DNA of 64,000 bases, from positions 14,260,001 through 14,324,000 of the forward strand of contig OZ024745.1 in NCBI GenBank assembly GCA_964016885.1, in the 5' to 3' direction. This document shows positions 1-64,000 of the stretch, in pieces; position 1 is the first letter of the stretch; every line of letters starts with the position of its first letter. Position numbers and translations under genes: made by a program. Under the pieces are notes generated by a model. The model was not told the origin of the DNA. It saw only the letters and a list, made by a program, of their open reading frames with translations, and did no database searches. This DNA comes from Eledone cirrhosa. Taxonomy: Eukaryota.

Positions 1-173
1 GGTAAGGAACCAGGTGGACCATAACGCACCAAAGTACTCAATACTTAGGGTAGTAGAGTGGGTAATAGGAACCAGTAAGACCCCGACGGCTGAGCTCAAG
101 CCGTTTCGACGGCTAATTCTGGACTGAATTAGCCGTCGAAACGGCTTGAGCTCAGCCGTCGGGGTCTTATTGG

Positions 174-178
<5 letters not shown>
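1..178. mobile_element. Naiad-type PLE pLTR fragment folded back on itself (arms ~67-119 / 126-178), truncated by window start
   Basis: Near-identical to 43774-43897 and 47093-47217. An inverted copy follows directly and ends in (CT)n(AT)n. Confidence 0.9.
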
Positions 179-237
<59 letters not shown>

Positions 238-794
238 CACACACAGAAATATATGGGCATTTCTCTGTTTGTCTGTCTGTCTGTCTGTCCTTCCCTAAAA
301 CTCAAATGTAGGTGCTACAGAAATATTACCTTCCCCTTCCTTTCTCCACTTTGGTACTACCAAGAGAAACACTGTCGCTATAGAAACATTACCTTCCCCT
401 CTCCACTGACTTTGGTCACTGAGGCCGAGGGAATCGCTGGTTGCTTTAGAGACACCTTGCACAAGCCAGAAGTAACCAGTTCGAGGCGGTTCTGACTTGA
501 CACCATGCCAAGGACCATTTGAAGATATATTTCCATCGTTATATCATAACGTTTATGTATCATAACGTTTATATTTCCGTCACTAATCTCTTTTTCTCCT
601 TTTTCGTTTTAACATATATTTATTTCAAAGATTTCACCGTATAGATAACATATATATTTATACATGCATAAAAGACACACCGAGAGACGGTGAACATGTG
701 GTGCCGAAAACATTTCTCATCCAAATCTCAACAATATCAGTATATACACTAGATTTGCTAGCAGAAAACCGCCCACCGGGTGGTTTTCTGCTAG

Positions 795-1294
795 TCTATA
801 TATATAAAACTGAGGATGTCTGTCTGTGTGTGTGTGAGTTTGAATCCCTTAAACTAGAGAAGCACCCAACCGACTCTTTTCAAACTTTACACATGTAATA
901 CTTATGTTTCAGGGAATGTTCTGAGCAAAAAGAATTTCAAATTTGAAATGCCCTAGGGACCGCATTAGGCGATTTAGCGATCTCTCTCTATAATTCTTAG
1001 TATTTCTCTTTTTAGATAGATACATACATATAACGTCGCGCCCTTATAATATCTGTCTGTATGTTTGGCTGTCTGCTGCCACCCTTGCTCAAGACAAATC
1101 TCACACTCTTTCCCCAAACAGTTGGTAAGTGCACACAACTTCTTCCTCACATTTTAAGCCACAGTGTTGCTTACTTACGTACCACCAGACCCTTACTTCT
1201 TTGCCAGCCGTGGTTGTGGCAATACTAAGCTTAGCTAAGGCGGTTATATATTTCACAATACCTTATCCGGTGCAACGCCGGGTACCACTGCTAG
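795..1294 (+). mobile_element. Non-autonomous Helitron/HINE-like element, preceded by another 3' end (hairpin + CTAG at 758-794)
   Basis: 5' TCTATATATATAAAA followed by GTCT/GT microsatellite. 3' hairpin CCGG-tgcaacg-CCGG followed by CTAG|T. Confidence 0.65.
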
Positions 1295-2445
1295 TAAAGC
1301 TATAAATCTACAAGGCGTATTTCGTTTAATGGAACACAGTCCGATTTCTCTTGAAACGTTAGCGTTTATGTAAGAAATTAATTTTTCCGAAACGTTGATA
1401 GAATTTCGGGGTGTAATCCATTGTATAACAAATACGTGCTCAATATGAACAGTATGCTCCTTAATTCAATTATATAAATGCTATACGACAATTAACTCTG
1501 GCGTATTAAATAAGAACACAAGAGTGATTAAAAAGTGAAATATTTTTATTTGATTTGAAACTATTATTGAAGAATCTGAACCATTTAAATTCTTAAAAGA
1601 ATTTTTTAAAAGATAGAAGAAACTGGGGTAATGTCTGAAAGAATACGATCGTGAATACAAGCGGCCGAAATGGGGTTCCTCCGAAGGGTCTTTGGAGTGA
1701 CGTTACTCGATAAAGTGCGTAGCTCGGAGATCAGAGAGTCACTCCAGGTAAAACCACTACTTCTCTGAATTGAGAGATCACAGCTCCGATACGACAGACA
1801 TGTAGTTAGAATGTCTCAGGAAAGAATCGCTGGACAGATTTTACGGGCAAAACCAACCAGCAGGAGACCCAGGGGTAGACCTCGAGTAAGATAGTTGGCT
1901 GGTCTCGCTTGGGGATCTAACTGGATCAGTTAGAGACGGTTGCTTCTAACAAGTCACGCTGGAGGGATGGTGTGAAGACTCTGCCTTCACGACCCCGAGG
2001 AAGAAGAAGAAGAAGAAGAAGAAGAAGAAAAAGAAGAAAGTTGTTTAAATTACTTAGTCAGAGGAGTATGGTATGGTCCCATAACTCCTGATGAGTCTCT
2101 CACACAACACACAACAACAAGATGGTGTACAACAGAACAAAGGAGAGATACAAAATAAAAGCCCAGTCACTGACGAGGTCACAGAAAGTATGATGAAAGA
2201 GCTTTGGCAATATATAAACAAACATCCAGTTATCGAACCTACCAACCAACCGGAAATTTATAATAAATTGAAGTGAAAGCCAACAGACGCGTGTGTTTTT
2301 ATTGGCACCATACCCGCCCCCCCCCAGTATAACAATATCTGTTTCAACACACGTTTGCAGATAAGAAATCTTGCAAAACAAATTCAAAAACGAAGTATAT
2401 ATATATATATGTGTGTGTGTGTGTATGTGTGTATACCCCCCCCCC

Positions 2446-2481
<36 letters not shown>

Positions 2482-3299
2482 TGATAAGAAAATTGATATC
2501 GATTTCTCAATGAAATATTTCTTTTTTCTTCCAGCTGATGTGTTTATAAATCCGACATAAAAGAAACGTAAAACAGAAGATTTAAGTTATTTGTTGTATT
2601 TTTACATAAATTACCACTGAACATAGAATAATTTCAATATTCAACCGAGAAATCAAACTTAGCATTAAGAAAAACAGAGACTACAAAATACAATGTTAAT
2701 CATCACAAATATAATTTTCAAATATGCAGATCAAATGGAACGAGGACTTCGAATATATATATTGAAGTAATGTGACAGTAGAATGACTGTCCAACCCAAT
2801 CCAGGGTCTTCTCATTTCTGTTGGAGAAACCCCTTCATGTTTGGCCTCCGCTGCTTTCTGTTTGGTTTTGGTTGCGTCAGGTGTGTAGCCGTACTCCCCC
2901 ATCAGGACCTGGTCTGGTGAGGCTATTTAACCTATAGTAGGCCGTTAACATTGAGGAGTTAATGCACCCTTTTAACTGCTCCTGCTTATTGTGCTGATGG
3001 GATTCCATTTACCATTCTCATCAGACCAGGGCCTGGTGGGGGAGCTGATTTAGTCGCCGACCACTCGACCATGAAGCTGGTTGTACTGGGTTACACTGTA
3101 CGAGTAGCAGGCCAAAGCCTGTCCTAACCAGACAAGGGTCTGGTGGAGGTGGTGGTGGGGAAGTTTAATCACCAACCACTCGACCATGTAGCAGGTTGTA
3201 CTGGGTTACATGGTACCAGTAGCAGACAGAAGCCTGACATGGCCAAGAGTATGACAGTAATATGGAAGTAATACTGAAATAATATTGACGTAGCTATCA

Positions 3300-3660
3300 A
3301 TTAGTAACATTAAATTACTTGTAGGTCTGAAGTATGAGGTAGTGTCCCTGGCTTTCGCAGGCTCTCCGAGACGACCGGAGAAATTGAGGTTGATGTTCTG
3401 TTTAAATGGTTGCACTTCCATTCTATTCCTTTGAGAAAGACATGGACTGGAAATGATTTCCAGATGACTGACGCTCTCGGTAGAAAGGATTTGGTGTAGT
3501 GGTTAGTGTGGCACATGCGATTTTAGACGCACCATGGGTGATAAGGGAAAGAGAGAGGTGTGTACCGGGAGGAGTATCTGAATGAAAGGGGTATGTGTTC
3601 AGAAAGCTTTGAGGAGCGGACACCATTCTAGTAACAGTAGAAGTAGAAGTGAGTGGAGAC
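3300..3660 (-). pseudogene. Decayed non-LTR retrotransposon ORF2 C-terminus
   Basis: Translation CHTNHYTKSFLPRASVIWKSFPVHVF matches the SF.PR...WN.LP motif at LINE ORF2 ends. Confidence 0.55.
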
Positions 3661-5698
3661 AGTAGCAGAAGTGTTGGGAAAAAACATTAGATAATATTTG
3701 CAAAATTGAAGCGACATGATATGAAGCATTTAGAAATAATTCCATTTAATAATCTTCCAAATATGTAAAAAAAATCTATGCCTAGACTTCATTACAAGAA
3801 CACCACAATGAAATTAAAGATTCACTGTCTCTTCTGAGATAATGCAAATGTGAAAATTTGTCTACTGTTTGTCATTATTCTTGAAATGGCTCGTTTCCAA
3901 ATCCGAAAACTACAGAAATTTATAAAACTATCTTCCTCATTAACTGTAGTCAATTACAGAGCTACCTTTCCCAAACCCAAATTGAAGAGAGTAAGACATT
4001 GGATAATACCATCAAGCAGAATCCTTTAGCACTTTGGAAAAGAGCCATAGGATAAAAGTAACATTTCACCTTGATAGCCAGTTGGCTAAATCGATTATAT
4101 TGATTCTTATCCCGACTAGATTATTGCTGAACAATATGTCCGCATTCGAAACTATTATGCGTGTAAAATATTCAATACTTCGTCCAATGTCTTAAGATAA
4201 CATAATATCAGAATTTTCTAAATCTATCCAAGTGGGAAATATCGAAGCAAATTTATACAATAATGTAATTGAAAGGAATTTTGATGTGTGCAAGAAAACA
4301 TAAAACTGGGTTTGCAAACGTTTATAATATAGTTACGTTTCTCCAATTGAAACTTTTATAGTTGAAAACCTGATCACAAGAGATTTGGAAAGAATACTTG
4401 GGAGTAAAAGAGCAAATATATACGTAACCTTTGGCAAATATTTTACAAAAATAAGGTTAGAACTATAAATAAAGCTCCTATTATGTAAAATACTCCACTT
4501 TTAGTAGCGATCGTAACAATCTAGAAACAATTTATGCTTGCTTATCAAGAGTAAAAACGCATTCTCTTTAACATTGAATCAAATCTAAAAACCTCTTATA
4601 CAAAAGTACCAAGTCATTTAAGATGTTCATATTGTTCTGGAAGCTTTACAAACTGTTGGATTTAGAATAACAACCAGTGAAGTGTGAATATTTTTGTTGC
4701 CTTATTAATGTTTTTATATTATATTTAATTTAATTCTTTGTTTGGTTCTCATATCTCCATCAACTAAATAAAAATATATTTTAGCCTCAATCCGATAACG
4801 TATTGAATAATTCTAATATTTTTATATTCTCATGTTTAACGTCTTCCATTCATAGGAGGTGAGAGTCATTTCTACGAAATTCCGCGAAGTTTAGAAAATC
4901 AAATCAATTTCGTTTTCAATTATTGAAACAGTTAGAGCATATATTTAAATTAAGTACCAGTCTAGTACTGGGGCCGGTTGGTCCTTGATATCTCTTTCTC
5001 ATTCCCTTTCGCTCACTCTCTATCATTCTCTGGAAGAAATCTGTCGCCAGGTTTTAAAATGCCCTAAGAACCGCTGCATGTCAATATGGCACTCCTAGGA
5101 TTCCCATAGAAGTTACAGGCTCATACTATACCATTTTAAATTGCACTTCATTTAAATAACCTATAATTTTTAGCTTCTGTGGGTCTAAACTTAATTTGCC
5201 ATGATTCTTTATTACTTCCAATGTTAATGTTAGTGACTTCGGGAGGAAAGCAGGCTGAAGGAATTGTGAATGGAATCTTATTTAAAGTTAAAGGAAGCAA
5301 AGAAGCCGATCATCAGATCGGACCCAGGAAACTATGTTTCCATCTGCCTTTCCATTGCTGATACAATTTGTTGGTCAGATACTGGAAAGTAATATGTCCA
5401 TCATTTCAACAATCCCGCCAATCCACTCTTCTTGAACTGGTACTTTATTTATTGACCCTGGAAGGATAAAATGTAAAGTTGGCATTGGCAGGATTTGAAT
5501 TTAATAATGCAAAGATCTGGAAACAAACATCGACGCATCTAATATGACACTCTAGCGACTCTGGCAATTTGTAACCATTAAATTTATAATTATCTAATAT
5601 TTACACGGGATCAATAAAATAAGTACAAGCCACTTCATCATCATCATCACCATCATTATCACCCCCCCCCCACCGTCATCATCATCGTCTTCATCTAT

Positions 5699-5885
5699 AA
5701 TTGTTTCTATTTTCGCACAAGGCTAGCCATTATCCCAGTCTATTACTGGTACTTTATTTTATCGACCCCGTAAGGATGAAAGGCGAAGTTAACCTCGGCG
5801 AGATTTGAACTCAGACCATAAAGAGCCGTAACTCTTTGCTGCAAGGCATGGCGTCCGACCCTATACCGATACTGCCAATCCACCA
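5699..5885 (-). mobile_element. tRNA-derived SINE (family A)
   Basis: Minus strand reads TGGCAGTATCGG A-box, GAGTTCAAATC B-box and GCCTTTCATCCTTACGGGGTCGATAAAATAAAGTACCAG core (resembles the MetaSINE central domain). More than 10 copies in the window. Confidence 0.85.
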
Positions 5886-7488
5886 ATAATGACCATCACA
5901 CACGATTTCCGAGGATTGGCACTTGATGCAGTTGATGTTCAACTTAAACAGCTCCATGTCAATGTTTGTAGGAAAACACGAACAGGAAAGGAATTCCAGG
6001 AAGTTTCCAGGACAAGACAGAGAGATATGTGTGGTGTAGGTTCATATAAAAGTGGTGTGTTATTAGTGTCTAGTTATTAAACGTGTTCTTTTATCACTAC
6101 ACATTCTGCTTTGAGAGAACACATTGCAATTGAGCTCATAATTCGCTTTGTTCCCGCGAAAAAAAAAGATCTTTCAATTGTATTTTATTTTCTATACAAT
6201 CCTTTAATCAAATTTCAAATTTTAGGTTTAATTTAATTTATGTTATGTTAAGGGTTTCTTACTTCTTAAATACTCCATGAAGTAGGTCTAAAAGAACTAA
6301 TAATTTAACCATTTTAAATGTATTGTTATCAGAACCTAAATTATCCATTTGAAGCCTAACATGTTCTTCACTCAATAATCTTGTCTTCGTGTTTTCAATT
6401 ATCCACTCTATTAATTATTCTCATGGCAGAGATTTTAAATCTTTCATTTTCTTCAAACTTTATGTATTTGAAAGCATCACTTTATGTCAGTTCATTAATT
6501 TCATTTTCATGACTACTAAAACTATTTTGTAATTGTATAAAACTTTAATTGTACGCTTGATGGGTTTAACTGACTTTGCGAAACTCAATTATCTTCCCTG
6601 TAGTGCATTCGATAATAATACAAGTTCATCTAAAATGTCCATCATTAATGTCAGGTCCAACCTCACACTGACCTCTCTACACCCTTCCCCTATACCACCT
6701 GACTCGTCACGTGCGCACATACATGCCAAGTGTGAAAATTATTCCGGTCGCTTCAAATTAACAAAAACATCGACCCTAACAGCGTCACTTCCAATGCCTT
6801 TAACCCCCCCCCCCCGAGCTAGCTCTTATAATCACCAAACTCTCCAGTCTCTCTCTCTCCATCTTTATCTTTCATACCCACACACTTTCTCTCTAGAAAG
6901 ATATATCCAGATCTCTCAACACCTGATATAAAGTATCCAGTTCCTAAGATATCCAATCAACCTGATCTACCAACTACCGTCTTATTACACATACTTTCAA
7001 TACCACGAAGATGATGGAGAAACCCACTAAAAACTGTAATCTCGAGCATCTTGAAGCTTTCTTCCACTTTAATACCTGTCAGTACAGCTCTCGCAAGTAA
7101 TGATCTAATAGAAATAACCAACTCTCTCGAGGGCAAGACCTCACCAGTAAATACCATAGGAGATCTACTCTCTTATGTTACTTACCAGAGGGTACACCTA
7201 CTTGGGGGAAATTGAGAGAAAGCAATGTAGTTACACACAAACCCGGTAAACCATTTTACCGTGTGTAACACGCGAGAATCCTGTAAAAACTGCCAACCTA
7301 TGAATACCATTTATCTCTTAACTCTTAGATCAGCAGGTTCCTGTCATATAGCAGTATCAACGCTAGATACCTTTTTCCCACATATTCTTCATCTTTATAT
7401 GTATGTATGTATGTATGATCCCTCAACTCCACCAGGAGTCGTAGGGATTATGAGCACTACCTTATAAGCACTACCATTTCCTTCCAAG

Positions 7489-8085
7489 TTGTGGTGGAAT
7501 TACAGATAAATCTGAGCCAAACATGTATATAATTGTGGTTGAATTACAGACATAGTTGAACCAAATTTGTATATAATTGTCGTCGTATTACAGATATATC
7601 TGAGCCAAACACGTATATAGTCGTGGTTGATTAGACATATCTAAGCCAAATTTAAGCATAGCTGAGGTTTCGTTACAGATATATTTGAGCCAAACTTGTA
7701 TATAATTGTGGTTGCATTACAGATATATCTGCGCCAAACGTAAATATAGTTGTGGTTGCATTAGATATAACTAAGCCAAACTTGTATATAGTTTTGGTTG
7801 TATTACAGATATATTGAGCTAAATATGTATGTAGTTGTGGTTGTATTACAGATGTATTTGAACCAAACTTGTATATAGTTGCGGTTGTATTACAGATGTA
7901 TTTGAACCAAACTTGTATATAATTGTGGTTGTATTACAGATGTATTGAACCAAGCATGTATATAGATGTGGCTATATTACAAATATAACTGAGCCAAACA
8001 TGTATGTAATTGTGGTTGTATTACTGATGTATTGAGCCAAACATAAATAGAGCTGTGATTGTAAACCGACACAGCTGAGAGCCAA
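7489..8085. repeat. Minisatellite, ~42-44 bp unit, ~14 diverged copies
   Basis: Unit TTGTGGTTGTATTACAGATGTATTTGAACCAAACTTGTATATAG repeated head-to-tail without spacers. Confidence 0.9.
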
Positions 8086-8945
8086 ACCTAATTTATTCCA
8101 GATATTGACAATTGACAAAAGTTTAGAAGAGATTATTTATATAGTACGTTTTCTGAATGTCATCTAATTAACATTAAAACACAGTTTCTCTATGAGGCAG
8201 ACTATAATTGGTATTAAGAATATAATCTGTTTCGAATGTATCCAAGTAACAGCTGTTGCAGTAATACGGCTATTTCAATAATAGAGTGATCAGTTGGATT
8301 TTAATCATGTTGAGGGCAGACAAAAAAATTAAAATATACAAATATATAAATAACTAGGAAATATGTCCAAACGAAATTAAAACATAAATGAATCAATATA
8401 TTTGTTTAGGGAAAATTTATTAGTTTGAAAAGCAAAAAAAAAAACAAAAACAAAAAAAGGCAAAAAAAAAAGCAAAAAAAAAGAAGAAAAAACAACGAGA
8501 GCAAATGAAATCTTTCTTCCCAAATATGGATGTTGTTTCACGAAAGAAAATATTTACTTTTCATCAGAGCTGCACTAAGTTTTATTTGTGCCGAGCAAAA
8601 GTAATCTAGTGAGATATTTTTAATGCAAATATTCGTAGCAATGAACTTTATTAAATATAAACGAAGTTGAAACTAAAAGAAAATTTATACAACATTAATT
8701 TTTTTTTGTTAAATTTAGTCAATATCACATTTGGATGTTATTTCTTTTAGTTAAACTTCTTTTTATGTTACGGCAATAGTAAAAGATCACATGTAGTAAA
8801 TTAATAATAATAGTGTCAGAGAATCTGGAAAATATCCATCGTTTCTGTCGGAATAATTTGGCGGGGGAAACGTTCAATAATTTCTATAAAAGAGTCTTTA
8901 TAAAATATTTATTGGTGATATCAGCTAACATTTTAGACTTGATCA

Positions 8946-11900
8946 CTATTGTATAGCTGTGGGTGTAGTAGTGGGTATAGTGGTGGCTGTAGTGGTGGTT
9001 GTAGTAGTGGGTATAGTGGTGGCTGTAGTGGTGGCTGTAGTGGTGGATATAGCTGTAGTGGTGGTTGTAGTAGTGGCTGTAGTGGTGGCTGTAGTGGTGG
9101 CTGTAGTGGTGGCTGTAGTGGTGGATATAGCTGTAGTGGTGGCTGTAGTGGTGGGTATAGTGGTGGCTGTAGTGGTGGATATAGCTGTGGTGGTGGTTGT
9201 AGTAGTGGCTGTAGTGGCGGTTGTAGTACTGGCTATAGTGGTGGCTGTAGTGGTGGCTGTAGTGGTGGCTGTAGTAGTGGCTGTAGTGGTTGCTGTAGTG
9301 GTTGCTGTAGTGGTGGCTGTAGTGGTGGCTGTAGTGGTGGCTGTAGTGGTTGCTGTAGTGGTGGCTGTAGTGGTGGATGTAGTGGTGGCTGTAGTGGTGG
9401 CTGTAGTAGTGGCTGTAGTGGTTGCTGTAGTGGTGGCTGTAGTGGTGGCTGTAGTGGTGGCTGTAGTGGTGGCTGTAGTGGTTGCTGTAGTGGTGGCTGC
9501 AGTGGTGGCTGTAGTGGTGGCTGTAGTGGTGGCTGTAGTAGTGGCTGTAGTGGTTGCTGTAGTGGTGGCTGTAGTGGTGGCTGTAGTGGTGGCTGTAGTG
9601 GTGGCTGTAGTGGTTGCTGTAGTGGTGGCTGTAGTGGTGGCTGTAGTGGTGGCTGTAGTGGTTGCTGTAGTGGTGGCTGTAGTAGTGGCTGTAGTAGTGG
9701 CTGTAGTAGTGGTTGTAGTAGTTGCTGTAGTGGTGGCTGTAGTGGTGGCTATAGTGGTGGCTGTAGTGGTGGCTGTAGTAGTGGCTGTAGTGGTGGCTGT
9801 AGTGGTGGCTGTAGTGGTGGCTGTAGTGGTGGCTGTAGTGGTGGCTGTAGTGGTGGCTGTAGTGGTGGCTGTAGTGGTGGCTGTAGTGGTGGCTGTAGTG
9901 GTGGCTGTAGTGGTGGCTGTAGTGGTGGCTGTAGTGGTGGCTGTAGTGATGGCTGTAATGGTGGCTGTAGTGGTGGCTGTAGTGGTGGCTGTAGTGGTGG
10001 CTGTAGTGGTGGCTGTAGTGGTGGCTGTAGTGGTGGCTGTAGTGGTGGCTGTAGTAGTGGCTGTAGTAGTGGCTGTAGTAGTGGCTGTAGTAGTGGCTGT
10101 AGTAGTTGCTGTAGTGGTGGCTGCAGTGGTGGCTGTAGTGGTGGCTGTAGTGGTGGCTGTAATGGTGGCTGTAGTGGTGGCTGTAGTGGTGGCTGTAGTG
10201 GTGGCTGTAGTGGTGGCTGTAGTGGTGGCTGTAGTGGTGGCTGTAGTGGTGGCTGTAGTGGTGGCTGTAGTGGTGGCTGTAGTGGTGGCTGTAGTGGTGG
10301 CTGTAGTAGTGGCTGTAGTGGTGGCTGTAGTGGTGGCTGTAGTGGTGGCTGTAGTGGTGGCTGTAGTGGTGGCTGTAGTGGTGGCTGTAGTGGTGGCTGT
10401 AGTAGTGGCTGTAGTGGTGGCTGTAGTAGTGGCTGTAGTGGTGGCTGTAGTAGTGGCTGTAGTGGTGGCTGTAGTAGTGGCTGTAGTAGTGGCTGTAGTG
10501 GTGGCTGTAGTGGTGGCTGTAGTGGTGGCTGTAGTGGTGGCTGTAGTGGTTGCTGTAGTGGTGGCTGTAATGGTGGCTGTAGTGGTGGCTGTAGTGGTGG
10601 CTGTAGTGGTGGCTGTAGTGGTGGCTGTAGTGGTGGCTGTAGTGGTGGCTGTAGTGGTGGCTGTAGTACTGGCTGTAGTGGTGGCTGTAGTGGTGGCTGT
10701 AGTGGTGGCTGTAGTGGTGGCTGTAATGGTGGCTGTAGTGGTGGCTGTAGTGGTGGCTGTAGTGGTGGCTGTAGTGGTGGCTGTAGTGGTTGCTGTAGTG
10801 GTTGCTGTAGTGGTGGCTGTAATGGTGGCTGTAGTGGTGGCTGTAGTGGTGGCTGTAGTGGTGGCTGTAGTGGTGGCTGTAGTGGTGGCTGTAATGGTGG
10901 CTGTAGTGGTGGCTGTAGTGGTGGCTGTAGTGGTGGCTGTAGTGGTGGCTGTAGTAGTGGCTGTAGTGGTGGCTGTAGTGGTGGCTGTAATGGTGGCTGT
11001 AGTGGTGGCTGTAGTGGTGGCTGTAGTGGTGGCTGTAGTGGTGGCTGTAGTGGTGGCTGTAGTGGTGGCTGTAGTGGTGGCTGTAGTGGTGGCTGTAGTA
11101 GTGGCTGTAGTAGTGGCTGTAGTGGTGGCTGTAGTAGTGGCTGTAGTGGTGGCTGTAGTGGTGGCTGTAGTGGTGGCTGTAGTAGTGGCTGTAGTAGTGG
11201 CTGTAGTGGTGGCTGTAGTGGTGGCTGTAGTGGTTGCTGTAGTGGTGGCTGTAATGGTGGCTGTAGTGGTGGCTGTAGTGGTGGCTGTAGTGGTGGCTGT
11301 AGTGGTGGCTGTAGTAGTGGCTGTAGTGGTGGCTGTAGTAGTGGCTGTAGTGGTGGCTGTAGTAGTGGCTGTAGTGGTGGCTGTAGTACTGGCTGTAGTG
11401 GTGGCTGTAGTGGTGGCTGTAGTGGTGGCCGTAGTGGTGGCTGTAGTGGTGGCTGTAGTAGTGGCTGTAGTAGTGGCTGTAGTGGTGGCTGTAGTAGTGG
11501 CTGTAGTGGTGGCTGTAGTGGTGGCTGTAGTGCTGGCTGTAGTGGTGGCTGTAGTGGTGGCTGTAGTGGTGGCTGTAGTGGTGGCTGTAGTGGTGGCTGT
11601 AGTAGTGGCTGTAGTAGTGGCTGTAGTGGTGGCTGTAGTACTGGCTGTAGTGGTGGCTGTAGTGGTGGCTGTAGTGGTGGCTGTAGTGGTGGCTGTAGTG
11701 GTGGCTGTAGTGGTGGCTGCAGTGGTGGCTGTAGTGGTGGCTGTAGTGGTGGCTGTAGTGGTGGCTGTAGTGGTGGCTGTAGTGGTGGCTGTAGTGGTGG
11801 CTGTAGTGGTGGCTGTAGTGGTGGCTGTAGTGGTGGCTGTAGTGGTTGCTGTAGTGGTGGCTGTAGTGGTGGCTGTAGTGGTGGCTGTAGTGGTGGCTGT

Positions 11901-14117
11901 AGTGGTTGCTGTAGTGGTGGCTGTAGTGGTGGCTGTAGTACTGGCTGTAGTGGTGGCTGTAGTGGTGGCTGTAGTGGTTGCTGTAGTGGTGGCTGTAGTG
12001 GTGGCTGTAGTGGTGGCTGTAGTGGTGGCTGTAGTGGTGGCTGTAGTGGTGGCTGTAGTGCTGGCTGTAGTACTGGCTGTAGTGGTGGCTGTAGTGTTGG
12101 CTGTAGTGGTGGCTGTAGTGGTGGCTGTAGTAGTGGCTGTAGTGGTGGCTGTAGTGGTGGCTGTAGTGGTTGCTGTAGTGGTGGCTGTAGTGGTGGCTGT
12201 AGTGGTGGCTGTAGTGGTGGCTGTAGTGGTTGCTGTAGTGGTGGCTGTAGTGGTGGCTGTAGTACTGGCTGTAGTGGTGGCTGTAGTGGTGGCTGTAGTG
12301 GTTGCTGTAGTGGTGGCTGTAGTGGTGGCTGTAGTGGTGGCTGTAGTACTGGCTGTAGTGGTGGCTGTAGTGGTGGCTGTAGTGGTGGCTGTAGTGGTGG
12401 CTGTATTGGTTGCTGTAGTGGTGGCTGTAGTGGTTGCTGTAATGGTGGCTGTAGTGGTGGCTGTAGTGGTGGCTGTATTGGTTGCTGTAGTGGTTGCTGT
12501 AGTGGTGGCTGTAATGGTGGCTGTAGTGGTGGCTGTAGTGGTGGCTGTATTGGTTGCTGTAGTGGTGGCTGTAGTGGTTGCTGTAGTGGTGGCTGTAGTG
12601 GTGGCTGTAGTACTGGCTGTAGTGGTGGCTGTAGTGGTGGCTGTAGTGGTGGCTGTAGTAGTGGCTGTAGTAGTGGCTGTAGTGGTGGCTGTAGTGGTGG
12701 CTGTAGTGGTTGCTGTAGTGGTGGCTGTAGTGGTGGCTGTAGTGGTGGCTGTAGTGGTGGCTGTAGTGGTGGCTGTAGTGGTGGCTGTAGTGGTGGGTGT
12801 AGTATTGGCTGTAGTAGTGGCTGTAGTGGTGGCTGTAGTGGTGGCTGTAGTGGTGGCTGTAGTATTGGCTGTAGTGGTGGCTGTAGTGGTGGCTGTAGTG
12901 GTGGCTGTAGTGGTGGCTGTAGTGGTGGCTGTAGTGGTGGCTGTAGTGGTGGGTGTAGTGGTTGCTGTAGTGGTGGCTGTAGTGGTGGGTGTAGTATTGG
13001 CTGTAGTAGTGGCTGTAGTGGTGGCTGTAGTGGTGGCTGTAGTGGTGGCTGTAGTATTGGCTGTAGTGGTGGCTGTAGTGGTGGCTGTAGTGGTGGCTGT
13101 AGTGGTGGCTGTAGTGGTGGCTGTAGTGGTGGCTGTAGTGGTGGCTGTAGTGGTGGCTGTAGTGGTGGCTGTAGTGGTGGGTGTAGTATTGGCTGTAGTA
13201 GTGGCTGTAGTGGTGGCTGTAGTGGTGGCTGTAGTGGTGGCTGTAGTATTGGCTGTAGTGGTGGCTGTAGTGGTGGCTGTAGTGGTGGCTGTAGTGGTGG
13301 CTGTAGTGGTGGCTGTAGTGGTGGCTGTAGTGGTGGCTGTAGTGGTGGGTGTAGTATTGGCTGTAGTAGTGGCTGTAGTGGTGGCTGTAGTGGTGGCTGT
13401 AGTGGTGGCTGTAGTATTGGCTGTAGTGGTGGCTGTAGTGGTGGCTGTAGTGGTGGCTGTAGTGGTGGCTGTAGTGGTGGCTGTAGTGGTGGCTGTAGTG
13501 GTGGGTGTAGTGGTTGCTGTAGTGGTGGCTGTAGTGGTGGCTGTAGTAGTGGCTGTAGTGGTGGCTGTAGTGGTGGCTGTAGTGGTGGCTGTAGTATTGG
13601 CTGTAGTGGTGGCTGTAGTGGTGGCTGTAGTGGTGGCTGTAGTGGTGGCTGTAGTGGTGGCTGTAGTGGTGGCTGTAGTGGTGGGTGTAGTGGTTGCTGT
13701 AGTGGTGGCTGTAGTGGTGGCTGTAGTAGTGGCTGTAGTGGTGGCTGTAGTGGTGGCTGTAGTGGTGGCTGTAGTATTGGCTGTAGTGGTGGCTGTAGTG
13801 GTGGCTGTAGTGGTGGCTGTAGTGGTGGCTGTAGTGGTGGCTGTAGTGGTGGCTGTAGTAGTGGCTGTAGTGGTGGCTGTAGTAGTGGCTGTAGTGGTGG
13901 GTGTAGTGGTTGCTGTAGTGGTGGCTGTAGTGGTGGCTGTAGTAGTGGCTGTAGTGGTGGCTGTAGTAGTGGCTGTAGTAGTGGCTGTAGTAGTGGCTGT
14001 AGTGGTGGCTGTAGTAGTGGCTGTAGTGGTGGCTGTAGTGGTGGCTGTAGTAGATGTCGTTCTTTTCATCACTGTTATTGTTGCCTCCAATGAAAGTACT
14101 GAGTTAACAATAATAGG
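8946..14117 (-). CDS. Probable terminal exon of a mucin-like Thr/Ala-rich protein, (TTTA)n, ~1720 aa
   Basis: Open frame across ~425 12-bp units. The commonest variants (ACC/ACT, GCC/GCA) are synonymous in this frame. In-frame acceptor TTTCATTGTAG| at 14128-14118, TAG stop at 8948-8946, AATAAA at 8913-8908. Confidence 0.65.
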   Translation of the reverse strand, partial: PIIVNSVLSLEATITVMKRTTSTTATTTATTTATTTATTTATTTATTTATTTATTTATTTATTTATTTATTTPTTTATTTATTTATTTATTTATTTATTTATTTATTTATTTANTTATTTATTTATTTATTTATTTATTTATTTPTTTATTTATTTATTTATTTATTTATTTANTTATTTATTTATTTATTTATTTATTTATTTPTTTATTTATTTATTTATTTATTTATTTANTTATTTATTTATTTATTTANTTPTTTATTTATTTATTTATTTATTTATTTATTTANTTATTTATTTATTTATTTANTTPTTTATTTATTTATTTATTTATTTATTTATTTATTTATTTANTTATTTATTTATTTATTTANTTPTTTATTTATTTPTTTATTTATTTATTTATTTATTTATTTANTTATTTATTTATTTATTTANTTPTTTATTTATTTATTTATTTATTTATTTATTTATTTATTTATTTATTTATTTATTTATTTASTTATTTATTTATTTATTTATNTATTTATTTATITATTTATTTATNTATTTATTTATITATTTATTTATNTATTTATTTATTTATTTASTTATTTATTTATTTATTTATTTATTTASTTATTTATTTATTTATTTATTTATTTATTTATTTATTTATTTATTTATTTATTTANTTATTTASTTASTTATTTATTTATTTATTTATTTATTTATTTATTTATTTASTTATTTATTTATTTATTTATTTATTTATTTATTTATTTATTTATTTATTTATTTATTTATTTATTTATTTATTAATTTATTTATTTATTTATTTATTTASTTATTTATTTATTTATTTATTTATTTATTTATTTASTTATTTATTTATTTATTTATTTATTTATTTATTTATTTATTTATTTASTTATTTATTTATTTATTTATTTATTTATTTATTTATTTATTTATITATTTATTTATTTATTTATTTATTTATTTATTTATTTATTTATTTATTTATTTATTTATTTATTTATTTATTTATTTATTTATTTATITATTTATTTATTTATTTATTTATTTATTTATITATTTATTTATTTATTTATTTATITATTTATTTATTTATTTATTTATTTATTTATITATTTATTTATTTATTTASTTATTTATTTATTTATTTATTTATTTATTTATITATTTATTTATTTATTTATTTATTTATTTATTTATTTATTTATTTATTTATTTATTTATTTATTTATTTATTTATTTATTTATTTATTTATTTATTTATTTATTTATTTATTTATTTATTTATTTATTTATTTATITATTTATTTATTAATTTATTTATTTATTTATTTATTTATTTATTTATTTATTTATTTATTTATTTATITAITTATTTATTTATTTATTTATTTATTTATTTATTTATTTATTTATTTATTTATTTATTTATTTATTIATTTATTTATTTTTTTATTTATTTATTTATTTATTTATTTATTTATTTATTTATTTATTTATTTATTTATTTATTTATTTATTAATTTATTTATTTATTTATTTATTTATTTATTTATTTATTTSTTTATTTATTTATTTATTTATTTATTTATTTATTTATTTATTTATTIASTTTATTATTTTTTTAISTTTATTIPTTTATTTAISTTTATTTATTTATTTATTTTTTTAISTTTATTTATTIPTTTTTTTATTIPTTTPTAIQ
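8950..14052. repeat. 12-bp tandem repeat (GTAGTGGTGGCT)n, ~5.1 kb
   Basis: Directly visible in the sequence. Confidence 0.99.
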
Positions 14118-14228
14118 CTACAATGAAATGATGAATTAATTTAAAATTCATCGTAGTTTAGATGAGAGAGTTGTTTATACGAGACGGCTCTGTTGTATTA
14201 TATTTCAGTATAATATGTAGGAGGTTTA

Positions 14229-14686
14229 TTGGCAGAGTCGTTCCAATGTCAGATAGAATTCCAGTAGTCCTTCCGTCTATCTGCTCTCGTTTTAAGTCCC
14301 GTCGCCGTTAACTTTGCCTTTTATTCTTTCGAGGTCGATAAATAAGTACCAGTCGAGTACTGGGTCGATTCTTCCTCTATATTTATCACCTCCTATCTCC
14401 CCTCTTTCTATCCTTCTTTGAAAGAAATCTGCTGTATTTAGGCCCTGAGAGGTGATGGGCTCCGCCAGCCATAAAATCCCTAAGAAACGCTGTATACCAC
14501 TCCGACGCCTCTATGACTCCACCAGCAGTTACGGGACCATGCATAATATATATGTATAAGCGAATTGGCAGAGTCGTTTTAACGTCGGCTTGAATGCTTT
14601 AGGGTATTCGATCCGTCGAGGTCAAAATTACATTTTATCCTTTCAAGGTCGACCACTAAAACACCAGTCCAGTACTGGGGTCGATT
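14229..14686 (+). mobile_element. Two diverged SINE family-A-like copies (14229-14368, 14564-14686)
   Basis: TTGGCAGAGTCGTT heads and GGTCGATAAATAAGTACCAGTC..GTACTGGG core. Confidence 0.65.
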
Positions 14687-14774
14687 CTTCCTGTATATTT
14701 CTTCCTCATTTCCCCTGTCTCTTTCACTCGAAGAAAGCGTCTGTGTGTTTAAACCTGAAAAACCACGGGTCCCG

Positions 14775-14850
14775 CTATGTTTAAAATGCTATGTTTAAAA
14801 TGCTATGTTTAAAATGCTATGTTTAAAATGTTATCTTTAAAATGCTAGGC
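14775..14850. repeat. 14-bp tandem repeat (GCTATGTTTAAAAT) x~5
   Basis: Directly visible in the sequence. Confidence 0.9.
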
Positions 14851-15657
14851 TTAATTTTTTTCCCCTGTTCTTTATAATCTAAGTTCTAATACCAACGTGG
14901 TCAACTTTATCGTTTATCCTTCTACGAATAGAACTAAGGATTTCTGATTTAGGCACAAGGCCAATCTACGGGTAGAAATAATAAAACGCCAGTCAAGTAT
15001 TGGAGTCGATTGGGGATTTTGTTTTTATAATTTGTCTTCTTTTCTGTGATGTACTTGTACGCTCAGTTCGGCAGTAGTTGAAATGATTTGAAACCAGTTT
15101 GCGGTTTACTTCCTGTTCATTATTCATTTCAGGCATATATATTTTTATTTTCAGTAAAAATATGAAGCACATTTAAACTATTGAGTAGCGAAATCTCGCA
15201 ATATCATGAAAAACCATTGACATTATATAAAAAACTATTGAGTTGTATCTCATAAAAACCCCAGTGATTGTTAAAGCTTGACTATGTAACAACCTTTTCG
15301 ATATTAATTGTGTATCAACTATTTCATTAAACAAATATTATACGAAAACAAAACATACTATTAATGGGAACAAGAAAGAAAATGCAAAGACGCAAAAGAA
15401 GAAAATAAATGAAGAAACGAAAGAAAGTGAGAGGCATTACCGCGGTAAATTGGGTTGATGTTGGTATTTCCATAGTTTAATTGAGTTTATCATTGTATCA
15501 TGGAGGAGGGTGTCTGAGTGTCTGGCGACAAACCTGGTGTTTGGAAGTAAATTCAAACAAAACTTTGATGGAAAGAAACATTCAATTAAAAAGAAAATTA
15601 GTTTCGCTCTAACATAGCGGATACGTAAATGCATTCGTGAATTTTATATACAATAAT

Positions 15658-15838
15658 AATTGTTTCTACTTTTGGCACAAGGCCAGCAATTATCCCAGTG
15701 TATTACTGGTGCTTTATTTTATCGACCCCGTAAGGATGAAAGGCAAAGTTAACCTCGGCGGGATTTGAATTCAGACCATAAAGGGCCGTAACTCTTTGCT
15801 ATAAAGCATGGTGTCAGACCCTCTACCGATACTGCCAA
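15658..15838 (-). mobile_element. tRNA-derived SINE (family A)
   Basis: High similarity to 5699-5885. Confidence 0.85.
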
Positions 15839-17432
15839 TAATATTCAATTCATTTTCAAGCAAACAGCCTCATTGTTTTAGACGACCATTATCTAAAACA
15901 TAGAGAATACTATATATTCTCAAGTGTGTGACAGAGAGATACACAATATTGAGAAAGTACAATTACACAGAAACAATATTATTATCGATTGTTTCTCTGT
16001 GTCACCACTAGAACAAAAGGATGATGATAGTCATCTAAAACATATAGTATAATGAGGCTGTTTGCTTGAAAACAAATCGAATATTATTATTATTTGATAT
16101 AAAACTCACGAAAACATTTAATTACTTTTCAAAATAATAAATGATATGTGTCACTGGCTACAAAAATATACTGTTACTTCACCAAGAGACATATCTTAAG
16201 ACACAGTTTATGACTTATAATAAAAGTCGAAGGATTAACTTATTCCTTCATTATATATTTTTTATTTAGAAAGTTACAGATAACTATTTTCGGAAAATGA
16301 GAAAAAAACAAAAAGAAGACAAAAAATAAAAACAACAAAAATATCAAAACAAAAACAAAAACCCGGTGAGATTAAATTTCTAAATCCGGACGAAATATTT
16401 CACCAGTTATTAATAATAATAAAAGATAAAAACTAACAACTTAAAAAAACAAATATTCTGTAAAACCTTATCCCGCTTGAAAAATAATCAATCTTGAGAA
16501 AAAAAATTATAAATAGAAGCAGAGGTAATAAGCTGTCAGTTATCTTATAAAACTGAAAATAATAAAGAAAATGAAAATATAAAAACTATACGGAATGGGA
16601 ATAACCATCCTAGAAATGTTGATACTGACTGACTTTTGTATTTAATACGACCAGCTGGAAGTGAGATGAATAATATATTCCGTTATCAATCAAACATTCG
16701 TACAATAAGGACGAAAGAAGAAATACAGGAATTCAGACAGTCTTTTTCTGCCATAAGTTAATGTGGTTGTTGGAAATCGATTTGTAAAAGATAGTATTTT
16801 GTTTATTGTTAACAACAGAGATCTGACACTCCAAGTCTGATCTATCATTCAGGAAAAATATTCGGTCATCTATATATTAAATGAATTGAGGCAAAGCATA
16901 TCAAAATCGCATCTCCCTTTAAAATCACTGATTGTGATTGATTAACTATGAGGGTTTTGGGAAAGACAAAATAGAAAAAAATTCTAAATGGAATTACAAT
17001 AGAAAAATCAACTTGTATGCTTGATTAGACAATGACTATAGATTCCTCTGTAGAATTTAATAAAAGATAGCTGACTATTGAATTTTATGCTTTCATTAAG
17101 ACTGCCAACTGCTGAGAATGTTATTTATAACCAAAAATGCATTTTTCAAACAAGGTTTTACATTAAACATTGAAAAACAGAAAGTGAATCTATAATTCAA
17201 TTATTGATTACAATGAAATAAAAAGAAAAGAAAAATCTACACGATTGAGTTACTTTAATTTAAATACAGGATTGATAATTGGTTTAAATGGCATTTTGGC
17301 AGAGAATTTAGAAACGTTACAACTCAATGGAAGTTGTTGATGAAATATATTTCTAAAGTTTCACTTATTAACATTTATTAACAAATGACTCTGTTTACTT
17401 GCTATCAAAAACTTCCAGACTTTTGAGCTTAC

Positions 17433-17480
17433 GGAGATGAAATAATAAATAAGCGTAAATTTGCAACAAACTTGTCTGAC
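17433..17480 (-). CDS. Candidate 48-nt upstream exon of the mucin-like gene (VRQVCCKFTLIYYFIS)
   Basis: ATTCTTTAGTTTTAG| acceptor and |GTAAG donor. Read in phase 0 it joins PIIVNSVLSLEAT to give a signal-peptide-like stretch. Confidence 0.3.
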
Positions 17481-17541
17481 CTAAAACTAAAGAATACTTT
17501 CTCAATATTATCGCCCTCTTCTCCGCCAGGTGTAACTGAGA

Positions 17542-17738
17542 TACGAGGGTCGACTGAAAGGTTTATAGGCTAAACAGTTCATAGGCTGAATAAGAAACTC
17601 TCATGGAATGACCAAATGAGGTTTCTTTTTCAAGTTATTAATAAGAAGAGTTGAAATTTGCAAGAAACATGCAATATTTCACAGCCCTAACATCACCCCC
17701 TCATAATCAGCCTGTGAACCTTTAGACCGACCCTCGTA
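17542..17738. mobile_element. Mariner-type MITE
   Basis: TA-CGAGGGTCGACTGAAAG...CTTTAGACCGACCCTCG-TA terminal inverted repeats with TA flanks. Second copy at 58900-59100. Confidence 0.8.
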
Positions 17739-17859
17739 TATGTCATCCAGCCAAGGGTGTAGTATTTTCCTCTCTCAATTGTGTGATGTGTGACAGCTCA
17801 CACCTACGAAGGTTTAGCTGGCCTCCTCCAAAGTATATCTCGTTGGAGGTGTCTTGGGT

Positions 17860-18032
17860 AATTTAATGATAGGGACCCCAGTCCTATCATCTCATTACTA
17901 CAGCTGAGTAAACTGGAGCAACGTGAAATAAAGTGTCTTGCTCAAGGAAACAACACATTACCCGCTCCGAGAATTGAACTCATAACCTTTCGATTGCAAG
18001 CCCAATGCTCTAACCACTAAGCCATGCGCCTT
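17860..18032 (-). mobile_element. tRNA-derived SINE (family B)
   Basis: Minus strand reads TGGCTTAGTGGTTAGAGC A-box, GAGTTCAATTC B-box, then TTGAGCAAGACACTT body. Confidence 0.75.
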
Positions 18033-18416
18033 CACTCCTATCTCAATTCCCCTCCTTTAAATCTTTTTATTTTTTTCGGTTTCATTCCGGTTACTATGGT
18101 AAATTGTATTATTTTCCTATTTAAATCAAACAAAACATACATTCATTAGAAATATATTATCTAAAAAGAAGTTGCCACTTCCATCGTCTGTCTTATTTTT
18201 CCTGTTTGTTTTTATAACAATTCATACTTGAATTTGTTTTTGTACTGTTTTGAAATCCATGCTTAGACTTGATTATTAGCGTCACTAATTAGTTACGGTG
18301 ATGTGTTTTTTCTTCGTGTTATTTAAAGTTATCTATCACAATTTCGAACTCAAATCCTAGCAAAGCTCTTCTTCACTTTTATTCGTCCATGTTCATACAC
18401 GCACATACATGCACAT

Positions 18417-18555
18417 GTACTTTATTTTATCGACCCCGTAAGGGTGAAAGGAAAAGTTAACCATCGTAGGATTTGAACTCAGAACGTAGAGGGGCATAAC
18501 TATATACCGCAAAGCATGTTGTCCGACGATCTACCGGTCCTACAGCCAATCCACA
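18417..18555 (-). mobile_element. SINE family A, partial
   Basis: TACTTTATTTTATCGACCCCGTAAG core plus head remnant. Confidence 0.75.
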
Positions 18556-20777
18556 ACATTATATATAATAATAAAACTTTGCATTTGTAGTGAGTTATCT
18601 TTCTTCTAGAATGTCTTTTATAAATGCTGTCAGTGAGATGTATAGGGAACAAGAGAAAACTAGATATAAAGTGAAATATATCTATTAAACCATTATATAT
18701 GTTGAAATCTTATAAATTCAATACACTACCAAATATATGTTGTACATATATATTGACTTCTCTTCTAGAATAAAAGAATAAGACTGCCTCAAGATTGGCG
18801 GCTCATCTGGTCGGTGCTTATTCGGGTTTCGTTGGTGTTAAGCGACTGGAGTTACAAAACTCCTGCCCCCCTTTCCCAGGTCAGGGCGCCAGTCCATCGC
18901 AGAGTTAACTCACAGCTACTGCTGATACTCATTTTCCGTTTATAATTGTGTTAGTTATGTTTATAGGAAGCATAGTTATGTTTATATAAATCATAAAGTG
19001 GAATATAACTATCAAACCGTTATATCTATTGAAAACCTCTTACCAATTCGATATTCTAGATGTTTCTTGATGATTATTTGTTGCAATACTAAAAATAACG
19101 CACAAAATATGATTACTTTCTTAAAAAGTTACATAATATTACGAAACATTTTCACACTTCTTACAGGAATACTTCGATAAGCAAACCTGATTTGAATATA
19201 ATTTTTGAGACTTTTATTACTTATTAAAGATAATTATAACCAATTTATTACACGATCTTGATTGATTTATGGAAGATCTGATAATTTCATTTCAAAATAT
19301 GTTTCAATAATTAAAAAAAAAATCGTTAATGTCTGAACTATATATGGAACAAAAAATATTTCCGCTGGGAAAATTCTTTTAGTTAAATCTCTAAATATAA
19401 GAAATATAATTAAATGTATATTACAGACTTGCTAATATTAGTCTGTTTATACAAAAATCAAGCATTGCTCGAGGAAAGTGTACGCATGTATAAAATATAT
19501 ATATGCAGCGAAAAATTTATAAAATGTTCGTAGTAATTCCGCGTAAGTCTTAATTAAATACTGCTCAGGTAAACATCCGACTAGCTTGAGGCATATCTCT
19601 AAATTACTGTTCAATGAGAAACACACATGTCTTCATCCGTGCAAATACATTAATGAAATATAGAAGTGAAGTACATAGGTCAAAGGTGAAACAAATAAGT
19701 CTTGTTTGAACTACAGACACAAGTATTTAGGAAAGTTGGTGAACGAGAAAAGAGTTTAAAGCTGTTGTTTTTCTTTAAATTGTAAGTCTCTAATATGATT
19801 TCGTTTATTCTTCACACCTTCCATTTCTGTCATCCCAGTAGCTTAAACAAGACCTTTCTTTGTATTTGTTTCATGATAACGCTACTATTTCAGGTCCCTT
19901 GGAAAACATTAGATGGGTGTTACCTCGTGTTCCTACTGGAATTGTGAATATGTTACCTCGGGAGATAGTGAGAGAGTTGCACTGAAAGAACCAATTTAGC
20001 TCGCAGGGCTCGTTCTTGCAGATGGTCATCTCTGTCCCGATCACAGAATGTGTTCCACGATAAATTTATCGGAGAGCGGCCACTATTGTGATAGCTTTCA
20101 ATCTTCAGTGATAAAGATGTTAACGAGAAAAAATTAACATTACACTAGCAAAAAACAAACCAGCAAACATTCTGCTGACTTTGAAGTTAGACTTACTCTA
20201 GGGTATATTTGGGCCCAAATATGCCATCAGCTTGCTCCACCACTTTATATGGTGGTGTATCCACTCGGAAGCCGATTATAAGGAACCCGGTTGCACCTCA
20301 TATTTTTGTCCCTGAGAATTTAGGCTTCTTTGGTGGATGTGTATTAACTGCTCTTTTATTTGAAATTTGTCAGACTAAGCCTACTAGTTATGTGTTACCT
20401 TTGCATCACTGAGGTGACCTAATAATATTGAAATATATCCTATGTTGTTATAGTAGCTACCAAAGATCAACCTCCTTGTATATATCCATTTGTCATATAT
20501 GCCTTTATTCTGAATAGCACTATGTTAGCGTTAGCACTAATTAATACTAACTCGTCAAGTTTGTACTATATGTCAATAAGTTAAACAACAATAGTTTGCT
20601 TACAATATCTATAAGAATATATCGGCTTCCATACCTCAATATCTGGGCGTAAATGAGCGAGCAATGACGAACTGTAACGATAGTGAAATGTTTCCACCAC
20701 TCTTAACTCGATGCTGAGATAGATGTGATATGATTACAGCTTAAAATACTCACAACTAATATGAATATATGTTGATT

Positions 20778-20961
20778 GGATTGGCAGTATCGGTAGACAG
20801 TCGGACGCCATGCTTTGCAGCAAAGAGTTACGACCCTTTATGGTCTGAGTTCAAATCCCGCCGAGGTTAACTTTGCCTTTCATCCTTACGAGGTCGATAA
20901 AATAAAGTACCAGTAATGCACTGGGATAATTGCCGGCCTTGTGTCAAAAGTAGAAATAATT
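20778..20961 (+). mobile_element. tRNA-derived SINE (family A)
   Basis: Full-length copy, reverse complement of 15658-15838. Confidence 0.85.
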
Positions 20962-22399
20962 ATATGTAAATATATTTTACGGGGATTTAGTAAAAATTAC
21001 GCTGTGTTAGTGCTATCACTTTTATTTCACATTGCATAACTCTTTATTTCATGTTGCTCTTTCTGCAAGAAGTTGTGATCGGTATATAGTATTAGCAAGG
21101 GAAAGACCAATGGAAACATTAATTCCTTGGTCCAATTTGCCGAGTTGTACTTCACTAAGAGAATGAGGTTTTGGATCTTGTCGATTTATTTGATCGGCTG
21201 CTATCGTTAGTAAATGTGGTTAGTTTAAAGAATTGAAACCGAGTTTGTTTCGGTTATAATTATAGTTGCAGCTGCAGTGAATTTAACCTTTGTTATATCG
21301 CGTCTATTTAATAAAATCAATTTATTTTAATTACGAAAAAAAAACAAACAAAAACAATCAAAGACAAAACAAAGAAAGAAACAAAGAGCAAAACAACAGC
21401 AAACGATTTTACTTGGTGAAATTGTTCTTTCAAAATGTGTCTAAATTAACGGTTATTTATTCATGTCAGGAGCCTTCAATTAACAATCATTACATTTAAA
21501 TGGCCAAAGAAGTTGCGGACGCTACCTGTTTCTATATTCACAGTTGAACGACTTCGTTGAATAAAGAACATAAAGTAACCATGTTTTAGTGGAATAAATA
21601 TGAATAATTTCATCACTGAATCGAAATAAAGAAGTTATCAAGATGCAACTCACAAGTATTTCAATTTTCTTCTTTATTTAATGATTGAAATCGTATGGAA
21701 ATGTTAAAACAGAATACATTTCATACAGAATGTATGTAGAGGCAGGAATCAGTAAACAGATATACAATATTCAAATATTTTCTTTACATTTTCTTTTCTA
21801 TTCTAAAAGAGATTAAACTAATTTATAATTCTTCAAATCAAAGATCAAAATCTTGTTTTATCCATGAAATTAACATTTAAAAAAAGTTCTAAATATCATT
21901 TAAGTATTTGGGATAAAACACTAACTCTGCAAATTGGATTTATTATAATCTAATAATTAATAAATAATAAATTTCAATAAATTGTTGTCATAATAAGTTA
22001 TTACTTTGAAAATGAATTTACGTTTGTTTACTATTTAGAAAATATTTCGAACTAACTAACACACTGCAAGTTAATTTTCATGATGTTACTTGAGATAAAT
22101 CTAGATAGTTGTTGTATTTATTGTCTCTAGATAGATACATAGGTAGGTAGATGCTGCTTGACTACTGAACATCTTGTCAACAGTGTTAAAAGATGGAGAT
22201 GTAGGAAAGAAGATTTCAAACTACCATTTCCCTCTCAATGTTAGAAAGTGTTACTTGTGTTTTCTTATAAATATATCTATTATCACTATCATTATTTAAA
22301 ACCATGTTCCCTAGTAGCAAGGATATATGGTTATATAAGCGCCTGTGTGTGTGTGTGTATGCACACTCATACACACACAGGTTGGGAGTCCGTTTTAAG

Positions 22400-23060
22400 G
22401 ATGAGAGGAGACGTTCATGGAATATGAAGGAAGTGGCGGATTCTAAACAAAGAATGAAAAATGTATATTGAATGGATTGTTGAAGAGGATGGGAGATGAG
22501 AGGAAAGGGCAAATAGTCAAGGTCAAGGGTGAGGTGAATGTGCGATGTTGGGGACTGAAGTACGAAGAAAGTTGCAGGCTCGAAGAAGGACGATGCGAAC
22601 AATTCTGTGTTGATGACTACGCCACTTAAATGCCGCGCCATAAGTTGGAACTAGCTCTAAAAATTCTGGTCTTTCTTACAAATGCGGCGAATATATAGGA
22701 GTTGTGAGTAGAAGATAGAAGATTTCAAATGGTTGGGATGGGTAGAGGGGAAGTTGAAGTAAGGAATGGGCTTGTTGAAAACGGAATTAGAGAGTGAGGT
22801 TGGTTGGTCGATGGTAACAAAGATGTCAAGGAGATTAACAGAGGTGGAAGAGATGATGGAAGTAAAGCCAGGAGCTGTGTGGCAAAAATCGGCGTAGTCG
22901 ATAATGGTGGCACGTTGGGCGTGAGGGAGGGTGGTGACATTAATACAATCATCGGTGGATCTGCCATAAAGTTCCGGGATCGGACAATGAACTCTGCAAA
23001 TATTAGGGCCTCAACATAGCCATGGGAAACCAGTACTCTGCTGGTAAAATTCACCATAAA
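22400..23060 (-). pseudogene. Decayed Penelope-like (Neptune-like) reverse transcriptase fragment
   Basis: Manual translation gives GEFYQQSTGFP (motif B), a degenerate ..TDDCI, then FTSIISSTSVNLLDIFV...FNKP...PSTHPNHLKSSIFYSQLLYIRRIC (PLE thumb). Stops and frameshifts are present. Confidence 0.7.
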
Positions 23061-24474
23061 ATGAGAAAAAATTAAGGCAGAAATGTGTATATGGGCTGAG
23101 CATAGAGATCATATTTATAAGGAATAAAAACGCATAAACATTTAAGGTCTAAAGTAAAAATGATTAAGGAAGAACTGGGAGGAGAGAAAAATTAAAGAGG
23201 CAGAGAGCATGCTTAGTGTCATGCATGTGGGAGTATGGATAGAAGAATCCTGTGGTTTAATGCAGTAGAGACTCCTTCTCTTTCTTCTTCTTCTTGATAC
23301 GCAAAATATCATTCTTCAGAGCATCTGTTGTGTCATCGTTGTTGTATGGAGCCTGGCACTTGAGAAGAATCTAGGTGATGTTTACTAAAATACCTAGGAT
23401 TATACAAAACATACTTTTAATAAAAGGCATTAATCTATTTTATAATTCTTCACATAAAAGATGAAAATCTTCATGTTTTATCCATTCTTATAATTATATA
23501 AACATTAACATAAGTTTTAAATCTCATTAAATATTTGGGATAATACACTAACTCTGCAAACCGTATTTACTATCATCTACTAATTAAGTAATAATAAATT
23601 TCAATAAATTGTCGTAAGCTCTTATATTGAAAATATAATTTTGTTGTTGTATAGATCAGGTACATGGACCCTGACAAGTACACGAGAAATTGTATAAAGC
23701 ATTCATTTTATACAAATAAGTTTTAAACAAAATTTGACTTTTCAGACATTTTGTTGACTTTGAAAATATATTGAAACATTTATTTCTCCTTTTAATGTGA
23801 AAAAAGAGAGTTAAAGATATTTTTGTATACTTTCTGCTTTAATTTAATGTTTGTTTTTAAAATTTATTTAGGAGAAAAAATGCTTTCCCCATATATTAAT
23901 AAAAACTCCAATAAGTTGAAAATGTAAATACTACTATTGTGAATATAGACTAAAATCGCATTAAGTTGAAACTATTTTATTTGCAAGATGTACAGAAAAT
24001 CACGTAAATATATATATATATATATAGTAAAAAATAAGTACTTGATATCTTTGTATTGTGTAGTATAAAATAATGAATACACTAAATATATAAATACATA
24101 AATCTCATAAGTACTTTTTAACGTATTATTCAGCGAATAATAAAATACAATATTTGTAAAGAATTTTGTTTATGTATATTAAAATGTTTAGTTTACTGAT
24201 TTTATTTTATTTTATTTATTTTCATAATTTAACTGAACGTAATAAGAATATTTATCCTTAAGTAAAAAAGTATTTTCTTCATCTCATTGAAAAATATATT
24301 GGAGAAAGAAGGTGAGGTTTGGGATGTTCATACTATATCGTGATCTTCAATGAAATAAATGAAGTTATTTGAATTGAAAAGAAAATCCGTAACTCTTCAG
24401 TAAAGAAACCCCAAATCTTCCCACACAACACAACATTAGTGTCATCTCAATCACTCAATGAATGAATGAATGAA

Positions 24475-24512
<38 letters not shown>

Positions 24513-25298
24513 AAACTTAGGAAAATTAAGAGAGGACAAGACAACGAACAAAAATAAACCAAAACGAAAAACAATTGTTTAAGGGGAACCTTAAAAATCC
24601 TTTTTTAAAAATAAAAATACCAACGAAAGACACAGAACTCCAGGGTAATTGAGATGGACTTTGGCAGTTTCGACCCCTACCAATGCTGTCCAATGGAGTG
24701 AGAGACGAGAGACCAAACATTAATTCATAGCAATTAAGCTATAACAACTACAAATATAATAACTCAGATATTATATAAGATAAATTCTATATAATTAACT
24801 GTAGTGCCTTGGCCCTTTACCATATTTCTAATGAAATGTACTGCCTTTTCAAATCATTTTGAAACGAACCAAGATTTGGAAGGATTTAGTAAACTAACTT
24901 CCCATCATTCATTAAACTGATGTTTGGTGCACAGCTTATCAAAGGTTCTTTCGTAAAATTAACATTTGAAACAAACATGGAACCTGGGTGGTTTCAGACA
25001 AAATGGTTTAACTTCATGAAATTAGAAACGAAAACGTTTTATTTATATTTTGGAAATGTGAATTCCTGAAATCTACTGTGAGCGAGTTGTTAAGGTTTAT
25101 ATAATAAAGGTAACTTTACATCATTGAAACAAATGAAAATGTATTCAAAATATTTTCTGTGCTGAGACTGGTTAGTATACGATTATGTTCTTTTAATGAC
25201 TGGAGAATAAATAGAAATTACGACACGCTTTTGCCTACACTATTAACATATATCAATGACCTGTGAATTCCAATTCATAAATTGTGTTTAATAAATAT

Positions 25299-25600
25299 AA
25301 TTGTTTCTACTTTTGGCACAATGCCAGCAATTACCCAGTGCATTACCGGTATTTTATCGACCCCGTAAGGATGAAAGGCAAAGTTAACCTCGGCGGGATT
25401 TGAACTCAGATCGTAAAGGGACGTAACTCTTTGCGTCAAAGCATGGCGTCCGACCCTCTACTGATACTGCCAATCCACCGCCACGTGTTTAAACGTATTT
25501 AATAAATATAATTGTTTCTACTTTAGGCACAAGGCCAGCAATTACCCAGTGCATTACTGGTACTTTATTTTATCGACCCCGTAAGGATGAAAGGCAAAGT
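25299..25600 (-). mobile_element. SINE family A full copy plus tandem partial duplicate
   Basis: 25299-25481 full, 25510-25600 partial, separated and flanked by repeated TTTAATAAATATAAT. Confidence 0.85.
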
Positions 25601-26883
25601 GTTTAATAAATATAATGATCACGAGTTATCTCAATGGTAAAAGGAAATACATTGTATGAGAGGAATTAATGCGATTGATTGCTTGGTGTTATGCTTACGA
25701 AACCTAACTGCAAAGATTGCGTGGCGGTAATTAATAAACGTGACAGGAAAATCCAAAGACCCAGTTTCAATGCTAAAAATATATTGTTTTTCTATAATGT
25801 TATAAACGGACAACTATTACTTCAACAACTGGAGTATATTATATTTTCCCTGGCTTCTCTTCAAATATCTCTCATCAGACTTAAATTACTATTCTAAAAG
25901 ACGAACATTTATTTAATTTTAAAATTCAATTATGTAGAATACTCTACATTAATTTTGTGGTAAAATCTATGCGATTAATATAATCTTTACTTACTTTCTA
26001 GTTTAGATAAAATCGTAATCGTATGAAAAGTTGATATTAACAGTAGCTAGTGGAGTGCATACACGTTTTTTTGTAGTAGATTATATCTTAAACATTATTA
26101 AATGCAGCTCAACCAATATCTAATGGTGAAGCAAAATCAAAAACAACTTTAATAGCAAAGTAAAAATTACACTTCGATCTAAATTAAGAGAAGTTTGACA
26201 GTTCTTGAATTTTCTTGAAGATAAAAATCAGTCTATAATTGGATTCAGAAATATTTTCGTAAATAGTTTTTATAAATGTAATAGACGCCAAACACAGAGT
26301 AAGAATCAATAAAAAAGGAAACCAAACATTATTATGAAAGCACTGTTAACATTTGCTTCTGACATTTAGTATTTAAAAAATGATCCAATTAATTTCAGGG
26401 AAATGTAAAAAAAAAAAAGAACGTTAACAAGAAACAAGAAATTGATTCTTATTAGAAAATTATATTTCAAGTGATTAAATATTCACATTCGTTCAGAACT
26501 GTTGATGTTTGATTAATAGAAATGTTATAATTATAAAAATAATTTACTCAAATACCCTTTGGTCAAAATGGTAATCAAAATGTTCTTGAGTTGTGGCAAA
26601 AATGAAAGAACAAACCAAACATAACCTGCTGCACTTTAGATTATTAAAAATGAATTCCATGTCCAAAATATCCCCCCTCACACACACATGTACACAAAAA
26701 ACATGTCCTATCGCGAAATTTCATCTTCTAAAATTTCTTATCAACAGTTTCATCTAGGCAAGTTATGAGTTTGATGGAAAATAGCTTTCACTTACTCATA
26801 TACAAACAAATAGATACATTAATGGATGTAAGCATATATACTTGGAAACACCCACCCACACGCGTCTATGTACGTATGAAGTG

Positions 26884-26926
<43 letters not shown>

Positions 26927-26974
26927 TACCTTAGATTTATCAATATATATATATATCTACGTATGAAGTGCTTG

Positions 26975-27030
<56 letters not shown>

Positions 27031-27180
27031 CAAGCACTTCATACGTAGATATATATATATATATATATATTGATAAATCTAAGGTAAATTTAATGTAATA
27101 CTGTTCTATATTTTTGAGACGAGGAATTATTTACATTATATATATTGGACGGATAGGTGTCCTCATCTTGTTTCGTTGTT

Positions 27181-27226
27181 AACACAACGTTTCGGCTGAC
27201 GTACCCTCCAGGCTTCATCAGGTGTC
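27181..27226 (-). ncRNA. Minimal type-I hammerhead ribozyme
   Basis: GACAC-CUGAUGA-AG(C)CUG..CAGCC-GAAA-CG-UU-GUGUU. Stem I is GACAC/GUGUU and stem III is the palindrome AACGUU. Confidence 0.8.
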
Positions 27227-27252
27227 CTAGTGATGTTATTAACGTTTGTTCA

Positions 27253-27311
27253 GGTCACTACCTAGAATTGAACTCGGAATCTTGAGGTTAGTAGCCCGCT
27301 TTTCAACCACG
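27253..27311 (-). mobile_element. tRNA-derived Pol III head (SINE-like) just upstream of the HHR
   Basis: GTGGTTGAAAAGCGGGCTACTAAC...GAGTTCAATTCTAGG contains a partial A-box and a B-box. Confidence 0.65.
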
Positions 27312-27403
27312 TTTTTGTCTTTTTTCTCCTTTTTTTTCTCTTGAATTTGTAGGGCTTATAAACTGATATTTTTCTATGCCTCCTCAATACCGGTTCCCAT
27401 ATA

Positions 27404-28054
27404 CTACTCATATCTGCTTAGGAGGTTATTGTGTCCTAGCATATGTGCTGCCTCTTTTAGTCTTCGTATTTTCCAGTCGTGTTCTCTGTCTATTATTTTA
27501 ACTTCATCCCACAGGGGAAGGTGATCTCCGTTTTTCCATACATGATCAGCTACACCCGATTTATCGATCTCTCCTCGTGTCACAGCTTTACAATGTTCTT
27601 CTACCCTTATTTTGAGGGGGCGGCCTGTTTCGCCTTTGTATAACCTACCACAGCTGTATGGGATGGAGTACCCGTAGTCTTTGGTCATATTCTCTTCTAT
27701 TGGTGGTTCAACTCGAAGGAGATATTTGCGAAGTGTTGTATTACTCTTGAATACTGTCCTGATGTCATATGGACCGCATACCTTTTGTATCTTTTCCGAG
27801 AGGTTTTTTTACATAGGGTAGACAGACTGTGGTCAATTTATGGGTTTCATCCTCTCTCCCCTTCCTAAGTAGAGTGGATAGTATGTTTTCGGATAGGTGT
27901 TGCTTAACAAATTGTTACTTAGCTTTATCATTTCTTCGTGATGTGTATCAGGATCGCTACTTATATTCTTTGCTCGATGTTTTAGGCACTGAACCATCCC
28001 TCTCTTTACACTAAAGGAAATAAATATTTCTCTTTGTTGAATATAAGTCACCAA
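27404..28054 (-). pseudogene. Decayed Penelope/Poseidon-type PLE 3' ORF (thumb/linker + GIY-YIG endonuclease)
   Basis: YSIPYSCGRLYKGETGRPLKIRVEEH...SGVADHVW...HLPLWDEVKII...RRLKEA, with upstream VCLPYVKNLSEKIQKV. Confidence 0.85.
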
Positions 28055-28575
28055 TTTGGTTGAGGTATCTTGTCACCAATTTGGTGAAAGATATGTTGTC
28101 ACCAGATTTAGCGGAGAAGTATATTTCAGAAGTTGTTGTATTGTTGCCACGAGGAACCAGGTTTGGTAGAAAGATATGATAGCGTATATCGATAACGACT
28201 TTTAGCTTGGTTTTACATTATTTATTAACAGAGGTTGAGCTGGCATGCCAAGAGAAATTAAACAAACGAATTAACATTCCAGAAAGACACGGGCTACAGG
28301 CTGAGAGAAGCGTTGCCAGGCCGTGGTTAAATTGTTGTGTTACATATTGGCTAGTGATTTCACGGCGCAAGAAAAATGGTTGTTTACCTTAGCACGGTCG
28401 AAGCTGCGAGTCATCTAGCCTGGAAGTGGTGGCGTCCTCAAATCTTTGCGGGCTATTTCTCCCTCAGAACGCGTAGGGATACATCCTCTTCTACTGGCGC
28501 TGATTGGATGAGCTGAGCCAAATCACGCACAGAGAATGTATGTGAGCCCGCGGAATGTAGGTCACTACAACACTG

Positions 28576-29366
<791 letters not shown>

Positions 29367-29374
29367 GATAGCAA

Positions 29375-32008
29375 CTAACAGTGCTGCGATCGAATGTGGC
29401 TTTTTAGCCCAGCCAATGATCTAAAATGTCTTGCACAGAGTCGGCAACCAAAACATTTACTGGGAATAGTCGGCTGTGGTTGGAGTTCGTGTACTTTTGC
29501 ATGTCGCTTGAGTCCTCCTGCTGATTTACATTCTCTACCACATGTTTGGCAAGCATGATGAGTAGCATCTCCAACAGCAGCCTGGTAGTCAACCACTGGT
29601 CTTACTTTATGACTGCGAAGATGACTTTCGAGTCCAGCTTTGCTTAGGCAGAGTCTCGCACAGACGCTGCATGTCAGAAACATAGGAGGACCCTCGCCGT
29701 CTGGAAGTGCAACAGCAATACCCTTCCTCACGTCCCGCTTTACTTTCTCGTGTGCGATTCGAGATGCCTCAAAGGCAACTTTTCCCTCATATACAGTCTT
29801 TCTCCATTTATTACGATCAGCAGCAATATTTTCCCATGTATCAGCAGAGATGTTAGCGTCTTTCAGAGAGGCCTTCAAGGAATCCTTATACCTCTTTTTT
29901 GGTTTATGTGGCGGTCGTTTTCCTTTAACCAACTCTCCATAGAAGAGTTGTTTTGGTATTCTAGAATCCTTCATCCTGGCAAGGTGACCACTCCAACGGA
30001 GTCGCTGCTTAAGCACAAGAGCTTCTATACTGTCACACATAGAGCTTTCCAAAATCTCGACATCACTGATGTGGTCCCTCCAGTGAACGCCATGTATCCG
30101 TCTGAGACACATCTGATGGAAACGCTCCAATTGCTTAAGGTGGCGTCGATATGTGACCCAAGTCTCGCAGGCATAAAGAAGACAAGAGAGTACACATGCC
30201 CTGTACACCTTTACCTTTGTCCTCCTGCATATGTCTCGCCGACCCCAGAGTCGCCTTTCTAGCTTTCCGAAAGCATCACTTGCTTTCCTAATCCTAAGTG
30301 AGATTTCACTGTCAAGGTTGCCGTATCGATTGACAGTGCTTCCCAGGTAGACAAACTGATCAACCACTCCAAGTCGTTTGCCATACACATAGATGTTTGG
30401 TTCAGTGTACTGCCTACCAGGTGCAGGTTGGTACATGACGACGGTTTTCTTGAGACTGACAGTCAAACCCAGGGCAGTGCAAGCGTCAGAAAATACATTC
30501 AAAATGTGCTGCATATCACTCTCTGTGTGCGCTACAAGATCGCAATCATCTGCATACAAGAGGTCTCTTATGACTGATGTAAATACTTTTGTCTTCGCAG
30601 CAAAGCGCCTGATGTTAAATATGCTGCCTGAGGTTCGATATCGGATGTAAACACCATGCTCGCAATTCCTGAATGCAATACAGAAAACCATTGCAAAGTA
30701 TATGGCAAACAGGGTCGGTGCTGGAATATCCCCCTGTTTCACTCCATTTTTTACTGAGATAGGCTCCGACATGTTACCTCCGACATTAACCCAAGCCTTC
30801 ATGTCGTCATGGAAAGACCTAACTAAAGCAAGGAACTTATCAGGGCAACCAAGTTTCTGGAGAACCTTCCATAATGCATCTCTGTTGACAGTATCGAAAG
30901 CCTTTGTCAGATCGACAAAAACCTGATACAGATCCAAGCCCTGTTCAATGCACTTCTCCTGGAGCTGTCTAGCTGAGAAGATCATATCAGTAGTGCCGCG
31001 TCCAACACGAAAACCAGATTGACTTTCAGGAAGGACACAATCCGCAATGTGTGTCAGCAGACGGTCCAGAAGCACCCTACATAAAACTTTCCCCACGACA
31101 GAAAGCAATGATATACCTCTGTAGTTCCCACAATCATTCCTGTTACCCTTTCCCTTGTACAAGACCACCATTACTGCATCTCTCCAGTCCTCAGGCACGG
31201 ATTCATTAGCCCATATCCTTCCAAACAGAGAGTGAAGATGTTGCAGGAGTCTCTCACCACCATATTGTAGGAGCTCAGCATGTATGCCATCCATACCTGG
31301 AGATCTTCCACTGTTCAGCTTCGAAATAGCCACTGCAACCTCCACAAGTGTCGGAGGTTCTGCGAGAGCTACTTTCACGGGACTTTCCGGAATGAGATTG
31401 AGGAAATCTTCACTGACGACAGACGGCTGATTCAAAAGATCATCAAAGTGCTCTCGCCACCTTCGTAGAATTCCCTGTGAGTCACGAAGAAGTTCTTTGC
31501 CATCCCTGCTGCGAATCGGTGTCACCAGAGAAGAAGACGGTCCATAAACCTCACGCAAGAGACTGTACAACAGCTTTGTGTTATTGCAATCAGACGCAGT
31601 TTGTATCTCACCAGCCTTCTCACTCCACCACTGATCCTTCATCTGAGAAAGACTCCGCCTAACACGTGATTTTACATCCCTGAGCTCCTCATGCAACGTA
31701 TTCCTCTCCTGCGGTTTTGCCGTCAAGTAGCGTGACAGAGCGCGCCTCTTATCAGCCAACAAGTCATCTATATGCACATCTTTCTCATTAAACCAGTCCT
31801 GATGTTTTCTCTGCACCAATCCCAGAACACGTCTGCCTACATCATAAACCGACTTTTTAAGGGTCGGCCAATCCTCACCAAGATCTGCAGCCTGCATCTC
31901 TTCTTCCAATGTCCTCTTCACATTTTTATCCTTAAGACGAGCAGCATTCAATCTTTTGGGCAGGGTAACACCAGGAGCCCGGATTTTACGTTTGGTGATT
32001 AGATTCAC
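29375..32008 (-). CDS. RTE LINE reverse transcriptase with three C-terminal C2H2 zinc fingers
   Basis: NYRGISLLS, QSGFR, FVDLTKAFD, GVKQG, LLYADD motifs and CxxC..H...H x3. Confidence 0.95.
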   Translation of the reverse strand: MNLITKRKIRAPGVTLPKRLNAARLKDKNVKRTLEEEMQAADLGEDWPTLKKSVYDVGRRVLGLVQRKHQDWFNEKDVHIDDLLADKRRALSRYLTAKPQERNTLHEELRDVKSRVRRSLSQMKDQWWSEKAGEIQTASDCNNTKLLYSLLREVYGPSSSLVTPIRSRDGKELLRDSQGILRRWREHFDDLLNQPSVVSEDFLNLIPESPVKVALAEPPTLVEVAVAISKLNSGRSPGMDGIHAELLQYGGERLLQHLHSLFGRIWANESVPEDWRDAVMVVLYKGKGNRNDCGNYRGISLLSVVGKVLCRVLLDRLLTHIADCVLPESQSGFRVGRGTTDMIFSARQLQEKCIEQGLDLYQVFVDLTKAFDTVNRDALWKVLQKLGCPDKFLALVRSFHDDMKAWVNVGGNMSEPISVKNGVKQGDIPAPTLFAIYFAMVFCIAFRNCEHGVYIRYRTSGSIFNIRRFAAKTKVFTSVIRDLLYADDCDLVAHTESDMQHILNVFSDACTALGLTVSLKKTVVMYQPAPGRQYTEPNIYVYGKRLGVVDQFVYLGSTVNRYGNLDSEISLRIRKASDAFGKLERRLWGRRDICRRTKVKVYRACVLSCLLYACETWVTYRRHLKQLERFHQMCLRRIHGVHWRDHISDVEILESSMCDSIEALVLKQRLRWSGHLARMKDSRIPKQLFYGELVKGKRPPHKPKKRYKDSLKASLKDANISADTWENIAADRNKWRKTVYEGKVAFEASRIAHEKVKRDVRKGIAVALPDGEGPPMFLTCSVCARLCLSKAGLESHLRSHKVRPVVDYQAAVGDATHHACQTCGRECKSAGGLKRHAKVHELQPQPTIPSKCFGCRLCARHFRSLAGLKSHIRSQHC

Positions 32009-32886
32009 TCAGCTCCACGAAGAACACGAACACACTGCACATCCTGTCTGTCACGCATCCTGACTAGGACGTAGTCCAAAAGATGCCATTCCTTAGATGC
32101 AGGATGCATCCATGTGGTCTTGAATTTGTTCTTTTGTTGGAACATGGTGTTGGTAACACACAGATCCAGCTCCTCACACATCTGCAGCAAGAGCATACCA
32201 TTGCTGTTACACTTTCCCACCCCATGCCTTCCGATTACATTCCATGTGTTAAAATCCCTACCCACTCTAGCATTAAAGTCACCAAGCACGATGACTTTGT
32301 CTGCCTGAGGGATATTTCTTAAAACACCTTTCAAGGCATGGTAAAAGGACAGTTTTTCTTCATCGACAGAATTCATAGTTGGAGCATACACACTCACCAG
32401 GGTAGCATATCTTCCCTTGTCCAGCGGAACTCTCATGGACATAAGACGCTCACTAATCCCCACTGGGAATTCTTCTAATTTATTCACCAGTACAGTCTTA
32501 ACAGCAAATCCTACCCCAGCCTCTCTTCTGGTTCCTTCATCTCTTCCTTTCCAGAAGAATGTATATTCTCCACAAAATTCCGTAAGATGACCATCTCCAG
32601 CTAACCTCGTCTCAGACAAAGCCACGATGTCAAGATCGTAACGTCGAAGCTCCTTCGCAACAAGAGCGGTCCTTCGTTCAGGACGCTCCAAAGAATCCCT
32701 GTCAAGCAGCGTCCGTACGTTCCAGCAGCCAAGACTAAATGCCCTGTTTGGCTCTATTACAATGGCACGATGACGGGCGGGCCCAGGTTGTGATAACTTG
32801 GGGCCCCTGCCCTTATTGCCAATGATCTTTTTTGTTCCAGAACCCAAATTGGCAATTATCTCGTTTACATTGTTCTGGAACATCAT
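32005..32886 (-). CDS. RTE LINE apurinic-type endonuclease, separated from the RT by a frameshifting deletion
   Basis: WNVRTL, ALSETR, SVYAPT, GDFNARVG, LDYVL motifs. The terminal (S/T)DH motif is missing. Confidence 0.9.
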   Translation of the reverse strand: MMFQNNVNEIIANLGSGTKKIIGNKGRGPKLSQPGPARHRAIVIEPNRAFSLGCWNVRTLLDRDSLERPERRTALVAKELRRYDLDIVALSETRLAGDGHLTEFCGEYTFFWKGRDEGTRREAGVGFAVKTVLVNKLEEFPVGISERLMSMRVPLDKGRYATLVSVYAPTMNSVDEEKLSFYHALKGVLRNIPQADKVIVLGDFNARVGRDFNTWNVIGRHGVGKCNSNGMLLLQMCEELDLCVTNTMFQQKNKFKTTWMHPASKEWHLLDYVLVRMRDRQDVQCVRVLRGAE

Positions 32887-32894
32887 TGAATTGG

Positions 32895-32934
<40 letters not shown>

Positions 32935-32939
32935 TAATA

Positions 32940-32974
<35 letters not shown>

Positions 32975-34478
32975 ACACTATTAATAATTATTAATGGACT
33001 CGTGCAATGCCTGTGCGTGACGAATATTTTTAAAGTGAGGAAAGACTGTGCACTGAACCAATCCCACTCTCTGAGCGACAGTAGCTATAACCCGAAAAGA
33101 AGAAAAGATCAACATCATCGGTAACTACTGAGCCGCAGGTTTTATATCGGAGTTAACCCAGTTTCCTGAGATGCCTTCTCCTAGAAGAATACCCTGACAT
33201 GGGCTAGGGGTTCTTCACTCCCAGTGGTTTAACTGCGCGATCGGGCATCCAGCCCGATTATTTCTATGTCCCCGCGCAAAAAAAAAAAAAAAAAAAAAAA
33301 AAAATTACTTATTGACACTTATACGTACGACATACACACACACGCATACATATGCGTGCACACAGCAACACTCACACACACAACAAACACACACACACGC
33401 TACTCTACTCACTTACACGCACACACACACACATATATATATATATTACCGTCATTACTGATACAAGATTACCAGATTATGTCAACTGTTGACTTTCAAG
33501 AGTTTGTATAGTTGAAGCCGATCGTATTACAGTCCAGTATTACTATAATTGCTTTACAGCATAGAGTTATGGCTCTCCACGGAGTCAACAAAAGAGAGTA
33601 CCAGTGATGCGCTGGCCAGTCGCTGGATCCGTGCCAAAAGCAGAAAAATTATTATTAAAGTTGTTCTTAAGGTCGCTGGTGATGGTGATGGCGACGGCGG
33701 TGGCGGTGGTGGTGGTGGTGGCAGTTGATGTTGTTGTTCTGTTGTGTGTGTGTGTGTGTGTTTTGTTATTTTGAGTTTTTTTTTTCCTTTCTTTTTTTTC
33801 TTTTTCCTTTTTTTTCCTTTTTTTTTTTTTCTCCTTTTTTTTTTTCCCCTTCCCTTTTCTTTTTTCTTTTCCCTTCCTTTTTTTATGTTTTGATGCCGCT
33901 GTTGTTGTTGTTGTTGTAATTGTTGTAAATGTTCATTTCAGTTCATTCTGAAGCTGTTGTTGCTGTAAACATTAGTGCCGGTGTTGTTGTTGTTGTAGAT
34001 GTTGGGGTTGAAATCTGGTTGTTTGACTGAGTGATGTATATACACACATATACATACACACACATATATATATATATACATTCATCAGAGAGTAGAGAGT
34101 TTGACAACAGGTCGATGACTTTAGTCTCGATAGGGTATGGTATGGTAATGACATGTGATGGTGGGGAGAGAGTGTAGACGTTATTGTGGTGGTGTGGACA
34201 GTGAGATGTATCTAGTTCATTTGACCGTTTTCTTCTCTTAGCAAAATTTGAATTCTAGCCATGTTATATTGAGATGTAAGTAAATGTAAAATATAAATAA
34301 GGATTGCTCTGCTAAAATATACTAAAATATTTGTGTAACTTCCACAAACTTCTGTCGTGACATTCCCGAGTCCAGTAACCAACAAATTGTTGTATTTTGA
34401 TGTTTCAGAATACAAAAATTAATTAAAAACTTACCCCACGAAGAGACAGCGTGTGTTGTCCTATCTATAAGCTCCCTC

Positions 34479-34811
34479 ATATATATATATACATACATAT
34501 ATTTATATATATATATATATATATACATACATATATGTATATATATATATATACATACATATATGTATATATATACATACATATATTTATATATATATAT
34601 ATATATATACATACATATATGTATATATATATATATACATACATATATGTATATATATAAATATACATACATATATGTATATATATAAATATACATACAT
34701 ATATGTATATATATATATATATATATACATACATATATGTATATATATATATATATATATACATATATGTATATATATATATATACATACATATATGTAT
34801 ATATACATACA

Positions 34812-34849
<38 letters not shown>

Positions 34850-34891
34850 CATATATGTATATATATATACATATATATATATATACATACA

Positions 34892-34965
<74 letters not shown>

Positions 34966-35356
34966 CATATATGTATATATATATACATACATATATATAT
35001 ATATATACATACATATATGTATATATATATACATACATATATGTATATATACATACATACATATATGTATATATACATACATACATATATGTATATATAT
35101 ATACATACATATATGTATATATACATACATACATATATGTATATATATATACATACATATATGTATATATACATACATACATATATGTATATATACATAC
35201 ATACATATATGTATATATACATACATACATATATGTATATATACATACATACATATATGTATATATACATACATATATGTATATATACATACATACATAT
35301 ATGTATATATACATACATACATATATGTATATATACATACATACATATATGTATAT

Positions 35357-35434
<78 letters not shown>

Positions 35435-35521
35435 CTGTGTGCATGTGTGTATATATATACACACATATATATACATCTACATTAAATTTACCTTAGATTT
35501 ATCAATATATATATATATATA
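34479..35521. repeat. ~1 kb compound (TA)n/(TACA)n microsatellite with higher-order units
   Basis: Repeated ATACATACATATATGTAT units. Confidence 0.95.
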
Positions 35522-35685
35522 AAATTTCAGGTTATCAATAATGTAGTGATAATATATCGTCACGTTAGAGATGAACAGCGTACGTGTAGGTTTGCTCAAC
35601 GAGTATAAATTATATTCCGGAGAAAATGTAGAAAAGATGAATATAAAATGAAAGTGCTTTTTAAAAAAAAACGGAATTTATTAGG

Positions 35686-35802
35686 TATTGACATATGTTT
35701 CTGTAACAGACGGAATACCTATGTATCGCTGCTTGCATAATCATATAATGTTAGCAAGTATTCGATAGCAAATGTATAATCAGTTGTCACTTCTTCAGAG
35801 AT
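35686..35802 (-). ncRNA. Degenerate type-I hammerhead motif
   Basis: CUGAAGA-AGUGACA...UGUUACA-GAAA-CAUAUG-UC with palindromic ACAUAUGU. Stem I pairs poorly. Confidence 0.5.
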
Positions 35803-35937
35803 TTTGGATAAATTTATCCAAAACAAATTCAGAAACGAAATATAATTATATAATTATATATATATCTATATATCTATATATATATTATAATAAAATAACA
35901 GGAGGCTGGACTTGTGTAAATCCTTGAAGGGTTTATT

Positions 35938-35995
35938 ATACTATGATCATTTCAATGACCGGGTTCCGTATGAATCCGTTGATATCATCAGGTAT
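35938..35995 (-). ncRNA. Type-I hammerhead motif
   Basis: AUAC-CUGAUGA-..CGGAUUC auacg GAACCCG..-GAAA-UGAUCA-UA-GUAU with palindromic stem III. Confidence 0.65.
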
Positions 35996-36691
35996 TCGAA
36001 ATATAATAAATGAATGTAACAGATAAAATCCATGGGGCTGAAAATCATAGACCCGAGGACGACCGACCATCTAGCATCTTCCACTTTAGCCGGTCGCCAT
36101 CCGGATATTAAACCGCTGTAAATTCTCGCATATAAATATGGATTATATATCACTGAGCTTCAATACGTTACAATCCTTTACTACAACAAACATTCAATAC
36201 GAAAACATCGTAACATATGTGATGAATGTGAAAACTATAACTTCCTCTTTCCGGATGTGAAAATGGTGGTGGATGTGAAAACTATAACTTTCTTTTTCTG
36301 CACACATACTAATTTGATCTGTACAAAAAATACCCCCTCCCCATACTGCAACCACCATAATACTCTTGCTTACCCGCCTAAAGTGCTTGTATTACATGTA
36401 ATACCTTGCCACACAATACTCTTATATAAATGAGACACATTTACATGCCCCATGTATGACTAACGCATACACTATCTACTAGATCTGATTATTGAACTAT
36501 TCTCCTGCATTATCTGTGTTATCTGTCGCATGTATTTTAATTTTAATTTTAATTTTGATTTTAATTTGAATTACTATACAAATATAGTATAGTATAATAT
36601 ATGTCACTCCACTGTACATCAATATATATATATGTATCTGTATGTCTCTTGCGTTGACTGGGAAGTCAATTATATGTACAAGCATTAAAAA

Positions 36692-36740
36692 TTGCTCCGA
36701 AGGCTCCAAGCCTAGGTTTGGAAGAAACAATTGTAAGTGA
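36692..36740 (+). ncRNA. Variant type-I hammerhead motif (core CCGAAGG)
   Basis: UUGCU-CCGAAGG-C UCCAAGC cuag GUUUGGA A-GAAA-CAAUUG-UA-AGUGA. Confidence 0.5.
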
Positions 36741-38883
36741 ATAAATGTTTTGAACATAGCTTTGATTCTTGTGAATTCTATATAACTGCTCTGTAGAACA
36801 ACTGATGTTCTTACATTGAGCTATTTATCTTACTGGTAATAAGGTAATAATAAATTACTGACCTTCCCTGTTTATGGTTTAAAATATACATAACTATAAA
36901 TAGTATCCTTAATATTATATATATATATATATATATACATATATACATACATTAAATTTATCTTAGATCTATCAATATCATCCAAGACCAATAGAAACTT
37001 GGTTTTCTTGGTCTGATCTGGCGATCAGCTGCCTTCTTTTTCTTGAGGAATTCTCATTTGACGATTGATTACACAAACATTAGTACAGTTTTGGCAGCAA
37101 ACAGAGGTTGGAATACAATGGCTTGTACGGTAACATCCTAAGACAAGTTAACACTTTGTAGCAACGGTAGGGTACCCATAGATGTTGGCTTATTTAACTG
37201 TATTAGGTTTATGAATATTTATTTAAGGTTGTCGTTCATAAAGTGCATAGAAAAGTTATTGATTGAGATATATAGGTTGTTTTCACTGCCATCGATACCA
37301 TCTAAAAATGCACAATTCGCAAACTGAATACATTTAGAACAATAGTAAATCAGCAAGACCAGTTGGCTGCCACTCTAGAGCTATTCTAAAGAGAAGTCTA
37401 AAGTCTGTCTCGAGCCAGGAGGCTCATCAGTCCAATGCTTATCTCGGTCTCTGTGGTGTGAAGCGACTGAGATTACACTCCCCCCTGTACAGAACGCCAG
37501 TCCATTGCAGGTTTAAACACCCAGCTATTGCTGGTACTCAGATTTAGCTGAGTATACTGAAGCTACGTGAAAAATGAAGTGTTTTAATGAAGAGCTATTC
37601 GAGAACATATTTTACCATAACAAACGGAGATGGAAGCGTCGAGAGTGGTCCTGTGGGATCTGCGGCGCCATGCCACATACATTGATCACCCGGGGTATTA
37701 TACTGGCTTGGAGTCTGTCCGAGAATTGAGGATAGCAGTGATAGACAGGAAAGTGTGCAACGTTACTTTGTTATCTTTGCTCGTGTGGGGCCCCGAGACA
37801 ACTATTACCATAGAAATGTAATATCTACCTAAGGAACCATACAACCTTGACTTCCATCCTTGTAATAACAAGTTTTATAACTTTTTAAAATATGATTCAA
37901 TAAACATACAGCGGACAGAATTTCTGATGTAGCATACAGTAATAGCTATAATCCTTTTCCTTCCCCCAAAATGCTCAGCATGTATTCACATCAAATTTCT
38001 CGTACTTATGTGGTAAAGCCCCACCACACCCCCAGAAATACATAGCTGAAAGTTTGTTTATATCGAGTGTTATACTCAGTTTGAATAAAGTTTTATAACA
38101 GCGTATCCTTCTTAGCTTCAAACCAATCTCATTTTTGATCGGTTTTAAAGAAAGCAGCCAAACGCTTTTGTAAAAGTCCTGGCCATGAATCATGTGACTT
38201 TGCAATCATCAGAAATTTTAAGGGCCTGGAGTGTTTGATAGTTTAATCGTGGTATTCATCGTAAATAATGTTGATGTTAATATGAGTGTTATAAATGATA
38301 CTGACGTTAGAAATAATATGGTAGTATAACATTAACATGAAATGCAAATCAAACCAATATACCATTATAATTTGCTTGCTAACCCTGTTTTTAGTGAACA
38401 TTGATTAGAAATAAGAAAATGTTCATAATATCTGGTTAAAAAGTGAAAATATATTTTATATTTTTCACATTACAAATAACCTTTGTAAATATTGAATATG
38501 ATGAGTTAAATTTGCCTTGTTGACATTAATTCAATGTTAATACCAGACTATATGGCATATAAACACCATTGCGATACTGCTTTATTCACTTTTGCTTTCA
38601 AGAAAAACATTGAGATCAAATGATTAAAAGTGTATTGATCTCTTTCAGACTGATGATCGGACCGACTGTCTAAAGAGGAATTTAAATTTCCTGCTATATA
38701 TATTTTGGAAAAAAATCAATATATTAATTTTTAGAAAGAGCCAGAATATAAAGTATGCTGATAAGTTCGTTGATCATTAATCGTTTGAAAAGATCAGAAG
38801 GATGATAGCAAATTTAACACTTTAAGTATGGCAGCTGACCTTTTTATTCTAAACAATAAAGGTAAGTTATTGCATGCCACTTT

Positions 38884-39041
<158 letters not shown>

Positions 39042-41869
39042 AATATATTAGTTTTGCGAGGTTTTTTATATGAAATCGTGTGTCGAAACAAATATTGTTA
39101 TACTTGGGGAGGGTCATATTTGTGTAATAATATTGCCAGAATATTACAGTGAGTGTGTTCTGTTATAAATTCTGGCAATATTATTACACAAATATGACCC
39201 TCCCCAAGTATAACAATATATAAATATATATATATATACATATATATAAATATATACATGAATATATATATATATGTTGTGTGTGTATAGTGGGTGAGTT
39301 AGACAGTATTAGGAAAACTTAAAATTTGAAGTGCAAAAGATGATAATAATAGTCGATCACTATAAATAATAAGAAAATCGGAGGGGGAAAATATTTGCTG
39401 AGCTGCCTATGGTGATTTGGGCTCTGCATGTCTCGCATGCTGGTCGAGTATGTTAACCACAACGCTTCAGAGCGTATATATGTATTCTACATCGTATTGA
39501 ACGCACAGACAACATATACTAGCCAACACACAAAAATACGTATAAGTGCATATAAAGATGTATAATCGTGCGTATGTATATGTAGTATATTTGTAAACGT
39601 TTATAACAATTATTTCAACATATATGTTTATTTCTCAACCAATGAGATGAGGAAATACGAGTCACACAACACAACTACATATTAATCTTGTTATATTTAG
39701 GGAGGGTATTTTACTAATTTTGACAATATTAGAACAACATGACCGTCCCCAAATATAACAATATCTATTGCAATACACGATTTCGTATAAAAAATCTTGC
39801 AAAAAAAATATATCTCCGCTACATATTAATCGCTATACCAGGAAATAACGCTACCTTTAGGATGGGACTTGTTATTTTGATGTAATTATGAAGATTGAGG
39901 CTGAATCTATGACGTAGAGGGGAATAATCTTAATTCATAGTTTCATTTGAATTGTCTTCCATCTATAAAAAAATATATTACGCATCAATTAACGCATTCA
40001 TAATTATTCTTAATAAAACGTTTAATAGTTTTATAATATTTTCATATTCAATGGTATATTTTTACAAACAAGAAGAGAGTAAAATTGAAAGAAATCGCGA
40101 GAAAGAAAAGAAAAATAAATAAAAAGAGAAGTTGAGGAGAGAAATTAGAAGAGGAAAAATCTTGCATTCTTGGTTGCAGACAAAACGTTGAAAGTGTTTT
40201 TGCGGAGAGGAGGCAGCGACACTGCATCAGCCATTACACCCCATGGAGCTTTTTCTTCAAGCGTGAGGCCCTTCGTTCAATTTTTGGGAGGAAAACGACA
40301 ATCCGAGGATGAAGGTCTCCAGTGGTCTCGATAGCATCTGGCATAACACGGAAAGGGCTATTCAATACTTGATATGTAAATTATCTTCCACTCTTCTGTG
40401 ACACCGAGGGCCACACCTTGCTTTGTGGCTGAAGCGATGAAATTAAGTAATTATAGATATAGTGGATGTTACTTTATAACTGTGTATGAATTCATCAGTA
40501 AACAATATTGGTGAAATAAGTGATGTTAACATGTCAAAGCTATTAATATTCACGTATACTAGTTGTAACTGAATTAAAATATAAGTACACTAAACATTTT
40601 CCGGCAACCGATGATCTGAAACTCTTTTAATCCGTACATAGTTATGGGCAGATATCCGTACACAGTTATGGGCGGATGTTTGAATTTCCTGTGATCAACC
40701 AGATTTGTTAATTTGGATTAGAAGATAAGCACGTGGCTAATTTAATTTCAAACATCTGCACCTTCACATTATTATACATGATTGTTAAGGTGATTCTTTC
40801 TGATTTCATAATATTGTTTCCAGTGAATTATCTAGTCCAGTAAATCGGATAATCCTACATGGACCTAGAACGAAAGTTTGCCGAAAAAATCGGTGTTGTA
40901 CCTGTATTGATAAAACCAAAATAATTAAAAAGAAGTTTGTCAGGAACTGAAATCTGATTTTGTGAAGAAGTTATTCATTCTTTTCTCCAACAATGAAAAA
41001 CAACTAAATTAATTAGCTTCACGTTACAATGAATTCTATCACTATAGTGATGAGGAAAAAACAACAAAAGACAACAACTGAAGATTAAATACGACGAAAT
41101 TTAATTATCAAAACGTAATAGTGAAGTATACAGTATGTGGTGGTATTTGATAAACTGGAAACAGCAGGCTTGTACAAAATATTAATGCTATACGGAAAAC
41201 AAAGGACGTTTTAAAGAAAAAAAATCCCATGCTGAATATTGTCAATGGATATATTCAAGAGTGAAACATTTCTTTTCAATACTTCAAAAGCAATCTACAT
41301 ATCCAGCTTTGTAGATCAATTAAAAGATAACTGACAAAATATGTTTAAAAGAGAGGAAAAATGATTCCACAGAATGAAACAAAGAGTCTGAAAGAACGCT
41401 AATTTTTCACTTTCTACACTTTAAGCCACAATCAATAAGGGCGTCTTAGAGCAAATGAAATTAACTACTTTAATTGAACTATTTATCCTAACAACAGCAG
41501 CAGCAACACCATCACCACCATCATCATCATCATCATCATCATCAGAACTATCATCATCATCATCATCATCAACAACAACAACAACAACAGCAACAACAAC
41601 AACAAAACAATTATATATACAATAAAAACAACAATAAAGATAAATGGCACCTATAAATCATATTTGTAAGCAATTCCTTATTTCAAGAATTCTCGATCAA
41701 ATGTCTTTTAGATAGAAATGGCGACGGTATATGATTAAATGACTATACAACTCTGAAAGTGAATATATGGATGTAGAATTGGTTTAAATACAGACACATT
41801 AAAACGTAATAATCAAATTTGGACCTTGAAACCTTGGGTAGCGCTTTTGTTCCGTGCACCCCCCCCCCC

Positions 41870-41954
<85 letters not shown>

Positions 41955-42154
41955 GTGAAAAATAACCGAGGTGTCCTACACGAGTGAAAGTATAAAGAAA
42001 AAAAGATGAAATCGAAAATGCAACTGGAGTCTTATTAAAAAAAATATATATATATTTATCCGGTAAAGGAACCAAATAAATATATATATTTAAAAAAAAT
42101 AAGACTCCAGTTGCATTTTCGATTTCATATTTTTTCTTTATATATATATATATA

Positions 42155-43215
<1,061 letters not shown>

Positions 43216-43703
43216 ATGGACGTATATATATTCTATTAGAAGGATGGTCAACTACAAACTTGTATTATCAGACTGAAGAAATTATTCAAAAACACGGAAA
43301 CACTGCCATCAATATTTAAAACATATGAATGAACGGAACACACAGAGAGAACAATATTTATAGAGGTTGCCTTATCTGGAGACATTTACAAATTGACTTT
43401 TTCACCTTTCAGAAATTTAATTTCACAATTCTAGAAGAAAAATACTTTTCATGTAAATAACATGAACACGCTTGTATCAAATAACCTCGTATTAGGTTTA
43501 CTTTATGTATACATATATACATACATAGTTATACATACATAATACATGCATATATACATATATATATACACACATTGATACACACTTACACATACACACA
43601 CATGTATATATATATAGATATATACATACATACATGCATACATACCCACATATATATATATATATATTTACGTACACACACTCACATACACACGCACACA
43701 CAC

Positions 43704-43760
<57 letters not shown>

Positions 43761-43852
43761 ACGAAGGAAATGTGGTAAGGAACCAGGTGAACCATAACGC
43801 ACCAAAGTACTCAATACTTAGAGTAGTAGAGTGGGTAATAGGAACGAGTAGG

Positions 43853-43947
43853 ACCCCGACGGCTGAGCTCAAGCCGTTTCGACGGCTAATTCTGGACTAA
43901 ATGAAAATTTTTATCCTGGTATTTGAATAGCCGAGCTTCTCAGGGGT
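43853..43947 (-). ncRNA. Type-I hammerhead ribozyme in 3' pLTR
   Basis: Same fold as 48403-48498. Confidence 0.75.
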
Positions 43948-44830
43948 TAATTCCACATATGGTAAAAGTGATTATCACAAGGATTGGTCAAAAGTTTGTT
44001 GTTGAGACATACTAATTCTATCATGGCAATTTGTGGAGGGAAGGGGTAGCTGAACCTGCCAGTAGAAGAAAGAGGGAGAGGGGGTGGAAGAAACCCAGTC
44101 GTGCGTTGATAGTGCCAACTACGGCTGGGCAGGAGGTCAAAGAAGATACTAGGGGGGAGGGGAGGAAGTCGAAACAATAAGTAAAACAATATGGGGTAAA
44201 TATATAGAAAAATACCGGGAGTGTTAAAAAACAATTAAGTGTAAAGAAAAAAACAATTTCTGGTTACTATAACCTAAGGACAGCTATCAAGTCTCTCACT
44301 GGTACTGCTAGACTAAAGAAAGGTTTACTAGGTGGGACGGAATTATAATGAAACCCTTTTAAGAGGTATAAGTAAACAACCGAATATATCTTACGGTGAC
44401 GGGTCAACAAGTGGGGAGCCAAAATACTAAAGAAACTACCACGAAATAATAAATCAGAGTCCCGAGACCAATACGAAATAAAGGTTTCTATCCCAGGCAC
44501 AAGGCCAGCAACCACCCAGTGCAAAAAAAACTAAAAAAACTAATACGAAATAATAATTCAGAATCCCGAAAAAGAATACTAATACTATCTTTAAGGGTGC
44601 CGCCACGCTACAAAAATTCTAGTGCAAACTACATAAATGCTCGTACGAAGTAAAATTTGATACGGATAATTAATTCAGAAGAAAGAGGACTGGGGTGGAA
44701 GGACTAGGGAGGGATGGGGGGAAGAAGGAAATATAGAGGAAGTGATAAAAAGATATAGAAGAAGATATTAGGTCTACCTTTGCAAGCAGGGGTTACCTGA
44801 TACAAAATCGGCTAGTGGGGTGTTATAGCC

Positions 44831-46986
44831 CTAGTCTACCCCCGGGTCATTATGGGGTTTGAGGGCGAGGTATGTCCTACGCAATCGGTGTTTACATGCA
44901 GTTACAAGTTCATCTTTCTTGTTTAGGAGTTGGTCCGTCGAGAACAGCATTTGTAAAGTTTCCTCCGAGCATAAATTGCACGGACGGCGTCCTCTCGTAT
45001 AAGAGTTGGCTCTGGACAGTAAGCTCCAAGTGAGATCATAGGTAATATTGTTATCCTTGAAGTCCCATATGTGGCTCGAAAGTGTAGTGGCGTGACGCCG
45101 GGCCGGGTTTCGGAAGGTATGTCTGTGTTGGTATAGCCGGGTCTTGAAGTCACATGCGGTTAATCCTATATAGGCTTTGTTGGATGTGTCCGTCCTCACG
45201 TTGCACTGGTAGATCACATTACAATCTCTGCATCTGTTGTTGAGGGGGAAAATGGATCCATCAGGACAGTTGCACCTCCGGGTCGGCTCTCCACTGCTAT
45301 TTCGGTTATTTCTTCTATGGGGGTTGAGTTTTTTGTTGTTAGAGGAGACGATGTTTTGTGCAAAGTTTGGTGTGGTGCTGTAGGAGAGTTTGATGGTATT
45401 TTTGTTAATTATGTTGTGGTAGCGGTGTTGTAGTGGGAAGTGTTTTTCAATGAGCCTAAAGAAGATTTTCCCGATAGGAGTTGTCACCTCGGCGTTGTGG
45501 GGAGGATTGAACCATGTTACGTTGCGTGAGCGGCGGTGTCGCCTGCTGGTTCCGCTAATGGAAGCTGGACAGTAGGATATTTCCTCCCGGAAACCACTCC
45601 GCTTGAGGGCCTGGTTGTAGTAAGGCGCATGTTCCTCGAATATCTGCTCATTAGCTGACAAACGAGATATGCGGAGGGAGATATTTTTAACCAGGTTATT
45701 GGTGATGTTCCTAGGATGGTTTGACCGGCGGTGGATGTAGTGCAGGTTGTCGTTAGGTTTCCTGTATGGGTAGTACAGATCATTATCGAGGTCAAGGGTA
45801 ACATCCAGGAAGTTAACTCGGGTCAGGTACGTTTGTAGGGTTATTTTAAATCCCCAGTCGCGGAAGAAGCTGATTAATTGTTTACGGACCCGATCTGTAC
45901 TACTGGGGTTGTACCCTTTAAGAGTAAGGAGCCCGTCATCACGGTACAATCCACCGCCGAATGCAGGAAACAAATCGGTGAGTTTGGCTATTAGGAATAA
46001 TCCTATAAGATCTGTGACCTCTGCCGAATCCGTCGCGCCCATGCTGACGTTGAAGGGTGAGTCGGGAGCTCTCTTTATCCATTTGGAGTTGTCGAAGAGT
46101 AAGACTGTCTTCCTGGCGTGGAGGATGATGTTTCTTTCCTGGTCGGTGATGGGCACAAGTGTTTCGGCGAAGTCCAAGGCAGCCGTAAGTAGCGGTAAGG
46201 TGATTGAAGCATAATAACTCTCTATGTCAAACTGGATGAATTTAGTGTCTCGTTTTTCCTCCATATTGCTGAACCATGAGATCATTTCCTGGGTATTGAC
46301 CCATAGGCTAAGTCTGGCGTGTTGCTTAACTTTTGGTATCACGCGGTCTAGGATTTTTTTGCTGATTCTCCCTATGTCGGACTTCGTTGGGTTTATAAGC
46401 CTGATAGAAGGTTTGCGGTCGAAATCGGATTTGTGGTCCTTCAGTGTGAAGTAGGGTGTCCGTGGGTCTAGGGGTTCTGTGCGGTCGGCGACCCCGAGGC
46501 TGGAGGTAATTTGTTGTCCATCTCGATTTATGTCCTCGATGCATGAGTGGTTAGCCTTTTTATAGGTCGAGTTTAGGCTGCTCCTGATCAGTGTGTGGTA
46601 TCTGTCGGGGTTGACAAAGTAGAGGTTACCAGTTTTATCCGAGTGCACCATGATGTCGTTGGTGTTATCATACTCTGTTAAGTTGCTACGGAGATTTTGT
46701 AGGAATCGGTTGTGTCTGGGTTTGAATTTAATGTTCTTGACCAGTTGGAAAAGATCATTCTCGAAGGGTGAGAGTATAGGGTTCGGAGGGGGAGATTTGT
46801 AGGTAATAAATCCGAATCTCTCCTTGGTACCGAAGTCCTGATTGTCGCAATATCTGTCGTAGAAAAAAGTCCTCCATCTAAGTCTTTTCGCAAAAGATCG
46901 ATTTTTTGCGTGAGCATCTGAAGGTAAAGTTTTTTCGGTGGGACTGGGATGTTCTTGGTAGAGAAGTGGATGTTGTGTTTTCGCAT
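44831..46986 (-). CDS. PLE polyprotein (RT + GIY-YIG). True start probably ATG 46986, with a 1-nt frameshift near 46898
   Basis: MRKHNIHFSTKNIPVP in one frame, then FAKRLRW, SDKTGN, FDIESYY, GLYRDDGL, VNFLDV, CNC, VIY..YIG, CNLC..E, LN..E..CKH in the 786-aa frame. Confidence 0.9.
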
Positions 46987-47171
46987 GGTGCGGGTGAAAG
47001 AACTTGAGCTTAGCGGAAAAGTCTGGATACGGAGTGGTATGGTCGGAAAGTGCACTACTACGGGAATAGGAGCTAGATAACGAAGGAAATGTGGTAAGGA
47101 ACCAGGTGGACCATAACGCACCAAAGTACTCAATACTTAGGGTAGTAGAGTGGGTAATAGGAACGAGTAGG

Positions 47172-47267
47172 ACTCCGACGGCTGAGCTCAAGCCGTTTCG
47201 ACGGCTAATTCTGGACTAAATGAAAATTTTTATCCTGGTATTTGAATAGCCGAGCTTCTCAGGGGGT
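47172..47267 (-). ncRNA. Type-I hammerhead ribozyme in 5' pLTR
   Basis: Same fold as 48403-48498, with one stem I mismatch. Confidence 0.7.
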
Positions 47268-48402
47268 AATTCCATATATGGTAAAAGTGATTGTCACAAG
47301 GATTATAATATCTTCTATATCTTTTTATCACTTCCTCTATATTTCCTTCTTACCCCATCCCTCCCTAGTCCTTCCACCCCAGTCCTCTTTCTTTGTCGTC
47401 GTCAATTTTACTTTCTCGCCCACCCGAGGTAGCCCCTCGGTCCCTTGTAGCCTCAGTACCACCACCCCCTTCCCCTAATCTATGATATATTTGGCCAACT
47501 CCACTTTTTATAGCAGTTGTGTTAGACCCCGGATACTAGAATTCTTATCCGATGGCCGAACCTTTTCCGTGCTTTCTATATTTCGTAGTGGTATCTTTGC
47601 TTTAATTTCTCGTATATCAGTATTTATTTTTTTTTATTATTTTTTTTTGGGGGGGGGGGGGGGGGATTCTGAATTAATTTTCCGTATCAAATTTTACATA
47701 GACTTCGTACGAGCATTTATGTAGTTTGCACTAGAATTTTTGTAGCGTGGCGGCACCCTTAGAGATAGTATTAGTATTCTTTTTCGGGATTCTGAATTAT
47801 TATTTCGTATTAGTTTTTTTTTTTTTTTGCACTGGGCGGTTGCTGGCCTTGTGCCTGGGATAGAAACCTTTATTTCGTACTGGTCTCGGGACTCTGATTT
47901 ATTATTTCGTAGTAGTTTCTTTAGTATTTTGGCCCCCCACTTGTTGACCCGTCACCGTAAGATATATTCGGTTGTTTACTTATACCTCTTAAAAGGGTCT
48001 CATTATAATTCCGTCCCACCTAGTAAACCTTTCTTTAGTCTAGCAGTACCAGTGAGAGACTTGATAGCTGTCCTTAGGTTATAGTAACCAGAAATTGTTT
48101 TTTTCTTTACACTTAATTGTTTTTTAACACTCCCGGTATTTTTCTATATATTTACCCCATATTGTTTTACTTATTGTTTCGACTTGCTCCCCCTCCCCCT
48201 AGTATCTTCTTTGACCTCCTGCCCAGCCGTAGTTGGCACTATCAACGCACGACTGGGTTTCTTCCACCCCCTCTCCCTCTTTCTTCTACTGGCAGGTTCA
48301 GCTACCCCTTCCCTCCACAAATTGCCATGATAGAATTATTATGTCTCAACAACAAACTTTTGACCAATCCTTGTGATAATCACTTTTACCATATATGGAA
48401 TT

Positions 48403-48498
48403 ACCCCCTGAGAAGCTCGGCTATTCAAATACCAGGATAAAAATTTTCATTTAGTCCAGAATTAGCCGTCGAAACGGCTTGAGCTCAGCCGTCGGGGT
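48403..48498 (+). ncRNA. Type-I hammerhead ribozyme in inverted pLTR
   Basis: ACCCC-CUGAGAA-G..CGGCUA[loop]UAGCCG.C-GAAA-CGGCU ugagcuc AGCC-GUC-GGGGU. Predicted cleavage after 48493. Confidence 0.78.
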
Positions 48499-48508
48499 CC
48501 TACTCGTT

Positions 48509-48543
<35 letters not shown>

Positions 48544-48548
<5 letters not shown>

Positions 48549-49127
48549 AACGAGTAGGACCCCGACGGCTGAGCTCAAGCCGTTTCGACGGCTAATTCTG
48601 GACTAAATGAAAATTTTTATCCTGGTATTTGAATATTTAGAAATGTAAGTTATCGCCGTATTTTGACTAAAGAAATTAAAGACATTATTTAGCCTGATAG
48701 TGGGGTTAAAACCCTCTAAGAAATGGAAAAAAAGATGAGTATTGACGTACATAGGAGTCGAACCCACATCTTTGGTTATCCGGACCACTGTGCTACCATC
48801 TTACTTGACATTACAGTCGCTAAGTTTATAGCTTCTAATTTGAATGGAAAAAGACGGGTGATGTGTTGGTGTAAATGGTAGCACAGTAGTACGGATAACT
48901 AAAGATGTGGGTTCGACTCCCATGTACGTCAATACTCATCTTTTTCCATTTCTTAGAGGGTTTTAACCCCACTATCAGGCTAAATAATGTCTTTAATTTC
49001 TTTAGTCAAAATACGGCGATAACTTACATTTCTAAATATTCAAATACCAGGATAAACATTTTCATTTAGTCCAGAATTAGCCGTCGAAACGGCTTGAGCT
49101 CAGCCGTCGGGGTCCTACTCGTTCCTA
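48544..49127. mobile_element. ~580-bp fold-back element: tRNA-like head + body + PLE pLTR 3' part, in inverted duplicate
   Basis: Arms 48544-48804 and 48871-49127 are near-perfect reverse complements, with (TA)n on both sides. Confidence 0.85.
48860..48931 (+). tRNA. tRNA-like sequence (pseudo-tRNA / SINE head)
   Basis: 72-nt cloverleaf: D-arm GTGT/GCAC, T-arm GTGGG-TTCGACT-CCCAT, wobble-rich acceptor stem, degenerate anticodon arm. Confidence 0.6.
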
Positions 49128-49516
49128 TATATATATATATATATATAGTCAAAATACGGCGATAGCTTACATTTCTAATAATTTCAAATCAACTCGCTGT
49201 TTCGAAAATATTCTTACTATATATATATACAGTTCAAGAATAACCAATCTTAAAGAGAGAGATGGAGATAGGCGAGGAGAGGAGAAGAGAGATTGGTGAA
49301 TTAGTTAGAAGCCAAAGTGTAAAGGCATGTGCTCAATGTGCAATATGCAGTGGAAGGCAGCTAGGTGGCTGGGTTCATGCAGAGGTTAGGTGCACAGAGC
49401 TGGAAATATTAATTAGTTAAGACCACACATTTCACAAGGAAGACATTACTAAAAGATTGTCAACATAGTTTTAGTTTGATGTAAGGAATGTAGAGAATAT
49501 TAATAATATTAATAAT

Positions 49517-49700
49517 AATTGTTTCTACTTTAGGCACAAGGCCAGCAATTACCCACTGTATTGCTGGTACTTTATTTTATCGACCCCGTAAGGATGAAAG
49601 GCAAAGTCAACCTCGGCGGGATTTGAACTCAGATCGTAAAGGGACGTAACTATGCTGGAAAGCATGGCGTCCGACCCTCTATTGATACTGCCAATCCACT
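49517..49700 (-). mobile_element. tRNA-derived SINE (family A) inserted in (AAT)n
   Basis: Full copy, absent from the mirror arm. Confidence 0.88.
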
Positions 49701-49737
49701 GCCCTTCTTAATAATAATAATAATAATAATAATGTTC

Positions 49738-49856
49738 GTTTACAATTGTTTCGCTACTCCATATAATGTTTCTGGATCAAATGATTATAGATCATTATTG
49801 ATCTGGTTCAGTTGAAAATAATTAACTTAGGTACAATTAGAGCAGCTCATCGGAAC
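49738..49856 (-). ncRNA. Type-I hammerhead motif (core CCGAUGA)
   Basis: GUU-CCGAUGA-GCUGCUC[long insert]GAGUAGC-GAAA-CAAUUG-UA-AAC. Confidence 0.7.
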
Positions 49857-50044
49857 TTCTAAAGGGATATAAATTAAAATAAGAAAAGAATGTTACATGA
49901 ATATAATGTTCCATATATTGGTATTTCACTATGGTGTCCTGGGTATATCCATTGTCTGCCATAGTCGAGCAGTATTCTTCTGTCGAGGCTGCATTGTGTG
50001 AGATCTGCCTATCATGTAACATTCTTTCCTTATTTTAATTTATA

Positions 50045-50162
50045 TTCCGATGAGCTGCTCTAATTGTACATAAGTTAATTATTTTCAACTGAACCAGATC
50101 AATAATGATCTATAATCATTTGATCCAGAAACATTATATGGAGTAGCGAAACAATTGTAAAC
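50045..50162 (+). ncRNA. Type-I hammerhead motif (mirror copy)
   Basis: As 49738-49856, with stem I shortened at the 5' junction. Confidence 0.65.
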
Positions 50163-51578
50163 GAACATTATTATTATTAATATTATTATTATTATTCTCT
50201 ACATTCCTTACATCAAACTAAAACTATGTTGACAATCTTTTAATAATGTCTTCCTTGTGAAATTTGTGGTCTTGTTTTGCTTAACTAATGAATATATATA
50301 TATACATATATTTACATATCTTTATAGAAAGGAGAAAATATAAGAACAAAAGTAAGTTTAATTAAACGTGTATCTTAGGCCGTATTTACAAATGAGCTCT
50401 GTAAAGAGTGAAGCATAGTTTTTATTGAAGTTGTATAACATGTAACCTCCATAATTCAATAATAATTTCACCTAAATAACATATTCTTTTCTTCTGCCTT
50501 CACAAAAGTATGATATTAATATTATTACAGACTTGCAACTCCCCGAAACATATCTGTATGACACATTAACCTTTGCATACATAATATTCTCTTTTTTATC
50601 CTCAACAATAATGTGTATTATGTTGTACTTCCGAGGTTGTCTTCTAAATACGTCTGCAAATCATTCTTCATTAGAATTGTGAACTTCATAGTAAATTTCC
50701 CTATTTCCCTGCTCAGCCCATAAACCCCATAAACCTTGATTTACAGAAGTTCAAGCTCAGCATAAATTACACTTCACCAGTTCTTCAATAAATATTACAA
50801 GTATTACAACTTCTTCCGTGAATAATTAATATATAGATAAATCAAAACATTCATCTATAATCGAAGATTTTAAAAAGCAGTTAAATTGGTGGTAAGAATC
50901 TCTTATGAGAGCTGGACAGTAGAAGGTCTTCAGAGAAGAAACTCCCAGGAGAGCTGGACAGCAGAGGGTCGTCAAAGAAGAAACCTATCTTAAGCAAGTG
51001 TTTCGGTACTTAAGTGTTTTTGCTAGTTAAATGAACAGTACTGTAGTATAGCATTGCGCATTGGATCTTACGAATTGAATATTCAGAAAATATTTATGAC
51101 AATATTTATTTTGAAAGTGGAAGTAGTCTCTTCAAAAGTACAGACACTATGTTGATATTTCGCAACATGGTTATTCCTAAATAATATGAAAATATTTTCT
51201 TATCATGAAGAGAAACATTCAACACCCCACTTCTTAAAGCGCCCCCCCCCCACATACATTAGTTTGTATACCAGGACAATATATGGAATATTGTCCCTTA
51301 TCAACCATATTTACTTCTTTATCATTGAAATAGGTTCAATATTTATCTCTAAACTTTGTGTGGTTTCTCATAAATGCGCCTCGGGGTAGCTGCTGTAACT
51401 CAGTGAGACACAAATGTCAAATACACAAGAACAAAGGAAAACAGGCTACGTTATCAGAAACAATTTAGATATATCTCATCGTTCGCTTCCGTTGACGTTC
51501 AAAGAATATCGTTTGTATAAGAAAAAAAAAATGCTTTGCCATTGAAGCTTAATTTAAACCTTCTATCAGCAATGATTG

Positions 51579-51677
<99 letters not shown>

Positions 51678-51764
51678 GCACACGCACACACACATACACA
51701 CACACATACCCCCCCCCGCACGCGCACACACACATACACACACACATACACCCCCGCACGCACA

Positions 51765-51816
<52 letters not shown>

Positions 51817-52059
51817 TACACATACACACACATACACACACACACATATATATATATATAGATATTCACACACATATATGTTTATATATATTTATATATA
51901 TATATATAGATATATACATAAGGATATATATATATATAGTATATTATATTATATAAAAAGTATTTCATATAATTGATGACTATTTACATCGAAGTTTCGC
52001 AAATGGTGGCTACACAAAGCGGTATACAAATACCAACAATCCCACACACCCACCAAGGC

Positions 52060-52144
<85 letters not shown>

Positions 52145-52202
52145 CATATGTATGTGTGTTTGTGTGTGTACATAATTTATATATGCATCTCTCTCTCTCT
52201 CT

Positions 52203-52240
<38 letters not shown>

Positions 52241-52697
52241 CCTTTGTAGTTTTCATCTTTAAAAGATAATGCCACGAGTTATAGTTATGCCATAAAAACC
52301 TTTACAAACATATCTTATCTCCCTATTTTGTCTATGGTGTTGTTAAGCTTTTCAAACACTATTGAACAAAGGAACATAGATCACAAGTCAGAACGCGTCA
52401 TTGCAGAACACGTTTTTACATTTGGATATCAAATAAGGATTATTTCTACACCCGTAAAATGTGTGTACCTATACATGTTTGTCTATGTATATAAACAAAC
52501 TCCATAGGCTTCGATAGGAGAATGAGTATTTATACAAAATTACATATTCTTATATACACGCAAACATATTGAATATATTATTTACATTCGAGTGCACTGA
52601 AAAATTGTTTAAATTGCACTTGCCGAAAATAAATTCAATGCACCTGCCCTAACTACTCGGATGTGGACTGACGGACGGACACGAAATCGAGTTTATT

Positions 52698-52876
52698 TTG
52701 GCAGTATCGGTAGAGGGCTGGACGCCATGCTTTGCAGCACAGTTACGTCCCTTTACGGACTGAGTTCAAATCCCGCCGAGGTTAACTTTGCCTTTCATCC
52801 TTACGGGGTCGATAAAATAAAGTATCAGTAATACACTGGGATAATTGCTGGCCTTGTGCCAAAAGTAGAAACAATT
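52698..52876 (+). mobile_element. tRNA-derived SINE (family A)
   Basis: Full copy. Confidence 0.85.
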
Positions 52877-53453
52877 ATTAATGATATGAAAATACTTTCG
52901 TGAATAATTTACTAAAATTTACGATAAAGTGATGAGTCAATTATTTGGCCTTTAAGAGAGGATGCAAAAAACAATCTGTGAACGCAGAAGTAAATATTTC
53001 GAAAAACGTTGCAACCGAAGGAAGACAGGAAGACGATACTTTTGTTCGTGGAAACGTTCCCTGGGAAAGAACGAAAAAAAACGAAGATATTACGTCACTA
53101 TTTGGAGCGGTGAAAACAATTACACGCAAAGACAAAACCACATAAATGGCATAAAAGTAGTCGTAGACTAAAATTCTATTTAGGAAACCGAAAGATTCTC
53201 GGCTTCAGAGTTAAGAATAATGTAAATAAATTACAGAGGTTATTGAAATCAACAAAAATTAAATATATACATGCACGCATCCATATACGTACATACACAT
53301 GCATACGCGAAAACACCCGCCATGGGTATGCAAATAGAAGCACGTACACAAAAAAACATACACGCACATACAGAACCCACGCAACGCCTGTACCCGCACA
53401 CATACAAACGTATACACCAAATACACATAAAAATATATATATAAAAATATATA

Positions 53454-53501
<48 letters not shown>

Positions 53502-53783
53502 AGTATATGAACGTATATAAATATACACACATAAATACGTATATAACGCGCGCACACACATACGGTTATATGTATACGTGCATATGGTTATGTGTATACG
53601 TGATTTTTGCGTCTGTGTGAGTATGCGGGTTCGTACGTATATAGGGTGTGTGTATATGTGTGTATATGTGTACTTTGTGTTTTGGTTGACGTACGTTTAG
53701 CGAATATATGTGTAGGTATGTGTGTGCGCGCGTTATATACGTATTGATGTGTGTATATTTATATACGTTCATATAATTATATC

Positions 53784-53856
<73 letters not shown>

Positions 53857-53919
53857 TTTTATATATTTTTTTATATATATTTTATGTAAATTTGGTGTAT
53901 ACGTTCGTATGTGTGCGGG

Positions 53920-53969
<50 letters not shown>

Positions 53970-54994
53970 TGTATGTATATATTTATGCATATATATATAT
54001 ATGTATATTTATTTTTTATATATATATACATATATGTGTGTGTTTGTATATATGCATAGGTATATGAACTTGTATATGTGTATAACCAAAGATTAATATG
54101 GTTCGTTGATTACTCAATGAATACAATTTTACAATAGATTAAAAGCACTCAACTGAAAGTTTTCCTGGAGTTTTTAATATTATTCAAAATATTAACAAAT
54201 GAAAGATATTCACATAATCAAAATATATGCTTTATGATATATATTTCAAAGGTACTGTGTTTTTTTTTCTTCAGTACGTCTTTATCAGATGAAATATATG
54301 ATTTGATATATGACATACCGCTACGGTCTTGATTATACAATTCCAGTATTGGCAGTGATTTATTTCATCAAATCTCAATGTTTATATACCACAAATAAAC
54401 TTAAAGAAGAAAAGGACGTAGAGAAAATTAGAGATATGAGAGAGGGTGTAAATAGGAGGAAAGGTAAGAAAAAAAAAACATATATAAATACATACATAAA
54501 TAGATAAAAGAATGAATGAGTAAAAGAAATATATAAAAAGAAAAGAGGAATAACGACAAAAGATGGAAAGTGTAAGGAAAGTAAAGGGAACAGAGGGGGG
54601 TAAAGCAAAATAAAGGAAGCATCAAATATAGGGGGATAGAGAAAAAAACCGTTCTTTTCAAATGCAAGATCAAATAGGACATCCAATCAATTCAACTAAA
54701 CAATTGAATATCTTTAGTATTTGATTATGCATTAGCCAATTATACTTATATATTATATCAAAATTAATCAGTATAGATTATTTTCTATAGCAATCACATA
54801 TATCGGTTAATTAAAAATTTATATAATTTAATTTAACTCATTATAAATTATTATTTTTAATTTTAAGGTAAGATATTCTATAAATATTTAGTTACAACTT
54901 TAAAAGAATTAATTTTTAAAGCGTATTCAAATAATTATTACCTATGCATTAAAATCTAATACCATATATAAATCAGCATCAATATATATAATAT

Positions 54995-55180
54995 AATTGT
55001 TTCTACTTTTGGCACAAGGCCAGCAATTACCCATTGCATTACTGGTACTTTATTTTATCGACCCCGTAAGGATGAAAGGCAAAGTTAATCTCGGCGGGAT
55101 TTGAACTCAGAATAGCAAGGGCTGTAACTCTATGCGTCAAAGCATGGCGTCCGACCCTCTACCGATACTGCCAATCCACC
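54995..55180 (-). mobile_element. tRNA-derived SINE (family A)
   Basis: Full copy. Confidence 0.85.
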
Positions 55181-55702
55181 AATCCATATATAATATAATA
55201 TAATAATTTAGATCCTATATTACTCAAATTATTTAATTATGATATTATCTTTATAAAATCTTCACTATTCTTTAATTTTCATTTAATTTTTAGGATTAAA
55301 CTGCAGTTACATTTACTCTCAAAAGTTTAATTTCATTAATTTAATGAAAGGTTATATTTACTTCTGTATTTACTTATTTTGACATATAGTCTACATATTT
55401 CAAAACTAATATAATTCAACAAGCTAGTCAAAAAGAAAGGACATTTTTACGGACAATGTAAACAAAAGGAAGATAATTCATTTACCATATAAACATTTAT
55501 AACATATCTCTACTCACATATTCCGCGATATTTTGAAAACCATAAATCATCTATTGCAAATATTATAAAAGATGTCTAGTTAAATATTGAACTATCCTAA
55601 TCGAAACATAGGATAACGAGACTCTTAATGATTCTTAATAATTCCAATACATATAAATAACTTATTACCACAATAAGGCAAAAGCATATATATATTAAAT
55701 TA

Positions 55703-56049
55703 TTAATTGACAATATTTTTTCGAAACATGTACAATGCTTGGAAAGTTTTACCAATTTTATGGTGACAACTACTGAATAATTTGTTTTTGTTGTTGATTA
55801 AATTGTCATAATTTGTAATTATCTGTAGAGTCTCGAAATTACAAAGATTGCAATTTTGCGAAATAGTTGCGTTCTGATAGGAATTGTTTTTTTTTAACTT
55901 GGTCCAAAAGATGGAGTATTTAGTATTATTGTCCTTTAAAGACCATATTAATTGCGAAAGTGAAGTTGAACATTTCTTATCTGGTTTAGTAAAAGTCAGT
56001 CTGTGATTAAACCAACGTTCCTTAAATTTAAATGAAGTGGCACCAATAT
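55703..56049 (-). pseudogene. 5'-truncated Naiad-type GIY-YIG endonuclease C-terminal half (second family)
   Basis: YIGATSFKFKERWFNHRLTF...TSLSQLIWSLKD...CNLCNFE...LINNKNKLFSSCHH is colinear with the C-terminus of the 44831 ORF. Confidence 0.85.
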
Positions 56050-56212
56050 AGTTATATATATTATTATATATGTATATATATGCATATCGTGTGTATTTGT
56101 TTATTTTTAAGTTGTTTTTATTTATTCCCCCCTCCCCACACACTCACACCTTTCGTTGTCAACACTTGACTATCTTTGACTATATTTTGATTTTCATTTT
56201 GATTTTAATTTT

Positions 56213-56325
<113 letters not shown>

Positions 56326-56650
56326 TTGAATTTTTTGTTCTTATTTATTTATTTAGTTATTTCTGTTTCTAAACTACTTCCCAATGACTCGTACATATTG
56401 ATACGTGCTTGTGCATGTGGATATATGTATGTATATGAATGTATCTATCTATCTATATATATATATATATATATATAGAAAATACAATATGTTGAAAAGG
56501 TAACACACTAGAGAGAGAGATAGTGCGCCATCAATAAACAGGGAAAAACCACCAGTGTATGGAATCTATAACCTATGAAAGGCAGGGTAGACACACTATA
56601 ATAAAAAATATAAATTAAAGTGTATATACGTACCTCTATAACTATATAAC

Positions 56651-56735
56651 ACACACGTACAAATCCAAAGAGATCTGTTTCGCCAATAAGTTGTTCACAG
56701 AAATATGAAATGGTACATGGTTCATCAGCGTGTGT
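56651..56735 (-). ncRNA. Type-I hammerhead ribozyme, canonical core
   Basis: ACACACG-CUGAUGA-ACCA...UGGC-GAAA-CAGAUCU cuuu GGAUUUG-UA-CGUGUGU, with a 7-bp stem I and an 8-bp stem III. Confidence 0.82.
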
Positions 56736-57446
56736 AAGGCTATACATTTCCCTGTTTTATTGATGGCGCATTATCTCTCTCTAGTGTGTTACCTTTTCAA
56801 CATATTGTATTTTAAAGAGCTCAGGATTCCTTCTCCTTTGAGCACATTATTGAGAGGGAATAGCGAGAGTCTATGGCTCCGTTAATTTATCGTGGTATAT
56901 ATATATATGTGTATATGTATGTGTGTATATATATATATATGTATTTATGTATGTGTGTATATGCTTGTAATTATGTGTGTATGCGTATGTATGTGTACGT
57001 GTGTGTGTATATATATATATATGTGTATGTGCATGTGTATATACACGTCCGCGTATGTATAGATCTTTTTGTTTTTGTGTTTTTGTGTTTGTATGTATGT
57101 TTATATGTGTGTGTACACCCCCTTTTTATATGTGTGCGTGTGTATTTGTGTGTATATATTTGAGTGCATGTATATCTGTGTATATGTATGGGGATATATT
57201 TATGTTCCTGGTCGTATTTCTATGTAGACGCAAATACGCTTATGTGAGAAAGTATACATCTACGTACTATTAGGTATATGCGCGTAGTTGAGTGTGTGTA
57301 TGTTTATGTTCTGGATATTTAATTTTTTTAATATATATTTTTTATAATATTTTCCCCTATTTCATTTTTTCCCGTTTTTTTCAGCCTCACTTTCATATTT
57401 CCTAAATTTTGTTTTCAAATCCATATTTAATAAAAACACCATTTTA

Positions 57447-57507
57447 TTCATTCTGACGACTGAAGACAGGCACAACATCTGTCTTCAAGAAACCACATGT
57501 AAATGAA
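57447..57507 (+). ncRNA. Type-I hammerhead ribozyme, canonical core
   Basis: UUCAUU-CUGACGA-C UGAAGACAG loop CUGUCUUCA A-GAAA-C cacau G-UA-AAUGAA. Confidence 0.78.
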
Positions 57508-57533
57508 ATAATTATCTTATGTTGTTTATTACA

Positions 57534-57640
<107 letters not shown>

Positions 57641-58029
57641 TCCTAGTGAGTGTTTGTGGCTGTGGCTGTTTTTACTAATGAGTATCTTTTTACTAATGAG
57701 GCATCTTTTGGATACTGGTGTATGTTGTATCATTACTATCTCAGCCCTGGGAAAATTATTCTATTGTGGGTCTTGACTTCTGACGATATAACAGAATTTT
57801 TAAGCAAAGTTTAATTGACGATGTTGGTTCATAACAAATGTCACAGATTTGAAGTCGCATGGCTTGATGATTAGTGTGTTGAATCTAGAATTATAAATCG
57901 TGAATACTTTGTTCCTCTTTGTTCTAATCCATTCAGCTGGACAAAAATGAGTTGCAACGATACTGGTGTTGATCTGTATTGGTATTTCTCTTTCCACTTG
58001 GACAACATCGATGGCGTAGAAAAGAAAAA

Positions 58030-58141
<112 letters not shown>

Positions 58142-58152
58142 AAAGAGTCGGG

Positions 58153-58242
58153 ACTCGACGGCTGACCTCTTGCCGTTTCAACAGTTAGTTCCAGACTGAT
58201 TGCCGAATGGGTTGGTGGTTTACTGACTGTATCACCAGGGGT
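58153..58242 (-). ncRNA. Diverged relative of the Naiad pLTR hammerhead (core CUGGUGA)
   Basis: 58152-58198 resembles 43852-43898. Stem II ACAGUCAGU/ACUAACUGU, with GAAA and GUC present. Confidence 0.55.
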
Positions 58243-58899
58243 ATGGTGTGTCTAAATAAGGGCATACATTATTCATCCAATTGTAGATGTTCTTCATATA
58301 AGTGTTAATTTTTCTTTTACCAGTTACAAACTGAATCCATCCTGACTTACACACACACACGGACATATATATGGAGTACATTGTTACCATGTCACAGTAA
58401 TATTTGCCGTGTTTCCCCTGGGCAGCCTCGGCTGTTGGAATGGCGACTATCTGCCGAGCATTGCATGAACTGCCGGATTCTGAATAAGCCGCTAGGTGAT
58501 CTATCAGCACTTAGGTACAGCTATTGATATAACAACACATTAATTGCTGACTGGTTTATAAATATCAATTAATTTAGTTCGGCCGAAAAGTAAATCCGTG
58601 TACCCGAGTTCATATCACTAAACACCAACAATGTAGCCTTCCGATTATTTTCTTTTTTACTACAAAATCCGAGCTTATATCGGCTCTACTGGAACTACGT
58701 AGTGTACTTACCTCCTACTCATCCATGATCCATCTTGTGTTCTACAACCAAGATATCCTTGTAAACAGTAACTGTAGTGTTACCACTATAGGTTTCTTCT
58801 GAAATTCTATTCTTGCTCACACTAAATCTTATTTTACAAGATATTGAGTCATGGCGAGTATTTCGTTAACAAAAAATGGGAATATTGAAAACATTGCTC

Positions 58900-59100
58900 T
58901 AGAGGGTTGACTGAAAAGTCCGTAGGCTCACCGATATACTCTCATGGAATGACCAAATGTGGTTTATCTTTCAACATAGTCCCTGGAAAGAAACAATGCA
59001 GTTATTAATAGGAAGAGTATAAATTAATGCATGCGAGATTTCACAGCTCTAGCATCATTCTTTCATATTCAACCTATGAACGTTTCAGCCTACTCTCGTA
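58900..59100. mobile_element. Mariner-type MITE, second copy
   Basis: Shares TIRs and internal ACTCTCATGGAATGACCAAATG with 17542-17738. Confidence 0.75.
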
Positions 59101-59944
59101 GGAGACTACCACGTTATCGTCTTCATCGTAAAGTAGTTGTTGTTAACGATAAGTTAGATGTATCTCGATACTTCGAATATTTGTGAGAGATTGTTTACAT
59201 CGTCACTTCCACTCTACCATTGTGCATATGTTAGAGATTTGCACACCTAGATATGAATTGTTGAATCAAGTATTTTCACATTTATATCTCTGCCTCTCCG
59301 CCAGTCGAATGAATTAGCGAGGAAGCTTTTATTTAGTTCCTCGAGTTGTTGGTTAATGTTGTTGGTTGTAACATAAGCTTACTACCGACGTTAAGCTGTC
59401 CACCAACTACTTTAAAACTTAAATGAATGTATATATCTATAGAAACATCATTTATTAATAATCAAAATTGATAGAATGTGACATGTTGCATATGAAATGT
59501 CAGATCAGGATGAAAATCAATACAAATAAAACAAAACAACAAAATCAAAAGCTAGCCAGATAATGTGTAAGACCAGTTGTATTGGGTGAGAGATTAAGGC
59601 GAACAGATTACGTGTAACTTAGGAATAGAACATTATGGTTTAGACTAACAAATCTAGTATAGAACAACACAGCAGTTTTCCATCACGACGAAGAAGAATG
59701 GAGAAATAAGTAAATGTAGGTTTTCGAAAATATTGATAAGTCAATGTCACTCCTACACACTGATACAGAATTTACTGGAAATATGTATTTAGCATATAAT
59801 CAGAGTTCATCAAAGCAGTGTGTAACGATAGACACAGCAAGCATCCATTTCTTAAATGTCTTAAAGTTAATCAGTAACTATGTTGCTAGAACATTGGAGC
59901 TGCTATTAAGATATTTATATATATGTAAGATCTAGAATTTATGT

Positions 59945-60000
59945 CAGGTCGAGCGCTACTGGTAACATGTAACCCAGTACAACCTGTCACGTTGTCGGCA
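59945..60000 (+). repeat. Dispersed repeat also present inverted (twice) at ~3055-3225
   Basis: GCTACTGGTAACATGTAACCCAGTACAACC versus GGTTGTACTGGGTTACATGGTACCAGTAGC. Confidence 0.65.
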
Positions 60001-61759
60001 ACCTCACCAAGCTTACATGGTGATGAGGGGGAATTTTGAAAATCCCAAAGGGTGATTAAAAAAACCCGACAAAAGCTGAAGGAGCTGAGGAGAGTCAACG
60101 GCTATCTACAAGCAAAACGGGATAGACAGCTCATTAGCCTTAGTTGGCAGTTTGACTAAGAAAAGGATCCCTCAGATGTAAATAGGACTCTTTAGTCACT
60201 TTAGTGGCAACCTTTTAAGTGATTAATAGCGTTACCTTTGTGATGAAAGAGGATGAACTGCAACTCAGAAGCCAACTTCCGAGTAATATTTGGACGATTA
60301 TTCGGAAACCCTCGACGCTCTTTCTTTCTGGATGAGATTCATGGGCATGTATCATCATATAGATGAGATCTTAATACAAGATATGGAATAATTAGTGTAC
60401 TGAAATTATGATTGATTCGATTTCTAGAGTTTGTTGTATAGAATGTCATCTCAATAACAAGATGCCATCTCAAAAAACTGTTTACAAGAAAAAAGGTGAA
60501 AATTCAAATAAAGATGAAAGGCTACTTAAAAATAATAATAGATTCAATTGAAAATTTAGTATGAATGCACAAGAAAGAAATTGCAGTCGGTCGCTTCATT
60601 TTCCAGTCTTCTTTATACCTCCAGCAATCGAGTAACCTTTTAACTTAAGGATGATATCTCTTGAATGATATAAAGTAGGTCGGAAAATATCTGATTACAA
60701 TGCTAAAGACATTAAAATTAAGTTAGTTTTACATAAAAAAGTACACAAATAATTAAGTTATATAGAAAAGTGACACGACCATATAGTTTATTTAGTATGT
60801 TGTCTAGCAATAGCATGTTTACAAAAGGAGCAATTAGTTATGGTTGTCTACAATACCGACATGATGTCGCTGCCGTGCTGTATCACCATATTTTTCATCA
60901 GATATTGCAATCTGAAATTTCATATGCTTTCGTAAACAAGTTAGTTGAATTTAGCATTGCATCATTGAAAGAAAAAAAGCCTGGTATATCTAACAAAACC
61001 TATTGGTCATAAATAATATCAACGGAGACTTACTGTACAAGAAAATATCCAGAAAGAAGTAAAAAGAAGGAAATTTTACATTTTGTCTCGGCATGGCGCC
61101 AGCTTTTTCAATGTATACAGATTTTGAAAAGAAATATCTGCAACTAATAAGTTGAAGAAAGTAGCAGAAATGGTGATGATTCGGTAACTTTTTATATGTC
61201 TGTTATTGATTATGACTAATTTCAGAAGTTAAATGAAAAATATAATCAGCAAATGGAGAAAATGTAATTTTTCGTGACGCTGGTTCATGACTATCGTTGA
61301 AAATGATCTTCCTACTATTGGATGTTAGATCTAACAAATATAAAGCTAGTCAATTAATGTATATAGTGAATACACAACATTACCTAATTATTGAGCTATG
61401 TCTTAATTTTATATGTTGATTTTTCAGTGATAGCATTTCTTTGATTTAATTATCAGCAGCAGCGGTAAACAAGAAAGTATTCATTTCAACTGTTTGTTTG
61501 AAATAAATAACTGTAAGAAATTATCTGTGAGAGCAAATCTATACACACACACGCGCGCGCGCACACACACATACATACACACACACACACATAATGAAAT
61601 ACACTTCTATGCATACATACATACACAATGAAATACACCTCCATACATATATCCATACAAACATGCATATATTCATACATACATACATGCATATATAAAT
61701 ACATGCATACACACACATGCACACACACATATATATATATATCATATTATGTATATATA

Positions 61760-61794
<35 letters not shown>

Positions 61795-62089
61795 GTAGAT
61801 AAATCTACCAAAATATACGGTAGTGTCCAATCCGTATGAAGAACTCAATGTAATCCAAATATCATGAAGACAGCATATATATGTGTAGGTATGTATATTC
61901 CCTCTGATAGTTTGTAAAAATTTTACATAGATCTATATGATATACATACCAACACACACATATATATCCTAGAAACGATCGTAAAAGGATGAATTTTTTA
62001 ATATAAGGAACTGTTTCTTTGTTTTTATTCATTATATTTATTAATTTATATATATATATATATATATATCATATGTATATATATATTTA

Positions 62090-62286
62090 TATAGAAAAAT
62101 GTATGACCCCGACGGCAGAGCTCAAGCCATTTCGACGGCTATTTCTGGACTCCAGAAATAGCCGTCGAAACGGCTTGAGCTCTGCCGTCGGGGTCATACA
62201 TTTTCCTATTACCCACTCTATTACCCTAAGTATTGAGTACTCTGGTGCGTTATGGTCCATCTGGTTCCTTACCACACCTCCTTCGT

Positions 62287-62290
<4 letters not shown>
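62090..62290. mobile_element. Naiad-type PLE pLTR fold-back in (TA)n (diverged subfamily)
   Basis: Arms 62090-62149 / 62151-62210, then an ~80-bp tail matching 43758-43838. Confidence 0.9.
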
Positions 62291-62325
<35 letters not shown>

Positions 62326-62329
62326 CATA

Positions 62330-62362
<33 letters not shown>

Positions 62363-63426
62363 GTATATATATATCATATGTATGTATATATATATATCAT
62401 ATGTATATAATATATATATATCAATATCATATGTATATATATCATATGTATATATATCATATATATATATATATATATATATCATATGTATATATATATA
62501 TCATATCACACACACGCACACACAGATATATATATATATATATATGTTTGTGTGTTCGTGTGTTCGTGTATAATGACGAGAAAATGCTAGTGTTAAAAGA
62601 AACATGTGAAACTCTCAGACGTTATTTGTATATAACATAATTAATTTTATAATAAAAGAACAAAAGGATATGAATTCTTGACAAACAACTTTTTCTAAAC
62701 GTTCAGCTAACAAGCAAACTTTTAGAAAAGATAATTTCTTTCCTTAGTTATTGAAGTAATACGATAAGAAAAATAATTCATCATGAACAAACGTCTGTAT
62801 CATTAAATAATTGGCTATTGATCTATTGTTTATCGTCGCAGTCAATGGTTATTTTTAGAGACTGCTTATATTGTCTCAAATGGCAGTGATGAAGTAGACT
62901 TTTAATACTTATAAGCTACTCAATTTCTAACTATTTATACGAAATAAAAAAGAGAAAAAGAAGAAAACATTGCAGTAATTATTTGGAGGAGTGTGTAATA
63001 GAAAAAAAAATTAAAATATTATTTTTGTTCTGATATCAGTTTTATCTTGGCAACTCTTGTCTTTCGCTTCATTTCATAAAAATATAACAATAAAAATATA
63101 TTTCAAGCTAAATCTACTTTAATCCTTAGAAAAAGTGTTACACAAAAAAAGAAAAGAAACGCCGTACAAACAAATCTACATAAACACGAGTTCACATACA
63201 CACACATACACTCACACACAGGCATAAACATACATTAATACACACACGCACATGCACATTACACTTACCTTATACACACACATACAGAGCAGCGGATTTA
63301 ACTCCTCTTGATACTAAAACCCGAAAACGTCCCTGGTTCTAGGATAAAGTTTGTTTGAAAGTATATATAGACCTATCTAAAAACCCTCCATAATTCTACA
63401 AAAAATGTTCCAAACACAATATATAT

Positions 63427-63568
63427 AATTGTCTCTATTTTAAGCACAAGGCCAGCAATTTGAAGTGGAGGGGAAAGTTGATTAAATCGACCCCAGTACA
63501 TTACTGGTACTTTATTTTATTGACCCCGTAAGGATGAAAGGCAAAATTAACTTCGGCTGGATTTGAAC
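63427..63568 (-). mobile_element. SINE family A variant, partial
   Basis: Core TACTGGTACTTTATTTTATTGACCCCGTAAGGATGAAAGGC. Confidence 0.75.
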
Positions 63569-64000
63569 CGAGGTGAGCTTTGCTTTCTATATAATAAAAA
63601 CACCATCTATATAATGAAAATTATTAGTTATATTACTGAATACCTTCAAGTTCCTGATTATTTTAAAAACTATTTGAAAATCACAAGAAATTTGGTAATG
63701 AAAGGGTTTGACATACATTTAGTTTTACTTGGGTTTCTGTGTGTGGTGTGTATGGTGTGTATGGACGTACTTTCTAAATTATAGTGCTACAAGACCATTC
63801 TTTATTCATGATCGAATCCACCGACAAGATCCCAGAGCTAATTCGCTTAATGAGTGGGGTGGAACTCATCAAACTGGACTACGGGGCAGTATCCGGACTG
63901 TTGTTTTTTTTGTTTGCTACCAGGTTGTATTTTAATATTAGGTGAAGGCGTTAATGGAGCTGCGGCTTAGTTTTGCTTGTATGTTTTCTATATTTGCCGT

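Follow-up and report, generated by a model that had tools for sequence, protein, structure and literature searches.

A tRNA-derived head in the hammerhead pseudo-LTR of a truncated Penelope/Poseidon-type element from Eledone cirrhosa

Hammerhead ribozymes are a usual feature of the pseudo-LTRs (pLTRs) of Penelope-like elements (PLEs). As set out in the available text of Cervera and de la Peña (PMC4209133), the minimal hammerheads of PLEs are marked by an added base between positions 9 and 10.1, a G10.1-C11.1 pair and palindromic positions 15.2-16.2, and the monomeric form is inactive in vitro. In Anolis PAc, the ORF begins in the hammerhead, reverse transcription starts at +111-118 and the tail comprises 30-40 nt (PMC11167929). 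A short RNA, +20 to +172, is sufficient for this element, the template must reach +172, and the DNA that is nicked is AT-rich. Insertion does not depend on hammerhead cleavage, which in PAc requires protein (PMC11167929). The available text of Craig et al. (PMC8557442) reports inverted pLTRs, and gives a CxC + His motif as a mark of the PLE endonuclease.

Hammerheads and small-RNA promoters are also combined with other elements. Both the Sm-alpha and the Sj-alpha elements of Schistosoma are SINE-like and non-coding, are often tandem, and carry a tRNA-related Pol III promoter followed by a canonical hammerhead, so that cleavage parts the promoter from the downstream RNA, a loss described for single units as well (available text of PMC6765202 and PMC2770079). 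For PLEs, in turn, promoters have been reported to lie within the pLTR and upstream of the following ORF (PMC6765202, available text). The non-autonomous LTR elements TRIMp3 Helenus, Ajax and Cassandra, which have a PBS, a PPT and TSDs, hold a small-RNA-derived Pol III promoter within the terminal repeat, and SINE insertion has been proposed as the source of such promoters (Kojima 2024, PMC10886601); the word 'Penelope' is absent from the available main text of that paper. Finally, animal non-LTR retrozymes are tandem units with at least two type I hammerheads related to those of pLTRs, and they give circular RNA (PMC7229834; bioRxiv 10.64898/2026.07.22.740005). A pLTR origin has been proposed for them in the preprint, the available text of which has 0 mentions of tRNA, Pol III or promoter, while the available text of PMC7229834 mentions tRNA for ligases and background.

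The locus described here lies in a 64 kb stretch of DNA from Eledone cirrhosa, which we call the window. Like the elements of PMC4209133 and PMC11167929, it has the marks of a minimal hammerhead and an ORF start that overlaps it, and like PAc it has a terminus approximately 90-150 nt into the ORF, a tail and an AT-rich target. Unlike those elements, it has a tRNA-derived head between the ORF end and the hammerhead, of which the available text of those two papers makes no mention, and its candidate ATG occupies positions 6-8 of the core, not the start of stem II. It shares with Sm-alpha and Sj-alpha the order of a tRNA-related segment and then a hammerhead, but here a coding PLE is attached, the hammerhead is minimal, and neither a tandem nor a solo unit is shown. 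It likewise resembles Helenus, Ajax and Cassandra, although the repeat in question is a PLE pseudo-LTR, and it resembles the non-LTR retrozymes in hammerhead type and unit size, but with one hammerhead, an attached ORF and a tRNA head. No tRNA-derived head in a PLE pLTR was found in the available literature; the unit may be contained in the library of an octopus repeat annotation (PMC13282606), in Dfam or Repbase, or in the octopus SINE paper of 1994. What we did not find in print is thus the head embedded in a Penelope/Poseidon pLTR, the hammerhead pLTR itself being usual.

Coding remnant, terminus and hammerhead

The features of the locus are collected in Table 1. The initial annotation had placed an ORF remnant, a tRNA-like segment, a hammerhead and a terminus in this order on the minus strand, and both the order and the coordinates hold. 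Other copies were taken from contigs of four runs at 80% likeness, one run each from the coded organisms A (X1), B (X3), C (X9) and E, with 182, 6481, 11356 and 9536 aligned contigs, respectively. Some part of the stretch is contained in 20 of the 24 runs listed, and half of it in 0 of these. Joints at the level of single records refer to the matches listed, 32 of 27,768 records.

Table 1. Features of the pseudo-LTR locus, in window positions
Feature	Positions	Strand	Basis
5'-truncated, broken C-terminal Penelope/Poseidon-type ORF remnant (end of RT region, linker, endonuclease)	27373..28015	-	tblastn with P0029, P0049, P0004; alignment
Short A-rich 3' region, standing where related copies carry the 5' part of the head and the A-box	27312..27372	-	contig junctions
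5'-truncated tRNA-derived head: D-loop GG 27308-27307, B-box 27275-27265, T-arm 27277-27261, without A-box	27253..27311	-	
Head-hammerhead linker; (AAT)n-like in organisms B, C and E, longer in C and E	27227..27252	-	contigs
Minimal type I hammerhead of PLE type; putative cut 27186/27185	27181..27226	-	descriptor, fold, PMC4209133 features
PLE ORF-start remnant; ATG at 27218 inside the hammerhead core, 41 open codons	27096..27218	-	P0029 match
Terminal 22 nt ('tail'), likely ending at the reverse-transcription start site	27070..27091	-	PMC11167929; ends of other copies
(TA)n target tract, palindrome at its centre	26944..27069	.	
Exact inverted copy of the terminal 22 nt, beyond the (TA)n palindrome	26922..26943	+	

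The ORF remnant corresponds to residues 584-802 of P0029, a protein of 806 aa (tblastn; 58% over 207 aa, E 1e-65). One frame, 28015-27413, covers residues 584-787, and another carries the match on to 27373. The damage consists of a stop and frameshifts near 27850-27807 and 27413, and other copies have an 11-nt indel at 27412. Of 156 candidates in a homologue search, 22 fell below E 0.001. P0029, P0049 and P0004 all bear RVT_1, and these proteins of 582-806 aa are 58-60% identical to the remnant at the C-terminus; the RT region itself is missing from the truncated copy, which ends at 28015. By eye, the RT of P0029 is like the PoseidonFr and PENELOPE rows of the supplementary alignment of Craig et al. 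By the layout of its relatives, the remnant appears to come from a PLE-type ORF, with an RT followed by a C-terminal endonuclease. Its CCHH motif has a Tyr in place of the first Cys, while a CxC and two His are visible by eye in the aligned relatives; no CxC linker occurs between RT and EN in P0029. Pfam assigned no family to a 134-aa piece of the remnant, NCBIfam gave no match, and the AlphaFold model was poor (pLDDT 48.9). The remnant is the end of a PLE ORF, and the earlier GIY-YIG label is a putative one, assigned by homology, position and motifs seen by eye.

At the opposite end, the terminus abuts (TA)n at 27070, as had been claimed. Between hammerhead and terminus, 27158-27096 matches residues 5-24 of P0029 with 11/21 identical, a score reached by 0 of 5000 shuffles in a comparison chosen post hoc; tblastn gave E 0.14 within 1.7 kb. 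Most contigs of C and E have a 1-base deletion at 27174, which breaks the frame of the ATG at 27218, and this codon is therefore a candidate start only. The terminus of the window copy lies 149 nt past the core ATG, and other copies end approximately 93 and 122 nt past it (near 27126 and 27096-27099). Since the stretch after the hammerhead encodes an ORF N-terminus and ends in a 22-nt tail that is inverted at (TA)n, it reads as an ordinary pseudo-LTR, comparable to that of Anolis Poseidon. The pLTR joins the element's 3' end to the beginning of its ORF, holds a hammerhead and a tail, and lies at an AT-rich target, a layout that matches that of PAc. Antisense hammerhead text adjoins related ORFs in 4/54 fetched proteins, which fits the inverted pLTRs in the available text of Craig et al.

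The hammerhead was initially annotated as intact and minimal. It is minimal: the descriptor for minimal type I hammerheads has one site in both strands of the window (27221 to 27186), and 0 matches in 100 Markov-resampled windows. The core occupies 27221-27215 and is followed by an additional A (27214), stem II (27213-27209/27198-27194) and GAAA (27193-27190); a palindromic ACGU replaces stem III, and stem I pairs 5/5. All the PLE-type marks are thus present: G10.1-C11.1, the base added between 9 and 10.1, the palindrome at 15.2-16.2, and a stem I whose 5 bp fall within the 4-5 bp of the type. It is not intact, as C27212 stands opposite C27195 and the C·C mismatch interrupts stem II. A base able to pair is present at 27212 in at least two contigs of organism A (X1, loose end at 27236). 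In the window copy, the stem II pairs have a predicted probability of 0.01-0.02, and the hammerhead-shaped fold lies 6.8 kcal/mol above the optimum, a fold that has the core paired to loop II. Its fold energy was no better than that of shuffles (z -0.50). Rfam gave no hammerhead on the window among 150 of 182 matches listed, mostly microsatellite-driven miRNA models; a local Rfam scan gave two chance matches and did not report 27226-27181; and the hammerhead pattern had 0 matches in metagenome and viral contigs. According to these fold predictions, the window copy would misfold. By analogy with Anolis Poseidon, the hammerhead would cleave only as a dimer or with the help of protein. On the minus strand, the catalytic core at 27220-27215 is complementary to 27201-27196, a segment made up of loop II with the 3' strand of stem II, and the common variant at 27200 perfects this pairing, so that a built-in off fold is possible.

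The tRNA-derived head and its copies

The segment at 27311-27253 had been described as tRNA-like with A- and B-boxes. The B-box stands, and sits in a T-arm with 4/5 pairs. The distance from the D-loop GG to TTC is 36 nt, which is the usual tRNA spacing. The A-box has been lost from the window copy: against the common A-box and B-box consensus, the homologous 11-mer reaches at most 5/9. A 7/9 A-box-like word does occur at 27306, but its end lies only 20 nt ahead of the B-box. The combination of A-box and B-box expected of a SINE2 is seen in organisms B and E, while the window copy has the B-box only. Sites with a B-box in a T-arm number five in the window, approximately 0.004 per 100 nt and strand. 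Neither ARAGORN, also with relaxed scores, nor Rfam called the head, and its fold energy was no better than that of shuffles (z 1.07). In B, C and E the head is followed by (AAT)n, which resembles the tail of a SINE.

The repeat is a family with many variants and copies, not a one-off. A variant of the head at 27260 is found in 7, 81, 119 and 120 contigs of A, B, C and E, and the variant of the hammerhead loop at 27200 in 20, 112, 127 and at least 128. Summed contig depth over the ORF, the head and the hammerhead is similar in magnitude in three runs, whereas in X1 it rises towards the terminus; it cannot rank the parts.

Among the matches listed, head and hammerhead lie on one contig in X1 record 3 (27194-27316) and X3 record 17 (27131-27299). 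In addition, at least 36 loose ends of X3 lead from the head side, by way of a short (AAT)n, to stem I and the core, and at least six X1 contigs span the linker with a 3-nt insertion at 27235. In the contig alignments, loose ends within or beside the linker fall at 27244, 27249 and 27226. In organisms C and E, (AAT)n follows the head (at least 112 and 117 contigs) and a different segment precedes the hammerhead (at least 147 and 124 contigs); the matches listed there include the head-hammerhead joint in one contig of C (X9) and none of E. This segment ahead of stem I in C and E (loose ends at 27226) contains a second B-box-like word, which does not occur in the lineage of the window copy.

On the other side of the head, X1 records 4 and 5 of organism A bridge the head and the ORF end with the same A-rich junction as in the window, from which they differ by 19 and 15 letters and are therefore separate copies. 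Variants at 27304 and 27311 occur within the A-box-less junction in at least 7-8 X1 contigs. Reversed loose ends at 27297-27299 lead instead to a 9/9 A-box and a tRNA-like 5' start in B (at least 33 and 54 contigs) and E (at least 86); the linker behind this head differs between B and E. Joints of head and ORF in B and C are single contigs among those listed (27299-27814 in X3; 27293-27714 in X9, with a side of 29 letters). X1 record 1 departs from the alignment at 27241 with 114 letters left, and so has a hammerhead without the window's head directly upstream.

The initial annotation would have been undone had the tRNA segment been absent from other copies. It is present in them, joined to the hammerhead in A and B. 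Because of these joints, and because the head is joined to the ORF end in A, the head is not a one-off SINE insertion.

The 48.9 kb unit and other repeats of the window

A second case at 48.9 kb had been taken as unrelated in sequence and as an independent instance of the same architecture. The first part is borne out (best blastn E 4.8). The second is not: the hammerhead-like motif behind the head at 48.9 kb is reduced to its 3' half, and because the 5' half of the core is missing the unit is no second instance. This head is called as a tRNA by Rfam (38.3 bits; gathering 29) and by ARAGORN. It precedes 49037-49128, the last 92 nt of the end repeat of another PLE (the 44.8-47.3 kb element), without the 5' half of the hammerhead-like core. 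Both cases nevertheless have a tRNA-like head joined to a PLE terminus.

The unit occurs as back-to-back copies in (TA)n, at 48544-48830 on the minus strand and 48859-49128 on the plus strand, each with a tRNA-like head, a body of approximately 105 nt and the 92-nt PLE end, and is a candidate SINE with a PLE-derived tail. The other PLE (44831-47330, minus strand) has an open frame of 794 codons that looks Hydra-like by eye; the label 'Neptune' was considered for the element at 44.8-47.2 kb and rejected, as its RT resembles Hydra-clade rows. Its ends recur at 43762-43985, 48366-48513, 1-178 and 62101-62285. By eye, its end repeat contains a hammerhead-like motif whose core is unusual in that G8 is not in register; its stem II is very long, and stem III has a full 6 bp.

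Several other repeats were observed. Directly upstream of the truncated PLE, 28020-28575 (minus strand) holds an LTR-like stretch and then four short near-repeats that resemble a primer-binding site. A near-intact LINE lies at 29375-33084 (minus strand), with an AP endonuclease, an RT and C-terminal C2H2 fingers, and with one stop near 32006. A tandem repeat of the 12-nt type extends over approximately 5.2 kb (8884-14139) with several frames open; its minus strand is Thr/Ala-rich and mucin-like, and it may be a gene or a satellite. Another abundant repeat with a B-box-like word has at least eight copies (5812, 18480, 20847, 25407, 49630, 52762, 55108 and 63569) and is unrelated to the head at 27311-27253 apart from that word.

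Origin and possible roles of the head

The reading that we prefer, and in which we place about as much belief as doubt, is that the locus is the pLTR end of a dead, 5'-truncated Penelope/Poseidon copy of a many-copy family, in which the head was probably captured as a SINE and is likely a passenger copied by the RT of the element. Capture from a SINE is the most likely source of the head because of its (AAT)n tail and of Kojima's proposal for LTR elements. An early master copy would have received the tRNA-derived head at its 3' end, just ahead of the hammerhead, and the reverse transcriptase of the element would have replicated the head along with the pLTR ever since. If the steps known from Anolis Poseidon apply, a tandem transcript running from the pLTR into the ORF would bind the element's protein, the endonuclease would nick AT-rich DNA, and reverse transcription of the uncleaved RNA would begin approximately 90-150 nt into the ORF. 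It would then proceed back through hammerhead, head and ORF before falling off, in this copy at 28015. Against this reading stand the scarcity of head-hammerhead joints in C and E among the matches listed, and X1 record 1. The 9/9 A-box in B and E, together with a B-box signature at a comparable position in P0062, a more distant relative, fits selection for a promoter better than a passenger.

These last observations lead to a reading that we consider doubtful though worth stating, in which the head is a selected, working Pol III promoter of the pLTR and the Penelope counterpart of Cassandra or Helenus. Where copies stand in tandem, transcription from the head would start just upstream of the hammerhead, and a short uncapped RNA running into the next ORF start would be reverse-transcribed by the element's protein. 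The A-box of B and E is complete despite differing linkers, the head sits where PLE promoters are reported, and LTR elements offer a precedent for a small-RNA promoter (available text of PMC6765202 and PMC10886601). On the other hand, the A-box-less subfamily to which the window copy belongs has still multiplied (at least 7-8 contigs in A). No T4 terminator lies between head and terminus, but its absence is expected from composition (P 0.43-0.53). Pol III RNA, moreover, would be a poor mRNA for an ORF of 800 aa. P0062, from a related family, has its B-box signature in the antisense frame 57 codons from an ORF landmark, with a post hoc chance of 0.0007-0.0008 per frame; it is, however, one of five antisense relatives (8 matches), and two relatives that are long enough lack the signature in that frame. 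A wider set of B-box signatures also matched one unrelated protein of 5189 aa among 62. P0062 and the antisense frame of the head did not align in BLASTP, two antisense-frame protein searches gave no candidate, protein-based locus searches gave 122 and 59 pattern matches of which 0 were confirmed, and blastn against plasmids gave no match.

The initial annotation had gone further, proposing that the pLTR could be transcribed and move by itself, in the way of a retrozyme-like SINE. A free-standing unit of head, hammerhead and ORF start would then be transcribed by Pol III and mobilised by the PLE protein in the manner of Sm-alpha, and the window copy would still be joined to a PLE end or would have homed into one. 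The Schistosoma elements and the pLTR origin proposed for animal retrozymes (available text of PMC2770079, PMC6765202 and bioRxiv 10.64898/2026.07.22.740005) lend this idea some plausibility, as does the short RNA that PAc needs (PMC11167929). The 5' neighbour of the head, furthermore, is unseen for the bulk of the copies in B, C and E, where joints to the ORF are single contigs, a circumstance that favours a free-standing unit and weakens the passenger reading. Nevertheless, the window copy belongs to a subfamily that has no A-box and has still multiplied, its 3' half is an ORF start attached to ORF DNA, and the window contains a single hammerhead of the family and no tandem repeat, in place of the tandem non-coding units with two or more hammerheads that define non-LTR retrozymes. 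We regard solo mobility as unlikely, because monomeric minimal hammerheads are inactive and circles need two (PMC4209133, available text), because the predicted cut would separate a promoter side of 126 nt from the 116-nt piece with the element's end, and because, by analogy with PAc, where the template exceeds the RT start, part of the template would be missing from a solo copy that ends at +93 to +149. On the 5' side of the head, loose ends are short and resemble one another (agreement 0.73-0.75, median 19-34 letters), whereas those at true termini are long and mixed (agreement 0.46-0.47, median 172-255); this hints weakly that the head's 5' side is internal to a longer repeat. Most improbable of all is a chance SINE insertion into one PLE copy. 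Heads of tRNA type are common, as the five sites in the window illustrate, and X1 record 1 has a hammerhead without this head directly upstream, but identical joints recur in divergent contigs of two organisms, which largely refutes such an event, and neither a target-site duplication nor a SINE body was found around the head in the window.

The components of this arrangement are already known singly: hammerheads at PLE ends, SINEs of Schistosoma that combine a Pol III promoter with a hammerhead, and small-RNA promoters in LTRs. Repeat annotation could split such heads off and miscount them as a SINE family of their own. With the head as a passenger, the result is a modest one of curation. If the head is a promoter, PLEs would have their first counterpart of Cassandra and Helenus, and a living intermediate that connects coding PLEs with Sm-alpha-like elements of SINE plus hammerhead. 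One assembled genome would be enough to test promoter use, because the family comprises subfamilies with and without an A-box and two types of linker. A head fixed in the pLTR of a coding PLE would connect these known pieces, and would offer a concrete route to PLE-dependent SINEs and retrozymes.

Follow-up and report, generated by a model that had tools for sequence, protein, structure and literature searches.

A dispersed 271-bp tRNA-headed repeat of Eledone cirrhosa, likely moved by Penelope-like enzymes, and its local fusion to a neighbouring Penelope-like element

Insertions of Penelope-like elements (PLEs) are described, in the parts of PMC8557442 consulted here, as carrying partial tandem copies, an inverted 5'-truncated copy, a "tail" of 30-40 bp and a bias towards (TA)n targets. 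According to the consulted portion of PMC11167929, a PLE protein cuts both strands of AT-rich DNA, the tail is bounded by two internal RNA sites at which PLE reverse transcription starts, and hammerhead cleavage is not needed by the protein in vitro. The repeat family that we describe in this report, a 271-bp unit with a tRNA-like head, can be set beside several known kinds of small repeat. The metazoan non-LTR retrozymes are, like this family, non-coding, dispersed and built of tandem units (170-400 nt), and they have been proposed to be moved by PLEs (PMC7229834 and 10.64898/2026.07.22.740005, both to the extent of the text consulted); each of their units, however, contains a type I hammerhead and is related to a pLTR, whereas in the unit of the 271-bp family no hammerhead core and no pLTR homology were detected, a tRNA cloverleaf being present instead. 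The non-autonomous PLEs of Chlamys, MRC1 among them, resemble the family in their pLTR-like partial tandems, PLE-type insertion and lack of a protein, but in the consulted parts of PMC8557442 they generally share the 3' sequence of an autonomous element and are given no tRNA head, while for the family no such shared end was found among 13 PLE-like ends and three Hydra families.

Classical tRNA-derived SINEs are likewise short and non-coding and, as does the family, combine a tRNA-related head containing A and B boxes with an unrelated body; the family differs from them in that it apparently lacks a LINE-like or simple-repeat tail of its own, shows hardly any target duplications, has two 3' ends that are internal, and is accompanied by an inverted copy in 47 of 67 insertions. 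The hammerhead repeats of Schistosoma that are named Sm-alpha have a promoter of tRNA origin. These SINE-like repeats share with the family their tandem units and, putatively, a promoter internal to the unit, and in the consulted text of PMC6765202 they are apparently transcribed by Pol III and need tandem units for propagation; they nevertheless carry an active hammerhead, and no mobilising enzyme or PLE-type anatomy is named in that text.

The window that we analysed is a stretch of 64,000 nt from E. cirrhosa (GenBank assembly GCA_964016885.1, contig OZ024745.1, positions 14,260,001 to 14,324,000), and coordinates given without a locus name refer to it. An earlier, sequence-only reading had pointed to a tRNA-headed element fused to the pLTR of a neighbouring PLE (Table 1), and had explained it either as a Pol III SINE that parasitises the PLE machinery or as a one-off template switch. 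With good confidence, we interpret the locus as one insertion of a dispersed 271-bp tRNA-headed repeat, itself likely moved by a PLE RT-endonuclease, in which the pLTR piece is likely a one-off copy of the neighbour.

Table 1. Features of the fused locus and of the adjacent PLE, in window coordinates
Feature	Position	Strand	Remarks
Hydra-clade PLE, main copy	43760..47304	-	3' end CCTTCGTT followed by (AT)n at 43760
RT and endonuclease frame, 794 aa stop to stop	44831..47215	-	145 homologues, best E 1.9e-184
Inverted 5' partner copy of PLE (3' UTR and pLTR)	47311..48513	+	ends TTCCTA followed by (TA)n
Type I hammerhead-like motif of pLTR	48404..48503	+	core C3-A8
(TA)n target	48512..48547	.	centre of perfect 214-bp palindrome 48422-48635
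Left-arm pLTR piece, 92 nt	48544..48635	-	identical to adjacent PLE end
Inverted 5'-truncated copy of tRNA-headed family, unit 66 to about 232	48636..48804	-	stops at usual second 3' site
Family 3' end (unit 265-271) and 54-nt leader of next unit	48799..48859	+	partial tandem
tRNA-like head, 72 nt, with A- and B-box sequence	48860..48931	+	ARAGORN, Rfam
Body of tRNA-headed family	48932..49036	+	T5 run 48941-48945; first ~20 nt pairable with leader
Right-arm pLTR piece, 92 nt	49037..49128	+	1 difference from adjacent PLE end; (TA)n then to 49147
Genuine 3' end of tRNA-headed family, unit 199-271	49146..49218	+	terminus TTCTTAC followed by (TA)n

The neighbouring PLE is of the Hydra type by its motifs alone, which comprise DKT, RWR, a CxC linker and a C-terminal endonuclease-like region. 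It agrees with the Hydra clade of EN+ PLEs, as characterised in the consulted parts of PMC8557442, in DKT, RW(R/K), the C-terminal endonuclease, the hammerhead, the (TA)n targets and a length under about 3.6 kb, but the linker of the clade is CxCX5C and that of the neighbouring copy, which is also apparently frameshifted, CxCX5F. The frameshift is probable because homology to the Hydra N-terminus (46678-47136, minus strand) and the RT lie in different frames. Pfam and PDB searches with the PLE frame gave no matches; a 21-mer from the PLE tail has 23,998 exact matches in the genome, and the inverted partner stops about 80 nt before the main end. The hammerhead core is C3-A8 in all three window copies (48404-48503, 47157-47270 and 43838-43950) and U3-A8 in six of six others; the U3-A8 variant is described in the consulted portion of PMC4209133, and to judge from its core the window hammerhead may be a poor cutter.

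Other repeats lie elsewhere in the window. Three further short pLTR insertions of the neighbour's family occupy positions 1-178, 58142-58197 and 62057-62292, an endonuclease-domain fragment of another Hydra-like family lies at 55757-56044 (minus strand), and a stretch of ~45 nt in the PLE 3' UTR (44471-44523, 47828-47874) is like the 3' end of the abundant SINE used below as a control. The 5 kb from 9000 to 14000, with a GC skew of about +0.7 and an AT skew of about -0.54, are probably a G/T-rich tandem array.

Much of the anatomy proposed for the fused locus was confirmed. The cloverleaf at 48860-48931 is called by ARAGORN and scores 38.3 bits with Rfam RF00005 (cut-off 29), and an A-box-like and a B-box sequence are present inside it. 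An anticodon loop is expected to have U33 and a purine at position 37. The loop of the family, CCGGATA (ACGGATA in this copy), has neither, and the head would therefore be unlikely to act as a working tRNA. It was wrong to take the tRNA as the start of the unit, since the segment upstream of it (48799-48859), which overlaps the left arm by a short microhomology, consists of the family 3' end and a 54-nt leader. The pLTR piece lies next to the body as described (49037-49128, 99% identity to 48422-48513), it terminates at the claimed TTCCTA before (TA)n, and both fused pieces lack the CUGA half of the hammerhead, as had been noted for this unit. Two observations offered earlier in favour of a template switch also hold: a segment of ~35 bp recurs (49003-49045 again at 49146-49189), and a TTCAAAT-like microhomology is present at the body/pLTR junction. 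The inverted upstream copy exists, with arms 48525-48731 and 48941-49147 that differ by one mismatch in 207 nt, but it is not the clean duplicate that had been supposed, because the inner ~70 nt of the two arms differ by 4 substitutions and a 2-nt indel compared with the single difference in the outer 207 nt (substitutions in inner versus outer part, Fisher p=0.014). That the hairpin is an assembly artefact from a fold-back read, for which the perfect 214-bp palindrome might speak, is hardly conceivable when 5 sites and an indel separate the two arms, when a paired anticodon-stem change in the right-arm head is found also at another locus (L005), and when inverted pairs are the norm in the family.

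The question of whether the fusion represents a family or a single event was addressed by searching the genome (3.0 Gb, 1796 contigs). The body/pLTR junction pattern has 2 matches, both at the 48544-49218 locus, and 1042 exact matches run on instead into sequence of the 49181-49218 type; a junction unique to this locus, with other tRNA-head copies continuing into the 49181-49218 sequence, is the outcome that the sequence-only reading had itself named as telling against a SINE with a borrowed pLTR 3' end, and the option of a one-off template switch is the one that it favours. At the other top-match loci, 28 of 28 have part or all of the 49181-49218 continuation and none has the pLTR, and in a DNA search the head was accompanied by a match past query base 188 at the 48544-49218 locus only. 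The fused 92-nt pLTR pieces are 0 and 1 base off the adjacent PLE end, whereas all seven other full-coverage pLTR copies among the loci examined differ by 3-9 bases, which argues that the piece was copied locally. Of three variant motifs common to both arms, two are absent from 159 other loci and the third is present in one of them. The alternative that the head-body-pLTR unit is itself a SINE family using a PLE pLTR end could draw on the occurrence of the junction twice at the locus, and on the differences between the inner arm parts, which are as expected from two RNA templates. It is extremely unlikely, however, in view of the confinement of both genome-wide junction matches to this locus, the identity of the pLTR piece as the neighbouring PLE's own allele, and the termination of both arms at TTCCTA without the 80-nt tail of the PLE main ends.

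The fusion of tRNA-like and Penelope sequences is a local accident, for which we infer a fold-back and two switches. Fold-back of the (TA)n end beside the PLE was probably followed by the copying of 92 nt of pLTR, and synthesis would then have switched to the family RNA, at the usual second start site of that RNA and at a TTCAAAT microhomology. A second switch, during cDNA synthesis or in later replication, might have copied the left arm into the main copy, and would account for the 207-nt near-perfect arm and the ~33-bp repeat. Beside the locus, a SINE copy (49506-49699) lies amid nested inverted duplications (49419-49519/50173-50273 and 49709-49900/50012-50191), and this 49419-50273 region looks like another template-switch-like rearrangement.

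As defined from its other copies, the family has a unit of 271 bp that consists of a 54-nt leader, a 72-nt tRNA-like cloverleaf, a body and a 3' end of its own, TTCTTAC(TTG), which in tandem copies joins the next leader directly. Exact matches in the genome number 1042 for the normal continuation, 1725 for an 18-mer of the family 3' end and 232 for the tandem junction; the family has at least about 1,000 copies, and may already be present in a repeat library. The copies are uniform, departing by 2-5% from the column majority, and include subfamily-like variants; 20 of the 21 cloverleaf pairs are standard, and covariation is limited to a single paired change, G29-C41 to A-T, present in 2 segments, from which selection cannot be inferred. 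The head presumably resembles tRNA-Arg. No parent tRNA emerged from the 16 Rfam matches in the genome, of which the best has 44/74 identities to the family head, or from a relaxed pattern with 2 matches, both family-like. The hammerhead core CUGA...GAAA is absent from both strands of a natural trimer of the unit, and Rfam returned no ribozyme family up to E 10 at two loci (L021 and L029). A minus-strand hammerhead candidate (CUGAUAG...GAAA) was dropped, since stem I is missing and the cleavage position is occupied by a G.

The intact cloverleaf, a T5 terminator such as a real Pol III gene would have, and the uniformity of the copies might also be expected if a host tRNA-like gene array with a cellular job gave rise to passive, PLE-made retrocopies, so that the dispersed copies did not themselves propagate. 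We consider such an origin quite unlikely: no long array was seen, tandems reaching at most 3-4 units in 159 loci with the 232 tandem junctions genome-wide, the anticodon loop is non-canonical, there are subfamily-like variants, and mobilisation by a PLE would still be required.

Other tRNA-related sequences were encountered in the course of these searches. A tRNA-like gene at positions 1500-1573 of each of the loci L227 and L229-L237 scores 63-71 bits in its best copies, with anticodon calls for Ala, Val, Thr and Asp, and sits in a longer dispersed repeat whose flanks are common to the 10 loci; most of these contain inverted repeats spaced by about 1.1-1.2 kb, as would a DNA transposon that carried a tRNA. 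At loci L226 and L228, tRNA-Thr-like genes are clustered, 7 and 5 of them within 3 kb, and some are degenerate. A second, unrelated tRNA-headed repeat family is represented by 4 copies (window 17967-18024, minus strand, and L238-L240) without the PLE flank pattern.

The mode of insertion was studied in the first 72 of the 1042 matches, on contig C1, which correspond to 70 loci and, with L041 and L045 (second matches within one insertion) and L039 (flanks the same as those of L040) left out, to 67 insertions. This sample comes from a single contig and was chosen by a 22-mer over unit 219-240, so that every locus necessarily has one or more long 3' ends; the segment ends are those given by BLAST and may be off by a few bases. 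An inverted partner copy is present in 47 of the 67 insertions, and 36 of these 47 pair an end at unit 262-273 with one at 204-237, the remaining 11 being mostly broken by internal deletions or ending elsewhere. There are, accordingly, two fixed 3' sites, at unit about 225-235 and about 270, whose spacing of 35-45 nt corresponds to a PLE-type tail. Partial tandem, pLTR-like copies occur in 15/67 insertions, the right end falls at unit 268-273 in 57/67, and (TA)n is found on both sides in 45/67 and at the 3' (right) end in 54/67. A non-simple target duplication was seen in 1/67, a microsatellite-like and doubtful case, though (TA)n flanks could mask short ones; this scarcity, and a 3' end that lies inside the tandem unit, depart from what defines a classical SINE.

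Two controls were treated in the same terms. For the neighbouring PLE (first 30 matches), 16/30 insertions are inverted, 15 of the 16 with two ends about 80 nt apart, and 28/30 have TA at the 3' end. For an abundant SINE, a single family (first 30 of 67,624 matches), an adjacent inverted copy was found in 0/30, TA on both sides in 2/30, and strict target duplications in 6/30, with more by eye. The difference in inversion between the tRNA-headed family (47/67) and the control SINE (0/30) has a Fisher p of 5e-12.

LINE twin priming inverts a non-overlapping 5' part. In the tRNA-headed family, by comparison, the two arms are copies of one and the same part of the unit, each begun at its own 3' start site, and this, together with the position of the 3' end inside the tandem unit, the lack of a tail of its own and the absence of inversions from the 30 control SINE insertions, makes it quite unlikely that the family is a conventional SINE that owes its movement to a (TA)n-targeting LINE and its inversions to twin priming, even though the tRNA head with A and B boxes, the fixed 3' end and the variable 5' truncation are what such a SINE would show and target duplications could hide in the (TA)n flanks. 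The partial tandems, inverted partner, one-end tail and (TA)n target that mark non-autonomous PLEs are all found in the family, and we hold it to be very likely that it inserts as they do. The earlier proposal of a tRNA-headed element that parasitises PLE machinery thus survives in the family's own insertion anatomy, but not in the borrowing of a pLTR end, and the family, which is tRNA-derived and without a ribozyme, likely parasitises the enzymes of Penelope elements and not those of LINEs.

Attempts to find the partner enzyme through a shared end gave no significant alignment of the family 3' region with 13 PLE-like ends (best z 0.97), and a best E of 0.79 against 30 loci of two other Hydra families. 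The genome contains at least two further Hydra families with intact frames, plus fragments of others. Hydra tails here measure about 75-80 nt as against 35-45 nt in the tRNA-headed family, a mismatch that means that the neighbouring PLE family may not be the main mobiliser; by analogy with its description in the consulted parts of PMC8557442, a short-tailed, hammerhead-free clade such as Naiad would be a plausible source of the partner. At locus L182 (1031-1521) there is a reciprocal chimera, unique in the genome, in which a GCTG microhomology links the 3' UTR of a relative of the neighbouring PLE with the final 25 nt of the tRNA-headed family. That the locus represents a PLE subfamily which has adopted the family end was considered and rejected, with 1 copy found and a second match that proved to be a plain family copy. 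This single case suggests that PLE and family RNAs are able to meet in one reverse transcription event. The family is best read as a tRNA-derived, non-autonomous element that owes its movement to a PLE enzyme but has borrowed no PLE end.

Some clues to the RNA can be drawn from the copies themselves. Among 115 5' ends, 47 fall at unit 113-123, immediately downstream of the T-loop, and 13 at unit 49-57, where the tRNA begins; both clusters exceed uniform expectation. The inversion joints are often CATG (7 loci) or ACGT palindromes. These ends and joints are compatible with stalling at a T-arm that is folded or modified, or with no more than the microhomology at hand. A 5' end of the RNase Z type, at unit 127, is a misfit to the hot spot at 116-121. 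The leader and trailer can pair over about 18 bp, and in 63 segments with both strands of this stem there are 26 A-to-G changes in the leader compared with 3 T-to-C changes in the trailer, while among leader A's outside the stem A-to-G changes number 4/514. This skew is a weak hint of A-to-I editing or G-U-tolerant drift, because 14 of 27 changes are at one site, the copies are related, and other kinds of change are elevated in the same place (11 A-to-C/T). The folding z-score of the 271-bp unit is modest (-1.76), with the circular fold no better than the linear one.

From these features we infer a cycle in which a tandem unit would be transcribed into multimeric or circular RNA, either by Pol III from the A and B boxes reading through the T5 run or by read-through from a host or PLE promoter. 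A PLE protein would nick both (TA)n strands, and reverse transcription would begin at two internal RNA positions, unit about 225-235 and about 270; both cDNAs would often stall at the T-arm of the folded tRNA and be joined by 4-nt palindromes (CATG, ACGT) into an inverted pair. The T5 run directly 3' of the head would be expected to halt Pol III before the body, which speaks against a simple Pol III model.

The family departs from the definitions of retrozyme and classical SINE in one defining feature each, and is best classed among the non-autonomous PLE passengers, as a further variant. In the literature searched, outside which lie Repbase, Dfam and most subscription papers, no account was found of a PLE passenger that has a tRNA head and lacks a ribozyme. 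More tentatively, and with some doubt, the family might be placed in a new SINE class, as a Pol III-driven tRNA mimic that parasitises PLE enzymes without borrowed PLE sequence and in which the cloverleaf takes over the part that the hammerhead and the pLTR promoter play in retrozymes. Under such a classification, the cloverleaf would supply both the promoter and, by way of host tRNA-processing enzymes, unit-length or circular RNA, and inside the cell this RNA would adopt a fold and perhaps carry modifications, of which the position of the RT stop, immediately downstream of the T-loop, and the A-to-G skew in the leader-trailer stem give a hint.

Annotation pipelines would probably label repeats of this kind as ordinary SINEs or satellites. 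The non-autonomous PLE passengers described in the consulted parts of the literature have a hammerhead or a PLE-like end, and this family appears to be without either. SINE biology rests on LINE partners, to which the family, if our reading of it is true, would add a SINE-PLE partnership; it would also mean that PLE proteins recognise RNA by something besides pLTR sequence. Small, natural and mapped at two start sites, the 271-nt unit lends itself as a substrate to the published in vitro PLE assay, and the question of what a PLE protein recognises can thereby be tested directly.
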